This document shows positions 1 to 33,994 of a stretch of 33,994 nt of DNA, one piece after another. Made by a program: the position numbers and the translations under genes. The notes beneath the pieces are model-generated. The model searched no databases, was not told where the DNA came from, and was given only the letters and a program-made list of their open reading frames with translations. How positions within the stretch are numbered: position 1 is the stretch's first letter; every line of letters begins with the position of its first letter. The stretch is from an uncultured virus (IMG/VR IMGVR_UViG_3300028920_001041) (Duplodnaviria; Heunggongvirae; Uroviricota; Caudoviricetes), in IMG/VR virus record IMGVR_UViG_3300028920_001041. The stretch is one strand, 5' to 3'.

Positions 1-19
1 TTTTCAATGAAGATTAACA

Positions 20-619
20 ATGAATGATGATTCTTTGGGATCAGTCCGGAAGAAAATGTTCGCGTTAACACCTGTTCATTTTACTATTGGTAAAAAAGCA
101 CCAAGGGGATTTGAGTCCAAACAAGACTTCGAAACCCGTACAAAAGCGGAGAATACATCTATTGCTCAACTGATGAAAAATTCAGAAGAGTTATATGAAA
201 AGATTCTTCAAGCTAACGCCGATAAGAAAGTGACAATTAACGGGAAAAAAATGTCTGTAGCATTCGCAATCGTCTACAGAGATATTTTCTTGCCCAGAAA
301 GAAGGATCAGTTAACAATATTGAAGTTTCAATATCAAAAAGTATTAACTGAGATCGATAACATTAACGAACAAGCAAAACGAGAAGTTGATCAAATTATT
401 CAGACTTCTTCACAAGCCGAAAAACCTAACGCTGAAGAATCAAAGAAAGCGTATGAGTTTCACATAGGCAATCGTGAGGCAAAGTTAATCGATCCGTTAG
501 GCATTAAAGATGATATTGATAAATTGCAAGCCGAAATTGAGATCATTGAAAGCGATCTTCAAACTCAATTATACACCAATAATATATCTACGGATATAGA
601 TTGGTCTCCTGAAAGTTGA
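20..619 (+). CDS. Helical coiled-coil protein, DIP1984/DUF6847-like; N-terminus possibly missing
   Basis: Motifs ILQANADKKVTINGKKMSVAFAI and KLIDPLGIKDDIDKLQAEIE...LYTNNISTDI resemble this family as I recall it. The in-frame TGA at 8-10 blocks upstream extension. Confidence 0.5.
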   Translation: MNDDSLGSVRKKMFALTPVHFTIGKKAPRGFESKQDFETRTKAENTSIAQLMKNSEELYEKILQANADKKVTINGKKMSVAFAIVYRDIFLPRKKDQLTILKFQYQKVLTEIDNINEQAKREVDQIIQTSSQAEKPNAEESKKAYEFHIGNREAKLIDPLGIKDDIDKLQAEIEIIESDLQTQLYTNNISTDIDWSPES

Positions 620-627
620 CAGATATT

Positions 628-964
628 GAGGTGCGTTTTACGACTCGTAAAAACACGGCCCTTTAGGGAGTGAGGGTTATCACTCCCTATCCCGCCCCTA
701 CGAGGGGCACAGGTAGATGGAACCTGCAAATAGACAAGAAGCATATATAAATGCTTCACCAACTCGTAATCTTTAATATTGTAATCTTAAGCACGGTCAT
801 TAGCTATGAAGCGGGGGCTTTACCTCGTGGAGCGTTCAGACCAATAAGATCGTAAGATCTAATTTTTGACACAATTCTAAGATTTGATTTTATAATATTG
901 CAAGTTTCAGACACAAGTCGGAATGAAGGTAAAATAGGTTTTCCAGTGGACCTTGCGGCGCCTC
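628..964 (+). ncRNA. Candidate structured ncRNA 1 (about 340 nt)
   Basis: Closing helix GAGGTGC 628-634/GCGCCTC 958-964. Internal hairpins at 636-652, 664-689, 694-708, 710-726, 738-757 and 811-828. No credible ORF; GC richer than the flanks. Confidence 0.6.
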
Positions 965-1009
965 CGGTTAAGATGTATCTCAATTATCGTCAAAAGAAGT
1001 AATTAATTT

Positions 1010-1031
1010 TTTCTACATTTATAGAGAAATA
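1010..1031 (+). promoter_or_regulatory. Putative phage promoter, class A (TTTC-N6-TATAGAGAAATA)
   Basis: Copy of the recurring intergenic motif, just upstream of candidate ncRNA 2. Confidence 0.6.
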
Positions 1032-1043
1032 GTACACTTAATT

Positions 1044-1360
1044 AGTTGCCCTTTCCGTAAGTTACTCCGGTATTTGCCGGCCTTGTCACCAACTTATTGG
1101 TCAATAAGGGCTTGCATCGGGGCTTGGATAGACGAATCGTTTCCAGCTCTGTCGTCGTCGAAATCTCCGTGCATACCACCGGTTAACAGAGCGACCTTTC
1201 GCGTGGTGGGCACCGCCCCGTATGACTAAAAGTAGTATCTTATTACTACCTCCTATTCAAGTTATGATTCTCCTCATAATTTGAACACTACATGATTCTG
1301 TAGTGAAATCTCTCGGTTTACTGGGGAGTTAATTCTCCCCAGTGAATCACTATTTTTTTT
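1044..1360 (+). ncRNA. Candidate structured ncRNA 2 with a possible pseudoknot and anti-SD-like motifs
   Basis: Lies between the promoter motif and a terminator. Helices 1048-1053/1106-1111, 1118-1123/1215-1220, and 1146-1152/1186-1192 crossing 1175-1179/1203-1207. Hairpins 1232-1249, 1256-1285 and 1286-1305. Confidence 0.55.
1315..1360 (+). terminator. Intrinsic terminator
   Basis: GGTTTACTGGGGAG-ttaatt-CTCCCCAGTGAATC followed by a T8 tract. Confidence 0.85.
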
Positions 1361-1375
1361 ATTTTTGAGGTAAAA

Positions 1376-1834
1376 ATGAAAGTAGATGATATTCAGCAAA
1401 TACTGTCTTTAGTTAAATTAGAACTTATATGGTCTTTAGTATTAGGCGGAGTAGCACTTTATATTTTTATATTAGTCAAAGATTTTTTAACGACATTAGT
1501 CCATTATCATCAGTTTAAGTCAAATAGTTATGTATCAATAGGTAACATGGTGAGTGTTAATGGATTTATTGGTCGAATTAAGAACTTCAGTAAAACCAAT
1601 ATAATAATAGAAGGTGAATCAGGATATTATAGAGTACCTATGAATCGTTGGCAATTCCATAAATGGATATTCCTTAGAACTGAATGGAAACAAGATTCTG
1701 AAATAGCGGGGCGTAGATTAGGACTTAGGAAAGATGATGATATTCAGATAGATCGTGAGTTATTTCAAAAAGTAGCGGCTGTATTAAATCATTTCGAAAA
1801 GGAGAAAAAAGCGAATGATAGTGGTGGTAATTAA
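1376..1834 (+). CDS. Membrane protein with an MscS-like beta domain
   Basis: N-terminal hydrophobic segment (LIWSLVLGGVALYIFILV), then SIGNMVSVNGFIGRIKNFSKTNIII, resembling the MscS GDxVxxxGxxGxV beta domain. GAGG RBS. Confidence 0.55.
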   Translation: MKVDDIQQILSLVKLELIWSLVLGGVALYIFILVKDFLTTLVHYHQFKSNSYVSIGNMVSVNGFIGRIKNFSKTNIIIEGESGYYRVPMNRWQFHKWIFLRTEWKQDSEIAGRRLGLRKDDDIQIDRELFQKVAAVLNHFEKEKKANDSGGN

Positions 1835-2336
1835 TGGTGCTGCAGAAAGTGGAAAAGATAAATTCATTAGATATATTAAACAGAATGAGAATTATGATTA
1901 TACAACAATAAATCTTTCAACAATTGATCCTTCTAAAGAAGCATTAAAAATATTAGGATGGAATGGAGTATATAAAACTGAAGAAACACGTCAAGCAATG
2001 GTAGATTTAAAACGAATATCAATGAAATTATTTAATGGTCCATTTAAACATATTGTTGAACAAATAAAAGGAATATCACAATTGACAACAAAAACCAATT
2101 GGGTAATTTTTGTTCACTGTCGAGAACCTGAAGAAATACAAAAATTAGTTGATTATTATAAACGAGAGTGTATAACTCTATTAATAAGAAGTTCCCGAGG
2201 AAAAGCTCTAAAGAATGGGTCAGATGATGTAGTTGAAAATTATGATTATGATCATATTATAGATAATAATGAAACGCAAGATATTCTAAAAAATAAAGCT
2301 ATTGATTTTGCAAATAAACATTTAATTCAGGAGTAA
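1815..2336 (+). CDS. P-loop nucleoside monophosphate kinase-like protein
   Basis: N-terminal VVINGAAESGKD P-loop; VHCREPEEI and YDHIIDNN motifs typical of phage dNMP-kinase-like proteins. Confidence 0.7.
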   Translation: MIVVVINGAAESGKDKFIRYIKQNENYDYTTINLSTIDPSKEALKILGWNGVYKTEETRQAMVDLKRISMKLFNGPFKHIVEQIKGISQLTTKTNWVIFVHCREPEEIQKLVDYYKRECITLLIRSSRGKALKNGSDDVVENYDYDHIIDNNETQDILKNKAIDFANKHLIQE

Positions 2337-2340
2337 AATT

Positions 2341-4167
2341 ATGGGAACACAAATTCAAGGAATGGGATCTGTAACTGTTGATGATGTATACGAGAAGATA
2401 AAAGCTGGAGAAAGTCTTGATAAAAAGATAGCATATTCTCATCCAGAAAAAACGAAAAATAAATCAGTCCGAATTTCAATAGGTAGAGTGTGGTTTAATG
2501 AACTTTTACCAGATGAATGGCCACTCGTTAATGAACCTATTAATAATGATAAAATGACTACTATTATAAAACAGTTTGTTAAAAAATATGACTCAGAAAA
2601 AACTGCAGACTTAATTGGTGATATTAAACGAGAAGCATTTAAACTTGCCACATTGAGTCCAAGTTCTTTTAACATTGATACATTTATTCCACCAGACGAA
2701 TGGTTACAATTGAAATCCGAGTTCCAAAAGAAATGGACTAATACTCCAAAAGATGAAATAGATATTAAAGTATTCACAAAAGAAGCTGATAAATTAAGTA
2801 AAGTGTTAGTTAACCATATGGATAAATCTGGATTTAAAATTCAAGATGTAATGAATAGTGGTTCGAGAGGAAATGCTATACAAGATTGGAAAACTCTACT
2901 TGTTTCTAAAGGATACGTTCTTGATATTGAAGGGAACATTAGAGGTCCTATTATTGAAGGGCAATCAGATGGATACACTCAAGAAAACTATTATCATGCA
3001 GCATCTCAATCTCGACGAACTCTTTATTATAAGTCAACAATGACAGCTAAACCAGGATATCTATCTAGAAAAGTAACAATGTCAAACGCAAATGTTGTTG
3101 TTGATTCTACTAGAAATGATTGTCGTACAAGAAAATATTTCGAACTATCTGTTGATTCTAATAACTCTAAACTTCTTTTAAATAGAAACCATATTGTTAA
3201 AGGAGAAATTAAAAGAATAAGAGATGTAGCAGATATTGAAGGTCAAACGATTAAGTTAAGATCTCCTATATATTGTAGGGCAAAAAAAGGAATATGCCCT
3301 GTTTGTTATGGTGGGCATTATAAAGACTTAGGAACAACCAATATTGGTATTCTTGCTGGTGGTGCCATTAATATGGTTGCTATTAACAGTATGATGAAGC
3401 TAAAACATAAAGCTAGTCAAATCGAAATTATTGATGTCAATTTTAAGAAACTTATTAAATCATCAAGTGAAGATATATCTATAATTAATAAACTAATTGA
3501 AATTAGAGAAAAAGAAATTATTGCGAAAACAAACTGTACAATATTATTAGATAAAAGTGATTATGATGAATCAACATTAATAGATACTGGTGAAGAAATT
3601 TTTATACCTGGCATATTCAATCTATACGTTGGTGACATATCTAAAAACAAATTTATATCTCTCCCATTTAACTTTCAAGTACATTTAAATAAACCAGAAG
3701 ATTATGTTGTTGATGGTAAAACTATTATATTAAGATATACTCAAGGTGAGAAGATATTAAGTCAAGATTATTACACAAAACAAACTGAACCGAGTGTAAT
3801 AGATAGAATATTAGGTGGAGCTTTAAAATATATTAATAGCCCTGAAGCGTTAATATCTGCAGCTCACGATCAACTACCATCCCTTGACTTAGTACATATT
3901 GAATTAGTAGTAAGTAATATGTTCCGGCTTAAAGATGATTTAACTATTCCTTGTAGATTGTCTAACTACAAAGATTTTGAAATTGTTGGTATCAAAAAGC
4001 TTCCGCATATTAATAGTTGGTTAACTGGCTTAAGTTTCGAAGATCCCAATAAGGCTATTAAATTAGCATTACTTAATTCAAGGGACAATGATATGAACCC
4101 AATCGAGAAGATTCTCCTCGAGAAATTCTATGATCAAAAGGAGAGAAATCAGAGGGATGAACCGTAA
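2341..4167 (+). CDS. rpoC: DNA-directed RNA polymerase beta' subunit, C-terminal half (split gene)
   Basis: IGRVWFNELLP, SGSRGN, bridge helix TAKPGYLSRKV, Zn site LRSPIYC..ICPVCYG, HIELVVSNM, SWLTGLSFE. No catalytic DxDGD motif in this ORF. Confidence 0.93.
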   Translation: MGTQIQGMGSVTVDDVYEKIKAGESLDKKIAYSHPEKTKNKSVRISIGRVWFNELLPDEWPLVNEPINNDKMTTIIKQFVKKYDSEKTADLIGDIKREAFKLATLSPSSFNIDTFIPPDEWLQLKSEFQKKWTNTPKDEIDIKVFTKEADKLSKVLVNHMDKSGFKIQDVMNSGSRGNAIQDWKTLLVSKGYVLDIEGNIRGPIIEGQSDGYTQENYYHAASQSRRTLYYKSTMTAKPGYLSRKVTMSNANVVVDSTRNDCRTRKYFELSVDSNNSKLLLNRNHIVKGEIKRIRDVADIEGQTIKLRSPIYCRAKKGICPVCYGGHYKDLGTTNIGILAGGAINMVAINSMMKLKHKASQIEIIDVNFKKLIKSSSEDISIINKLIEIREKEIIAKTNCTILLDKSDYDESTLIDTGEEIFIPGIFNLYVGDISKNKFISLPFNFQVHLNKPEDYVVDGKTIILRYTQGEKILSQDYYTKQTEPSVIDRILGGALKYINSPEALISAAHDQLPSLDLVHIELVVSNMFRLKDDLTIPCRLSNYKDFEIVGIKKLPHINSWLTGLSFEDPNKAIKLALLNSRDNDMNPIEKILLEKFYDQKERNQRDEP

Positions 4168-4681
4168 AAAAGGTGTTAGCGTAAAAGAACAAGGGAACAG
4201 AGAAGAGAGAAAGCAAGCAAAGAAACTGAGTGAATGGATGTTTGGTGACAAGGACATGTTAAAGAAACAATCTGATTCTGGAGCATTAGAGATCATATGG
4301 AGTGGGGATGTTGTTCCAATGAAACAAATGCCCGATGAGTGGAACAAAAAATGGCCATTTTTAATGGAGGTAAAAAATGGATATAAAAAACATTATCCTG
4401 ATTTCTGGAGGTACACTCAACTAACAGCATGGGTTAAGAAAGCACATAAAGAAAGTAAAACTCATAATCAGAATGTTTTATTCATAGTTACTCAGTTCTT
4501 TAGAAAAACTGCTTTAGTTACCACAAACTATTGTCCAACTGCTTTACCTTTTAAAGTTTCCTTCCCTATAGAATTAGATGATCAATGGAAATTTATGTAT
4601 GTATATAGATTGAAAGATATGATGAATATTGATTTTCGAGAGGTATTTAATTTTAATACACTAATAAATGGGAGCGGATGA
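4157..4681 (+). CDS. Hjc-like PD-(D/E)XK Holliday junction resolvase
   Basis: GNREERK..KLSEW, SGA, GDV and MEVK motifs. The ATG at 4157 is more plausible than the track start at 4130. Confidence 0.7.
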   Translation: MNRKKGVSVKEQGNREERKQAKKLSEWMFGDKDMLKKQSDSGALEIIWSGDVVPMKQMPDEWNKKWPFLMEVKNGYKKHYPDFWRYTQLTAWVKKAHKESKTHNQNVLFIVTQFFRKTALVTTNYCPTALPFKVSFPIELDDQWKFMYVYRLKDMMNIDFREVFNFNTLINGSG

Positions 4682-7600
4682 TGGATGATCAAATATTAAT
4701 ACAAGAATTAAACTTGAGTTCTCTTAGACCAACAACATTGGTTAAAGGAACTCTACGAGTGGATAGACAGGCAATCTTCATTGTTTTACCAGATACTAAT
4801 CTAAGAATCTGGAATGAGATATATAATACTGGGTTGCTCTTGACTAATTGTCAAGCTATTATATCCCCTGCGAAAAGATTTACTATTGGGCGTAGAAAAT
4901 TTAACGCAAAGTTACATCAATTAGATCTAAGAAAGCAATTACTTAAAAGGGAAGGACCAGGTAAGAAATTAAGAGTAGTATCTACTGTTCCTATAAACCT
5001 AAGAAATAAGAAGAACAAACTTACTTCAGCAAAACCGAAATCGCAGTATTTCTTCTATGATGCGACTGTTTATTCTGATGCACTTAAATATCTAGCAGAA
5101 AGATTTAGCGGCAAAATGCTGACTACTATGATATTTAAAGAACTATCGTCTTTATATATAAATTTAAAGACACTATTACCAACATCTAGCATTGAGTTAT
5201 TACTCTTGATTAAAAATCATGAAGGTCAACTTGCTGAAATGATTAACAATCTACATATGAGACTTCCAGAAAAAGAATTCTCTGGACTTAGACTTTATGA
5301 TAATTTTACGATTGTTTCAAATACAGATAAAGTATTATTACCAATCGCATACAAAAGAAAAGGTAATAATGTTCTTCATCGTCCTAATATTTCTAAAATT
5401 GAGAAATTCTTAGCAGCAGAAGAAATGTCAAAAGAAGTAGAAAAAGAATCTCCATTTCAGCCTACTGATGTCGATTTTAATAAAGGTGACACTTTTGTAA
5501 ACAAACTTGTGAGAAGCTTAAGAAAATCAAATCTTAGAACCAATATAAATGATAGTGGTGATATAAAAGTAGGATTAGATCCTGATAAAGTCACTAATAT
5601 TTTAAAGAAGAACAAAATTGATGATCCAGATATTGCAATTAATGTTAAATCATCAATTGATGCTTATATGCTTGATAAAGGTGATAAACTGACAACAGAT
5701 GAAGCAGAAAGTATAGTAATGAAAGCTATAAACTATACTGTTCATGGTACAGATGATGTTCCTGATGAATATATTGCTAAACCTCAACTACTCTTTAATA
5801 AATTAAAAGAGATTAAAACATACCGTGTTCCTCTTGACTACCCAGATTTAGAGTATCCAATTAGTCCTAAATCATCTGTTGATATTGATCATACAACAGG
5901 GCAATTTCGCCAAAAATTTGAGTTTGAAAAAGCTATCCATGAAAATGTTAGAAATCTATTAAAATCAGTTGAAGATGTTAAAGAACATCCAATAAGAATT
6001 AAGAAAGTTGATTGGGAGTTAGATGATAACATGCAAGATAGAGTTATCAACTACAAAGTAACTTTACAGAATTTAACTGGCGAGAATAAGAAACCATATA
6101 TCGTTGAATTAAAAGTACCAGCTACTATTAACGATAAATATTTTAAACTTCATGGTAGCACCTATATTATTGCTTCGCAACAATTTATGAAACCTGTGAC
6201 TAAGACAGACAAGAATGAAGTTCGAATTCTCAGTAACTATGCTATTATAAGAATTGGAATTAAAAATCTGAAATTTAATCCAGGTGATGTTGATGAAATA
6301 ATTGATAAATATGTTAAGATTAGATATCCGAATTTAATTAAAAAACAAGAGTCTAATTCGGTTATGTTTAAAGATGGATCAGTTATAAACTTTATTGGAG
6401 ATACTGTGTACGAAGAGCCAGACAGAGTAGTCACTATTGATTCTGATACTGGTAAATTAAAAGATCAAGATGGATCAGAAATGAATATCGGGAAAAATGA
6501 ATTTATATACGAAATTATTCTCGAAAAGATTTTTAAAGTGAATCCAGATGATATGATGTATAGAACTAAAAAATCTGTCCCATTTATGTATATATATCTA
6601 AGTGGTATGACTATTCCTCTTATTATATATCAATGGAGTCAAAAAGGACTTTTAACAGCATTAAATGATCTCGGAATTGATTATGAATTTTCTAATACTG
6701 ATAAATTAACTGAAGCCGTTGATGCTCAAGTATCGCCGACACAAGCTTACGCATTTGTAGCTACAGGAGATCAATTCTTAGCTATTAAACCAAAGTCAAC
6801 GAAAGAAAAATTGATTGTTAATGGAATTCTTGTTGGTAGACTAAAGAAACCTATTGATAATTTAGATGATCCTGCACAAATTGAAGAACATATTTCTAAC
6901 GTATATGGATCTGGAGCAGTTTACAACATACACAATATGACTGAGAATATGATTGATCCTGTTACTAAAGAACTTCTCGAATTTGAAAATCTACCAACTA
7001 AGTTACCAAATCTAGTTTCGAGTCACTGTGTCCCAATGCTTATGAATAATAAAGCGGACAGTTTATCTGATTTAAAAATATACAGATCTCGAATGTCAGA
7101 AATGGTATTACAAAGCATGTATAAACAAATTAAACAAGCGCATACAGAATACAAGAATAAAGTATCATTTGGTGATCCTAAAGCAGAACTTTGGTTGGAT
7201 AAAGAGTATATCATTAGAGATATGATTACCGATGCTGGAGTGTTACAACATACCGAACCTGTAACTCCTGTTGATGAAATTATGCTCGCTTCTAGAGTAA
7301 TTAAATCAGGCAAGGGTGGTGTTCAGAGTAAACAAATGTTTAAAGTAGAACAGCGAAATATACATCCATCACAATATGGTATTATTTCGGCAAATTCGAC
7401 TCCAGAAGGTAGTAATGTCGGTATCATAAATCGTCATACTTTAACACCCGTAATTGTTAACAAATATGGATCATATGGTGCTAAAGACATATCAGGACAA
7501 TCTGGATGGAATATGTTATCAATTGAAGAGTCATTAGTTCCTTTCCAAAATGAAATGGATAGTGAACGACTTGTAATGGCAGCAACACATCAAGGACAAG

Positions 7601-9348
7601 TTACTCCTATTGAAGATGGAGAAGCTCCGCTTGTTGGTACCGGTGCAGAATTTATTGTGCCACAATTAGCGAGTTCTAGATTTGCCCATAAAGCTAAATT
7701 TGATGGTAAAGTAATTGAAGTACAAAAAGGGAAAATAGCTACCGTTAAATATAGAAACGGACAGACTGAAATGTTTGATATAACTCCTCGTTTAAGTAGA
7801 ACAAAAATGGGAGCATATATATCTCTAGAAATGAGCACATTAAACGAAGGAGAGAAATTTAAAAAGAATCAATTAGTTGGCTTCACTAAAAATTTTACAA
7901 AAGATAGTAGATATGCCAGTGGTAAAAATGTATTTATGTGTGTGATGAATCCATCTGGATACGGACACGAAGATGCTTACACAATAAGTAAAGAATTTTC
8001 TAAATCCGCATCAAGGGATATGGTTAAAGAGATTCATGCTATCATACCGCCAGAGGTTAAAATTATTAACATAGTTAAGAAAATTGGAGAGAAAGTTGAG
8101 AAAGATCAAGTACTTATAGAATTTGTTTACCAACAGAATCTTGATGATTATTTAGAAATTAATAATTTAATTGATACAGAAGATGAAGAAGTTCTAAGTG
8201 TGTTTGGATCTGGAGATAATAGTATTAAGCTTCTAGCTCAAGAAGGAGAAATTATTGATATCAAAATATATATCAATAATAGGAATTTAGTTGATCCTCA
8301 AATAGTAACTTTCCATAAAAAGCTTGTAGCTGAAACAAAGAAAACAATTGGCAATTTAGCTAAAAATCTTAAAGATGATCAATTAAAATCTGTTGATAAT
8401 ATTGATGTATCATTCTTCAAAACTGGAGGCCATAAATTTAAACAGAATGAATTCCAAGGAGCAAGAATAGTATACTATATTAAACAACAGAAACCTTTAA
8501 TAGAAGGTGATAAGATTTCGAATAGATTTGGGGCAAAAGGTGTTATTGGTAAAGTATTTGATGAAACACCTTATGGAGAAATAACTCCAAGAATTGATGT
8601 ATTTATTAGCGCATCTGGTGTATTTGGTAGAAAGAACGTTGCCATGATTAAAGAATTATATCTCGGTAAAGTTATGTATTATCTAAACTACAAATGCAGA
8701 GAATGGGCAAATAACACAAAGGTAAAAACTGATAAGATTATTAAAACAATATTAGATGTTTATAAATTAGTAGGTACAAAGAATGTATATGATGATATAT
8801 CTGCTAAGTTTAAAGGTATGACTGAAGTTAAGCTTAGAAAATTATTTAAGGATGAAGACTTTAATTTCTACATTCTTATTGCTCCTTTTGAAACAGTCTC
8901 ATTTAAAGATATAAAGACTGCAGCAGATCATCTAAGTATTAAATTAGATGAGAAAGTATATATGCCAGAATTAAAAGCGTGGACTCAAACTGAAGTTCCC
9001 GTTGGTGTAGCCTATTATAGTGCCCTTGAACAATTCTCGGAGATATATGCTAATGTAAGAGGAACAGGAATGTATCAAGGACTTACCAGACAACCAGCAA
9101 AAGGTAAGTCGAAACAAGGTGGTCAGAGTATTGGGTCATTAGATATGAACGCATTATTAACTTATAATGTACCTTCTATTAGAAATGAGCTATTTACTTT
9201 AAGATCTGATGATCATAGATCTAAAAGATTGGTTAATAGTAATATTATTACACAAGGTCACTCTGATATTCCAACAGAATCAGGTCGAGGTGGTACTTCA
9301 CAACTATTAGATGTGTATATCACAGGCATGGGCTTAGAAATTATTTAA
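4678..9348 (+). CDS. rpoB: DNA-directed RNA polymerase beta subunit with about 400 aa N-terminal extension
   Basis: KYFKLHGSTYIIASQ, RNIHPSQYG..STPEGSNVG, LVPFQNEMDSERLVM, PLVGTG, GYGHEDA, GDKISNRFGAKGV, QPAKGKSKQGGQSIG, LRSDD. Confidence 0.96.
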   Translation: MMDDQILIQELNLSSLRPTTLVKGTLRVDRQAIFIVLPDTNLRIWNEIYNTGLLLTNCQAIISPAKRFTIGRRKFNAKLHQLDLRKQLLKREGPGKKLRVVSTVPINLRNKKNKLTSAKPKSQYFFYDATVYSDALKYLAERFSGKMLTTMIFKELSSLYINLKTLLPTSSIELLLLIKNHEGQLAEMINNLHMRLPEKEFSGLRLYDNFTIVSNTDKVLLPIAYKRKGNNVLHRPNISKIEKFLAAEEMSKEVEKESPFQPTDVDFNKGDTFVNKLVRSLRKSNLRTNINDSGDIKVGLDPDKVTNILKKNKIDDPDIAINVKSSIDAYMLDKGDKLTTDEAESIVMKAINYTVHGTDDVPDEYIAKPQLLFNKLKEIKTYRVPLDYPDLEYPISPKSSVDIDHTTGQFRQKFEFEKAIHENVRNLLKSVEDVKEHPIRIKKVDWELDDNMQDRVINYKVTLQNLTGENKKPYIVELKVPATINDKYFKLHGSTYIIASQQFMKPVTKTDKNEVRILSNYAIIRIGIKNLKFNPGDVDEIIDKYVKIRYPNLIKKQESNSVMFKDGSVINFIGDTVYEEPDRVVTIDSDTGKLKDQDGSEMNIGKNEFIYEIILEKIFKVNPDDMMYRTKKSVPFMYIYLSGMTIPLIIYQWSQKGLLTALNDLGIDYEFSNTDKLTEAVDAQVSPTQAYAFVATGDQFLAIKPKSTKEKLIVNGILVGRLKKPIDNLDDPAQIEEHISNVYGSGAVYNIHNMTENMIDPVTKELLEFENLPTKLPNLVSSHCVPMLMNNKADSLSDLKIYRSRMSEMVLQSMYKQIKQAHTEYKNKVSFGDPKAELWLDKEYIIRDMITDAGVLQHTEPVTPVDEIMLASRVIKSGKGGVQSKQMFKVEQRNIHPSQYGIISANSTPEGSNVGIINRHTLTPVIVNKYGSYGAKDISGQSGWNMLSIEESLVPFQNEMDSERLVMAATHQGQVTPIEDGEAPLVGTGAEFIVPQLASSRFAHKAKFDGKVIEVQKGKIATVKYRNGQTEMFDITPRLSRTKMGAYISLEMSTLNEGEKFKKNQLVGFTKNFTKDSRYASGKNVFMCVMNPSGYGHEDAYTISKEFSKSASRDMVKEIHAIIPPEVKIINIVKKIGEKVEKDQVLIEFVYQQNLDDYLEINNLIDTEDEEVLSVFGSGDNSIKLLAQEGEIIDIKIYINNRNLVDPQIVTFHKKLVAETKKTIGNLAKNLKDDQLKSVDNIDVSFFKTGGHKFKQNEFQGARIVYYIKQQKPLIEGDKISNRFGAKGVIGKVFDETPYGEITPRIDVFISASGVFGRKNVAMIKELYLGKVMYYLNYKCREWANNTKVKTDKIIKTILDVYKLVGTKNVYDDISAKFKGMTEVKLRKLFKDEDFNFYILIAPFETVSFKDIKTAADHLSIKLDEKVYMPELKAWTQTEVPVGVAYYSALEQFSEIYANVRGTGMYQGLTRQPAKGKSKQGGQSIGSLDMNALLTYNVPSIRNELFTLRSDDHRSKRLVNSNIITQGHSDIPTESGRGGTSQLLDVYITGMGLEII

Positions 9349-9378
9349 ATAAGCAATCAAATCTCCTCTTTCGTTAAA

Positions 9379-9436
9379 TTTAATATTCAACCATTTCATA
9401 TAGAAATTTTATATTCAACAAAAACATATAGAAATA
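9379..9436 (+). promoter_or_regulatory. Tandem pair of putative class B promoters
   Basis: TTTAATATTCAA-N6-CATATAGAAAT (core 9397) and TTTTATATTCAA-N6-CATATAGAAATA (core 9425), 28 bp apart. Confidence 0.65.
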
Positions 9437-9506
9437 GTAAAGTATAGGAATCGTATTTTACGTCGGTTGTTTTTATTTTTAAATTTTTTTACCCGAGAGA
9501 GGAGGA

Positions 9507-10025
9507 TTGCGTATGTCGGTCGAATTTGAAACATTTTATGTCATCATTAGTCCAGAACAGGACAGTCAGGGGAAAATCATTATTAATCGAAAGAGTGGCG
9601 AATTGCGTAATTGGTATTTCTGTAGTCAAGAATTTAACAAAGAAGATACCAATGACAAAAATATGCTAGAAATTGCTAATCAGGCACGAATATATGGGTT
9701 AGCAGAAGCATTCGAAGAATGCGGAAATGAAGGTGAATTTAAACTAGGTCGGCCTAAAAGCTGCAACGAAAAGGCTGCCAAAAAATATATGACAAATCGA
9801 ATTGTCATAGTTCTCGATAATTTTAATATTGAAGATATGACCTGTGATATACATAACGGGTTAATATGCCGAAATATTGACGATGATCCGAGAATCTGGA
9901 AGAAAGTAAGATGGGGTAAAAAATATACTAAAAAGAAGAAAAGACAACCTCATTCCAATGACCATGCTTTTGCTCCCCTAAGTGATAAGATGCCCGACAA
10001 ACTAAAATCAATCGCGTCTAAATAA
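9507..10025 (+). CDS. Hypothetical protein with a basic C-terminus
   Basis: 172-aa ORF after GAGGAGG; likely start is the ATG at 9513. Confidence 0.8.
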   Translation: MRMSVEFETFYVIISPEQDSQGKIIINRKSGELRNWYFCSQEFNKEDTNDKNMLEIANQARIYGLAEAFEECGNEGEFKLGRPKSCNEKAAKKYMTNRIVIVLDNFNIEDMTCDIHNGLICRNIDDDPRIWKKVRWGKKYTKKKKRQPHSNDHAFAPLSDKMPDKLKSIASK

Positions 10026-10033
10026 CAAAAGGG

Positions 10034-10076
10034 AATAGGGGCTATTATCGTGTAGTCCCTATTTCAAGATTTTTTT
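10034..10076 (+). terminator. Intrinsic terminator
   Basis: AATAGGGGCTA-ttatcgtg-TAGTCCCTATT followed by a T tract. Confidence 0.7.
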
Positions 10077-10409
10077 GTGAAAGGTTTTACATCTATGACG
10101 AATAGATTTTTAGTACCCATTAATACAGGTGAACAACTAAAATTCCCTTTACATCGCCCATTACTACTATTTATGTTAAACGGCAAGATATATAGATGTA
10201 ATATCGTTTTTGCCGGTAAAGACTTTATCACAGTTAACACATTACATGAAAGAACAATAACAGAATCAGGTGAAGTAACATATACTAATTTAAAATTAGA
10301 CAACGATGTAACCTTTAAGAGAAACAGAATTGATGGTTACAGTACCGTTAAAGAAACAAAAGACAATAATTCTAAATCAGATAAACGTATCTTTCTTTTA
10401 AAAAAATGA
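10077..10409 (+). CDS. Hypothetical protein
   Basis: Co-oriented ORF; probable start is the ATG at 10095. Confidence 0.7.
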   Translation: MKGFTSMTNRFLVPINTGEQLKFPLHRPLLLFMLNGKIYRCNIVFAGKDFITVNTLHERTITESGEVTYTNLKLDNDVTFKRNRIDGYSTVKETKDNNSKSDKRIFLLKK

Positions 10410-10416
10410 GGAATCA

Positions 10417-10845
10417 ATGAGTAAACATATAAATATCACACATATAGATGAGCAACCGACGAAAGAACAAATTGGTGTAAGAAAACCTTTAGCTCATGAG
10501 AAACTCTTTCAAGAGTATAATATTGATCCTGCAAAATTATTTGATGGATCTATTCTAAAGCAAATACCTCATGAATGGATCCCCGAAATCATTGAACAAA
10601 ATATTCAGTCAATCTCTCCAGAATTTAAGATTCTTGAAGCTCAACATATTACATCTAATAAAGTATTTATGTTGATATTTGAAAGCCCTGAAGCTGTTCA
10701 ACAATTTGACGAACAGTTTAATAAAAAGATGTTCTCCAATATTAATGCTTTTATTGAGAAACGAGGGGAGAACACGAAGAAATATCATAGAAATATCATA
10801 TTTGTACAGAATGTTGAAGCCCATAAAATGACAATATCGTATTAA
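10417..10845 (+). CDS. Hypothetical protein
   Basis: GAGGA RBS, 142-aa ORF. Confidence 0.8.
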   Translation: MSKHINITHIDEQPTKEQIGVRKPLAHEKLFQEYNIDPAKLFDGSILKQIPHEWIPEIIEQNIQSISPEFKILEAQHITSNKVFMLIFESPEAVQQFDEQFNKKMFSNINAFIEKRGENTKKYHRNIIFVQNVEAHKMTISY

Positions 10846-10857
10846 GGAGATTAAAGA

Positions 10858-11973
10858 ATGACTGAACAACAACCACCAGGATTTGATCAAAGTTTACCAT
10901 TTGGAGAAGCACCAGGTTTACCAGGAACAGCTGCACCTGTAGATGTCCCGTTTAAAACAGAAGAACCATTTACTCCTCCAATAGAAGTTACACAAGAAAC
11001 AACACCATCTGTTCAGGAACAACCAATACCAGAAACAATAACAAATGCTCCACCTATCATACCCGAAGGAGTAGCAGGACCAGTTGAACCAATAGTACCT
11101 GCGTCTGCAGCCATCCCAAATACTGTTGCTAATGATCCAGGACAAACTGTTGTACCTCCAAATCAGAATCAAACACCATTACCAGGTCATGCTGTTATGC
11201 CATCTGAAGTTGATGCATATAAACCATTAGAAACCCAACAACAAATAGCAGATATTAGTCCCGCGAAATTTGACAACTTAACTAAAGTATTAGATATTCT
11301 GAGACAGAATAAACCAGATGCGATTTCAATTAAAGGATCATATATTCATGAAGTAGTATCAGGATCAGTGATAGTTGCTGATGTAAGAAGTATTTTTGAT
11401 GGTGCTGTTGACTTCCAAATTACAGATCCGAAAAAACATGTAGATTTATTTAAGCAATTTAAAGGAAACAACAATATATTTATATTAGACGATCCGGAGA
11501 ATACAAGGTACATTCTTACAAATGGACCTATTAAAATATTTCTGCCAAAACAGATTGATCAACTTGTTGCAGAAGCATCAGCTCCTGATATTTCTAGTTC
11601 TCAAACATTGTCCCAAAAAATGGTTACTAAAGACACAAGAGATGAGATTAGAGGACTTGGGAGACATTCAAATTCAGTTGAATTCTTATTACAAGGGACT
11701 GAAATTAAAGCTATGCACATACCGGACACCGGAATATACCGATTTGAAGAATATATTAAAGATCCTGGAGTTGCAAAGCTTGACGAAACAAATGCAGATC
11801 TCGTACTAAAATCAGAATTATTTCTACCAGTTGATTCGGATAGTTACAAAATCACAATCGTTAAGAAACAAACAGGTGAATTCGTAAGTGTTACAGAATG
11901 TAATACTGGCCTTGTAAAAATGTGGATCTTTGAACAACTTGAAGAAACAACTGGAGGAAATCTAAACTTTTAG
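10858..11973 (+). CDS. Putative sliding clamp (T4 gp45-like) with a Pro-rich disordered N-terminus
   Basis: C-terminal ~240 aa (IVADVRSIFDGAVDFQITDPKKHVDLF...YILTNGPIKIFLP) parallels the gp45 pattern. A clamp loader is present in the window. Confidence 0.55.
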   Translation: MTEQQPPGFDQSLPFGEAPGLPGTAAPVDVPFKTEEPFTPPIEVTQETTPSVQEQPIPETITNAPPIIPEGVAGPVEPIVPASAAIPNTVANDPGQTVVPPNQNQTPLPGHAVMPSEVDAYKPLETQQQIADISPAKFDNLTKVLDILRQNKPDAISIKGSYIHEVVSGSVIVADVRSIFDGAVDFQITDPKKHVDLFKQFKGNNNIFILDDPENTRYILTNGPIKIFLPKQIDQLVAEASAPDISSSQTLSQKMVTKDTRDEIRGLGRHSNSVEFLLQGTEIKAMHIPDTGIYRFEEYIKDPGVAKLDETNADLVLKSELFLPVDSDSYKITIVKKQTGEFVSVTECNTGLVKMWIFEQLEETTGGNLNF

Positions 11974-11994
11974 AATTCTTGATAGGAGAAGATT

Positions 11995-12639
11995 ATGCCT
12001 GATTTAAACACATTCGATACATTAGAGTCGTCAACACAAATAGTTTTAGTACAAGATAATCATATCGATCAAGAGGAATTAGAAGAGTTAGAAGAACCTA
12101 TTATAGAACAATACATAAATTTTCAAAGCATGGGTGTTGATTTAACTAAAGATATCCCCCAACTATACCTCTATGCAATCTACGGAAATCTAATTGACTT
12201 TGTCAATGAAAATTATACTGCTATAACAGAGTATGATACCATTAGGATCTCCCCGCAGAAAGTGCTTGAGGTCGGCAAGTACGTCTATAGTTTTATCACA
12301 AACGATGCTGCTTTTAACATATTACCGAGTTACTTGATTAAAATTGATAGTTTTACGATGGATCAATTTGAAAGTTACATAAGACATACACTTTCGAATG
12401 ATTCATCGAAATTCAAAGCATCTTTTGTCGTGTCTATAAAAGAAGTCGTTGATAGACTTAATGGACTTCAAAGAATACGACAAGCTATAACGAAAGATGT
12501 GAATTATAGACATTTATTACAAAAATATATGTATTACATGGAACTGGTCAATTATGGAGATAGTGACCGCTTCCTCTATAATTATATTATGCCAGTTCTT
12601 CGAAATAACTTTCAAGAAATACTTTGGAGGACTTTTTAA
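11995..12639 (+). CDS. Hypothetical protein
   Basis: AGGAG RBS, 214 aa, acidic N-terminus. Confidence 0.8.
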   Translation: MPDLNTFDTLESSTQIVLVQDNHIDQEELEELEEPIIEQYINFQSMGVDLTKDIPQLYLYAIYGNLIDFVNENYTAITEYDTIRISPQKVLEVGKYVYSFITNDAAFNILPSYLIKIDSFTMDQFESYIRHTLSNDSSKFKASFVVSIKEVVDRLNGLQRIRQAITKDVNYRHLLQKYMYYMELVNYGDSDRFLYNYIMPVLRNNFQEILWRTF

Positions 12640-12851
12640 TGTTAGACGTACTTGCTGCAATTGGAATAGGTGCTGTGATAGGCACTGGAGCTAGGGCATT
12701 AAAAGATGGAGTTATATTCAACCCTGGCAGACGTATACCTGAGACATTGGACGCTATATCTAAAAGAAATGATAAACTTCTTGAAGGTGTCGAATGGGAT
12801 GTTAGTAAGGATTATATTAAAACTTATAAATGTTTTAGTAAAGGTGAATAG
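12639..12851 (+). CDS. Small protein with a Gly-rich hydrophobic N-terminus
   Basis: GGAGG then a TAATG overlap with the upstream stop; MLDVLAAIGIGAVIGTGA. Confidence 0.7.
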   Translation: MLDVLAAIGIGAVIGTGARALKDGVIFNPGRRIPETLDAISKRNDKLLEGVEWDVSKDYIKTYKCFSKGE

Positions 12852-12854
12852 AAG

Positions 12855-13247
12855 ATGTCCAGTGACAAACGACAAAACGAATATTCAAATCAAATAAAGA
12901 TGTATAATATTTTAAATGATCAAGTAAAAGATTTGAAAGACAAAGCAGATGCTGTAAAAGAGGACATTGCTAAAATGATGCATGAAGATACCATCAACGA
13001 CGTTATTGTTGATGTTGATGGTATTGCGTTCAAAGTTGCATATCAGGGAAGAACAACCAAGAAGGTTGATTACAATCATCTACTTGAAGTTCTTGGTCAG
13101 AATGGCTACCGTGAAATTGTCACGGAGAAACAATCTGAGTTCCTGTCGATTAGAAAAGCACCGAAAGGGCAACAGAACGATATACTTCATACTGCACCAA
13201 ATGGCAAGAAAAAGAAATTAGAACCGCCAATAGGTAATTTGGCGTAA
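12855..13247 (+). CDS. Phage coiled-coil protein
   Basis: Heptad helix (LNDQVKDLKDKADAVKEDIAKMM) followed by a small beta-rich domain. Confidence 0.75.
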   Translation: MSSDKRQNEYSNQIKMYNILNDQVKDLKDKADAVKEDIAKMMHEDTINDVIVDVDGIAFKVAYQGRTTKKVDYNHLLEVLGQNGYREIVTEKQSEFLSIRKAPKGQQNDILHTAPNGKKKKLEPPIGNLA

Positions 13248-13253
13248 ATTAGG

Positions 13254-13291
13254 GGGTGAAGGGAGAAATCCCTTCACTCACCATTATTTTT
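13254..13291 (+). terminator. Intrinsic terminator
   Basis: GGGTGAAGGGA-gaaa-TCCCTTCACTC followed by a T-rich tail. Confidence 0.8.
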
Positions 13292-13305
13292 ATTGGAGGC
13301 AAATT

Positions 13306-13473
13306 ATGAGTGAATTTACTTGTTCGGAATGTGGTGGAGAAATACAACAAATTGGTAAACTCTTAAAATGCACCAAGTGTAAAAGAGAGAAAACCATAAC
13401 ACCAAAAGAACAACAATTCAATGAAGTTGATATGAATGATAGAACAAAAAATCTTGATATTCTAATGGAGTAA
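13306..13473 (+). CDS. 55-aa zinc-ribbon protein (absent from the ORF track)
   Basis: GGAGG RBS; MSEFTCSECGGEIQQIGKLLKCTKCKREK..., two CxxC pairs. Confidence 0.8.
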   Translation: MSEFTCSECGGEIQQIGKLLKCTKCKREKTITPKEQQFNEVDMNDRTKNLDILME

Positions 13474-13475
13474 TT

Positions 13476-13685
13476 ATGGGTGACAACTTTAGAAAAGAGC
13501 TTGAGACGTTATTAAATAAGAATTGTCAAGAAAATATTTCAGATACCCCAGATTTCATTCTAGCGAAATATTTGGTTGATTGTTTAGCTGCTTTCGATCA
13601 AGCAACTATTCGTCGTACTGCGTGGTATAATAAACCGTCAGGAATAACAGAAATAATGGGAAGCAAAGTAGAATTAACGGAGTAA
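13476..13685 (+). CDS. Small hypothetical phage protein
   Basis: GGAG RBS; ENISDTPDFILAKYL motif. Confidence 0.75.
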   Translation: MGDNFRKELETLLNKNCQENISDTPDFILAKYLVDCLAAFDQATIRRTAWYNKPSGITEIMGSKVELTE

Positions 13686-13687
13686 CT

Positions 13688-13933
13688 ATGGATGATTTAA
13701 TAAGTGAAGCTATTCCTGGATTAACAGAAGCTTCAAAGAAAAGAATTGGTTATAGAAAAATATTGTTAAAATATATTAGAGAAAATATTGAATATTACCC
13801 AGATGATCACACAAAAAAATTATTAATAAAAAGAATTAAAAGAGGGCAATTAAGCAATTTATCGGATAGTGATTTAAGTGTTCATGCTCAAATAATATCG
13901 GATGTAAAGGAGGGACTAAAACCAAATGAGTAA
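13688..13933 (+). CDS. Small hypothetical protein
   Basis: GGAG RBS; overlaps the queC start. Confidence 0.7.
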   Translation: MDDLISEAIPGLTEASKKRIGYRKILLKYIRENIEYYPDDHTKKLLIKRIKRGQLSNLSDSDLSVHAQIISDVKEGLKPNE

Positions 13934-14633
13934 AGGAACTGTTGTAATGGCGCTGAGTGGAGGAATGGACTCAGCAACTGTACTAGATAAATTAGCATTC
14001 GAAGGATTTAGTGTTGTATGTATAGGATTCACATATGGATCTAAACATAACGAATTTGAGAATGCTGCGGCATTAGCATTAGCTAAACATTATAAAGTAC
14101 ATTACAAATTAATTGATCTTACTGTAGTATTCGATGGATTTAAATCTAATCTTCTTAAGGATGGGGGAGACATACCAGAAGGACATTATGAACAAGATAA
14201 TATGTCTCTGACTGTTGTTCCTGGAAGAAATACAATTTTTGCTAGTATTCTTCTTGGTGTCGCAGAATCTATCGGTGCTTCAAAGATTGCACTAGGTGTA
14301 CATCAAGGAGATCATGCTATTTATCCAGACTGTAGAATTGGATACATTAAAGCACTAGACACACTATTATGGTTAGCATCAGATGAAAGAGTATCAGTGA
14401 TTACACCTTTTCTACATACAACCAAAATTGGTATTCTTGATTTCGGTCTTAGAAATTCTACACCTTATCATTTGACAAGAACATGCTATAAAGATCAAGA
14501 ATTAAGTTGTGGAGTCTGTGGAAGTTGTAACGAAAGAATTGAAGCATTCGCCACACATGGGAAAAAAGATCCTATTAAATATGAGAATGTTCCTGATTGG
14601 AATACTCTATATAATAAATTCCGAAAAGCTTAG
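13926..14633 (+). CDS. queC: 7-cyano-7-deazaguanine synthase
   Basis: SGGMDS PP-loop, VPGRNTIF, YPDCR, TCY..CGVCGSC. Confidence 0.96.
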   Translation: MSKGTVVMALSGGMDSATVLDKLAFEGFSVVCIGFTYGSKHNEFENAAALALAKHYKVHYKLIDLTVVFDGFKSNLLKDGGDIPEGHYEQDNMSLTVVPGRNTIFASILLGVAESIGASKIALGVHQGDHAIYPDCRIGYIKALDTLLWLASDERVSVITPFLHTTKIGILDFGLRNSTPYHLTRTCYKDQELSCGVCGSCNERIEAFATHGKKDPIKYENVPDWNTLYNKFRKA

Positions 14634-14736
14634 AAAAGGAGTACTTCTAGATTTATCACCATGGCAAGAACCTATCACATATGCATCAGTTGATGGACAA
14701 CAAACACAAATTGCAGCAGTTTAAAAGGATAATGAT

Positions 14737-15183
14737 ATGTATTCAGTGAACAAACAATTTGAATTTGAAGCGAGTCATAAATTACTACTTGATTATGGAT
14801 CACCTTGCACAAACATTCATGGTCATTCATATAAAGTAGATATACAACTATTTTCGGACACATTAGATAAGAATGGGATGGTGATTGATTTCACCAAAAT
14901 GAAGAGAGTTAAAGATTGGGTAATGAATTATTGGGATCATTCAGTGATTATATCTGAGAAAGATAAAGATCTAGAATTATACCAAAATATGGTAAATGTT
15001 AAAGTATTTGAATTCCCTCACAGTAATGTAACTGCTGAATTGATGGCAGAACATATATGCAAATTGACTGAAGACCAAATTGCTCCAAGATTAAGAGAGC
15101 GTCTTAAAAAGATAAGAATTATTGTTTGGGAAACAACAAATAATTGTGCAACATTCGAGAAGGAATACGAGATTCAAGCTTAA
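14737..15183 (+). CDS. queD: 6-carboxy-5,6,7,8-tetrahydropterin synthase
   Basis: FEASH, CTNIHGHSY, GMVIDF, TAE, VWET. Confidence 0.95.
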   Translation: MYSVNKQFEFEASHKLLLDYGSPCTNIHGHSYKVDIQLFSDTLDKNGMVIDFTKMKRVKDWVMNYWDHSVIISEKDKDLELYQNMVNVKVFEFPHSNVTAELMAEHICKLTEDQIAPRLRERLKKIRIIVWETTNNCATFEKEYEIQA

Positions 15184-15186
15184 CGT

Positions 15187-15221
15187 AAAATAGGTCGGGC
15201 CTATCTGCTCGACCTATTTTT
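15187..15221 (+). terminator. Intrinsic terminator, possibly bidirectional
   Basis: AAAATAGGTCGGGC-ctatct-GCTCGACCTATTTTT. Confidence 0.85.
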
Positions 15222-15226
15222 ACCGA

Positions 15227-15256
15227 TTTTATATTCAATTATTTTATATAGAAATA
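15227..15256 (+). promoter_or_regulatory. Putative class B promoter of the ubiquitin-like operon
   Basis: TTTTATATTCAA-N6-TATATAGAAATA. Confidence 0.65.
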
Positions 15257-15313
15257 ATTATGATAGGAACCGGTCCTATTTATTTTAATTTATTTTGAAA
15301 GGAGACTTATGCC

Positions 15314-15712
15314 ATGGCAGTAAAAAACAAGTGCCCGAATTGTAACAAACAGACGGAACAACAAAAGAAGGGCAAATCAACATCGGGTGCTCAGCGTTGG
15401 AAATGTAACGAATGCGGTAAACAGTACACCGAAGGAGCTACAAAGAAACCAACGCCCAAAAAAGCAGCGCCTAAGAAAAAGGCACCTGCTAGAAAGCCCG
15501 CGACCAAGAAAGTTGCTTCTAATAAGCAAACCACTATCAAAGTCAATAATAACACTATTAAAACGGTTAAAGGTGACCTCTCACCGGACGAAGCATTTGA
15601 ACTTGCGTCAGATTATTTTCGAGAGATTACTAAAACCTCTGTTAAAACGACTCATGATAATGATGGAAACGTTGTACACGCATTCCAAGTATCTACCGGT
15701 CGCAAAGGCTAA
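15314..15712 (+). CDS. Zn ribbon + Lys/Ala/Pro linker + prokaryotic ubiquitin-like domain (Prok_Ub / PRTRC protein C-like)
   Basis: CPNC..CNEC ribbon; KKPTPKKAAPKKKAPARKPATKK; C-terminal LSPDEAFELASDYFREITK...HAFQVSTGRKG-stop matches the Prok_Ub pattern ending in GxKG. Confidence 0.8.
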   Translation: MAVKNKCPNCNKQTEQQKKGKSTSGAQRWKCNECGKQYTEGATKKPTPKKAAPKKKAPARKPATKKVASNKQTTIKVNNNTIKTVKGDLSPDEAFELASDYFREITKTSVKTTHDNDGNVVHAFQVSTGRKG

Positions 15713-15722
15713 TATTATTATT

Positions 15723-15773
15723 TTACTCTAACCGGAAAGGACTATTCCTTTTCGGTTAGAGTAATATCTTTTT
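15723..15773 (+). terminator. Long hairpin or terminator after the Ubl gene
   Basis: TTACTCTAACCGGAAAGGA-ctat-TCCTTTTCGGTTAGAGTAA, then TATCTTTTT. Confidence 0.7.
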
Positions 15774-15778
15774 GAGAG

Positions 15779-16639
15779 GTGAATATGTTAATAACAGAGA
15801 AACTTTCAATCTCGAACACTAAGAGATTCTTTCCTAACCAAAAATTGTTTGAGGTGCTATATTACGCTTTTCTTAAAGAAATCAACTTTTGCGAAAGGAG
15901 AGGTAAAAGATTATTTGATAATCATAAAGATCAAATGACTTATTCTTTGAGAGAAGCAGGTAGAACAAAATTTACTGGTTGTAGAATTATAATGTTGTTT
16001 AATATAATATTTGATTTTATGGATTGGAAACCATATGTCAAAACATTTAACTATGTGCTAATTGCAAGATTCATAATAAAGAAATGTAGAGCCGAATGGG
16101 ACCAATTTCGATATACTAGAAAGAAAACAATATTTGATACTAATGATCACAAAATAAGAGTATTATATGGATTGTGGGAGAAAGGGTTATATTTTCAAGA
16201 TTATGAACATACACCAAAAGCTATTAAAAAATTAATGAGTCTAGAGTTGTATGGACGATACTTCCTTCAAAAGTTATTTGATAGAGATTTTCGTGAAGGG
16301 AAGATGCAATACTTTTCAACAAGTAAAAAAGAAGGAGAACCATATTATCAGAGATACTATTATCGACATGGAGAAGTAATAGATTCACATGATGATATAC
16401 ACATCACTGAGGAAGATTATAACACAGTATTTCCTCCACAAGAAGAATATGCATATTTTAATATCAATGTTGATATAACTGGTGCATCTGGAATAGTAAA
16501 CACGTCAGACACATCAGCAACCACATCTGGGTCTACCAATTATGAGCAATACGAGCCTACTTCTGGAGATTCAAATACTATGTATTACAATGGAACAACA
16601 GGAGGTACAGTTACATGGAACATAACGAGAGACTCCTAG
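15779..16639 (+). CDS. Hypothetical protein in the Ubl operon
   Basis: 286-aa ORF, aromatic/basic core and Ser/Thr/Gly-rich tail; start may be the ATG at 15785. Confidence 0.75.
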   Translation: MNMLITEKLSISNTKRFFPNQKLFEVLYYAFLKEINFCERRGKRLFDNHKDQMTYSLREAGRTKFTGCRIIMLFNIIFDFMDWKPYVKTFNYVLIARFIIKKCRAEWDQFRYTRKKTIFDTNDHKIRVLYGLWEKGLYFQDYEHTPKAIKKLMSLELYGRYFLQKLFDRDFREGKMQYFSTSKKEGEPYYQRYYYRHGEVIDSHDDIHITEEDYNTVFPPQEEYAYFNINVDITGASGIVNTSDTSATTSGSTNYEQYEPTSGDSNTMYYNGTTGGTVTWNITRDS

Positions 16640-16977
16640 TAATCGATTTCGATAAACTTGAAACTAATAAAGGAGGAGTACTTAATATAAATGAAGAAAT
16701 TTCATTACGATCCGCGATAATGAATCCAAGAGACCCTATAACAAATGATAACTATAATTTTAGAATGGATAGGTTCAAGGCATTAAAAGCATTACAACGA
16801 CATGTATTTCGGCAAGAAATATCGTTATTCTTCGATCTAATAAATCAATCAGATGATTATACAGATTCAAATCAATACTATGGACCTATAACAAGATATC
16901 GTAAAAGGAGGGGAAGACCATCATGTATAACAGGGTCACAAAGTCTACAATTAGTCTTGAACTTACAAGAAGAGTAA
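16615..16977 (+). CDS. Hypothetical protein in the Ubl operon
   Basis: GGAGGT RBS; overlaps both neighbours. Confidence 0.65.
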   Translation: MEHNERLLVIDFDKLETNKGGVLNINEEISLRSAIMNPRDPITNDNYNFRMDRFKALKALQRHVFRQEISLFFDLINQSDDYTDSNQYYGPITRYRKRRGRPSCITGSQSLQLVLNLQEE

Positions 16978-17840
16978 ATACTGATAACACCCCTTATTAT
17001 GCGATTTTATATCTATTAGCAGATCGAAATAAGATATTAATTGAGAATCCAGATAAGGGAACATGTCGACAGATAGGATTAACAGAAGCAAATAAGTATC
17101 TTAAACTAAACAAAATTAAAACAGAATGGTTTCAAAATATTGATGGGTCATATCTTAGAATTGTAGATAATAACGTAGATCATATTCTGCCTATTACTCG
17201 TGAACTTCAATTAGTGAATGTTAAATTCAATTATAAGCTATCGAACCATCGTGATTTCAACAGAATTCGTCATGTAAAAGAGAAAAATTTTAAACTTGTT
17301 AGAAGACGTTCTTCTACCGGAGATACAACAGAAACTGTAACAATTGATGCCTTCCTTCCTGTATGGCCTATGTGGGTTAGAGTTCGTCGGGAAATTAATG
17401 ATCCAGAAGCATCGTATAAATTACGAACTGTTTATATGAAATATGAAGACCAATTTTATAGGTTTCCATATGGGAATGTAAGCGGAAACGATCAAGTATG
17501 CACTGGTGCTGCAAATAATGGAATCTTCAAAACTGCTGAAGAGCTTTGGATTAACTGGTTTACTACTCAATTCAATAGGGATTATAAACTTAATCTTAAG
17601 GCTAATAAATTCCATTTCAAATTATCTCTAAACGGACGTTCTGGATCTGAAGACATTGCAATTGAGCCTACATTTGACCTTAATGAAATATCATTAAAAC
17701 TCTATACTAAGAGTTATAAAAATCTAAGTTTAATTGATATGTTCTACTATTTAACTAATGTTGAAGAGTTTGATAATCTTGAAATGGATAAACTCTTTAT
17801 TAAATTACCACAGAAACCTTGGGAACCTAAAAAGATATAA
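16923..17840 (+). CDS. Prokaryotic E2 family D-like conjugating enzyme (PRTRC protein B-like)
   Basis: FYRFPYGNVSGNDQVCTG with the predicted catalytic Cys, then WFTTQFNRD; adjacent to JAB and E1. Confidence 0.8.
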   Translation: MYNRVTKSTISLELTRRVNTDNTPYYAILYLLADRNKILIENPDKGTCRQIGLTEANKYLKLNKIKTEWFQNIDGSYLRIVDNNVDHILPITRELQLVNVKFNYKLSNHRDFNRIRHVKEKNFKLVRRRSSTGDTTETVTIDAFLPVWPMWVRVRREINDPEASYKLRTVYMKYEDQFYRFPYGNVSGNDQVCTGAANNGIFKTAEELWINWFTTQFNRDYKLNLKANKFHFKLSLNGRSGSEDIAIEPTFDLNEISLKLYTKSYKNLSLIDMFYYLTNVEEFDNLEMDKLFIKLPQKPWEPKKI

Positions 17841-17853
17841 TGGAGGATATATT

Positions 17854-18888
17854 ATGATGGATCTAAATGAAATTAATGAACACTCAATTATTAATGTCTT
17901 ATTTGATCAAGAAGATAAGCCTATTGATGCTAATCAACTTGATTATCTAAACCTTGTATTCACAAGGGATGGAATATTCCTCGTCCAAAAAAATAGATTC
18001 GGTATTTCATTCGAAAGAATTGAACAAGCATACAAGAACAGAGCACTTCGTAGATATAGATTTAAATGGGCTACTGAATCGTTTCTTCCGAAACCTAATA
18101 AATCTATGTTTGAAGATATTCTCGAGTGTTTTAAATACATCGTAGGTCAAACAAACGATGAGCTTTTAATTATTATATACTATGACACAGTTGAAAAGAA
18201 ACACATTATGGATATTGTTAAAGTTCAACTTATATCCGGTGGCGCTGTTAAATATGCATATAATAAAGCATACGAGATGGAAGATAGATATATTAAATAT
18301 CTCGAAATCCATAGTCACAATACTATGAGTGCGGGGTTTAGTGGTACTGATAACAATGATGAGAAGAAATACCTGTACTTTTGTGGTGTCATTGGTAAGA
18401 TTAATGAACATAGTAATATTTATTCTGTCGATCAAGCATTTAGAATTTGGACCGGTAAAGAATTTCGTGTAATCCAACCCTGGGAAGTATTCGATTCATA
18501 TATGAAAACAACCCCTATTAGAGATGAGCATAAAAATCAAATGGATGAAATTTTAAGAATATCAAAAGCTGCATCAGAGTTAAAGAAATCTATGACACCT
18601 GGGGTAGCAGGTCAACAATTTCTTGGAGCTGGGTTTCATAAACTTTCGAACGGTAGAGAAATCGAAGTCCTTGAAGACAACGTGTTTCCTAAAATACCTA
18701 ATCTGTTTGAGACATTCTTTTCTCCGGAAGAATTAGCGGAGCTTGATGACGATGAACTTGATGAAACAGATATTATATGGGACAACTACAACGCTGACGA
18801 GAAAGAGATGCTTAAAGAATTAATAGAGGCTGATAATAATGGAAGAGGAGTAGCTAATGTCTTTAATCGACCATTACAGAAGGATTAA
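17854..18888 (+). CDS. JAB/MPN+ metallopeptidase (PRTRC protein A-like) with an acidic tail
   Basis: NDELLIII and EIHSHNTMSAGFSGTDNNDE (HxH..S..D). GGAGG RBS supports a start at 17854 rather than 17758. Confidence 0.9.
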   Translation: MMDLNEINEHSIINVLFDQEDKPIDANQLDYLNLVFTRDGIFLVQKNRFGISFERIEQAYKNRALRRYRFKWATESFLPKPNKSMFEDILECFKYIVGQTNDELLIIIYYDTVEKKHIMDIVKVQLISGGAVKYAYNKAYEMEDRYIKYLEIHSHNTMSAGFSGTDNNDEKKYLYFCGVIGKINEHSNIYSVDQAFRIWTGKEFRVIQPWEVFDSYMKTTPIRDEHKNQMDEILRISKAASELKKSMTPGVAGQQFLGAGFHKLSNGREIEVLEDNVFPKIPNLFETFFSPEELAELDDDELDETDIIWDNYNADEKEMLKELIEADNNGRGVANVFNRPLQKD

Positions 18889-19666
18889 TGTATTTCAATT
18901 TGGTGTAGGAGGAACCGGCTCTTGGTTGGTTTCTCCTATGTGTAAATTTCTCAATAATATGACTAGAAGATTTGGTGCTGAAATGTTATTAACGAACTAC
19001 CTTCTATTTGATGATGATATTGTATCAGAAGAAAATATTATTCGACAGAATTTTGATAATCATGATATCGGTAGATCAAAGGTTATGGCTCTTATTCGTA
19101 AATATGCTCATGTATATGAAAAAATGGTAGGAATACGAGAAAGAGTTAATACAAAAGCAAAATTAGATAAAATATTTAAACACGGTAAATATAAATCTGT
19201 TTCTATGGAGTATGCTGCTAATTTCGTATTCGGATGTAGCGACAATAACAAAACAAGAAGATGTCTATTTAATTATTTTACTAAATATCTTAAATTCAAA
19301 TCGCCTGTCATATATTTCGATAGTGGTAATGATGTTCATCATGGTCAAATTGTGACTACCGCATTTGAAGAGGTCGAAGAATATGAAGGATTAAGTCCTG
19401 AATTTCTAAGAGGTCTTAAATTAATGAATTTCAGAAATGGTAAAAGATTCGAACAACCAAAGTTTTTAAAGATGTTCCCTGCTAAAAATGATAGAATGGA
19501 ACAAGAAAACGAGACATGTGCTTTCTTCGGAGATCAAACTCAATCTGTTAATATGCTCGCTGCAAACATGTTATTTATAAACTTTCAGCAAGCAATATTA
19601 CAAGCGATGTTACCTCCACCAGTGATTAATTTTAATAACGCTGGATACAGTACATTTGAACTTTAA
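18857..19666 (+). CDS. ThiF/E1-like ubiquitin-activating enzyme
   Basis: GVGGTGSW, DDDIVSEENIIRQNF, IGRSKV, GCSDNNKTR, YFDSGN, ETCA (candidate catalytic Cys). Confidence 0.92.
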   Translation: MSLIDHYRRINVFQFGVGGTGSWLVSPMCKFLNNMTRRFGAEMLLTNYLLFDDDIVSEENIIRQNFDNHDIGRSKVMALIRKYAHVYEKMVGIRERVNTKAKLDKIFKHGKYKSVSMEYAANFVFGCSDNNKTRRCLFNYFTKYLKFKSPVIYFDSGNDVHHGQIVTTAFEEVEEYEGLSPEFLRGLKLMNFRNGKRFEQPKFLKMFPAKNDRMEQENETCAFFGDQTQSVNMLAANMLFINFQQAILQAMLPPPVINFNNAGYSTFEL

Positions 19667-19691
19667 TATTCTATATATTCATATAGAAATC
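19662..19691 (+). promoter_or_regulatory. Putative class B promoter
   Basis: TTTAATATTCTA-N6-CATATAGAAATC. Confidence 0.6.
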
Positions 19692-19713
19692 GTAAATGTA
19701 AGGAGGTAATACT

Positions 19714-19944
19714 ATGCCATTAGTAACAGAATTATTCGCTTTTATTGCAGAAGAAGAACCGGGGGAAGAGGGCGTAATGGGCGTAATGGTTAATGGAACC
19801 TGGACACCGCTAATTGGTGCAGATATGAATAGAATACATTCATTAAAACCGATTGCGGATCAAATATCAGAAGCCTCAAGGCTACCTTATAAACTATTAC
19901 ACTTTAAACTGGAGGGTGAAATCACAGATCTAACAAAGATCTAA
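19714..19944 (+). CDS. Small hypothetical phage protein with its own transcription unit
   Basis: AAGGAGGT RBS; flanked by the promoter motif and a terminator. Confidence 0.85.
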   Translation: MPLVTELFAFIAEEEPGEEGVMGVMVNGTWTPLIGADMNRIHSLKPIADQISEASRLPYKLLHFKLEGEITDLTKI

Positions 19945-19953
19945 CTTCAATAT

Positions 19954-19998
19954 GAAAATTGGGGGAGCCAAGCCTCCCCCGATCTTCAAAATATTTTT
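19954..19998 (+). terminator. Intrinsic terminator
   Basis: ATTGGGGGAG-ccaagc-CTCCCCCGAT hairpin. Confidence 0.7.
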
Positions 19999-20077
19999 AT
20001 AATTTATCGGTCATAGTACTGGTGTTTTCCATGCATTTGTAACTACTTTAATTTATTAGAGAAAAACTAAGGAAATT

Positions 20078-20099
20078 TTTCAACTAATATAAAGAAATA
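20078..20099 (+). promoter_or_regulatory. Putative class A promoter
   Basis: TTTC-N6-TATAAAGAAATA. Confidence 0.55.
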
Positions 20100-20187
20100 A
20101 TAATATGTGAGTATAGATTAATTTTCCTAATAAATTTTCTAATCTTAAAAAGGAGGAACTATTACCAGTACTATAAGTATCAACAAC

Positions 20188-21207
20188 ATGGCAGAAATGA
20201 CAATTCATTTAATAGGACCAAGCTACTTCACTAATGATGTTGTTGAGTGTGTCCAAATATGGATTCCCGGTGCAGGTAAATCAACAGTTCAATCAAAGAT
20301 GACCGACCTTAAAAATTCTGGAAAAGTTGAAGAAATTGGTAGATTCAATCGAATGCCATATGAATCAAAAACAAAGTTATGGAGAAATATCACAAACGAA
20401 CCATATTATATATGTACTAATAAGGAATTTGTTCTTAAAAGTGGTGATAAAACTATTAAACAAGTTTTCAGAGATAGCCTTAAATGGATGATATTACCAT
20501 TTCAAAGAGAAGGATTATTTCTTGTAGTTGATGATACTATGAGAAACAGATACGGTAAAACCGTTAGTAGAAAAACATTACTTCAATATTGGAAAGAATC
20601 AATTGATGCAGGAGTAGCTAAAGAATTTGATTGTTCTACATTCAACCCATATGATATTAGACCTGCCGATTTATTTAAACAAAAGACGGAAATTAATAAC
20701 GATATTCAACAAGAGGTTCCAAATCCCCCAGAAACTTACACATTAACAGAGGATATTGATCAACCAAAAGAATCGAACAACAATCATATATATGGTAGAA
20801 CGTTCACAGATGAAGAGATAAAGTTACTTCCTGGTAACGAACTCTCTCTTGCAAGTTTATATGAATGTGCTACAGATCATATTCCAATTAATAATAAAAG
20901 TAGTTTATTGGCTATAGATATTGTAGGTGTAGTATTTAAAGATCATGTTGTGATTGAAAACAAATTTAAAGAAGCTAAAGAAATAATTAAACAACTCATA
21001 ATGAAAAATGGTAAACAATCAACTCAAATTGCTACATTAACTCAAAAGAACGAAGATCTTGAAACAAAAGAAGAATTAAGACTTAAAGAAGAATTAAGAC
21101 TTTTAGCAACAACAAATAAAAAAGAAACAAAAGCAACCCTTCCTACTACTCCATTTAACTTTACAGATAGAGTTAAGCAATTTGTAGGAATCACTGCTAC
21201 CGCGTAA
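20188..21207 (+). CDS. Hypothetical protein with a C-terminal coiled coil
   Basis: 339-aa ORF. Confidence 0.8.
   Translation: MAEMTIHLIGPSYFTNDVVECVQIWIPGAGKSTVQSKMTDLKNSGKVEEIGRFNRMPYESKTKLWRNITNEPYYICTNKEFVLKSGDKTIKQVFRDSLKWMILPFQREGLFLVVDDTMRNRYGKTVSRKTLLQYWKESIDAGVAKEFDCSTFNPYDIRPADLFKQKTEINNDIQQEVPNPPETYTLTEDIDQPKESNNNHIYGRTFTDEEIKLLPGNELSLASLYECATDHIPINNKSSLLAIDIVGVVFKDHVVIENKFKEAKEIIKQLIMKNGKQSTQIATLTQKNEDLETKEELRLKEELRLLATTNKKETKATLPTTPFNFTDRVKQFVGITATA
21067..21102 (+). repeat. 18-bp perfect tandem duplication (KEELRL x2)
   Basis: AAAGAAGAATTAAGACTT occurs twice, in frame. Confidence 0.9.
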
Positions 21208-21216
21208 GGAGTTAAT

Positions 21217-21630
21217 ATGTTCAGTTTAGAACAACTACGAGATCTTTGTCAAGAAGTAGATAATTATTTTACGGAGATCACAAAGATCACAAAAAACAAT
21301 ACAGGTCAAGATGAAAACGATTCAAATGATAAGGTTAGAGCTGTCTTGTCGAAATTAGAAGAGGCATTCTCCGAAATGTTTGAAAAGGATAACTCTATTC
21401 TAAATAAGAATCATTTTACATTCGTCTGTAACGGTAAAGTGTTTGCTATATACTTTTACTTAAATATGTTAACCATAAACGACTGTCAACATATAATGAT
21501 CAGTGAAAAGTTAAGTCAGATTCCGTTTGTGTTTGATCAATTTACACCTGCACATACATTCATATTTGAAAACTGTAACCCGGAGGGGGCTTTCCTTCTT
21601 GAGAAAGTCCTCTTCAAAGAGCATATTTAG
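21217..21630 (+). CDS. Hypothetical protein
   Basis: AAGGAG RBS, 137 aa. Confidence 0.8.
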   Translation: MFSLEQLRDLCQEVDNYFTEITKITKNNTGQDENDSNDKVRAVLSKLEEAFSEMFEKDNSILNKNHFTFVCNGKVFAIYFYLNMLTINDCQHIMISEKLSQIPFVFDQFTPAHTFIFENCNPEGAFLLEKVLFKEHI

Positions 21631-21638
21631 GAGGTAAT

Positions 21639-22160
21639 GTGGGAATAGGATTAATTCAGGCATTTCATTATGAAACAGATGATAAGGCCGCCTTTTTAAC
21701 AGTTATCGATACTATTTGTAAAGTTGTATTTCCTGTTCTTAAGAGTGAATATATTACATTATTTATTAGTACTCTTGAACGAGGATTCAGTAACGGCAGA
21801 AAATGGATTGGACCAAAAGAATTGTCCGCATCCGATCCGAAAGGGTGGTCTAAACCAAAAAGATTCTTTATATGTACTATTAAAGATTATAAAACTGATC
21901 TTAAAGTAGAAAGTGGACATGCTATTATTATTAATAACCATGACGAAATTATTAAGCATGTTGATGGGCTTTTAGATGATAACCCAAATTTTAAACAGAC
22001 TCTAGATGAAAGATTTATTGAAAAGTGCGGGCACGGATACACTGATTGGTTTATGTCTTCAGATGGGGATGTAGATAATGGGTACTGTGTATCTCATCGT
22101 CCCTCCGGAGGATGGAATAATTTCGATATATCATTAACTCACATGTATTATGGAAAGTAA
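21639..22160 (+). CDS. Hypothetical phage protein
   Basis: AGGAGGT RBS, GTG start; ends HMYYGK. Confidence 0.8.
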   Translation: MGIGLIQAFHYETDDKAAFLTVIDTICKVVFPVLKSEYITLFISTLERGFSNGRKWIGPKELSASDPKGWSKPKRFFICTIKDYKTDLKVESGHAIIINNHDEIIKHVDGLLDDNPNFKQTLDERFIEKCGHGYTDWFMSSDGDVDNGYCVSHRPSGGWNNFDISLTHMYYGK

Positions 22161-22171
22161 GGAGAAATTGG

Positions 22172-22651
22172 ATGCGTATTAAAAAAATAGATATACCCCC
22201 TGGTATTAAAGAATACAGAGGCAATAAGAAAATGTTAAAAAAAATTGAACTCTATAAAATCAACAGACGTAAATTTAAAGATAATAAAATCGCAGTCAAA
22301 GAAACTGGATTATCAGATCGATCTATTAGACGATTAAATCTTATATTTAAACATGGATCAAAATTAACTATTGATAATGTTTTAGCAGGCATAATAACAT
22401 TAGCACATGCAGAAAAACATATTAGATCGACATTAAATCAAATTAAAAAAAGAGCTGAGTACATGAAAAAAAACGGAAACGGTATCAAATTAGTGCACGA
22501 TAAGACTGGGAATAAATTACCAGAACAATATTCTAAATACAAGCATGAATTCTGGAATCAAATAAGATTAGCAAAAATGAATAAGTATGAATACATTAGT
22601 AAAGATACAATCTCCGCTGACTTGGATAACATGATGGCATTAATAGATTAA
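22172..22651 (+). CDS. Basic helix-turn-helix protein (ParB-associated type HTH)
   Basis: IAVKETGLSDRSIRRLNLIFKHG...VLAGIITLAHA. Confidence 0.6.
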   Translation: MRIKKIDIPPGIKEYRGNKKMLKKIELYKINRRKFKDNKIAVKETGLSDRSIRRLNLIFKHGSKLTIDNVLAGIITLAHAEKHIRSTLNQIKKRAEYMKKNGNGIKLVHDKTGNKLPEQYSKYKHEFWNQIRLAKMNKYEYISKDTISADLDNMMALID

Positions 22652-22667
22652 TAAAAGGAGAAAAAGA

Positions 22668-23636
22668 ATGGCATTTATTAAGAAAACCCCTTATCTTGAA
22701 CTTAATTTTACACCAAAAGATGCGGATGAATCTTTAAAGTACAATACTTTAATTGAGCAAAGGACAATGGATAATAAACACCAAGGTCATTTAGGTAAAC
22801 TAATCAAAAATGGAAGAGATCTAGAATTTAGTATCGGATATGTTTATATCAAAGGACAAGATCCTGAGATTACAAAAATAATGATTAATGGGCAAAATAG
22901 TTGTTCTGCAATTCTTAAATCAGGTAAACCTGTTGTTGCTCTAATCAGATATTTTGAATGTGATAGTGAAGCGGATTTTGCTGATGTCTATTCACTCTAT
23001 GACACTGATAATAAAATGAGATCTCTTGCTGACATTTTTAGAGCTCATAGGCAATCTCTTGAACTTACAGATATTCCAAAAGCCACAGTAAGTATATCAT
23101 CTAGAGCTATGATTGACATTAAAAAATGGAATGATAAAGCTAAAAGTGAAAGAGGAGCAATTGTTAAATCAGTTATAAGAGAAATTAGATTTATAAACGA
23201 AATATTCCCAACTAAAGCGGTACATTTTGAAGATAAACAAATGTTGTTTCATAAGTTTATTGTTATCTGCATGATTAGATCTTGGATGGCTAACAAAGAA
23301 CACTCTGAGATATTCTGGAAAAAGGTTCGTGATGGTCTTTTCTCCACACACGATGATCCTAGATTGCTTCTAAGAAACTTTGTTATGAGATTAAGATGGG
23401 TTCAAGGTATCCCTTTATACAAAGAGCAGCAGCTTAGTTTTGAAATGCTTGAGCATAGAATTATAAAAGCATGGAACGCATACATGAAAAGTAAAGGACT
23501 CAATGACCTTAAAGTTGACGAAAATACTTCTCCTTTACCTAAATATCAAAAAACTTTTGTGCCTAAAAAAACAAAAACTGTTAACGCAAATGAGGGCATC
23601 ACTACACCAGTGAGATCACAAGTTACTATACAATGA
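22668..23636 (+). CDS. Phage ParB-N/DGQHR-like protein with a degenerate motif
   Basis: FTPKDADESL, MINGQNSCSAILKSG (compare LIDGQHRLxAI), DTDNKMRSLADIF. Confidence 0.55.
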   Translation: MAFIKKTPYLELNFTPKDADESLKYNTLIEQRTMDNKHQGHLGKLIKNGRDLEFSIGYVYIKGQDPEITKIMINGQNSCSAILKSGKPVVALIRYFECDSEADFADVYSLYDTDNKMRSLADIFRAHRQSLELTDIPKATVSISSRAMIDIKKWNDKAKSERGAIVKSVIREIRFINEIFPTKAVHFEDKQMLFHKFIVICMIRSWMANKEHSEIFWKKVRDGLFSTHDDPRLLLRNFVMRLRWVQGIPLYKEQQLSFEMLEHRIIKAWNAYMKSKGLNDLKVDENTSPLPKYQKTFVPKKTKTVNANEGITTPVRSQVTIQ

Positions 23637-23648
23637 TGGGGAATAGAA

Positions 23649-23762
23649 ATGAAAGAATGGTTTAAGAAATTCTGGAGACAGTTAAAGTGTAGACATAAGA
23701 ATCAAACACCTGGTTTTCATTGTTACACTTGTAACGATTGTGGTAAAATTATATGGGATTAA
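23649..23762 (+). CDS. 37-aa Cys/His peptide (absent from the ORF track)
   Basis: MKEWFKKFWRQLKCRHKNQTPGFHCYTCNDCGKIIWD; GGGGA upstream. Confidence 0.7.
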   Translation: MKEWFKKFWRQLKCRHKNQTPGFHCYTCNDCGKIIWD

Positions 23763-23766
23763 TACA

Positions 23767-23895
23767 ATGAACTGGTTAATATTCGAAATTAAGCTTAGAG
23801 ATCGCAGCTGGAAGAGAATAGGATTTTTTAAATGGTTATGGCGAAGAAGAAAATACGTTACTAAAATTAGATGGATCAAAATGGGGGAGGAATGA
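23767..23895 (+). CDS. 42-aa Trp-rich cationic peptide (absent from the ORF track)
   Basis: MNWLIFEIKLRDRSWKRIGFFKWLWRRRKYVTKIRWIKMGEE; ATGA coupling to the next ORF. Confidence 0.7.
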   Translation: MNWLIFEIKLRDRSWKRIGFFKWLWRRRKYVTKIRWIKMGEE

Positions 23896-24053
23896 AATGC
23901 ATTTCACTACTTTTTAAAGCCCGTCCTATATTCTATCTTAGGAGAGGGCATTGGGGGGAAGGAGGATGGGTTAAAGTCAATTGGTTTAATTGGTTTCACC
24001 ATCATCAAGACTATACAAATAGAATTCGATGGATCAAAAAGAAACGCAATTGA
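23892..24053 (+). CDS. Trp-rich cationic peptide, paralog of the upstream ORF
   Basis: GGAGG RBS; MKCISLLFK...WVKVNWFNWFHHHQDYTNRIRWIKKKRN. Confidence 0.7.
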   Translation: MKCISLLFKARPIFYLRRGHWGEGGWVKVNWFNWFHHHQDYTNRIRWIKKKRN

Positions 24054-24059
24054 TAGGAG

Positions 24060-24091
24060 TAGGGCCGTTTAACGCGGCCCTAATCCATTTT
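24060..24091 (+). terminator. Intrinsic terminator
   Basis: TAGGGCCG-tttaacg-CGGCCCTA followed by ATCCATTTT. Confidence 0.75.
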
Positions 24092-24117
24092 ATATTTTCA
24101 AAAGATATAGAGAAATA
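24088..24117 (+). promoter_or_regulatory. Putative class A promoter of the primase operon
   Basis: TTTC-N6-TATAGAGAAATA. Confidence 0.6.
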
Positions 24118-24165
24118 GTAATTATATAGTAATTATTTTTGTAAATGATTCAGGAGGAGATCTGA

Positions 24166-25125
24166 ATGTATGAATTAAAAAAGATAACTCCAGCTGTACG
24201 ACATATTCAAAAGGTGTCTCCTAATATGTTCAGAGATACGGGTGGGGAATACCAAATTCACTGTCCGTTTTGTGACGACGCTCAAAGAAAAAACGCAAGT
24301 TCTCACGGACATATGTATCTCGCACATAATTCGCCTGTTTTTAATTGTTTCAGATGCGATACGAGCGGCACAATCTTGAGGTTTTTGATTGAGACAGGGT
24401 TTACCGACGCCGAAGTGTTGAAATATATTGCGTCTTTCATTCAATATCGATTCATAAAAAATTATTCTAAAAGATCTATTGTTTCCAACATAAATATTCA
24501 TGATTTATACAAACAAAATATACAAAGGGTAACTCAATTTAAAAAGAATAGTAAGGAGAACTTTAATATTTTTCGAAAGTATATATCAGGACGAATAGGT
24601 AATGTTGATTATAATCAATTTCTTATTTATCCAACAATGCTTAGATTAAAAGATCGAGAATATTTCTGCTGTGGTTTCAATAACAGTGATAATGAATATA
24701 TTACAAGTAGATTTGTTGAACCACATCCTTATTTTAGATATAAGAACAGTGATGAGAATAATCTATATTACTTTCAGCCAAGAGATTTTAATAGATACAA
24801 TCAGATTGTTATGACGGAAGGTGTGTTTGATATTATCAATTTATATCTATACTCTAATTTATTTAAAGATTGTTTATTTATGTCGATTAGTGGTAAGAAA
24901 TATCTTTCTGAATTGGAAGCACTATTAACTAAATCTATTCTAATCGGCAATTATCAGATCAATTTGATATTTGATCTAGATTTTAAGAATCCAAAATTTA
25001 CCCTTGTAAGATGCATAAGACTGGCATCTCACTACAATCAAAATGTTGTCGTGAGAGGATTTACTCCAATAAATCCATTTAATGACACAGGAGACTTTCC
25101 GCAAGTTACGGAGATAGAATTATGA
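24166..25125 (+). CDS. DnaG-type phage DNA primase
   Basis: Zn finger CPFC..H..CFRC; TOPRIM motifs MTEGVFD and IFDLD. Confidence 0.85.
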   Translation: MYELKKITPAVRHIQKVSPNMFRDTGGEYQIHCPFCDDAQRKNASSHGHMYLAHNSPVFNCFRCDTSGTILRFLIETGFTDAEVLKYIASFIQYRFIKNYSKRSIVSNINIHDLYKQNIQRVTQFKKNSKENFNIFRKYISGRIGNVDYNQFLIYPTMLRLKDREYFCCGFNNSDNEYITSRFVEPHPYFRYKNSDENNLYYFQPRDFNRYNQIVMTEGVFDIINLYLYSNLFKDCLFMSISGKKYLSELEALLTKSILIGNYQINLIFDLDFKNPKFTLVRCIRLASHYNQNVVVRGFTPINPFNDTGDFPQVTEIEL

Positions 25126-26060
25126 TCGTTATAGAAGAAAAAGATAAGTTAGCCCTAAAAGTTCCACCAAAGAATCTTGCATTCGCTGAATTAAATCCTA
25201 TTGTTGTCCCTGCAGATTTTTCTGACGCCAAAAAGATTGGTATAATAATGAATAAATTAGCATGTACTCAATATCCCATGTATATATCGAGAGTAGGTGA
25301 TACACTTAAAATGGAGTTTAGTGAACGACTTGCTCGAAGTTCATACATAACACCCGGAGGGAATGAAGAGTTAAGAATACCGATAAAGGTAGATGCTGAT
25401 GATTCATGTATTTTAAATATCAATACAAGAGACAATTTATTTAGAACAGAGTATACTAAAGAACTTTTCTTAACTCCTAATAAAGATAACCCGTATCTAC
25501 AACATTTAAAAGAAGAAATAAAATACACAATGACAGCAAGAAGCTTCCTAAGATACATACCAACTCAAGATGAGAGTGGTAACAATGTCAACGTATTTCA
25601 AACGGGTAATAACTTTTATAGTTTTATTAAGTTCTTCGAAGAAGTAATGGGTACTAAAGTTCTCGACCTATGCGGTATTCAAGATTTTAACAACCCAAGT
25701 AACGCTGTTAATATAAGTATTGCAGACTTTTGTAAATTATGTAAAAATTCGTTTATGGAAGATATGACATTACCAACTACAGATGCAGTTAATACATTAA
25801 TTGATGATCTTATTTATATGGGTGACTCTAAAATTGAACGCATTCAAGCTGGAATATTAAGAGTAACCAGAACATTTGGTAAATGGGGAGGTTGCAGAAT
25901 CTATCTTGGAGGAACAATAGTCTGTAATGAATATTCTCTTTCCAGATTTAGATATATGTTTCACCCAGGCATTCAACTTGTTGCTAAATATTTAGAAAAA
26001 TACAGTAAAGTAAGACTGATTAATCATAAGATTCAAAAAGAAATGTTTAAGAAACTGTAA
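25122..26060 (+). CDS. Hypothetical protein
   Basis: ATGA-coupled to the primase gene; 312 aa. Confidence 0.8.
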   Translation: MIVIEEKDKLALKVPPKNLAFAELNPIVVPADFSDAKKIGIIMNKLACTQYPMYISRVGDTLKMEFSERLARSSYITPGGNEELRIPIKVDADDSCILNINTRDNLFRTEYTKELFLTPNKDNPYLQHLKEEIKYTMTARSFLRYIPTQDESGNNVNVFQTGNNFYSFIKFFEEVMGTKVLDLCGIQDFNNPSNAVNISIADFCKLCKNSFMEDMTLPTTDAVNTLIDDLIYMGDSKIERIQAGILRVTRTFGKWGGCRIYLGGTIVCNEYSLSRFRYMFHPGIQLVAKYLEKYSKVRLINHKIQKEMFKKL

Positions 26061-26069
26061 GGGGATAAC

Positions 26070-26864
26070 ATGGGACAAATATCAATTCAAGGTGGTGAAC
26101 AACACAATGCGAATCGTATTAAAACTGTGTTTAAGATTTGTAGTAGTAAAAAGATTAATAAGGTAATGGAATATGAGGGCGAGTATATGATATTATATGA
26201 AAACACTGGATTTCGTACAGAAAACAATAATATCACTATTATACCTGAAACATTATTCTTAGTAAATCATAAGAAGCTTATTGTCAGTGATTTTATAGAT
26301 ATTGATCTGAAATATTTTCCCCTCATTATTGAGAAATTTGAGAAAATCTTCCCTCACATATATAGATACATATGTGATCATAATATTGAAAGTGTAAGAA
26401 TTAAACCTAGTACAAATATAACTGAAGCTAATATTAATAGAATTGATATGGGATTAAAAGATATTAAGGATATAACAGAGATATTAATGAATCAAGATAG
26501 CGCAGAATCATTAGATTTGTTTGTTGCGGCAGAATTAGTTCGAAGATTTTATATGGGGGAGAAAGATTATATAGGTGGATTCCTTATATATAAATCAGCA
26601 TTGAAATATATTAAAGCAATGGTTAAAGAGAAATTAATCAGCGACTTTATATTCGAAAAGATAGAAAGTAACCCTGATATCGTTAATAACGACAACTTTT
26701 TTAAAGGTTCTGAAGGCAAGTTTGTGTTTAAAGTATTTGACAATGAAATATTAATATCTGCAAAGAAGTCGACATACCTAGATAACTTAGATTTAAAATT
26801 CTTAAGTACAATATCAACGGTCGGCAATTTATTGAATGAAAAAAGATTCGGGAGGAATAATTAA
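26070..26864 (+). CDS. Hypothetical protein
   Basis: 264 aa; TAATG-coupled to the topoisomerase A subunit. Confidence 0.8.
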   Translation: MGQISIQGGEQHNANRIKTVFKICSSKKINKVMEYEGEYMILYENTGFRTENNNITIIPETLFLVNHKKLIVSDFIDIDLKYFPLIIEKFEKIFPHIYRYICDHNIESVRIKPSTNITEANINRIDMGLKDIKDITEILMNQDSAESLDLFVAAELVRRFYMGEKDYIGGFLIYKSALKYIKAMVKEKLISDFIFEKIESNPDIVNNDNFFKGSEGKFVFKVFDNEILISAKKSTYLDNLDLKFLSTISTVGNLLNEKRFGRNN

Positions 26865-28309
26865 TGCATAAAGTTATACCAATTTTCTATTCAGAATACG
26901 GAAGATATATATCACGATTTCGAGCTGTTCCGTTATATGCGGACGCATTGAAACCAGTTGAAAGAAGATTGCTTCTGAGTTTAAATCAAGTAGCTAAAAA
27001 TAAATTTGTTAAAAGCGCCAAAGTTATTGGTCATGTAATCGGTACATATCATCCACATGGTGACGCCAGTGCATATGGTACACTTGTTGATATGGTTAAA
27101 CGAGGAATGGTTCAAGGAGAAGGCAATTTTGGAGTCAGTGGTTTGGAAGATGATCCACCAGCAGCAATGAGATATACAGAAGTTAAATCTCAATCGTGGA
27201 TTAACGAAATGGCTTTTAAATATTGTAAACCAGAATTTGTTCCATGGGAAGATTTAGAATTAGATCCTGAACCTATATATTTGCCCTCTCCTCTTCCAAT
27301 AGGATTAATTGGAGAAGGAATCATAACAGGAATATCATTTTACACAACAACAATTCCAAGGTATAATTATAAAGATCTTACTAAACGACTGGTGTGGTTA
27401 TTAGAAGAAACAAAAGGAGAATTATCAACATTTGCTGTTGATTGGGATACACCTCTTGATCCTAAACACTTTGGTCCTGAAATACGACCAGCAATTAGTA
27501 ATTGTTCCATGATTGAGAATGAACCAAATTCGTTCTATAAACTCCTATTGACAGGAGAAGCATCATTAAGGATAGTTCCTGCAGGAGATATAGATACAAA
27601 GAAAAAGATTATTCATATTAAAGGTAAAGCTCCACTTAGACACGGATTCAATGTGCTAACTAAAAAGTGTGACGGAATCGATTCTAAAGGGAAATCTACG
27701 AAAACTGGAAAGATTGATGCTAACATTAAGGATCTTAGTAAAGCATCAACGGACGTTGCAATATTCCCCGAAAAACCTAGATCTCAAGATTTAAATGCTT
27801 TAGCAGCACAAGTATGGGAAGTTGTGAGCCCGAACATTAATTTTAATTGTCAATTCTGTTCTGAAGATGGTAAACTATTTCTATTAGGAATTGATAAGAT
27901 TCTATTAGCTTCATATAATAAATGGGTTCAGGCAGTCATGAGAAAGAAAGCCCATGATTGTAATTCATTATATGATAAATTCTTTGACACCCATATTATA
28001 CATTATATAAGACAGTTAGATTTAAAAACTATTACATCGGTTGATGATATAGTTACCGCATTTGTTAAACAAAAAAATATACCTAATATTAATTGTCAAC
28101 GAGTTGATTTAAATAGCGGCAAATCTCATATAGATAATAGATCAATTACAGAGGAAGATGTGAGAAGAGTTTGCACTAATAAAAACATTAGACAATTAAT
28201 TGAGGTCGCTCTAGATTTCAACAAAATACAATCTGACATTAATTCTATAAAAACCAGTATTGCAACTAATGATATTGAATGTTTAAATGAACTTAAAACA
28301 TTATTATAA
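26864..28309 (+). CDS. gyrA: Type IIA topoisomerase subunit A (GyrA/ParC-like), no C-terminal pinwheel
   Basis: DALKPVERR, KSAKVIG..YHPHGDAS, GNFG, AAMRYTE (catalytic Tyr); only 481 aa. Confidence 0.9.
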   Translation: MHKVIPIFYSEYGRYISRFRAVPLYADALKPVERRLLLSLNQVAKNKFVKSAKVIGHVIGTYHPHGDASAYGTLVDMVKRGMVQGEGNFGVSGLEDDPPAAMRYTEVKSQSWINEMAFKYCKPEFVPWEDLELDPEPIYLPSPLPIGLIGEGIITGISFYTTTIPRYNYKDLTKRLVWLLEETKGELSTFAVDWDTPLDPKHFGPEIRPAISNCSMIENEPNSFYKLLLTGEASLRIVPAGDIDTKKKIIHIKGKAPLRHGFNVLTKKCDGIDSKGKSTKTGKIDANIKDLSKASTDVAIFPEKPRSQDLNALAAQVWEVVSPNINFNCQFCSEDGKLFLLGIDKILLASYNKWVQAVMRKKAHDCNSLYDKFFDTHIIHYIRQLDLKTITSVDDIVTAFVKQKNIPNINCQRVDLNSGKSHIDNRSITEEDVRRVCTNKNIRQLIEVALDFNKIQSDINSIKTSIATNDIECLNELKTLL

Positions 28310-28320
28310 GGAGAAATATT

Positions 28321-28758
28321 ATGTCGGACAAACCTGGAATCATTGTTAAACAATGTGCTGGATGTAATGAATGGTTTACTTCAAATGAAGATCTAGCAAT
28401 CAGAGATGGTAAACCATTTCATCCTCGATGTGTTGAAACATATGTACATAATAAAGATATTACAGAATTCAAAATACATCATTCATACCTAAATGATGGT
28501 ATTGTTAGTAAATTAATCGAATCTGTTGGATATAATTCAGCCTTAACAATATTCAATGATAACCCTTGGGTTATTATAACAGGTAATTCAGAGGAGGCAT
28601 TTGTTCACCCGGCAGCGGATCAATCAGGAGTAGAAGAATTTATAGAACATCATCATGAAAATCCTGAGGATCCATATGATGAAATAATAAGCATTTGGAA
28701 TAACGGTACAGAATATAATTATTCAGTTAGTGTAACCGTTGCTCTAACTCAAACATAA
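28321..28758 (+). CDS. Protein with an N-terminal LIM-like Zn finger
   Basis: CAGC...DGKPFHPRC. Confidence 0.7.
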   Translation: MSDKPGIIVKQCAGCNEWFTSNEDLAIRDGKPFHPRCVETYVHNKDITEFKIHHSYLNDGIVSKLIESVGYNSALTIFNDNPWVIITGNSEEAFVHPAADQSGVEEFIEHHHENPEDPYDEIISIWNNGTEYNYSVSVTVALTQT

Positions 28759-28764
28759 TAGTGA

Positions 28765-28801
28765 ATCGGCGGAGGGGTAACTCTCCGCTGATCCAAATTT
28801 T
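28765..28801 (+). terminator. Intrinsic terminator
   Basis: ATCGGCGGAGGG-gtaa-CTCTCCGCTGAT. Confidence 0.75.
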
Positions 28802-28802
28802 A

Positions 28803-28824
28803 TTTCTTAATATATAAAGAAATA
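28803..28824 (+). promoter_or_regulatory. Putative class A promoter of the clamp loader
   Basis: TTTC-N6-TATAAAGAAATA. Confidence 0.6.
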
Positions 28825-28851
28825 TGTATATAAAACGCAAAGGAGATTTAT

Positions 28852-29865
28852 ATGCCGATAACACCGTCAACTGTTTGGTTTGAAAGGTACAGGCCGCAAG
28901 ATATTGATTCTATGTTGTGGCCTAAAATTGATGATAAAAATATTGTTCAAGGATGGTTCACTAATAACAAAATTGATGGTAATATTCTATTATCTGGGGC
29001 AGCAGGTACAGGCAAAACAACCTTAGCAGAGATTTTAGTTAAACATTTTATTAAAGTTCAAAATGATTTATTTAGAATGAAATCTCGTAGTGTTAAGGAA
29101 GTTGATGAAAAACTCAAACCTTTCCTTATAAAGCAACCTATTAAGAGTGCTATAAAAATTGTGTACATAGAAGAATTCGATAGATTATCTGATGCAGCAG
29201 AAGCTGAATTAAAAGAAGGATTGATGGAGAAATATTCAGATCATTGTATTTATATTGCTTGCACAAATCATCCTAAATCAATAGAAGAAGCAGTTCTAAC
29301 TAGATTTAGTTATAAATTCGATTTTAACGCCGTTAAAGATATTGACGCTATATCACAAAGATTAGTACATATTTTAACAACTGAGGGAGCAACACCAGAT
29401 CTAGAAAGAATTAAGGCATTCGTAGAAGAAAATTATCGACTAGGTATGAGAGAAATGATTAACTTATTCCAAGTTAATTATAACGCCAATAATAAAGCAA
29501 TCAATTATGATTCATTAGAAGCTGCGGCAAAATTTGATGAAAATCTAATTAAGATATTGTTAAACATTATCGAAACTGTTATGGGAATTAATGATTCTAA
29601 AACAAGAAAAATGTGTTCTACAAGACCAATGAATACAATAATATCAGATTCATATACTCAATTTACAACATTGGTATTAAATAATTCATTTGATATTAAT
29701 TATGGTTATGTGTTTGATAAATTGTACACGACAATAGATCATCTCCCTATTAAACATATTGTTGGTAGATATGCTCAAACTCTTGGCGGTAAGAAATTTC
29801 CACAATATCATTTAGAAGCATGCTTAACTGATGTAATTAAATGTTGCGCGGAGGCAATGTTATGA
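28852..29865 (+). CDS. Clamp loader AAA+ subunit (RFC / T4 gp44-like)
   Basis: WFERYRP, GAAGTGKTT, YIEEFDRLS, CTNHP, AVLTRF. Confidence 0.92.
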   Translation: MPITPSTVWFERYRPQDIDSMLWPKIDDKNIVQGWFTNNKIDGNILLSGAAGTGKTTLAEILVKHFIKVQNDLFRMKSRSVKEVDEKLKPFLIKQPIKSAIKIVYIEEFDRLSDAAEAELKEGLMEKYSDHCIYIACTNHPKSIEEAVLTRFSYKFDFNAVKDIDAISQRLVHILTTEGATPDLERIKAFVEENYRLGMREMINLFQVNYNANNKAINYDSLEAAAKFDENLIKILLNIIETVMGINDSKTRKMCSTRPMNTIISDSYTQFTTLVLNNSFDINYGYVFDKLYTTIDHLPIKHIVGRYAQTLGGKKFPQYHLEACLTDVIKCCAEAML

Positions 29866-29987
29866 TAATATATAGATTGCCTTAACAAATAGTCATAAAT
29901 GTCAATCATTATAAATAACGATATATGATATCATAAACCCTTCTCACAGGAGGTAATCACTATGAAATCGCGAGGATAAACAAGAAG

Positions 29988-30926
29988 ATGGAGACAACAA
30001 CTTTCTACAACAACTTACTAGAGCTATACAGTAGGATAAGTTTCTATCCGCAATATTCAGAGATATCAACATTAGATAAACATATCGCATACTATTTAGC
30101 GGACTATCAAGATCAATTTATATCCGCCAGAAAAGAATCAGATAACAAAATTATTGAACTTGATATTAAATCTGCATTTCCTACTATTTGTCGGAATCTT
30201 TTCGGAGAAGAATCAGAGTTTGTGCGAAAAATGGATAGCATTGAGAAGAAACGAGAAAGATTAATTTATATTGCGACGACTCTTAAAGAAGCGGGGGATT
30301 ACCTTATACAATTAAACATTATGTGTAAAATGATTGTATTAGGTACAATTTCAGAATTATTACCCGATGATAATTTTCTTATATTTGAATTAAAAAAAGA
30401 TGGTATATTATTTACATGTTCAGGACAATCATTAGAACGATTAAAAACATTGATGCCTATTGAGAACAGTCAACGATTGATTAATATGGATCATGAAAAA
30501 ACTTATAGTCAATTACCATTCAATAAATATTTAATAGAAAAGAACTTTATGTTTCATCTTACAGAGTACATATTTTATTATCGAGGAAATAAAACAAGTA
30601 CTTTTTATAATGAGGATCAAAGTAAACTTATAGTAAAGGGCAGATATAAATATATGCCTAAAAAGATGGAAGAGATTATTTTAAAGATATTATCACTAAC
30701 GCATGATGAGTTAAATCAAATAAGAGAGATTTATACTCCAGAATATCTTAAGATATGTCAACAGAATGGGTTAAACGAAATATTGGATAATTATTATATT
30801 TGTGATAACGACTGTGTGATTAATTCATTAGGTAACTATGTCAAATATAATCACACAGTTCATATTGACCCAATGGTATATTTAATCACGTTTATATATC
30901 CACCGTTATTGGCTACAAAGCTATAA
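29988..30926 (+). CDS. Short divergent family-B-like DNA polymerase palm protein
   Basis: IIELDIKSAFPTIC (motif A-like), LKKDGILF (motif C-like), LIVKG. No exonuclease domain seen. Confidence 0.65.
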   Translation: METTTFYNNLLELYSRISFYPQYSEISTLDKHIAYYLADYQDQFISARKESDNKIIELDIKSAFPTICRNLFGEESEFVRKMDSIEKKRERLIYIATTLKEAGDYLIQLNIMCKMIVLGTISELLPDDNFLIFELKKDGILFTCSGQSLERLKTLMPIENSQRLINMDHEKTYSQLPFNKYLIEKNFMFHLTEYIFYYRGNKTSTFYNEDQSKLIVKGRYKYMPKKMEEIILKILSLTHDELNQIREIYTPEYLKICQQNGLNEILDNYYICDNDCVINSLGNYVKYNHTVHIDPMVYLITFIYPPLLATKL

Positions 30927-30937
30927 GGAATAGATCT

Positions 30938-31813
30938 ATGCATGACATAAACGGAATGAGTGTATCTCAAAAAGCTAGCTTTTCAGAAGAATTAATTGGG
31001 TTGCATATTAAGACATCATTAGCAGGCGATAATAAGTTCTATGTGCTCCCTGTATTTAAAATGAATCCAACGACACAAAGAAACTATCTAGATCTATTTA
31101 CCAACATAGATGTAATTGTTGATGAGACTATATATATTGAATATGATCTAGATGTAAGACCACTTTATGTATCAACTGATTCGGCAGATAAAAGACCGTT
31201 CCTATATTACGGTGCAATTGAGCCCTTCGAAGGATCGAATAGGAAGACATTTTTAATCGAACTTATTGCTAAACCTCAAAATGGATGTAGAGCAATCGTT
31301 AAAGATGGCGATAACTATAATCTCAAGTTATCGAACATTGACATTGTTGCTAATACAAAGCCTCCAATACATTTTCCAAAGAAGAAAGCAATCCAAACTC
31401 AATTGCCTGTAAACGGAGATAAAGACGTTAAACCATTTCTCCCACCTTCTGATATTATAGAAGATCGAACAATCGAACAATTGATTGCAGATGGTGAAGT
31501 AATTACATCATCTGACGCTTCAAGAGATACCACGTTTAAATGGGTTGGGGTAACTAAATCAGGCAAAACGAGTTGGCGAGCGAAATGTAAAGATGTAAAT
31601 TTGGGAACCTTTAGACACCCATGTGACGCAGCTCGTGCTTATAATGATTATGTTATTGACAACGGACTCCCTTATGGGGTAAACAATATTCCTGGGTTCC
31701 TCAAAATGAAATTTGTTAATCAACATACTGAATTTCATTTAGGACAGATTCAGACGTATAAACTCGCAGAAATGATAGCACTTAGAACTAAGCCTGGAGG
31801 AACAGACGGTTAA
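30938..31813 (+). CDS. Protein with a C-terminal AP2 DNA-binding domain
   Basis: FKWV...SWRAK..VNLGTFRHPCDAARAYNDY...N. Confidence 0.75.
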   Translation: MHDINGMSVSQKASFSEELIGLHIKTSLAGDNKFYVLPVFKMNPTTQRNYLDLFTNIDVIVDETIYIEYDLDVRPLYVSTDSADKRPFLYYGAIEPFEGSNRKTFLIELIAKPQNGCRAIVKDGDNYNLKLSNIDIVANTKPPIHFPKKKAIQTQLPVNGDKDVKPFLPPSDIIEDRTIEQLIADGEVITSSDASRDTTFKWVGVTKSGKTSWRAKCKDVNLGTFRHPCDAARAYNDYVIDNGLPYGVNNIPGFLKMKFVNQHTEFHLGQIQTYKLAEMIALRTKPGGTDG

Positions 31814-31872
31814 GTTGATCAATTAACACTGTTTTAACCTACTAAAATCATTAAAGATTTTACTGGCTATAA

Positions 31873-31902
31873 TTTAATATTTAACTTTTTTATATAGAAA
31901 TA
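31873..31902 (+). promoter_or_regulatory. Putative class B promoter of the topoisomerase B subunit
   Basis: TTTAATATTTAA-N6-TATATAGAAATA. Confidence 0.6.
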
Positions 31903-31965
31903 TTATTAGTGACAACCTGAATTTTGTTGAAGTAGTTTTTTATTATTTCTTGTTTGGAGGAAAGT

Positions 31966-33771
31966 ATGTCCTATAAAGCTCTAGATGCAATTACAGCGAT
32001 CCAAACTCGACCAGAGATGTATATCGGTGCAACGGAAACTCCAAATCATCTGGCGACAGAGATCGTTGATAATTCGTTAGATGAATTAGCGAATGGATTT
32101 TCTGATACGCTTAATATCCATATTCAAAATGGGGCATTCTGGATGAGTGACAATGGTCGTGGATTAAAAGTTTACGAAATGGAAGTTCCTGATAAAGGAA
32201 TGATGGATTCAGTCGAAGCTCTATTTACAGTACTTCACTCTGGGTCTAAATTTGATTTGAAAGATTACGATACAATTATTGGAATGCATGGAGTCGGATT
32301 AGTAACAGTAAATGCATTATCAGATTGGGTGGTTGTACGAACGAGGGACCGAAAAAAGAAAACAAAGCTTCATGTCTATACATTCCAACAAGGTAAGTTG
32401 GTAAGTAAAACAGAAGAAAAAAATAATGATTATTCTTTTTCGACCGTCGTAGGCTTTCAACCATCAAAGAGATTCTTTGGTTCCATTGAATTTACTCCTA
32501 GATTCTTTGCGGAGAGATTTGTATTAGTACAAGCTAAATACCCTAAATCAACATTAGTATTCAATGGGAACAAGATTCCAAAGATAACATTCGAAAGATT
32601 TATCCGGAATCAATTACAGTTGAATGGAGAGAATACCTTTAAGCTAGAGAGCACAGGCAAGGTAGGCAAAGGAATAGCTAAAGCCACTGTTATTGCGACT
32701 GTTGTTGAAAATCCAGATTCAATGATTCTAGGCGAAGTCAATTTAAGATTATGTGAAGGAACATACCTAAATTCATTCCAAACAGAATTGAAAAAGCAAA
32801 TTGCGTTAAAAATTGATAAGAAATTTAAGAATGTATCTGCAAACCAGTTGTTGTCGGGATTGAGAGCTTTCGTATCATTGACTGTACCAGAACCGCGGTT
32901 CGATTCTCAAACAAAAGTTAGAATGGTACTTCCAATTAAAAAGCAATTAATCGATACAATGATAGACCAAATTAGTTGGTTTGTAGGCCAAGATGAAATT
33001 GTTAAAACTATCGAAAAGAATTTAGAAAGAAAGTTCTTTACGAAGATTACGAAATCATCTAAGCGATATAGAAAACAAACTTCGGCGGAGAATAAGATCA
33101 AGGATTGTTTAAACATCCCTGGTGATGTATTATATATCCTCGAAGGTGATTCAGCGCTTGGAACTCTAAAGCAGATTCGGCATACCAGTACCGAAGCGAT
33201 TTTCCCCTTAAAAGGAAAAGTGTTGAATGTCGAATCAAATTCACTTGAGAGGATTTCAAAGAATAAAGAAATTCAGGATTTGTTGGAGGCTCTAGGTCCG
33301 AAGAACAATCGGAGATATAAGGGAGTTAAGATAATTGCAGATGCCGATGTCGACGGAGCTCATATCGTAGTACTTGTACTTCTACTGCTTCAAAGATATG
33401 CCGATGATATGATTAAAAGTGGCAGCGTAAGTGTTGTACTACCACCGCTTCATGGTGCTATGAAGGGAAAAAAGTTTATTCCTATATACACCGCAAACCA
33501 GATGGAGAAGTATAAAGCGGAGGGATATGTGATCCAGAGATTTAAAGGTCTTGGTGAGATGTCACCTTCTAAATTAGAGCCTATCATTAGGTCAGGATTT
33601 GAATACGTTGTAACCTGGCCAGAAAACGAGAGAATCCTTAATAACACGATTAGTGTTGTAACTGATACTCAAATTAAAAGAGCAATAATGAATAATGAGA
33701 AGTGCAAATTTGATAACATAATCGCTGATGTTATTAATCAACTTAAATCTAGATTTAACAAGGAGAAATGA
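31966..33771 (+). CDS. gyrB: Type IIA topoisomerase subunit B (GyrB/ParE-like)
   Basis: RPEMYIG, EIVDNSLDE, DNGRG, GMHGVG..VNALS, EGDSA, PLKGKVLNV, DADVDG, RFKGLGEM. ATG at 31966 follows GGAGG. Confidence 0.93.
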   Translation: MSYKALDAITAIQTRPEMYIGATETPNHLATEIVDNSLDELANGFSDTLNIHIQNGAFWMSDNGRGLKVYEMEVPDKGMMDSVEALFTVLHSGSKFDLKDYDTIIGMHGVGLVTVNALSDWVVVRTRDRKKKTKLHVYTFQQGKLVSKTEEKNNDYSFSTVVGFQPSKRFFGSIEFTPRFFAERFVLVQAKYPKSTLVFNGNKIPKITFERFIRNQLQLNGENTFKLESTGKVGKGIAKATVIATVVENPDSMILGEVNLRLCEGTYLNSFQTELKKQIALKIDKKFKNVSANQLLSGLRAFVSLTVPEPRFDSQTKVRMVLPIKKQLIDTMIDQISWFVGQDEIVKTIEKNLERKFFTKITKSSKRYRKQTSAENKIKDCLNIPGDVLYILEGDSALGTLKQIRHTSTEAIFPLKGKVLNVESNSLERISKNKEIQDLLEALGPKNNRRYKGVKIIADADVDGAHIVVLVLLLLQRYADDMIKSGSVSVVLPPLHGAMKGKKFIPIYTANQMEKYKAEGYVIQRFKGLGEMSPSKLEPIIRSGFEYVVTWPENERILNNTISVVTDTQIKRAIMNNEKCKFDNIIADVINQLKSRFNKEK

Positions 33772-33772
33772 C

Positions 33773-33994
33773 ATGGCTCAATTTACACCCCCGTTCGCGG
33801 CACAAGCCGAACAAACACCTGAAACCGCTCCGCCTGCTGCTCCGGCCGCCGCAGTTCCGCCTGCTGCCCCTGCTGCTGCTGCTCCGACCGCCGCAGTTCC
33901 GCCTGCTGCGCCTGCTGCTGATGCTCCGAAGGTGAAGAAAACCATCGAGAGAAAAGCAACACGGACGATCAATAAGGACGACATTCTATTTGTA
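33773..33994 (+). CDS. Partial ORF with a Pro/Ala-rich N-terminus (runs off the window; absent from the ORF track)
   Basis: AAGGAG RBS; MAQFTPPFAAQAEQTPETAPPAAPAAAVPPAAP...KVKKTIERKATRTINKDDILFV. Confidence 0.85.
   Translation, partial: MAQFTPPFAAQAEQTPETAPPAAPAAAVPPAAPAAAAPTAAVPPAAPAADAPKVKKTIERKATRTINKDDILFV

What the first reader, a model, noticed from the sequence alone, without database searches (positions are those of the whole stretch)
1010..1360. Second stand-alone ncRNA with its own promoter, possible pseudoknot and terminator
Seen: the promoter motif (1020-1031) and a strong terminator (1315-1360) enclose ~320 nt with no sizeable ORF. A GC-rich domain closed by CGGGGC/GCCCCG contains crossing helices GCTCTGT/ACAGAGC and ACCAC/GTGGT. 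It lacks tRNA, tmRNA and RNase P signatures. Inference: a novel phage ncRNA, possibly ribozyme-like or regulatory.
Basis: partly seen in the sequence, partly recalled or inferred. Interest (0 to 1): 0.72.

Follow-up and report, generated by a model that had tools for sequence, protein, structure and literature searches.

The report
New folded RNA in jumbo phage
An uncultured giant phage from marine sediment carries a gene for a roughly 320-base RNA that codes for no protein, folds into a conserved knot-like shape that matches no catalogued RNA family, and has no known job.

Summary
Window 1003-1360 has three parts. First is a copy of a phage-specific promoter motif (11 hits, all + strand, 2.0 expected). 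Then comes about 320 nt with no conserved ORF. Last is a 14-bp intrinsic terminator.

The conserved body (1041-1228) recurs in three diverged relatives, found through the downstream gene.
- CGGGGC/GCCCCG closes a three-way junction.
- ACCAC/GTGGT lies in one arm.
- GCTCTGT/ACAGAGC is a 7-bp pairing between the loops of the two arms, which is a pseudoknot.

Over 46 pairs in 4 sequences, 95-98% of cells pair, and 7 pairs (plain alignment) or 10 pairs (hand register) changed on both sides. No Rfam family matches, and there is no tRNA or tmRNA.

Weak points: only four versions are known, most covariation comes from one of them, the folding energy of the core is unremarkable, and no RNA data exist.

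Best reading: a new structured phage RNA transcribed on its own, probably early, that acts through its fold. A cis-acting leader or antitermination role for the downstream RNA-polymerase genes is not excluded. A second conserved folded RNA of about 370 nt lies just upstream (620-1000).

The parts
1003..1034 (+). Phage-specific promoter-like motif (core ATAGAGAAATA, 1021-1031). The transcription start is inferred a few bases downstream, about 1034-1040.
   Evidence: Repeat family D6/D1/D2. 11 core hits, all + strand, against 2.0 expected. 9 of the 11 lie between genes. Kept in L003, L004 and L005. The start position is inferred by analogy with jumbo-phage early promoters, whose start lies about 6 nt after the motif (passages of PMC5312081; PMC7598289).
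1048..1111 (+). 5' hairpin domain. H1 is 1048-1053/1106-1111. H2 is 1055-1057/1098-1100 plus 1058-1063/1091-1096. H3 is a variable tip hairpin at 1067-1080.
   Evidence: H1 is invariant. H2 has one double change (U-A to C-G) and two wobble changes. The tip hairpin is replaced by an unrelated hairpin in L005 and carries a compensated G-C to A-U change in L004.
1112..1117 (+). Conserved single-stranded linker between the two domains (UUGCAU; UUGAAU in L005).
   Evidence: Alignments A3 and A4.
1118..1220 (+). Core three-way junction. The closing helix H4 is 1118-1123/1215-1220.
   Evidence: C-G changes to U-A in L005 when the one-base indel before the 3' strand is allowed for. The plain MAFFT alignment mis-registers that strand.
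1126..1168 (+). Arm 1. X0 is 1126-1128/1166-1168 and X is 1131-1135/1155-1159. It has an internal loop and a 19-nt end loop.
   Evidence: 6 of its 8 pairs changed on both sides in L005 with pairing kept. 4 of those are already seen in the plain alignment.
1169..1213 (+). Arm 2. B1 is 1169-1172/1210-1213 and B2 is 1174-1179/1203-1208.
   Evidence: C-G changes to U-A in L004 and L005, with three wobble changes. 2 of 40 cells are unpaired.
1146..1152 (+). 5' strand of the loop-loop (kissing) helix K, in the end loop of arm 1. It pairs with 1186-1192.
   Evidence: 7 pairs, 28 of 28 cells paired. The last pair is U-A in the window and L004, and C-G in L003 and L005. Duplex energy is -9.7 or -11.4 kcal/mol.
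1186..1192 (+). 3' strand of the kissing helix K, in the end loop of arm 2.
   Evidence: As for 1146-1152.
1231..1249 (+). Hairpin directly after the core. It is kept in position in all four versions.
   Evidence: Separate folds of the four 3' parts. L005 has an unrelated sequence that forms a hairpin at the same place.
1256..1305 (+). Two perfect hairpins (1256-1285 and 1286-1305) that form a fast-evolving spacer.
   Evidence: Absent in L004. L003 has four hairpins and L005 has one. Identity is 0.66 to L003 and 0.21 to L004, the latter with 53 gaps.
1315..1360 (+). Intrinsic terminator: a 14-bp stem-loop at 1315-1348 and T8 at 1353-1360.
   Evidence: A 14-bp hairpin plus U run is kept in all four versions with many changed stem positions.
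1362..1378 (+). A second T run, GAGG (1367-1370) and the ATG (1376) of the 152-aa ORF that heads the downstream RNA-polymerase gene block.
   Evidence: Invariant in all four versions.

Best explanation
Window 1003-1360 is a gene for a structured non-coding RNA of about 320 nt, belonging to a family not described before.

What the RNA looks like:
- It starts just downstream of a phage-specific promoter. By analogy this is probably an early promoter read by the virion RNA polymerase.
- A 5' hairpin domain (1048-1111) is joined by a short conserved linker to a three-way junction (1118-1220).
- The junction's two arms are similar in length, about 10-11 bp each. Their end loops pair with each other over 7 bp, giving a kissing-loop pseudoknot that should lock the arms side by side.
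- A conserved hairpin follows, then a fast-evolving hairpin spacer, then a strong intrinsic terminator where most transcripts should end.

What is shown:
- The stretch is non-coding and under purifying selection.
- The helices, including the pseudoknot, are kept by compensatory change.
- The promoter motif and the terminator are conserved.

What is inferred:
- The RNA is released as a discrete molecule early in infection and works through its folded shape, as a binding partner or scaffold for a protein. It is not a ligand-sensing switch.
- The terminator limits transcription into the downstream RNA-polymerase subunit genes. Any read-through makes the same RNA their 5' leader.

I put about 0.9 on 'real conserved structured RNA' and about 0.45 on 'acts as a stand-alone, trans-acting folded RNA'.
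For: Non-coding: stops in all six frames. The 51-aa frame is broken in 3 of 3 relatives and shows no codon periodicity.

Selection: identity to L003 and L004 is 0.82 and 0.86 over 1041-1230. Third codon positions of three flanking ORFs score 0.61-0.69.

Fold:
- On a plain MAFFT alignment of the 4 versions, 46 pairs give 95.1% of 184 cells paired.
- 7 pairs changed on both sides. Controls with the 3' partners slid by 1-3 columns give 36-44% paired and 0-4 such pairs. 0 of 500 shuffles reach the paired percentage and 1 of 500 reach the count of double changes.
- With helices registered by hand, 181 of 184 cells pair and 10 pairs have a compensated double change.
- The kissing helix pairs in 28 of 28 cells and has one covarying pair, in L003 and L005.
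- 6 G-U cells would be A-C mismatches on the other strand, so the + strand is the folded one.

Transcription unit:
- The motif family is over-represented and strand-specific.
- The motif and a 14-bp terminator are kept in 4 of 4 versions.
- In L005 the 112 nt upstream are unrelated to the window's upstream RNA (score 16, reached by 180 of 200 shuffles; the L004 control scores 177). L005 also carries a motif copy on the opposite strand. The promoter plus RNA therefore travel as a unit.
- Other motif copies sit 28-89 nt before a start codon. This one sits 345 nt before, with a terminator in between.

Not a classical riboswitch: between core and terminator lie one conserved hairpin and 0-4 unrelated, self-contained hairpins, so no conserved alternative pairing links the fold to the terminator.

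Downstream genes may be late genes that the terminator shields:
- The best AR9 match of the 608-aa subunit is annotated as a virion RNA polymerase subunit (22.5% identity).
- A PHROG 'virion structural protein' family matches its C-terminus.

Uniqueness: the covariance model R1 finds only the 4 known copies (171-210 bits). The next best hit scores 8.1 bits in 55,775 bases.
Against: - No transcript evidence of any kind was obtained.
- Only four versions exist. Three of them are 82-86% identical to each other in this stretch.
- 8 of the 10 double changes come from L005 alone. For H4, X0 and X in L005 I chose the register by eye. On the unedited alignment only 7 double changes are seen, and H4 shows 3 unpaired cells.
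- All four versions were found through the downstream ORF, so their position next to that ORF is by construction.
- Nested folding energy of the core is ordinary: z -0.9 in the window, with 20 of 100 shuffles as low. It does not favour the + strand.
- The promoter is a motif match only.
- No recognisable promoter lies between the terminator and the 8-kb block 1376-9348, and no other strong terminator lies inside that block. The block may therefore depend on read-through from this promoter, which would make the RNA a leader.
- Terminators that directly abut the next ORF also occur at 10032/10077 and 15723/15779, so this layout is not special to this RNA.
- A more distant relative, L006, has the same downstream genes and a terminator but lacks the RNA.
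Confidence: 0.45

Rival explanations
1. Cis-acting leader. The folded RNA stays attached to, or acts on, the polymerase that made it and sets how much transcription passes the terminator at 1315-1360 into the RNA-polymerase subunit block. This could be processive antitermination, as with HK022 put RNA or the Bacillus EAR element, or a landing site for a phage antiterminator protein. Those comparisons are recalled, not tested.
For: The order is promoter, folded RNA, strong terminator, then an 8-kb gene block with no recognisable promoter of its own and no further strong terminator. A variable spacer between the RNA and the terminator is compatible with processive antitermination, which needs no alternative pairing. 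Upstream of the window, another motif copy is followed by about 190 nt of hairpins and a U run before the 237-aa ORF. This may be a recurring promoter-proximal layout.
Against: L006 has the same downstream genes behind a terminator but no such RNA. Terminators that abut ORFs occur elsewhere in the window without any such RNA. Middle and late promoters of jumbo phages cannot be recognised by sequence (passage of PMC7598289), so the block may have its own unseen promoter. The subunit genes look slightly closer to virion (late) polymerase genes. No known antitermination RNA family matches.
Confidence: 0.25
2. Self-assembling RNA. The two complementary loops pair between molecules rather than within one, giving dimers or rings as in phi29 packaging RNA or the ROOL and GOLLD RNA cages.
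For: The two 7-nt loop sequences are perfectly complementary in 4 of 4 versions. 6 of the 7 pairs are invariant even in L005, where the neighbouring stems changed extensively. That points to a constraint beyond simple pairing. Homo-oligomers of large bacterial and phage RNAs held by kissing loops are reported (PMC12286853, abstract seen in the listing).
Against: The two arms are about equal in length (3+5 bp and 4+6 bp, each with an internal loop) and leave the junction with 0-2 nt linkers. This is the geometry expected for a contact within one molecule. No packaging genes lie nearby. There is no match to the pRNA, ROOL or GOLLD models.
Confidence: 0.1
3. Ligand-sensing riboswitch that controls the terminator.
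For: A complex, conserved fold lies 5' of an intrinsic terminator and an ORF.
Against: No known aptamer class matches. The junction linkers are only 0-2 nt, leaving little room for a pocket. The spacer between fold and terminator is made of independent hairpins that differ in number (0-4) between versions, so no conserved antiterminator can form. Few unpaired nucleotides are invariant.
Confidence: 0.07
4. Self-cleaving or other ribozyme.
For: It has a compact pseudoknotted fold. Nothing else points this way.
Against: No ribozyme family of Rfam matches, even at E 10. No conserved junction core is visible.
Confidence: 0.03
5. Not an RNA: a DNA-level element, such as an origin or a protein-binding array, or conservation without function.
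For: Folding energy does not distinguish the strands. Overall identity of the gap is similar to that of the neighbouring genes.
Against: Compensatory changes keep the pairing, and G-U pairs are tolerated only on the + strand. Identity exceeds that of third codon positions. The stretch is framed by a promoter motif and a terminator on the same strand.
Confidence: 0.05

Closest known systems
Riboswitch aptamers built on a junction with a loop-loop contact (purine and lysine classes; recalled)
   Same: A closing helix and two roughly parallel arms whose end loops pair, giving a compact conserved fold upstream of an intrinsic terminator.
   Different: No match to any riboswitch model. Junction linkers of 0-2 nt leave no obvious pocket. 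The 7-bp Watson-Crick kissing helix is longer than in the purine class. There is an extra 5' hairpin domain. No conserved switch to the terminator exists.
phi29-type packaging RNA (pRNA, Rfam RF00044; accession as given in an earlier scan note)
   Same: A phage-encoded three-way junction RNA with two mutually complementary loops.
   Different: No match to the model. Here the loops pair over 7 nt and the arm geometry suggests pairing within one molecule. The host genome is a jumbo phage with multisubunit RNA polymerases and shows no phi29-like packaging context in the window. The RNA continues on both sides of the closing helix.
Processive antitermination RNAs (HK022 put, Bacillus EAR; recalled)
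   Same: A promoter-proximal folded RNA followed by a terminator and a long operon. EAR also contains a pseudoknot.
   Different: No family match. It is larger and differently built. No evidence exists that it touches a polymerase. A relative (L006) manages without it.
Large ornate phage and bacterial RNAs (GOLLD RF01998, ROOL RF03087; accessions as given)
   Same: Orphan, elaborately folded RNAs found in phages, with kissing loops important for architecture (PMC12286853, abstract seen).
   Different: No match. This RNA is much smaller: a conserved body of about 190 nt. Together with the adjacent 370-nt RNA, the non-coding locus is 756 nt.
Orphan kissing-loop RNAs of phages noted earlier in this scan (for example e1-5812008: about 210 nt, eight helices, loop-loop pseudoknot, jumbo phages)
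   Same: The description is much the same: promoter-driven, about 200 nt, about eight helices, a loop-loop pseudoknot, uncultured jumbo phages.
   Different: The genomic context differs: upstream of a phosphoesterase operon there, upstream of polymerase subunit genes here. The sequence look-up found no look-alike window. I could not compare sequences, so whether they are one family is untested.

Membership tests
Any Rfam 15 family | Score at or above the family's gathering threshold | tested here: not met
   0 matches in the whole window. In 560-1420 at E up to 10 there are only 4 matches, at 10.6-23 bits against thresholds of 35-90, and none lies in the 1041-1228 core. 0 matches up to E 1 in L003, L004 and L005.
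tRNA / tmRNA | Cloverleaf or tRNA-like domain with a tag reading frame, as detected by ARAGORN | tested here: not met
   0 genes in the window.
phi29-type pRNA | Match to the family model | tested here: not met
phi29-type pRNA | Three-way junction with two mutually complementary loops | tested here: met
   H4, arm 1 and arm 2, with the 7-nt complementary loops, are present in 4 of 4 versions.
phi29-type pRNA | Loops pair between molecules to form a ring on the prohead, in a phi29-like genome | not testable with these tools
   The gene content of the window is that of a jumbo phage with polymerase subunit genes. Oligomer state needs an experiment.
Transcription-terminating riboswitch | Conserved alternative pairing between the aptamer's 3' part and the terminator (an expression platform) | tested here: not met
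   One conserved hairpin plus 0-4 unrelated hairpins separate the core and the terminator in the four versions.
Transcription-terminating riboswitch | Specific ligand binding | not testable with these tools
   It needs in-line probing or a similar assay.
Processive antitermination RNA (put / EAR type) | Promoter-proximal RNA upstream of the terminator or terminators of the same unit | tested here: met
   The motif is at 1021-1031, the terminator at 1315-1360, and no other recognisable promoter lies before 9398.
Processive antitermination RNA (put / EAR type) | The RNA makes the polymerase resistant to terminators | not testable with these tools
   It needs transcription assays. L006 lacks the RNA yet keeps a terminator before the same genes.
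Small self-cleaving ribozymes | Match to a known catalytic core | tested here: not met
   No ribozyme family is among the matches up to E 10.
Group I / group II intron | Family match and interruption of a host gene | tested here: not met
   No intron family matches. The flanking ORFs are complete, separate genes: stop at 617-619 and start at 1376. The downstream one is also conserved as a complete, separate ORF in relatives.

The most novel reading that the evidence does not exclude
The RNA is a cis-acting regulator of a non-canonical, phage-encoded multisubunit RNA polymerase. Made first from an early promoter, its pseudoknotted fold binds the transcribing enzyme, or recruits a phage factor to it, and decides whether that enzyme passes the strong terminator into the genes for polymerase subunits. 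It would then be an RNA switch in the phage's own transcription cascade. No RNA regulator of jumbo-phage polymerases turned up in my two literature searches, which were narrow.
Probability: 0.15. Interest if true: 0.85.

Novelty: new variant of a known kind. Interest (0 to 1): 0.5.

Why it matters
Jumbo phages that carry their own multisubunit RNA polymerases run a transcription programme that is largely independent of the host. Almost nothing is known about RNA-level regulators or structured RNAs in them.

This locus gives a concrete, testable object. It is a roughly 190-nt conserved fold with a covariation-supported kissing-loop pseudoknot, its own promoter motif and a terminator. It sits directly before polymerase subunit genes and next to a second folded RNA of about 370 nt.

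If it acts in trans, it is a candidate protein decoy or scaffold made early in infection. If it acts in cis, it would be an RNA control point for the phage's own polymerase genes. Either way it is small enough for chemical probing and structure determination.

Its value is limited by three things: the narrow known distribution (four versions, all from sediment-type metagenomes), the uncultured host, and the fact that orphan kissing-loop RNAs in phages are proving common.

Tried and rejected
Homologue searches that found nothing useful:
- blastn of 600-1400 against 50,697 phage records: no match.
- Single-protein locus searches in viral contigs with the 152-aa, 199-aa and 608-aa ORFs: no usable locus.
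- An exact 20-mer of the core in viral contigs: 1 hit, a chance match inside a GC-rich gene.
- A degenerate junction pattern in viral contigs: 23 loci, 0 of 23 with the downstream motifs.
- A loop-loop pattern in viral contigs: 13 loci, 0 of 13 matched by model R1.
- A stricter pattern in genome contigs: 0.
- Protein-alignment-anchored scans of viral and genome contigs: 0 relatives each.
- The whole genome of the window is not held.
- 16 relatives of the 152-aa protein exist, but I could fetch DNA for only 4 loci besides the window's own. The tool that returns encoding contigs is closed.

Expression:
- No RNA holder is listed among the 6 public runs that hold the stretch.
- Laying 4 DNA runs gave identical sequence over the element and no informative variants.

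Ideas dropped:
- Coding under a changed genetic code: all three stop codons occur in every frame.
- A paralogue elsewhere in the window or the loci: none.
- The other long gaps in the window as further RNA genes: they hold small ORFs.
- Resemblances to tmRNA, hammerhead, T-box, HDV-like and group I P3-P7 topologies, which I considered from memory: no Rfam model matches, and the junction sequences are not conserved between versions.
- An RNA1-RNA2 pairing: 8 nt are complementary (841-848 with 1093-1100) in 3 of 3 genomes, but about one such match is expected by chance and both segments are conserved anyway.
- Enrichment of the loop sequences elsewhere in the window: none.
- Assigning the downstream polymerase genes to the virion or the non-virion enzyme: only weak hints.

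Not used: structure prediction, complex prediction and the protein atlas, because the object is an RNA.
Full report
**Context.** The window is part of an AT-rich jumbo phage genome. All ORFs of 80 aa or more that look real lie on the + strand. They include beta- and beta'-like subunits of a multisubunit RNA polymerase (2341-4167 and 4678-9348), a QueC-like enzyme, a primase, a clamp loader and topoisomerase II subunits. The protein of ORF 1376-1834 is on record on a contig of up to 306,383 bases. The DNA occurs in marine-sediment and salt-marsh metagenome runs. No close relative is in the 50,697 phage records. The nearest polymerase matches are at 22-27% identity to PBS1/AR9-like, Staphylococcus and other jumbo phages.

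**The gap.** Between the stop of ORF 20-619 and the start of ORF 1376-1834 lie 756 bases at 41% G+C, in a genome of about 30%. Every frame on both strands is interrupted by TAA, TAG and TGA, so no single reassignment opens a frame. The other long gaps of the window hold small ORFs. This is therefore the only long ORF-free stretch here.

**The observation.**
- *Promoter motif.* The motif at 1020-1031 belongs to a direct-repeat family with a longer upstream part. Its core ATADAGAAAT occurs 11 times, always on the + strand, against 2.0 expected on both strands (0 of 100 shuffles reach 11). 9 of the 11 lie between genes.
- *Likely promoter class.* Two papers describe early, virion-polymerase promoters of jumbo phages as over-represented, AT-rich, highly conserved motifs with the transcription start about 6 nt downstream (passages of PMC7598289; passages of PMC5312081). 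By that analogy the RNA would start near 1034-1040 and be an early transcript. This is inference.
- *Distance to the gene.* Other motif copies sit 28-89 nt before a start codon. This one sits 345 nt before, with a terminator in between.
- *Terminator.* It has a 14-bp stem (1315-1348) and T8 (1353-1360).

**Relatives.**
- DNA and single-protein searches in the viral collection found nothing.
- The 152-aa protein has 16 relatives at 56-79% identity. Their alignment retrieved five metagenome loci.
- L002 is identical to the window. L003, L004 and L005 encode proteins 71-74% identical. L006 encodes one 51% identical.
- L003 and L004 align with the whole gap. L005's contig starts 443 nt before the ORF and holds a much more diverged copy of the second RNA only. 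L006 lacks it: an 824-aa ORF and a 115-aa ORF are followed by a terminator and the ORF.
- Further pattern and protein-anchored scans of viral and genome contigs gave only chance hits or nothing.
- The family is therefore known in four versions, all found through the downstream ORF. Their position next to that ORF is by construction.

**Selection.** Against L003 and L004, identity is 0.82 and 0.86 over 1041-1230 and 0.81 and 0.82 over 620-1002. Third codon positions of three flanking ORFs score 0.61-0.69, and first and second positions 0.74-0.94. The stretch 1231-1310 is not conserved (0.66 to L003; 0.21 to L004 with 53 gaps). The 51-aa ORF inside the element is interrupted in all three relatives, and substitutions show no codon periodicity.

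**Fold of the conserved body (1041-1228).**
- *5' hairpin domain.* H1 is 1048-1053/1106-1111. H2 is 1055-1063/1091-1100, with a bulge. The tip is variable.
- *Linker and junction.* A linker (1112-1117) leads to a three-way junction closed by H4 (1118-1123/1215-1220).
- *Arm 1.* X0 is 1126-1128/1166-1168 and X is 1131-1135/1155-1159. The arm has an internal loop and a 19-nt end loop.
- *Arm 2.* B1 is 1169-1172/1210-1213 and B2 is 1174-1179/1203-1208.
- *Junction linkers.* They are 2, 0 and 1-2 nt.
- *Kissing helix K.* Seven bases of the arm 1 loop (1146-1152) are complementary to seven bases of the arm 2 loop (1186-1192).

**Covariation.**
- *Plain MAFFT alignment of the four versions.* The 46 pairs give 95.1% of 184 cells paired, and 7 pairs changed on both sides. 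With the 3' partners slid by 1-3 columns, 36-44% of cells pair and 0-4 pairs show double changes. 0 of 500 column shuffles reach the paired percentage and 1 of 500 reach the count of double changes. The tool warns that a structure derived from the same sequences tends to beat these controls on cells paired.
- *Hand register.* MAFFT mis-registers three strands. These are H4's 3' strand in L005, where one extra base precedes it, X's 3' strand in L003, and X0 in L005. Placing the helices by hand gives 181 of 184 cells paired and 10 pairs with a compensated double change: one in H2, one in H4, three in X0, three in X, one in K (in L003 and L005) and one in B2 (in L004 and L005). It also shows one double change that breaks a pair, in B2 of L005.
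- *How much rests on L005.* Eight of the ten double changes rest on L005 alone. Comparing the window with L005's table, 15 pairs differ. Fourteen of these still form a standard pair, and the broken one is again the B2 pair.
- *Strand.* Six G-U cells would be A-C on the other strand, so the + strand is the one that folds.
- *RNAalifold.* It proposes an alternative short hairpin for 1124-1146. Its lower stem is broken in L005 in 3 of 5 pairs, so I prefer X0/X.

**Energy.** The whole 1032-1362 stretch folds far better than shuffles (z -6.8 on the + strand, -4.2 on the minus strand). That comes mostly from the perfect 3' hairpins. The conserved body alone gives z -0.9 in the window, with 20 of 100 shuffles as low, and -2.0 to -2.5 in the relatives. 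The minus strand scores similarly. Nested folding cannot count the kissing helix, which is worth -9.7 or -11.4 kcal/mol as a duplex. The case for the fold therefore rests on covariation, not on energy.

**3' part.** In each version the core is followed by one hairpin at a fixed place; in L005 its sequence is unrelated. Then come 0 (L004), 1 (L005), 2 (window) or 4 (L003) self-contained hairpins. Last come a 14-bp terminator hairpin with many changed stem positions, an invariant U-rich tract, GAGG and ATG. No conserved pairing links the core to the terminator, which argues against a classical riboswitch.

**Is it a unit of its own?**
- *For.* It has a promoter motif and a terminator on the same strand. 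In L005 the 112 nt before the motif are unrelated to the window's upstream RNA (local score 16, reached by 180 of 200 shuffles, against 177 for the L004 control). L005 also carries a motif copy on the opposite strand. The covariance model R1 finds only these four copies in 55,775 bases (171-210 bits; next best 8.1 bits).
- *Against.* No recognisable promoter lies between the terminator and the 8-kb block 1376-9348, and no strong terminator lies inside that block. Transcripts that read through would carry this RNA as their leader.
- *Qualifications.* Terminators that abut the next ORF also occur at 10032/10077 and 15723/15779. Middle and late promoters of jumbo phages cannot be predicted from sequence (PMC7598289). 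The 608-aa subunit's best AR9 match is annotated as a virion-polymerase subunit, and a PHROG 'virion structural protein' family matches its C-terminus. These are weak hints that the block is late and that the terminator shields it from early transcription.

**What it is not.**
- No tRNA or tmRNA.
- No Rfam family in the window at gathering score.
- The only matches up to E 10 in 560-1420 are four low-scoring chance hits. The best, at E 1.3, lies on the terminator hairpin.
- Nothing up to E 1 in the three relatives' loci.
- That excludes, at the sensitivity of the models, RNase P, known riboswitches, self-cleaving ribozymes, group I and II introns, pRNA, GOLLD, ROOL and the rest.

**Mechanism.** I commit to a discrete, early, trans-acting folded RNA whose rigid shape is the functional part. 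That shape has two arms clamped by a 7-bp loop-loop helix, plus a side hairpin domain. It most likely acts as a binding partner or scaffold for a protein (0.45). The main rival is a cis-acting leader or antitermination element for the polymerase gene block (0.25). Next come assembly between molecules through the loops (0.10), a riboswitch (0.07), a DNA-level or non-functional element (0.05) and a ribozyme (0.03). Six of the seven kissing pairs are invariant even where the neighbouring stems were rewritten. This hints at a constraint beyond pairing, and I cannot explain it.

**Comparison and novelty.** In architecture it resembles junction riboswitch aptamers with loop-loop contacts, and phi29 pRNA. 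In position it resembles put- or EAR-type elements. It is a member of none of these (see the membership table). Notes from this scan list several orphan kissing-loop RNAs in phages. One of them, in jumbo phages, has a very similar description but a different gene context and no sequence look-alike. These are unchecked leads. They make this kind of object less surprising. My two literature searches were narrow and turned up no description of this RNA. That is no proof that it is unpublished.

**Neighbour.** The first 380 nt of the same gap (about 620-1000) form another conserved fold. RNAalifold on three sequences gives 98 pairs, closed by a 16-bp long-range helix (about 625-640 with 972-990). 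96.2% of cells pair and 11 pairs have double changes, against 0-2 in the slid controls. It has no Rfam match.

**Verdict.** The ribozyme idea has no support, and the function is open.

Noticed in passing
window 620-1000: A second conserved folded RNA of about 370 nt lies directly after the stop of ORF 20-619. RNAalifold gives 98 pairs on 3 sequences, closed by a 16-bp long-range helix (about 625-640 with 972-990). 96.2% of cells pair and 11 pairs have double changes, against 0-2 in slid controls. It has no Rfam match and no obvious promoter motif or terminator of its own. It may be the 3' part of the upstream mRNA.
   Followed up: partly
window 1003, 9377, 9405, 15225, 19660, 20089, 24087, 28814, 31871: A family of promoter-like motifs: a longer AT-rich upstream half plus the core ATADAGAAAT. 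All are on the + strand and between genes, and two stand in tandem at 9377/9405. They are probably the early promoters of this phage. Two further core matches lie inside ORFs (16076, 33263).
   Followed up: partly
L002 1306-1531 (upstream of the window's first base): The window's ORF 20-619 really starts upstream (237 aa, ATG at L002 1531). Before it, another promoter-motif copy is followed by about 190 nt with several hairpins and a U-rich run. This may be a third structured leader or RNA. L003 and L004 have two motif copies in this region.
   Followed up: no
window 10032-10065 and 15723-15764: Strong terminator-like hairpins directly abut the next ORF (10077 and 15779) with no promoter motif between them. 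Leaky terminators inside operons therefore seem common in this phage.
   Followed up: no
L006 1-3000: A more distant relative (protein 51% identical) has the same downstream gene order but lacks both RNAs. An 824-aa ORF and a 115-aa ORF are followed by a terminator hairpin and the ORF.
   Followed up: partly
window 841-848 and 1093-1100: 8 nt of the upstream RNA are complementary to the 3' strand of helix H2 of this RNA in 3 of 3 genomes, and the match is longer in the window and in L004. About one such match is expected by chance.
   Followed up: partly
window 13306-13473 and 23649-23762: Small ORFs with paired CxxC motifs (55 aa and 37 aa) lie in otherwise 'empty' gaps. They are possibly zinc-ribbon proteins.
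   Followed up: no
window 33818-33928: GC-rich tandem repeats (units offset by 27 and 15 nt) lie inside the last, open-ended ORF. They would encode a Pro/Ala-rich stretch (family D3).
   Followed up: no
window 13926-14633: A QueC-like gene (PHROG E 2.7e-62) suggests that the phage makes a 7-deazaguanine DNA modification.
   Followed up: no
window 395-512 in run X6: One short contig from another sediment study carries a diverged version of ORF 20-619, with 17 differences in 118 nt. Further relatives therefore exist in public reads.
   Followed up: no

Follow-up and report, generated by a model that had tools for sequence, protein, structure and literature searches.

Background

PRTRC protein C is a ubiquitin-like protein (Ubl) of about 60 residues, with a bb-a-bb beta-grasp fold and a terminal G-x-K-G that is sometimes followed by a few extra residues. 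It is encoded upstream of an E2_D-type protein, a JAB peptidase and a ThiF-type E1, in the ParB-related/ThiF-related cassettes carried by plasmids and ICEs; we infer that these correspond to 'row 6d' among the operon types of Iyer, Burroughs and Aravind (2006). A literature search brought up no experimental work on Ubl cassettes of the PRTRC ('6D') type, and according to the part of Ye et al. (PMC11601596) used here, the operon families other than CBASS, Bil and Bub still await characterisation.

An earlier note on the DNA analysed here remarked that PRTRC C proteins are usually just the small Ubl, and this holds. The canonical proteins on two plasmids are bare, with 68 and 72 residues (C-termini VGTKG and AGAKGAHA), and the 120 sphingomonad homologues listed have 68–91 residues. 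Short Ubls also occur in Salmonella phage Arash (an unannotated ORF of 66 residues, L012:107-307, C-terminus TGTKG) and in Acinetobacter phage vB_AbaM_ME3 (ME3_139, 63 residues, C-terminus DGNKAA); PF14454 has no match in either phage record. Both phages are unrelated to the source of the window, by which we mean the whole 33,994-nt stretch of DNA from an uncultured virus (IMG/VR record IMGVR_UViG_3300028920_001041) that was analysed.

The window, which belongs to a jumbo-phage-like genome of roughly 300 kb, also contains a Ubl gene that heads a cassette with JAB and ThiF-type E1 genes, as in Arash and ME3, and its product shares with PRTRC C the size and topology of the beta-grasp, the form of the C-terminus and the order of the downstream genes. 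Unlike all these bare Ubls, it adds a ribbon and a disordered linker, together 70 residues, at its N-terminus, for a total of 132. With a probability of roughly 55%, we consider this gene to encode the modifier subunit of a diverged, phage-borne PRTRC-type ('6D'-type) conjugation cassette in which the modifier carries an N-terminal payload.

Results

Architecture and conservation of the Ubl protein

The ORF at 15314..15712 on the plus strand has an ATG start and a TAA stop, and its product consists of three successive parts.

15300..15304, plus strand: Shine-Dalgarno sequence AGGAG, 9 nt 5' of the ATG, read from the sequence
15314..15433, plus strand: zinc ribbon, residues 1–40, basic, with four Cys and an invariant KKG turn, of the IS1 InsA / IS1595 type, from HMM matches
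15434..15523, plus strand: linker, residues 41–70, disordered, Lys/Pro/Ala-rich and PKKA-like, from pLDDT (44–51) and composition
15524..15712, plus strand: PRTRC-C-like beta-grasp (Ubl), residues 71–132 and stop, with a G-R-K-G end, from HMM, hhalign and Atlas structure comparisons

This is exactly the architecture first described in the earlier note, namely ribbon, basic linker and C-terminal Ubl. In the AlphaFold2 (AF2) model, a check that had been proposed, the ribbon forms four short strands, the linker has low pLDDT, and the C-terminal domain (residues 72–126) consists of strands 72–77 and 80–86, helix 91–99, and strands 107–114 and 120–126, with a pLDDT of about 76–82 per 10-residue block and a floppy tail after it. 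The 62-residue beta-grasp ends in ...STGRKG followed directly by TAA, which bears out the free terminal Gly that had been noticed. Residues 1–70 have a net charge of +18. The GGAG of the Shine-Dalgarno sequence is conserved across the aligned regions upstream of the Ubl gene.

The N-terminal part, which the earlier note thought might be untranslated, is both translated and constrained: it contains conserved columns, and its dN/dS is low. The dN/dS ratios among four loci are 0.07–0.10 for the ribbon (four of the six pairs computable), 0.13–0.30 for the linker and 0.04–0.10 for the Ubl, and should be taken as rough values because dS is about 1–2, near saturation. Purifying selection thus acts on ribbon, linker and Ubl alike.

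Seven close homologues have the same three parts. In the survey of homologue architectures that the earlier note had suggested, exhaustive searching with the profile yielded 25 plausible relatives (representatives of 50%-identity clusters), all but two of which (23/25) carry an N-terminal extension, whereas canonical PRTRC C and the Arash and ME3 Ubls do not. Eleven long proteins (346–1792 residues) in the same search, each matched in 4–20 short stretches, were set aside as low-complexity by this match pattern. The phage collection held no nucleotide match to 13900–20000 and no tblastn match to the 132-residue protein, none of 135 pattern matches in IMG/VR was confirmed, and the ThiF neighbourhoods of Paenibacillus, Stanieria and Bacillus phage WH1 held no small G-x-K-G protein.

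The beta-grasp domain

Sequence and fold comparisons identify the beta-grasp as a diverged form of PRTRC protein C (Prok_Ub), the family matches being below the curated cut-offs. TIGR03738 aligns residues 76–132 with positions 10–66 of its 66-position profile at 14.9 bits (cut-off 45.95; E 0.021) and is matched at E ≤ 0.1 by 10 of 29 relatives, the best at E 0.0068; PF14454 (Prok_Ub) gives nothing at E ≤ 0.01 for the Ubl protein. In hhalign, the comparison with four short PRTRC-C-type proteins has a probability of 74% (E 2.9e-5) over 44 columns reaching the C-terminus, and that of the family profile with a single Sphingopyxis PRTRC C covers 5 columns only. When the Ubl profile was compared with 27 proteins of PRTRC-type cassettes, the top three were Arash_Ubl66, ME3_139 and Bur_C, all of them Ubls; the hhalign probabilities for the Arash and ME3 Ubls are 62% and 58%.

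In the Atlas structure comparison, residues 65–132 are aligned to a PRTRC protein C cluster with a TM score of 0.55. Beta-grasp proteins predominate in the wide structure search with VIA, where the best Z is 6.9 (the N-domain of FdhD), a commonly met range, and SUMO, UBX, PB1 and GB1 domains have Z of 3.5–4.5. A Foldseek search of the PDB with the full model gave no match at E ≤ 0.001, the best ones (E at least 2.7e-3) being the LeuRS C-terminal region and protein L/G B1. The only PDB sequence matches, to C2H2 zinc-finger linkers (G-x-K-P-Y-x-C-x-x-C-G-K-x-F), occur in many short stretches and were rejected as motif mimicry.

The C-termini of the 29 relatives end in KG (20), in KG plus 1–4 residues (4) or in KS (5). 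The residues past the terminal G in the four cases are reminiscent of Ubl precursors. A G-x-K-G end, a criterion taken from the two plasmid proteins and not a published definition, is common to the phage Ubl, plasmid PRTRC C and the Arash ORF.

The zinc ribbon and the linker

The ribbon, with the sequence pattern CPNC...KKGK...SGAQRWKCNECGK, has its four Cys ligands (C7, C10, C31 and C34) in two knuckles, and the earlier comparison with InsA agrees with the profile matches. NCBIfam IS1_IS1595_Zn (NF050000) matches residues 7–40 at 30.4 bits (cut-off 28; E 4.3e-7), and Pfam Zn_ribbon_InsA (PF03811) matches residues 3–34 at 25.6 bits, just below its cut-off of 26.1 (E 1e-5). The pattern CxxC-(x)n-K-x-G-x4-G-x-QR[WY]-x-C-x2-C is the same as in the N-terminal zinc domains of IS1 InsA, IS1595 and IS256 (PF03811, NF050000, NF048018). 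Unlike in these transposases, neither an HTH nor a DDE domain follows the phage ribbon. An IS1-family transposase was rejected as an identity for the protein: transpos_IS1 matches the N-terminus only, at 33.3 bits against a cut-off of 100, and the remainder is linker and beta-grasp.

Within the family, 21 of 29 members match IS1_IS1595_Zn, K18 and K19 are invariant, G20 is nearly so, and the ribbon segment is basic in every member (net charge +3 to +10 in 29/29). In seven of the 29 relatives all four Cys ligands have been replaced; these ribbons keep the KKG turn and have a new conserved motif, GAExxVDQxTG.

The linker, cut for counting as residues 41–71, contains 12 K+R, no D+E, 5 P and 7 A. 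Its length and charge vary across the 29 relatives, from -6 (one member) to +12: the net charge is at least +8 in 14, +3 to +5 in 7, and +1 or less in 8. The earlier note spoke of a histone-H1-like tail. A PKKA-like basic linker is present here as stated, but it reflects the lineage-specific composition of a variable linker and is not a family trait. Membership of the histone H1-like family (NF038053, hist_H1_lk_Burk) was rejected: the match is weak and compositional, at 17.3 bits far below the cut-off of 80, and is found in only 3 of 29 relatives.

The cassette and its synteny

Upstream of the Ubl gene lie QueC and QueD, and downstream of it lie five cassette genes.

13926-14633, plus strand: QueC (PF06508, E 1e-51), upstream context
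14737-15183, plus strand: QueD/PTPS (PF01242, E 1e-28), directly upstream of the Ubl gene
15779..16639, plus strand: X1, 286 residues, at the position of PRTRC protein F, with syntenic orthologues in L002–L005 (24–65% identity)
16615..16977, plus strand: X2, 120 residues, with orthologues in L003–L005
16923..17840, plus strand: X3, 305 residues, probable E2 of the Prok-E2_D / PRTRC protein B-like type, from sub-threshold PF14460 and Atlas matches
17854..18888, plus strand: JAB/JAMM peptidase, PRTRC protein A-like, from Prok-JAB, PRTRC_A and the JAMM motif
18857..19666, plus strand: ThiF-type E1 adenylyltransferase, PRTRC ThiF-like, from PF00899, PRTRC_ThiF and hhalign

The order Ubl-X1-X2-X3-JAB-E1 is found in all four loci long enough to show it and is kept down to 43% Ubl identity (L005). 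These loci are the window, to which L001 is identical, together with L003, L004 and L005. L002 is too short for the full order, and has Ubl and X1. The order parallels the C-F-B-A-ThiF order of PRTRC genes in two plasmids. JAB, E1 and a probable E2 lie downstream of the Ubl gene, as the earlier note's reading of a PRTRC-type Ubl would require.

E1 matches PF00899 at 33.4 bits (cut-off 28.1) and PRTRC_ThiF at 66 bits (E 3e-18; cut-off 144.75), and its motifs GVGGxGS, DDD, RQNF and DNNKTRR are invariant in four orthologues. The JAB protein matches Prok-JAB (E 2.6e-5) and PRTRC_A (E 5.3e-9), both under the cut-off, and its JAMM motif is intact, with Glu103 and HSHx7Sx2D aligned with those of PRTRC A and Arash gp247c. 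Its start is likely M33 of the long ORF 17758..18888, since the orthologues align from residue 33. With the plasmid PRTRC proteins, hhalign probabilities are 98% for E1 and ThiF and 75% for JAB and A. The phage proteins are also alike: JAB matches Arash gp247c at E 3e-12, and E1 matches gp246c at 9e-9 and ME3_130 at 2e-13.

X3 is probably the E2 of Prok-E2_D / PRTRC B type. It has an invariant motif, FYRFPYGNV...D.VCTG, with Cys193, and three of four orthologues match PF14460 below threshold (E 0.0015–0.036, profile positions 83–135), compared with 1e-29 and 3e-50 for PRTRC B of two plasmids. In the Atlas feature search 22 of 30 matches fall into one family set, and the top two clusters of this set (score 0.93) have 100% and 50% viral members and 14–20% Prok-E2_D members. 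The Atlas structure rows for X3 all have TM ≤ 0.30, and its AF2 model from a 7-sequence alignment is unusable (mean pLDDT 47), with no E2 fold modelled.

Neither X1 nor X2 has a family match in Pfam, NCBIfam, PHROGs or PADLOC, and when thin profiles of these two and of X3 were compared by hhalign with PRTRC B, F and E, no match was significant. In PADLOC only E1 was matched, weakly, to CBASS E1-E2 models. No curated family cut-off is reached by Ubl, E2, JAB or the PRTRC-specific E1 models. No PRTRC ParB, protein E or recognisable F was detected among the neighbours scanned; a weak ParB-like PHROG match (E 7e-4) lies at 22172-22651. Predictions of a complex of two E1 with residues 71–132 of the Ubl scored 0.50, 0.22 and 0.29, a median of 0.29 against a mark of 0.32, and speak neither for nor against an association.

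Putative transcription signals around the Ubl gene

Two such signals flank the Ubl gene.

15224..15255, plus strand: promoter-like bipartite motif CGATTTTATATTCAA-N5-TTTTATATAGAAAT, its core invariant in 5/5 aligned upstream regions
15723..15774, plus strand: terminator-like 19-bp hairpin with a T run, directly 3' of the Ubl gene (-29.1 kcal/mol, z -6.06)

The full 32-nt promoter-like pattern occurs once in the window and in none of 100 shuffles, and its core is kept even upstream of the L005 gene, the protein of which is only 43% identical. Related copies lie in intergenic regions of the plus strand of the window at 31870-31901, 9376-9407 and 19659-19690. The motif is a putative promoter. An equivalent hairpin with a T run is found at the same place in L002–L005 (z -4.7 to -6.0), with a different sequence in L005. 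A terminator and the promoter-like motif lie between QueD and the Ubl gene. The Ubl gene is thus probably a transcription unit in itself and not strictly co-transcribed with the enzymes; its promoter-like motif is of a class that also precedes replication genes, and its terminator is strong. Such an arrangement would suit a reagent that is needed in stoichiometric amounts and produced in greater quantity than the enzymes acting on it.

Discussion

A proposed payload-carrying modifier

If the Ubl is a conjugated modifier, the cassette would comprise Ubl, X1, X2, an E2_D-like protein, JAB and E1. The terminal Gly132 of the G-R-K-G tail would be adenylated by the ThiF-type E1, after which X3 would take over the Ubl at its conserved Cys193 and hand it on to lysines in target proteins. 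The JAMM peptidase would trim the 1–4 extra C-terminal residues of some homologues and could reverse conjugation. Because attachment would be through the C-terminus, the N-terminal 70 residues, ribbon and polycationic linker, would stay as a payload on every conjugate. Most probably this payload would be a handle for nucleic acids or polyanions, which would move the tagged protein elsewhere or gather it into clusters. According to the part of PMC12428005 used here, InsA needs its zinc finger, along with the HTH, for IR-specific DNA binding. Against DNA binding stand the missing HTH and the unconserved linker charge, and the tethering of targets to DNA proposed in the earlier note loses weight in that seven of 29 relatives no longer have the Cys ligands and the linkers of eight are not basic. 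We infer from these features that the Ubl is conjugated to targets, that it binds DNA and that the phage gains from it. With a K-G tail, tryptic digestion of conjugates should mark the modified lysines with one Gly (+57 Da), not Gly-Gly.

The main competitor, a less probable reading, also has a conjugated Ubl, but takes the N-terminus as a module for protein interaction, target selection (an E3-like adaptor), multimerisation or phase separation, or as a lysine-rich chain acceptor. The Cys-less ribbons, in keeping the KKG turn and gaining GAExxVDQxTG, suggest a conserved protein surface instead of a Zn-dependent DNA reader, and the wide range of linker charge points the same way. Precedents exist in Bil Ubls, some of whose N-terminal domains are predicted to undergo phase separation or dimerisation (PMC10557695, in the part used here), and in Bub Ubls, which bear 'a variety of N-terminal domains' (PMC11601596, likewise). 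Against such a module stand the basic ribbon of every member, the fact that the closest ribbon families are DNA-binding N-termini of IS1/IS1595/IS256 transposases, and the strongly polycationic linkers of 14 of 29 relatives.

A bolder version of the nucleic-acid handle, a covalent 'DNA anchor' of jumbo phages, is one that we consider unlikely. In it, ribbon and tail would bind DNA while E1 and E2 link the C-terminus to target lysines; the lysine-rich tails of other modifier copies may also be acceptors. If the anchor were real, host or phage proteins would be pinned onto DNA, or a cross-linked chromatin-like coat would form, during the replication phase. Plasmid PRTRC proteins E and C (a globular domain with a low-complexity tail, then a Ubl) would be its unfused counterpart, and a first hint would be gained of what the PRTRC systems, so far uncharacterised, do.

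It is improbable that the protein is no tag at all but a small, abundant DNA-binding phage protein (nucleoid-associated or regulatory) that uses the beta-grasp for oligomerisation and lies beside JAB and E1 or is their substrate. Its own promoter-like motif and terminator, a basic composition resembling H1-like proteins and a PRTRC C homology under every curated cut-off would suit this, but it does not account for the invariant G-x-K-[GS] that lies exposed at the very end of the protein, occasionally with a short extension, for the gene's place as the first of a cassette in PRTRC order, kept at 43% identity, or for the short PRTRC-C-like Ubls in the same slot of Arash and ME3.

QueC and QueD, which also precede the Ubl gene in the distant L005, bring in a sulfur carrier. 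FdhD, whose N-domain is the best structural neighbour of the beta-grasp, is a sulfurtransferase. 7-Deazaguanine synthesis is not known to need a sulfur carrier. Least probable of all is a ThiS/MoaD-like protein whose C-terminus the E1 would convert into an acyl-adenylate and a thiocarboxylate, to supply a pathway of nucleobase or DNA modification linked to QueC/QueD, and which ribbon and tail would deliver to nucleic acid: sulfur-transfer operons also hold sets of E1, JAB and a small beta-grasp (Iyer et al. 2006, PMC1779556, in the part used here), but the tail is G-x-K-G or G-x-K-S and not the GG of ThiS/MoaD, the scanned proteins have no rhodanese, cysteine desulfurase or ThiS/MoaD match in Pfam and NCBIfam (no sulfurtransferase family among 18 + 15 neighbours), the cassette includes an E2-like protein with an invariant Cys, and between QueD and the Ubl gene lie a terminator and the promoter-like motif of the latter.

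Comparison with Bil and Bub

The payload-carrying modifier, if correct, would be a case of a phage, not a host, using Ubl conjugation. Its visible payload leads to a testable idea, namely that a charged, probably nucleic-acid-binding module is added to targets, and the six-gene set is compact enough for reconstitution.

Ubls with N-terminal effector domains have already been described in Bil (BilA) and Bub (BubA). The shared concept is a conjugatable beta-grasp with an N-terminal module able to mislocalise, aggregate or oligomerise the target; such an effect was proposed for the Bil module by Chambers et al. (PMC10557695), and Ye et al. (PMC11601596) noted the N-terminal domains of Bub Ubls, both in the parts cited here. 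The systems differ in several respects. Their enzymes belong to other families: the Bil E1 has tandem IAD-AAD domains and Bub works via oxyesters, whereas the phage cassette has a single-domain E1 of ThiF type and an E2_D-like protein. Bil and Bub are host defence operons, whereas the present cassette is phage-encoded. A zinc ribbon with a polycationic tail is not mentioned for Bil or Bub Ubls in those parts of the two papers.

Architecture and conservation of the Ubl protein

15314-15712, + strand, Ubl gene, 132 aa; start 9 nt past AGGAG

The earlier note described this protein as a zinc ribbon, a basic linker and a ubiquitin-like (Ubl) domain with a free terminal Gly, and this three-part layout proved accurate by HMM matches, composition, structure model and the TGRKG-stop terminus. 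The ribbon (aa 1-40; C7-x2-C10 ... K18-K19-G20 ... QRW-x-C31-x2-C34) scores 30.4 bits against the IS1/IS1595 N-terminal zinc-binding domain NF050000, above the cut-off of 28, and 25.6 bits against Pfam Zn_ribbon_InsA, slightly under the cut-off of 26.1. The linker (aa 41-70, GATKKPTPKKAAPKKKAPARKPATKKVASN) has no acidic residue, and residues 1-70 carry a net charge of +18. In the model, the linker is predicted to be disordered (pLDDT 44-51) and the C-terminal half to be a beta-grasp, with aa 72-126 forming strand-strand-helix-strand-strand (per-block pLDDT about 76-82), followed by a floppy tail, STGRKG, directly before the stop codon. The 132-aa protein has no internal Met able to yield a bare Ubl.

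A word-based search gave seven proteins of 126-136 aa (74-100% identity), each with all three parts. Searching 1.84 billion cluster representatives exhaustively with HMMER, with a profile built from the last 62 residues, yielded 36 matches at E ≤ 0.001. Eleven are long proteins with 4-20 short stretches each, and were set aside as low-complexity with their sequences unread. The other 25 align end to end, and in each the domain forms the very C-terminus. The survey of homologue architectures suggested earlier finds an N-terminal extension of 55-91 aa in 23 of these 25 (117-152 aa in total), while one (95 aa) has a basic linker only and one (84 aa) is seemingly truncated.

In the family alignment (n = 29; six close relatives and 23 representatives, excluding P0006 and the fragment P0038), K18, K19, T73, N78, E104, F124 and K131 are invariant, and G20, Q27, K60, I75, V77, F102 and G129 almost so. 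The four-Cys ribbon matching IS1_IS1595_Zn is present in 21 members; seven have a Cys-less ribbon that retains KKG and has gained a GAExxVDQxTG motif. The C-termini are K-G (20), K-G plus 1-4 residues (4) and K-S (5).

Pairwise comparison of four loci (the window and three others at 77% identity) gave dN/dS values of 0.07-0.10 for the ribbon (computable in four of six pairs), 0.13-0.30 for the linker and 0.04-0.10 for the Ubl; these are rough because dS is about 1-2, close to saturation. These low values indicate that the N-terminal half is translated and selected, which answers the concern that it might be untranslated. The Ubl family is genuine and conserved, and the identity of the gene is reasonably well explained.

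Relationship to PRTRC protein C

The PRTRC (ParB-related/ThiF-related cassette) protein C profile TIGR03738 is matched over positions 10-66 of 66 with an E of only 0.021, and 10 of the 29 relatives match it at E ≤ 0.1. The G-x-K-G terminus is common to the window Ubl and the C proteins of Sphingopyxis (68 aa, VGTKG) and Burkholderia (72 aa, AGAKG+AHA) plasmids. By hhalign, the column-trimmed family profile matches four short PRTRC-C-type proteins at 74% (E 2.9e-5, 44 columns reaching the C-terminus) and the Ubl of Salmonella phage Arash alone at 62% (56 columns); single-sequence hhalign against Sphingopyxis PRTRC C gave no match. In the ESM Atlas model of the protein, aa 65-132 align at TM 0.55 (by that row) with a cluster labelled 'PRTRC system protein C' (PF14454 in 100%), and PDB searches returned only generic beta-grasp neighbours with middling scores. 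With the evidence combined, the C-terminal domain is related to PRTRC C but has diverged from it, and lies below the curated cut-offs for membership.

PRTRC C was expected to be usually a small Ubl alone, and so it is among 120 listed sphingomonad homologues (68-91 aa) and in the cultured phages Arash (66 aa) and Acinetobacter phage ME3 (63 aa). The putative PRTRC-C-type Ubl of Arash is an unannotated ORF (OQ632216.1; 107-307 of locus L012) ending in TGTKG, and overlaps the annotated gp251c, which uses another frame. It heads gp250c-gp246c in an order matching the window cassette, and the genes after it encode products resembling the window JAB (E 3e-12) and E1 (9e-9). The annotation 'structural protein' of gp248c and gp246c derives from a particle proteome (available text of PMC10585845); since this also includes many enzymes, the label would reflect expression rather than a virion role. 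In phage ME3 (vB_AbaM_ME3; locus L011, 1840-2031, 3742-4176 and 6827-7879), ME3_139 (terminus DGNKAA) is likely a bare Ubl, and genes annotated as 'PRTRC system protein A' and ThiF lie near it. The annotated protein A breaks off where the JAMM motif has its first His, immediately before a tRNA-Met gene, so the peptidase may be truncated or split there. Thus the cassette slot that holds a bare Ubl in Arash and ME3 holds one with ribbon and linker in the window; on these sequences, the extension appears to have arisen within this phage clade.

Gene order downstream

The order Ubl-X1-X2-X3-JAB-E1 is found in every sufficiently long related locus (the window, to which L001 is identical in sequence, L003, L004 and L005); the L005 Ubl is a Cys-less form with 43% identity, and the short locus L002 has Ubl and X1. 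The order runs parallel to C-F-B-A-ThiF on the Sphingopyxis and Burkholderia plasmids. The JAB peptidase resembles PRTRC_A (E 5e-9), with Glu103 and HSHx7Sx2D intact, and the ThiF-type E1 resembles PRTRC_ThiF (66 bits, E 3e-18; 98% against plasmid PRTRC ThiF by hhalign), with invariant nucleotide-binding motifs. X3 (305 aa) is a probable E2: three of four orthologues have sub-threshold matches to Prok-E2_D, to which PRTRC protein B belongs, centred on an invariant FYRFPYGNV...D.VCTG, and one family set takes 22 of 30 matches in an Atlas feature search (top two clusters: score 0.93, 100% and 50% viral members, 14-20% Prok-E2_D members). X1 (286 aa) and X2 (120 aa) have no family matches.

X2 and X3 as listed overlap by 55 nt. 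The long JAB ORF, with an extra 5' part at 17758-17853, overlaps X3 by 83 nt; orthologues align only from residue 33, which makes the ATG at 17854 the probable true start. Just past E1, with a promoter-like motif ahead, lies an acidic 76-aa ORF (19714-19944) without a family match, which has 75% identity in L003 and L004 and is absent in L005, where a primase-like gene directly follows E1.

Expression signals

About 15190-15222, terminator-like hairpin, 3' of QueD and upstream of the promoter-like motif
15224-15255, + strand, intergenic motif copy
31870-31901, + strand, intergenic motif copy
9376-9407, + strand, intergenic motif copy
19659-19690, + strand, intergenic motif copy
999-1030, + strand, intergenic motif copy, weaker
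15723-15774, hairpin plus T run, 19-bp stem directly 3' of the Ubl gene, z -6.06
Equivalent hairpins: L002 about 1657-1715; L003 about 2375-2432; L004 about 3202-3258; L005 2572-2640

Directly 3' of the Ubl gene, each of the five loci has a strong hairpin with a T run (z between -4.7 and -6.1); the stem sequence differs in L005, so it is the structure, not the sequence, that is conserved. Upstream of the gene, a 32-nt motif is almost invariant in all five, including the locus with the 43%-identical protein. It is bipartite and AT-rich, and its core, TTTAATATTCAA-N5-TT(T/C)ATATAGAAAT, also precedes the topoisomerase II large-subunit gene, ORF 9507 and ORF 19714. It probably represents a class of promoter that this phage group also uses for replication genes. 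We infer that the Ubl would be produced in excess over its enzymes, dependent on terminator read-through.

Role of the N-terminal region

The best-supported reading is a modifier that would be conjugated via its C-terminus, with the N-terminal 70 residues riding on the conjugate as payload. A nucleic-acid-binding module is a candidate for this payload: the families closest to the ribbon are the DNA-binding N-termini of transposases, the ribbon has a net positive charge in 29 of 29 relatives, the +18 charge lies over the same 70 residues, and the InsA zinc finger, together with the HTH, is stated to be required for IR binding (available text of PMC12428005). Against it, no HTH follows the ribbon here, the Cys ligands are lost in seven relatives, and linker charge varies from -6 to +12. 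A payload for protein interaction or phase separation is a rival, to be read beside the Bil proteins described below.

Another rival to the conjugated modifier is a sulfur carrier tied to QueC and QueD (7-deazaguanine precursor synthesis), whose genes lie directly upstream of the Ubl gene (window 13926-15183; L005 796-1985). This adjacency in two distant phages may reflect a functional link, or the genomes may simply be collinear here. The window resembles a section of a jumbo phage genome, with genes for tail fibre, multisubunit RNA polymerase pieces, primase, topoisomerase II, clamp loader, QueC and QueD, and the identical Ubl protein is also present on a 306-kb contig. A 55-aa ORF at 13306-13473, with two CxxC pairs (CSECGG...CTKCK) and only weak matches, treble-clef and rubredoxin-like, would add another small zinc-binding protein near the cassette. 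The last rival is a DNA-binding protein acting without conjugation.

Comparison with known systems

In the literature searched, no PRTRC-type Ubl with such a payload, no zinc-ribbon or polycationic Ubl payload and no phage-encoded payload-bearing Ubl was found, nor any work joining 'PRTRC' with 'ubiquitin-like'; supplements of the cited papers may list more architectures. The row 6d operon of Iyer et al. 2006 (available text of PMC1779556), which combines an E1 and an E2-like protein with a small Ubl terminating in Gly and a JAB that bears an N-terminal domain, is taken to be PRTRC. In plasmid loci, the gene for PRTRC protein E, a globular N-terminal part with an Ala/Pro/Ser/Lys-rich low-complexity tail, lies directly upstream of that for protein C (L006 4614-5042; L010 3663-4115). 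The phage succession of module, low-complexity linker and Ubl resembles an E-C fusion by layout, with no sequence similarity seen between E and the ribbon. According to the available texts, Chambers et al. predict phase separation or dimerisation for N-terminal domains on Bil Ubls and propose target mislocalisation or aggregation (PMC10557695), and Bub Ubls carry 'a variety of N-terminal domains' (Ye et al., PMC11601596). Therefore, the concept of a payload-bearing bacterial Ubl is already in print.
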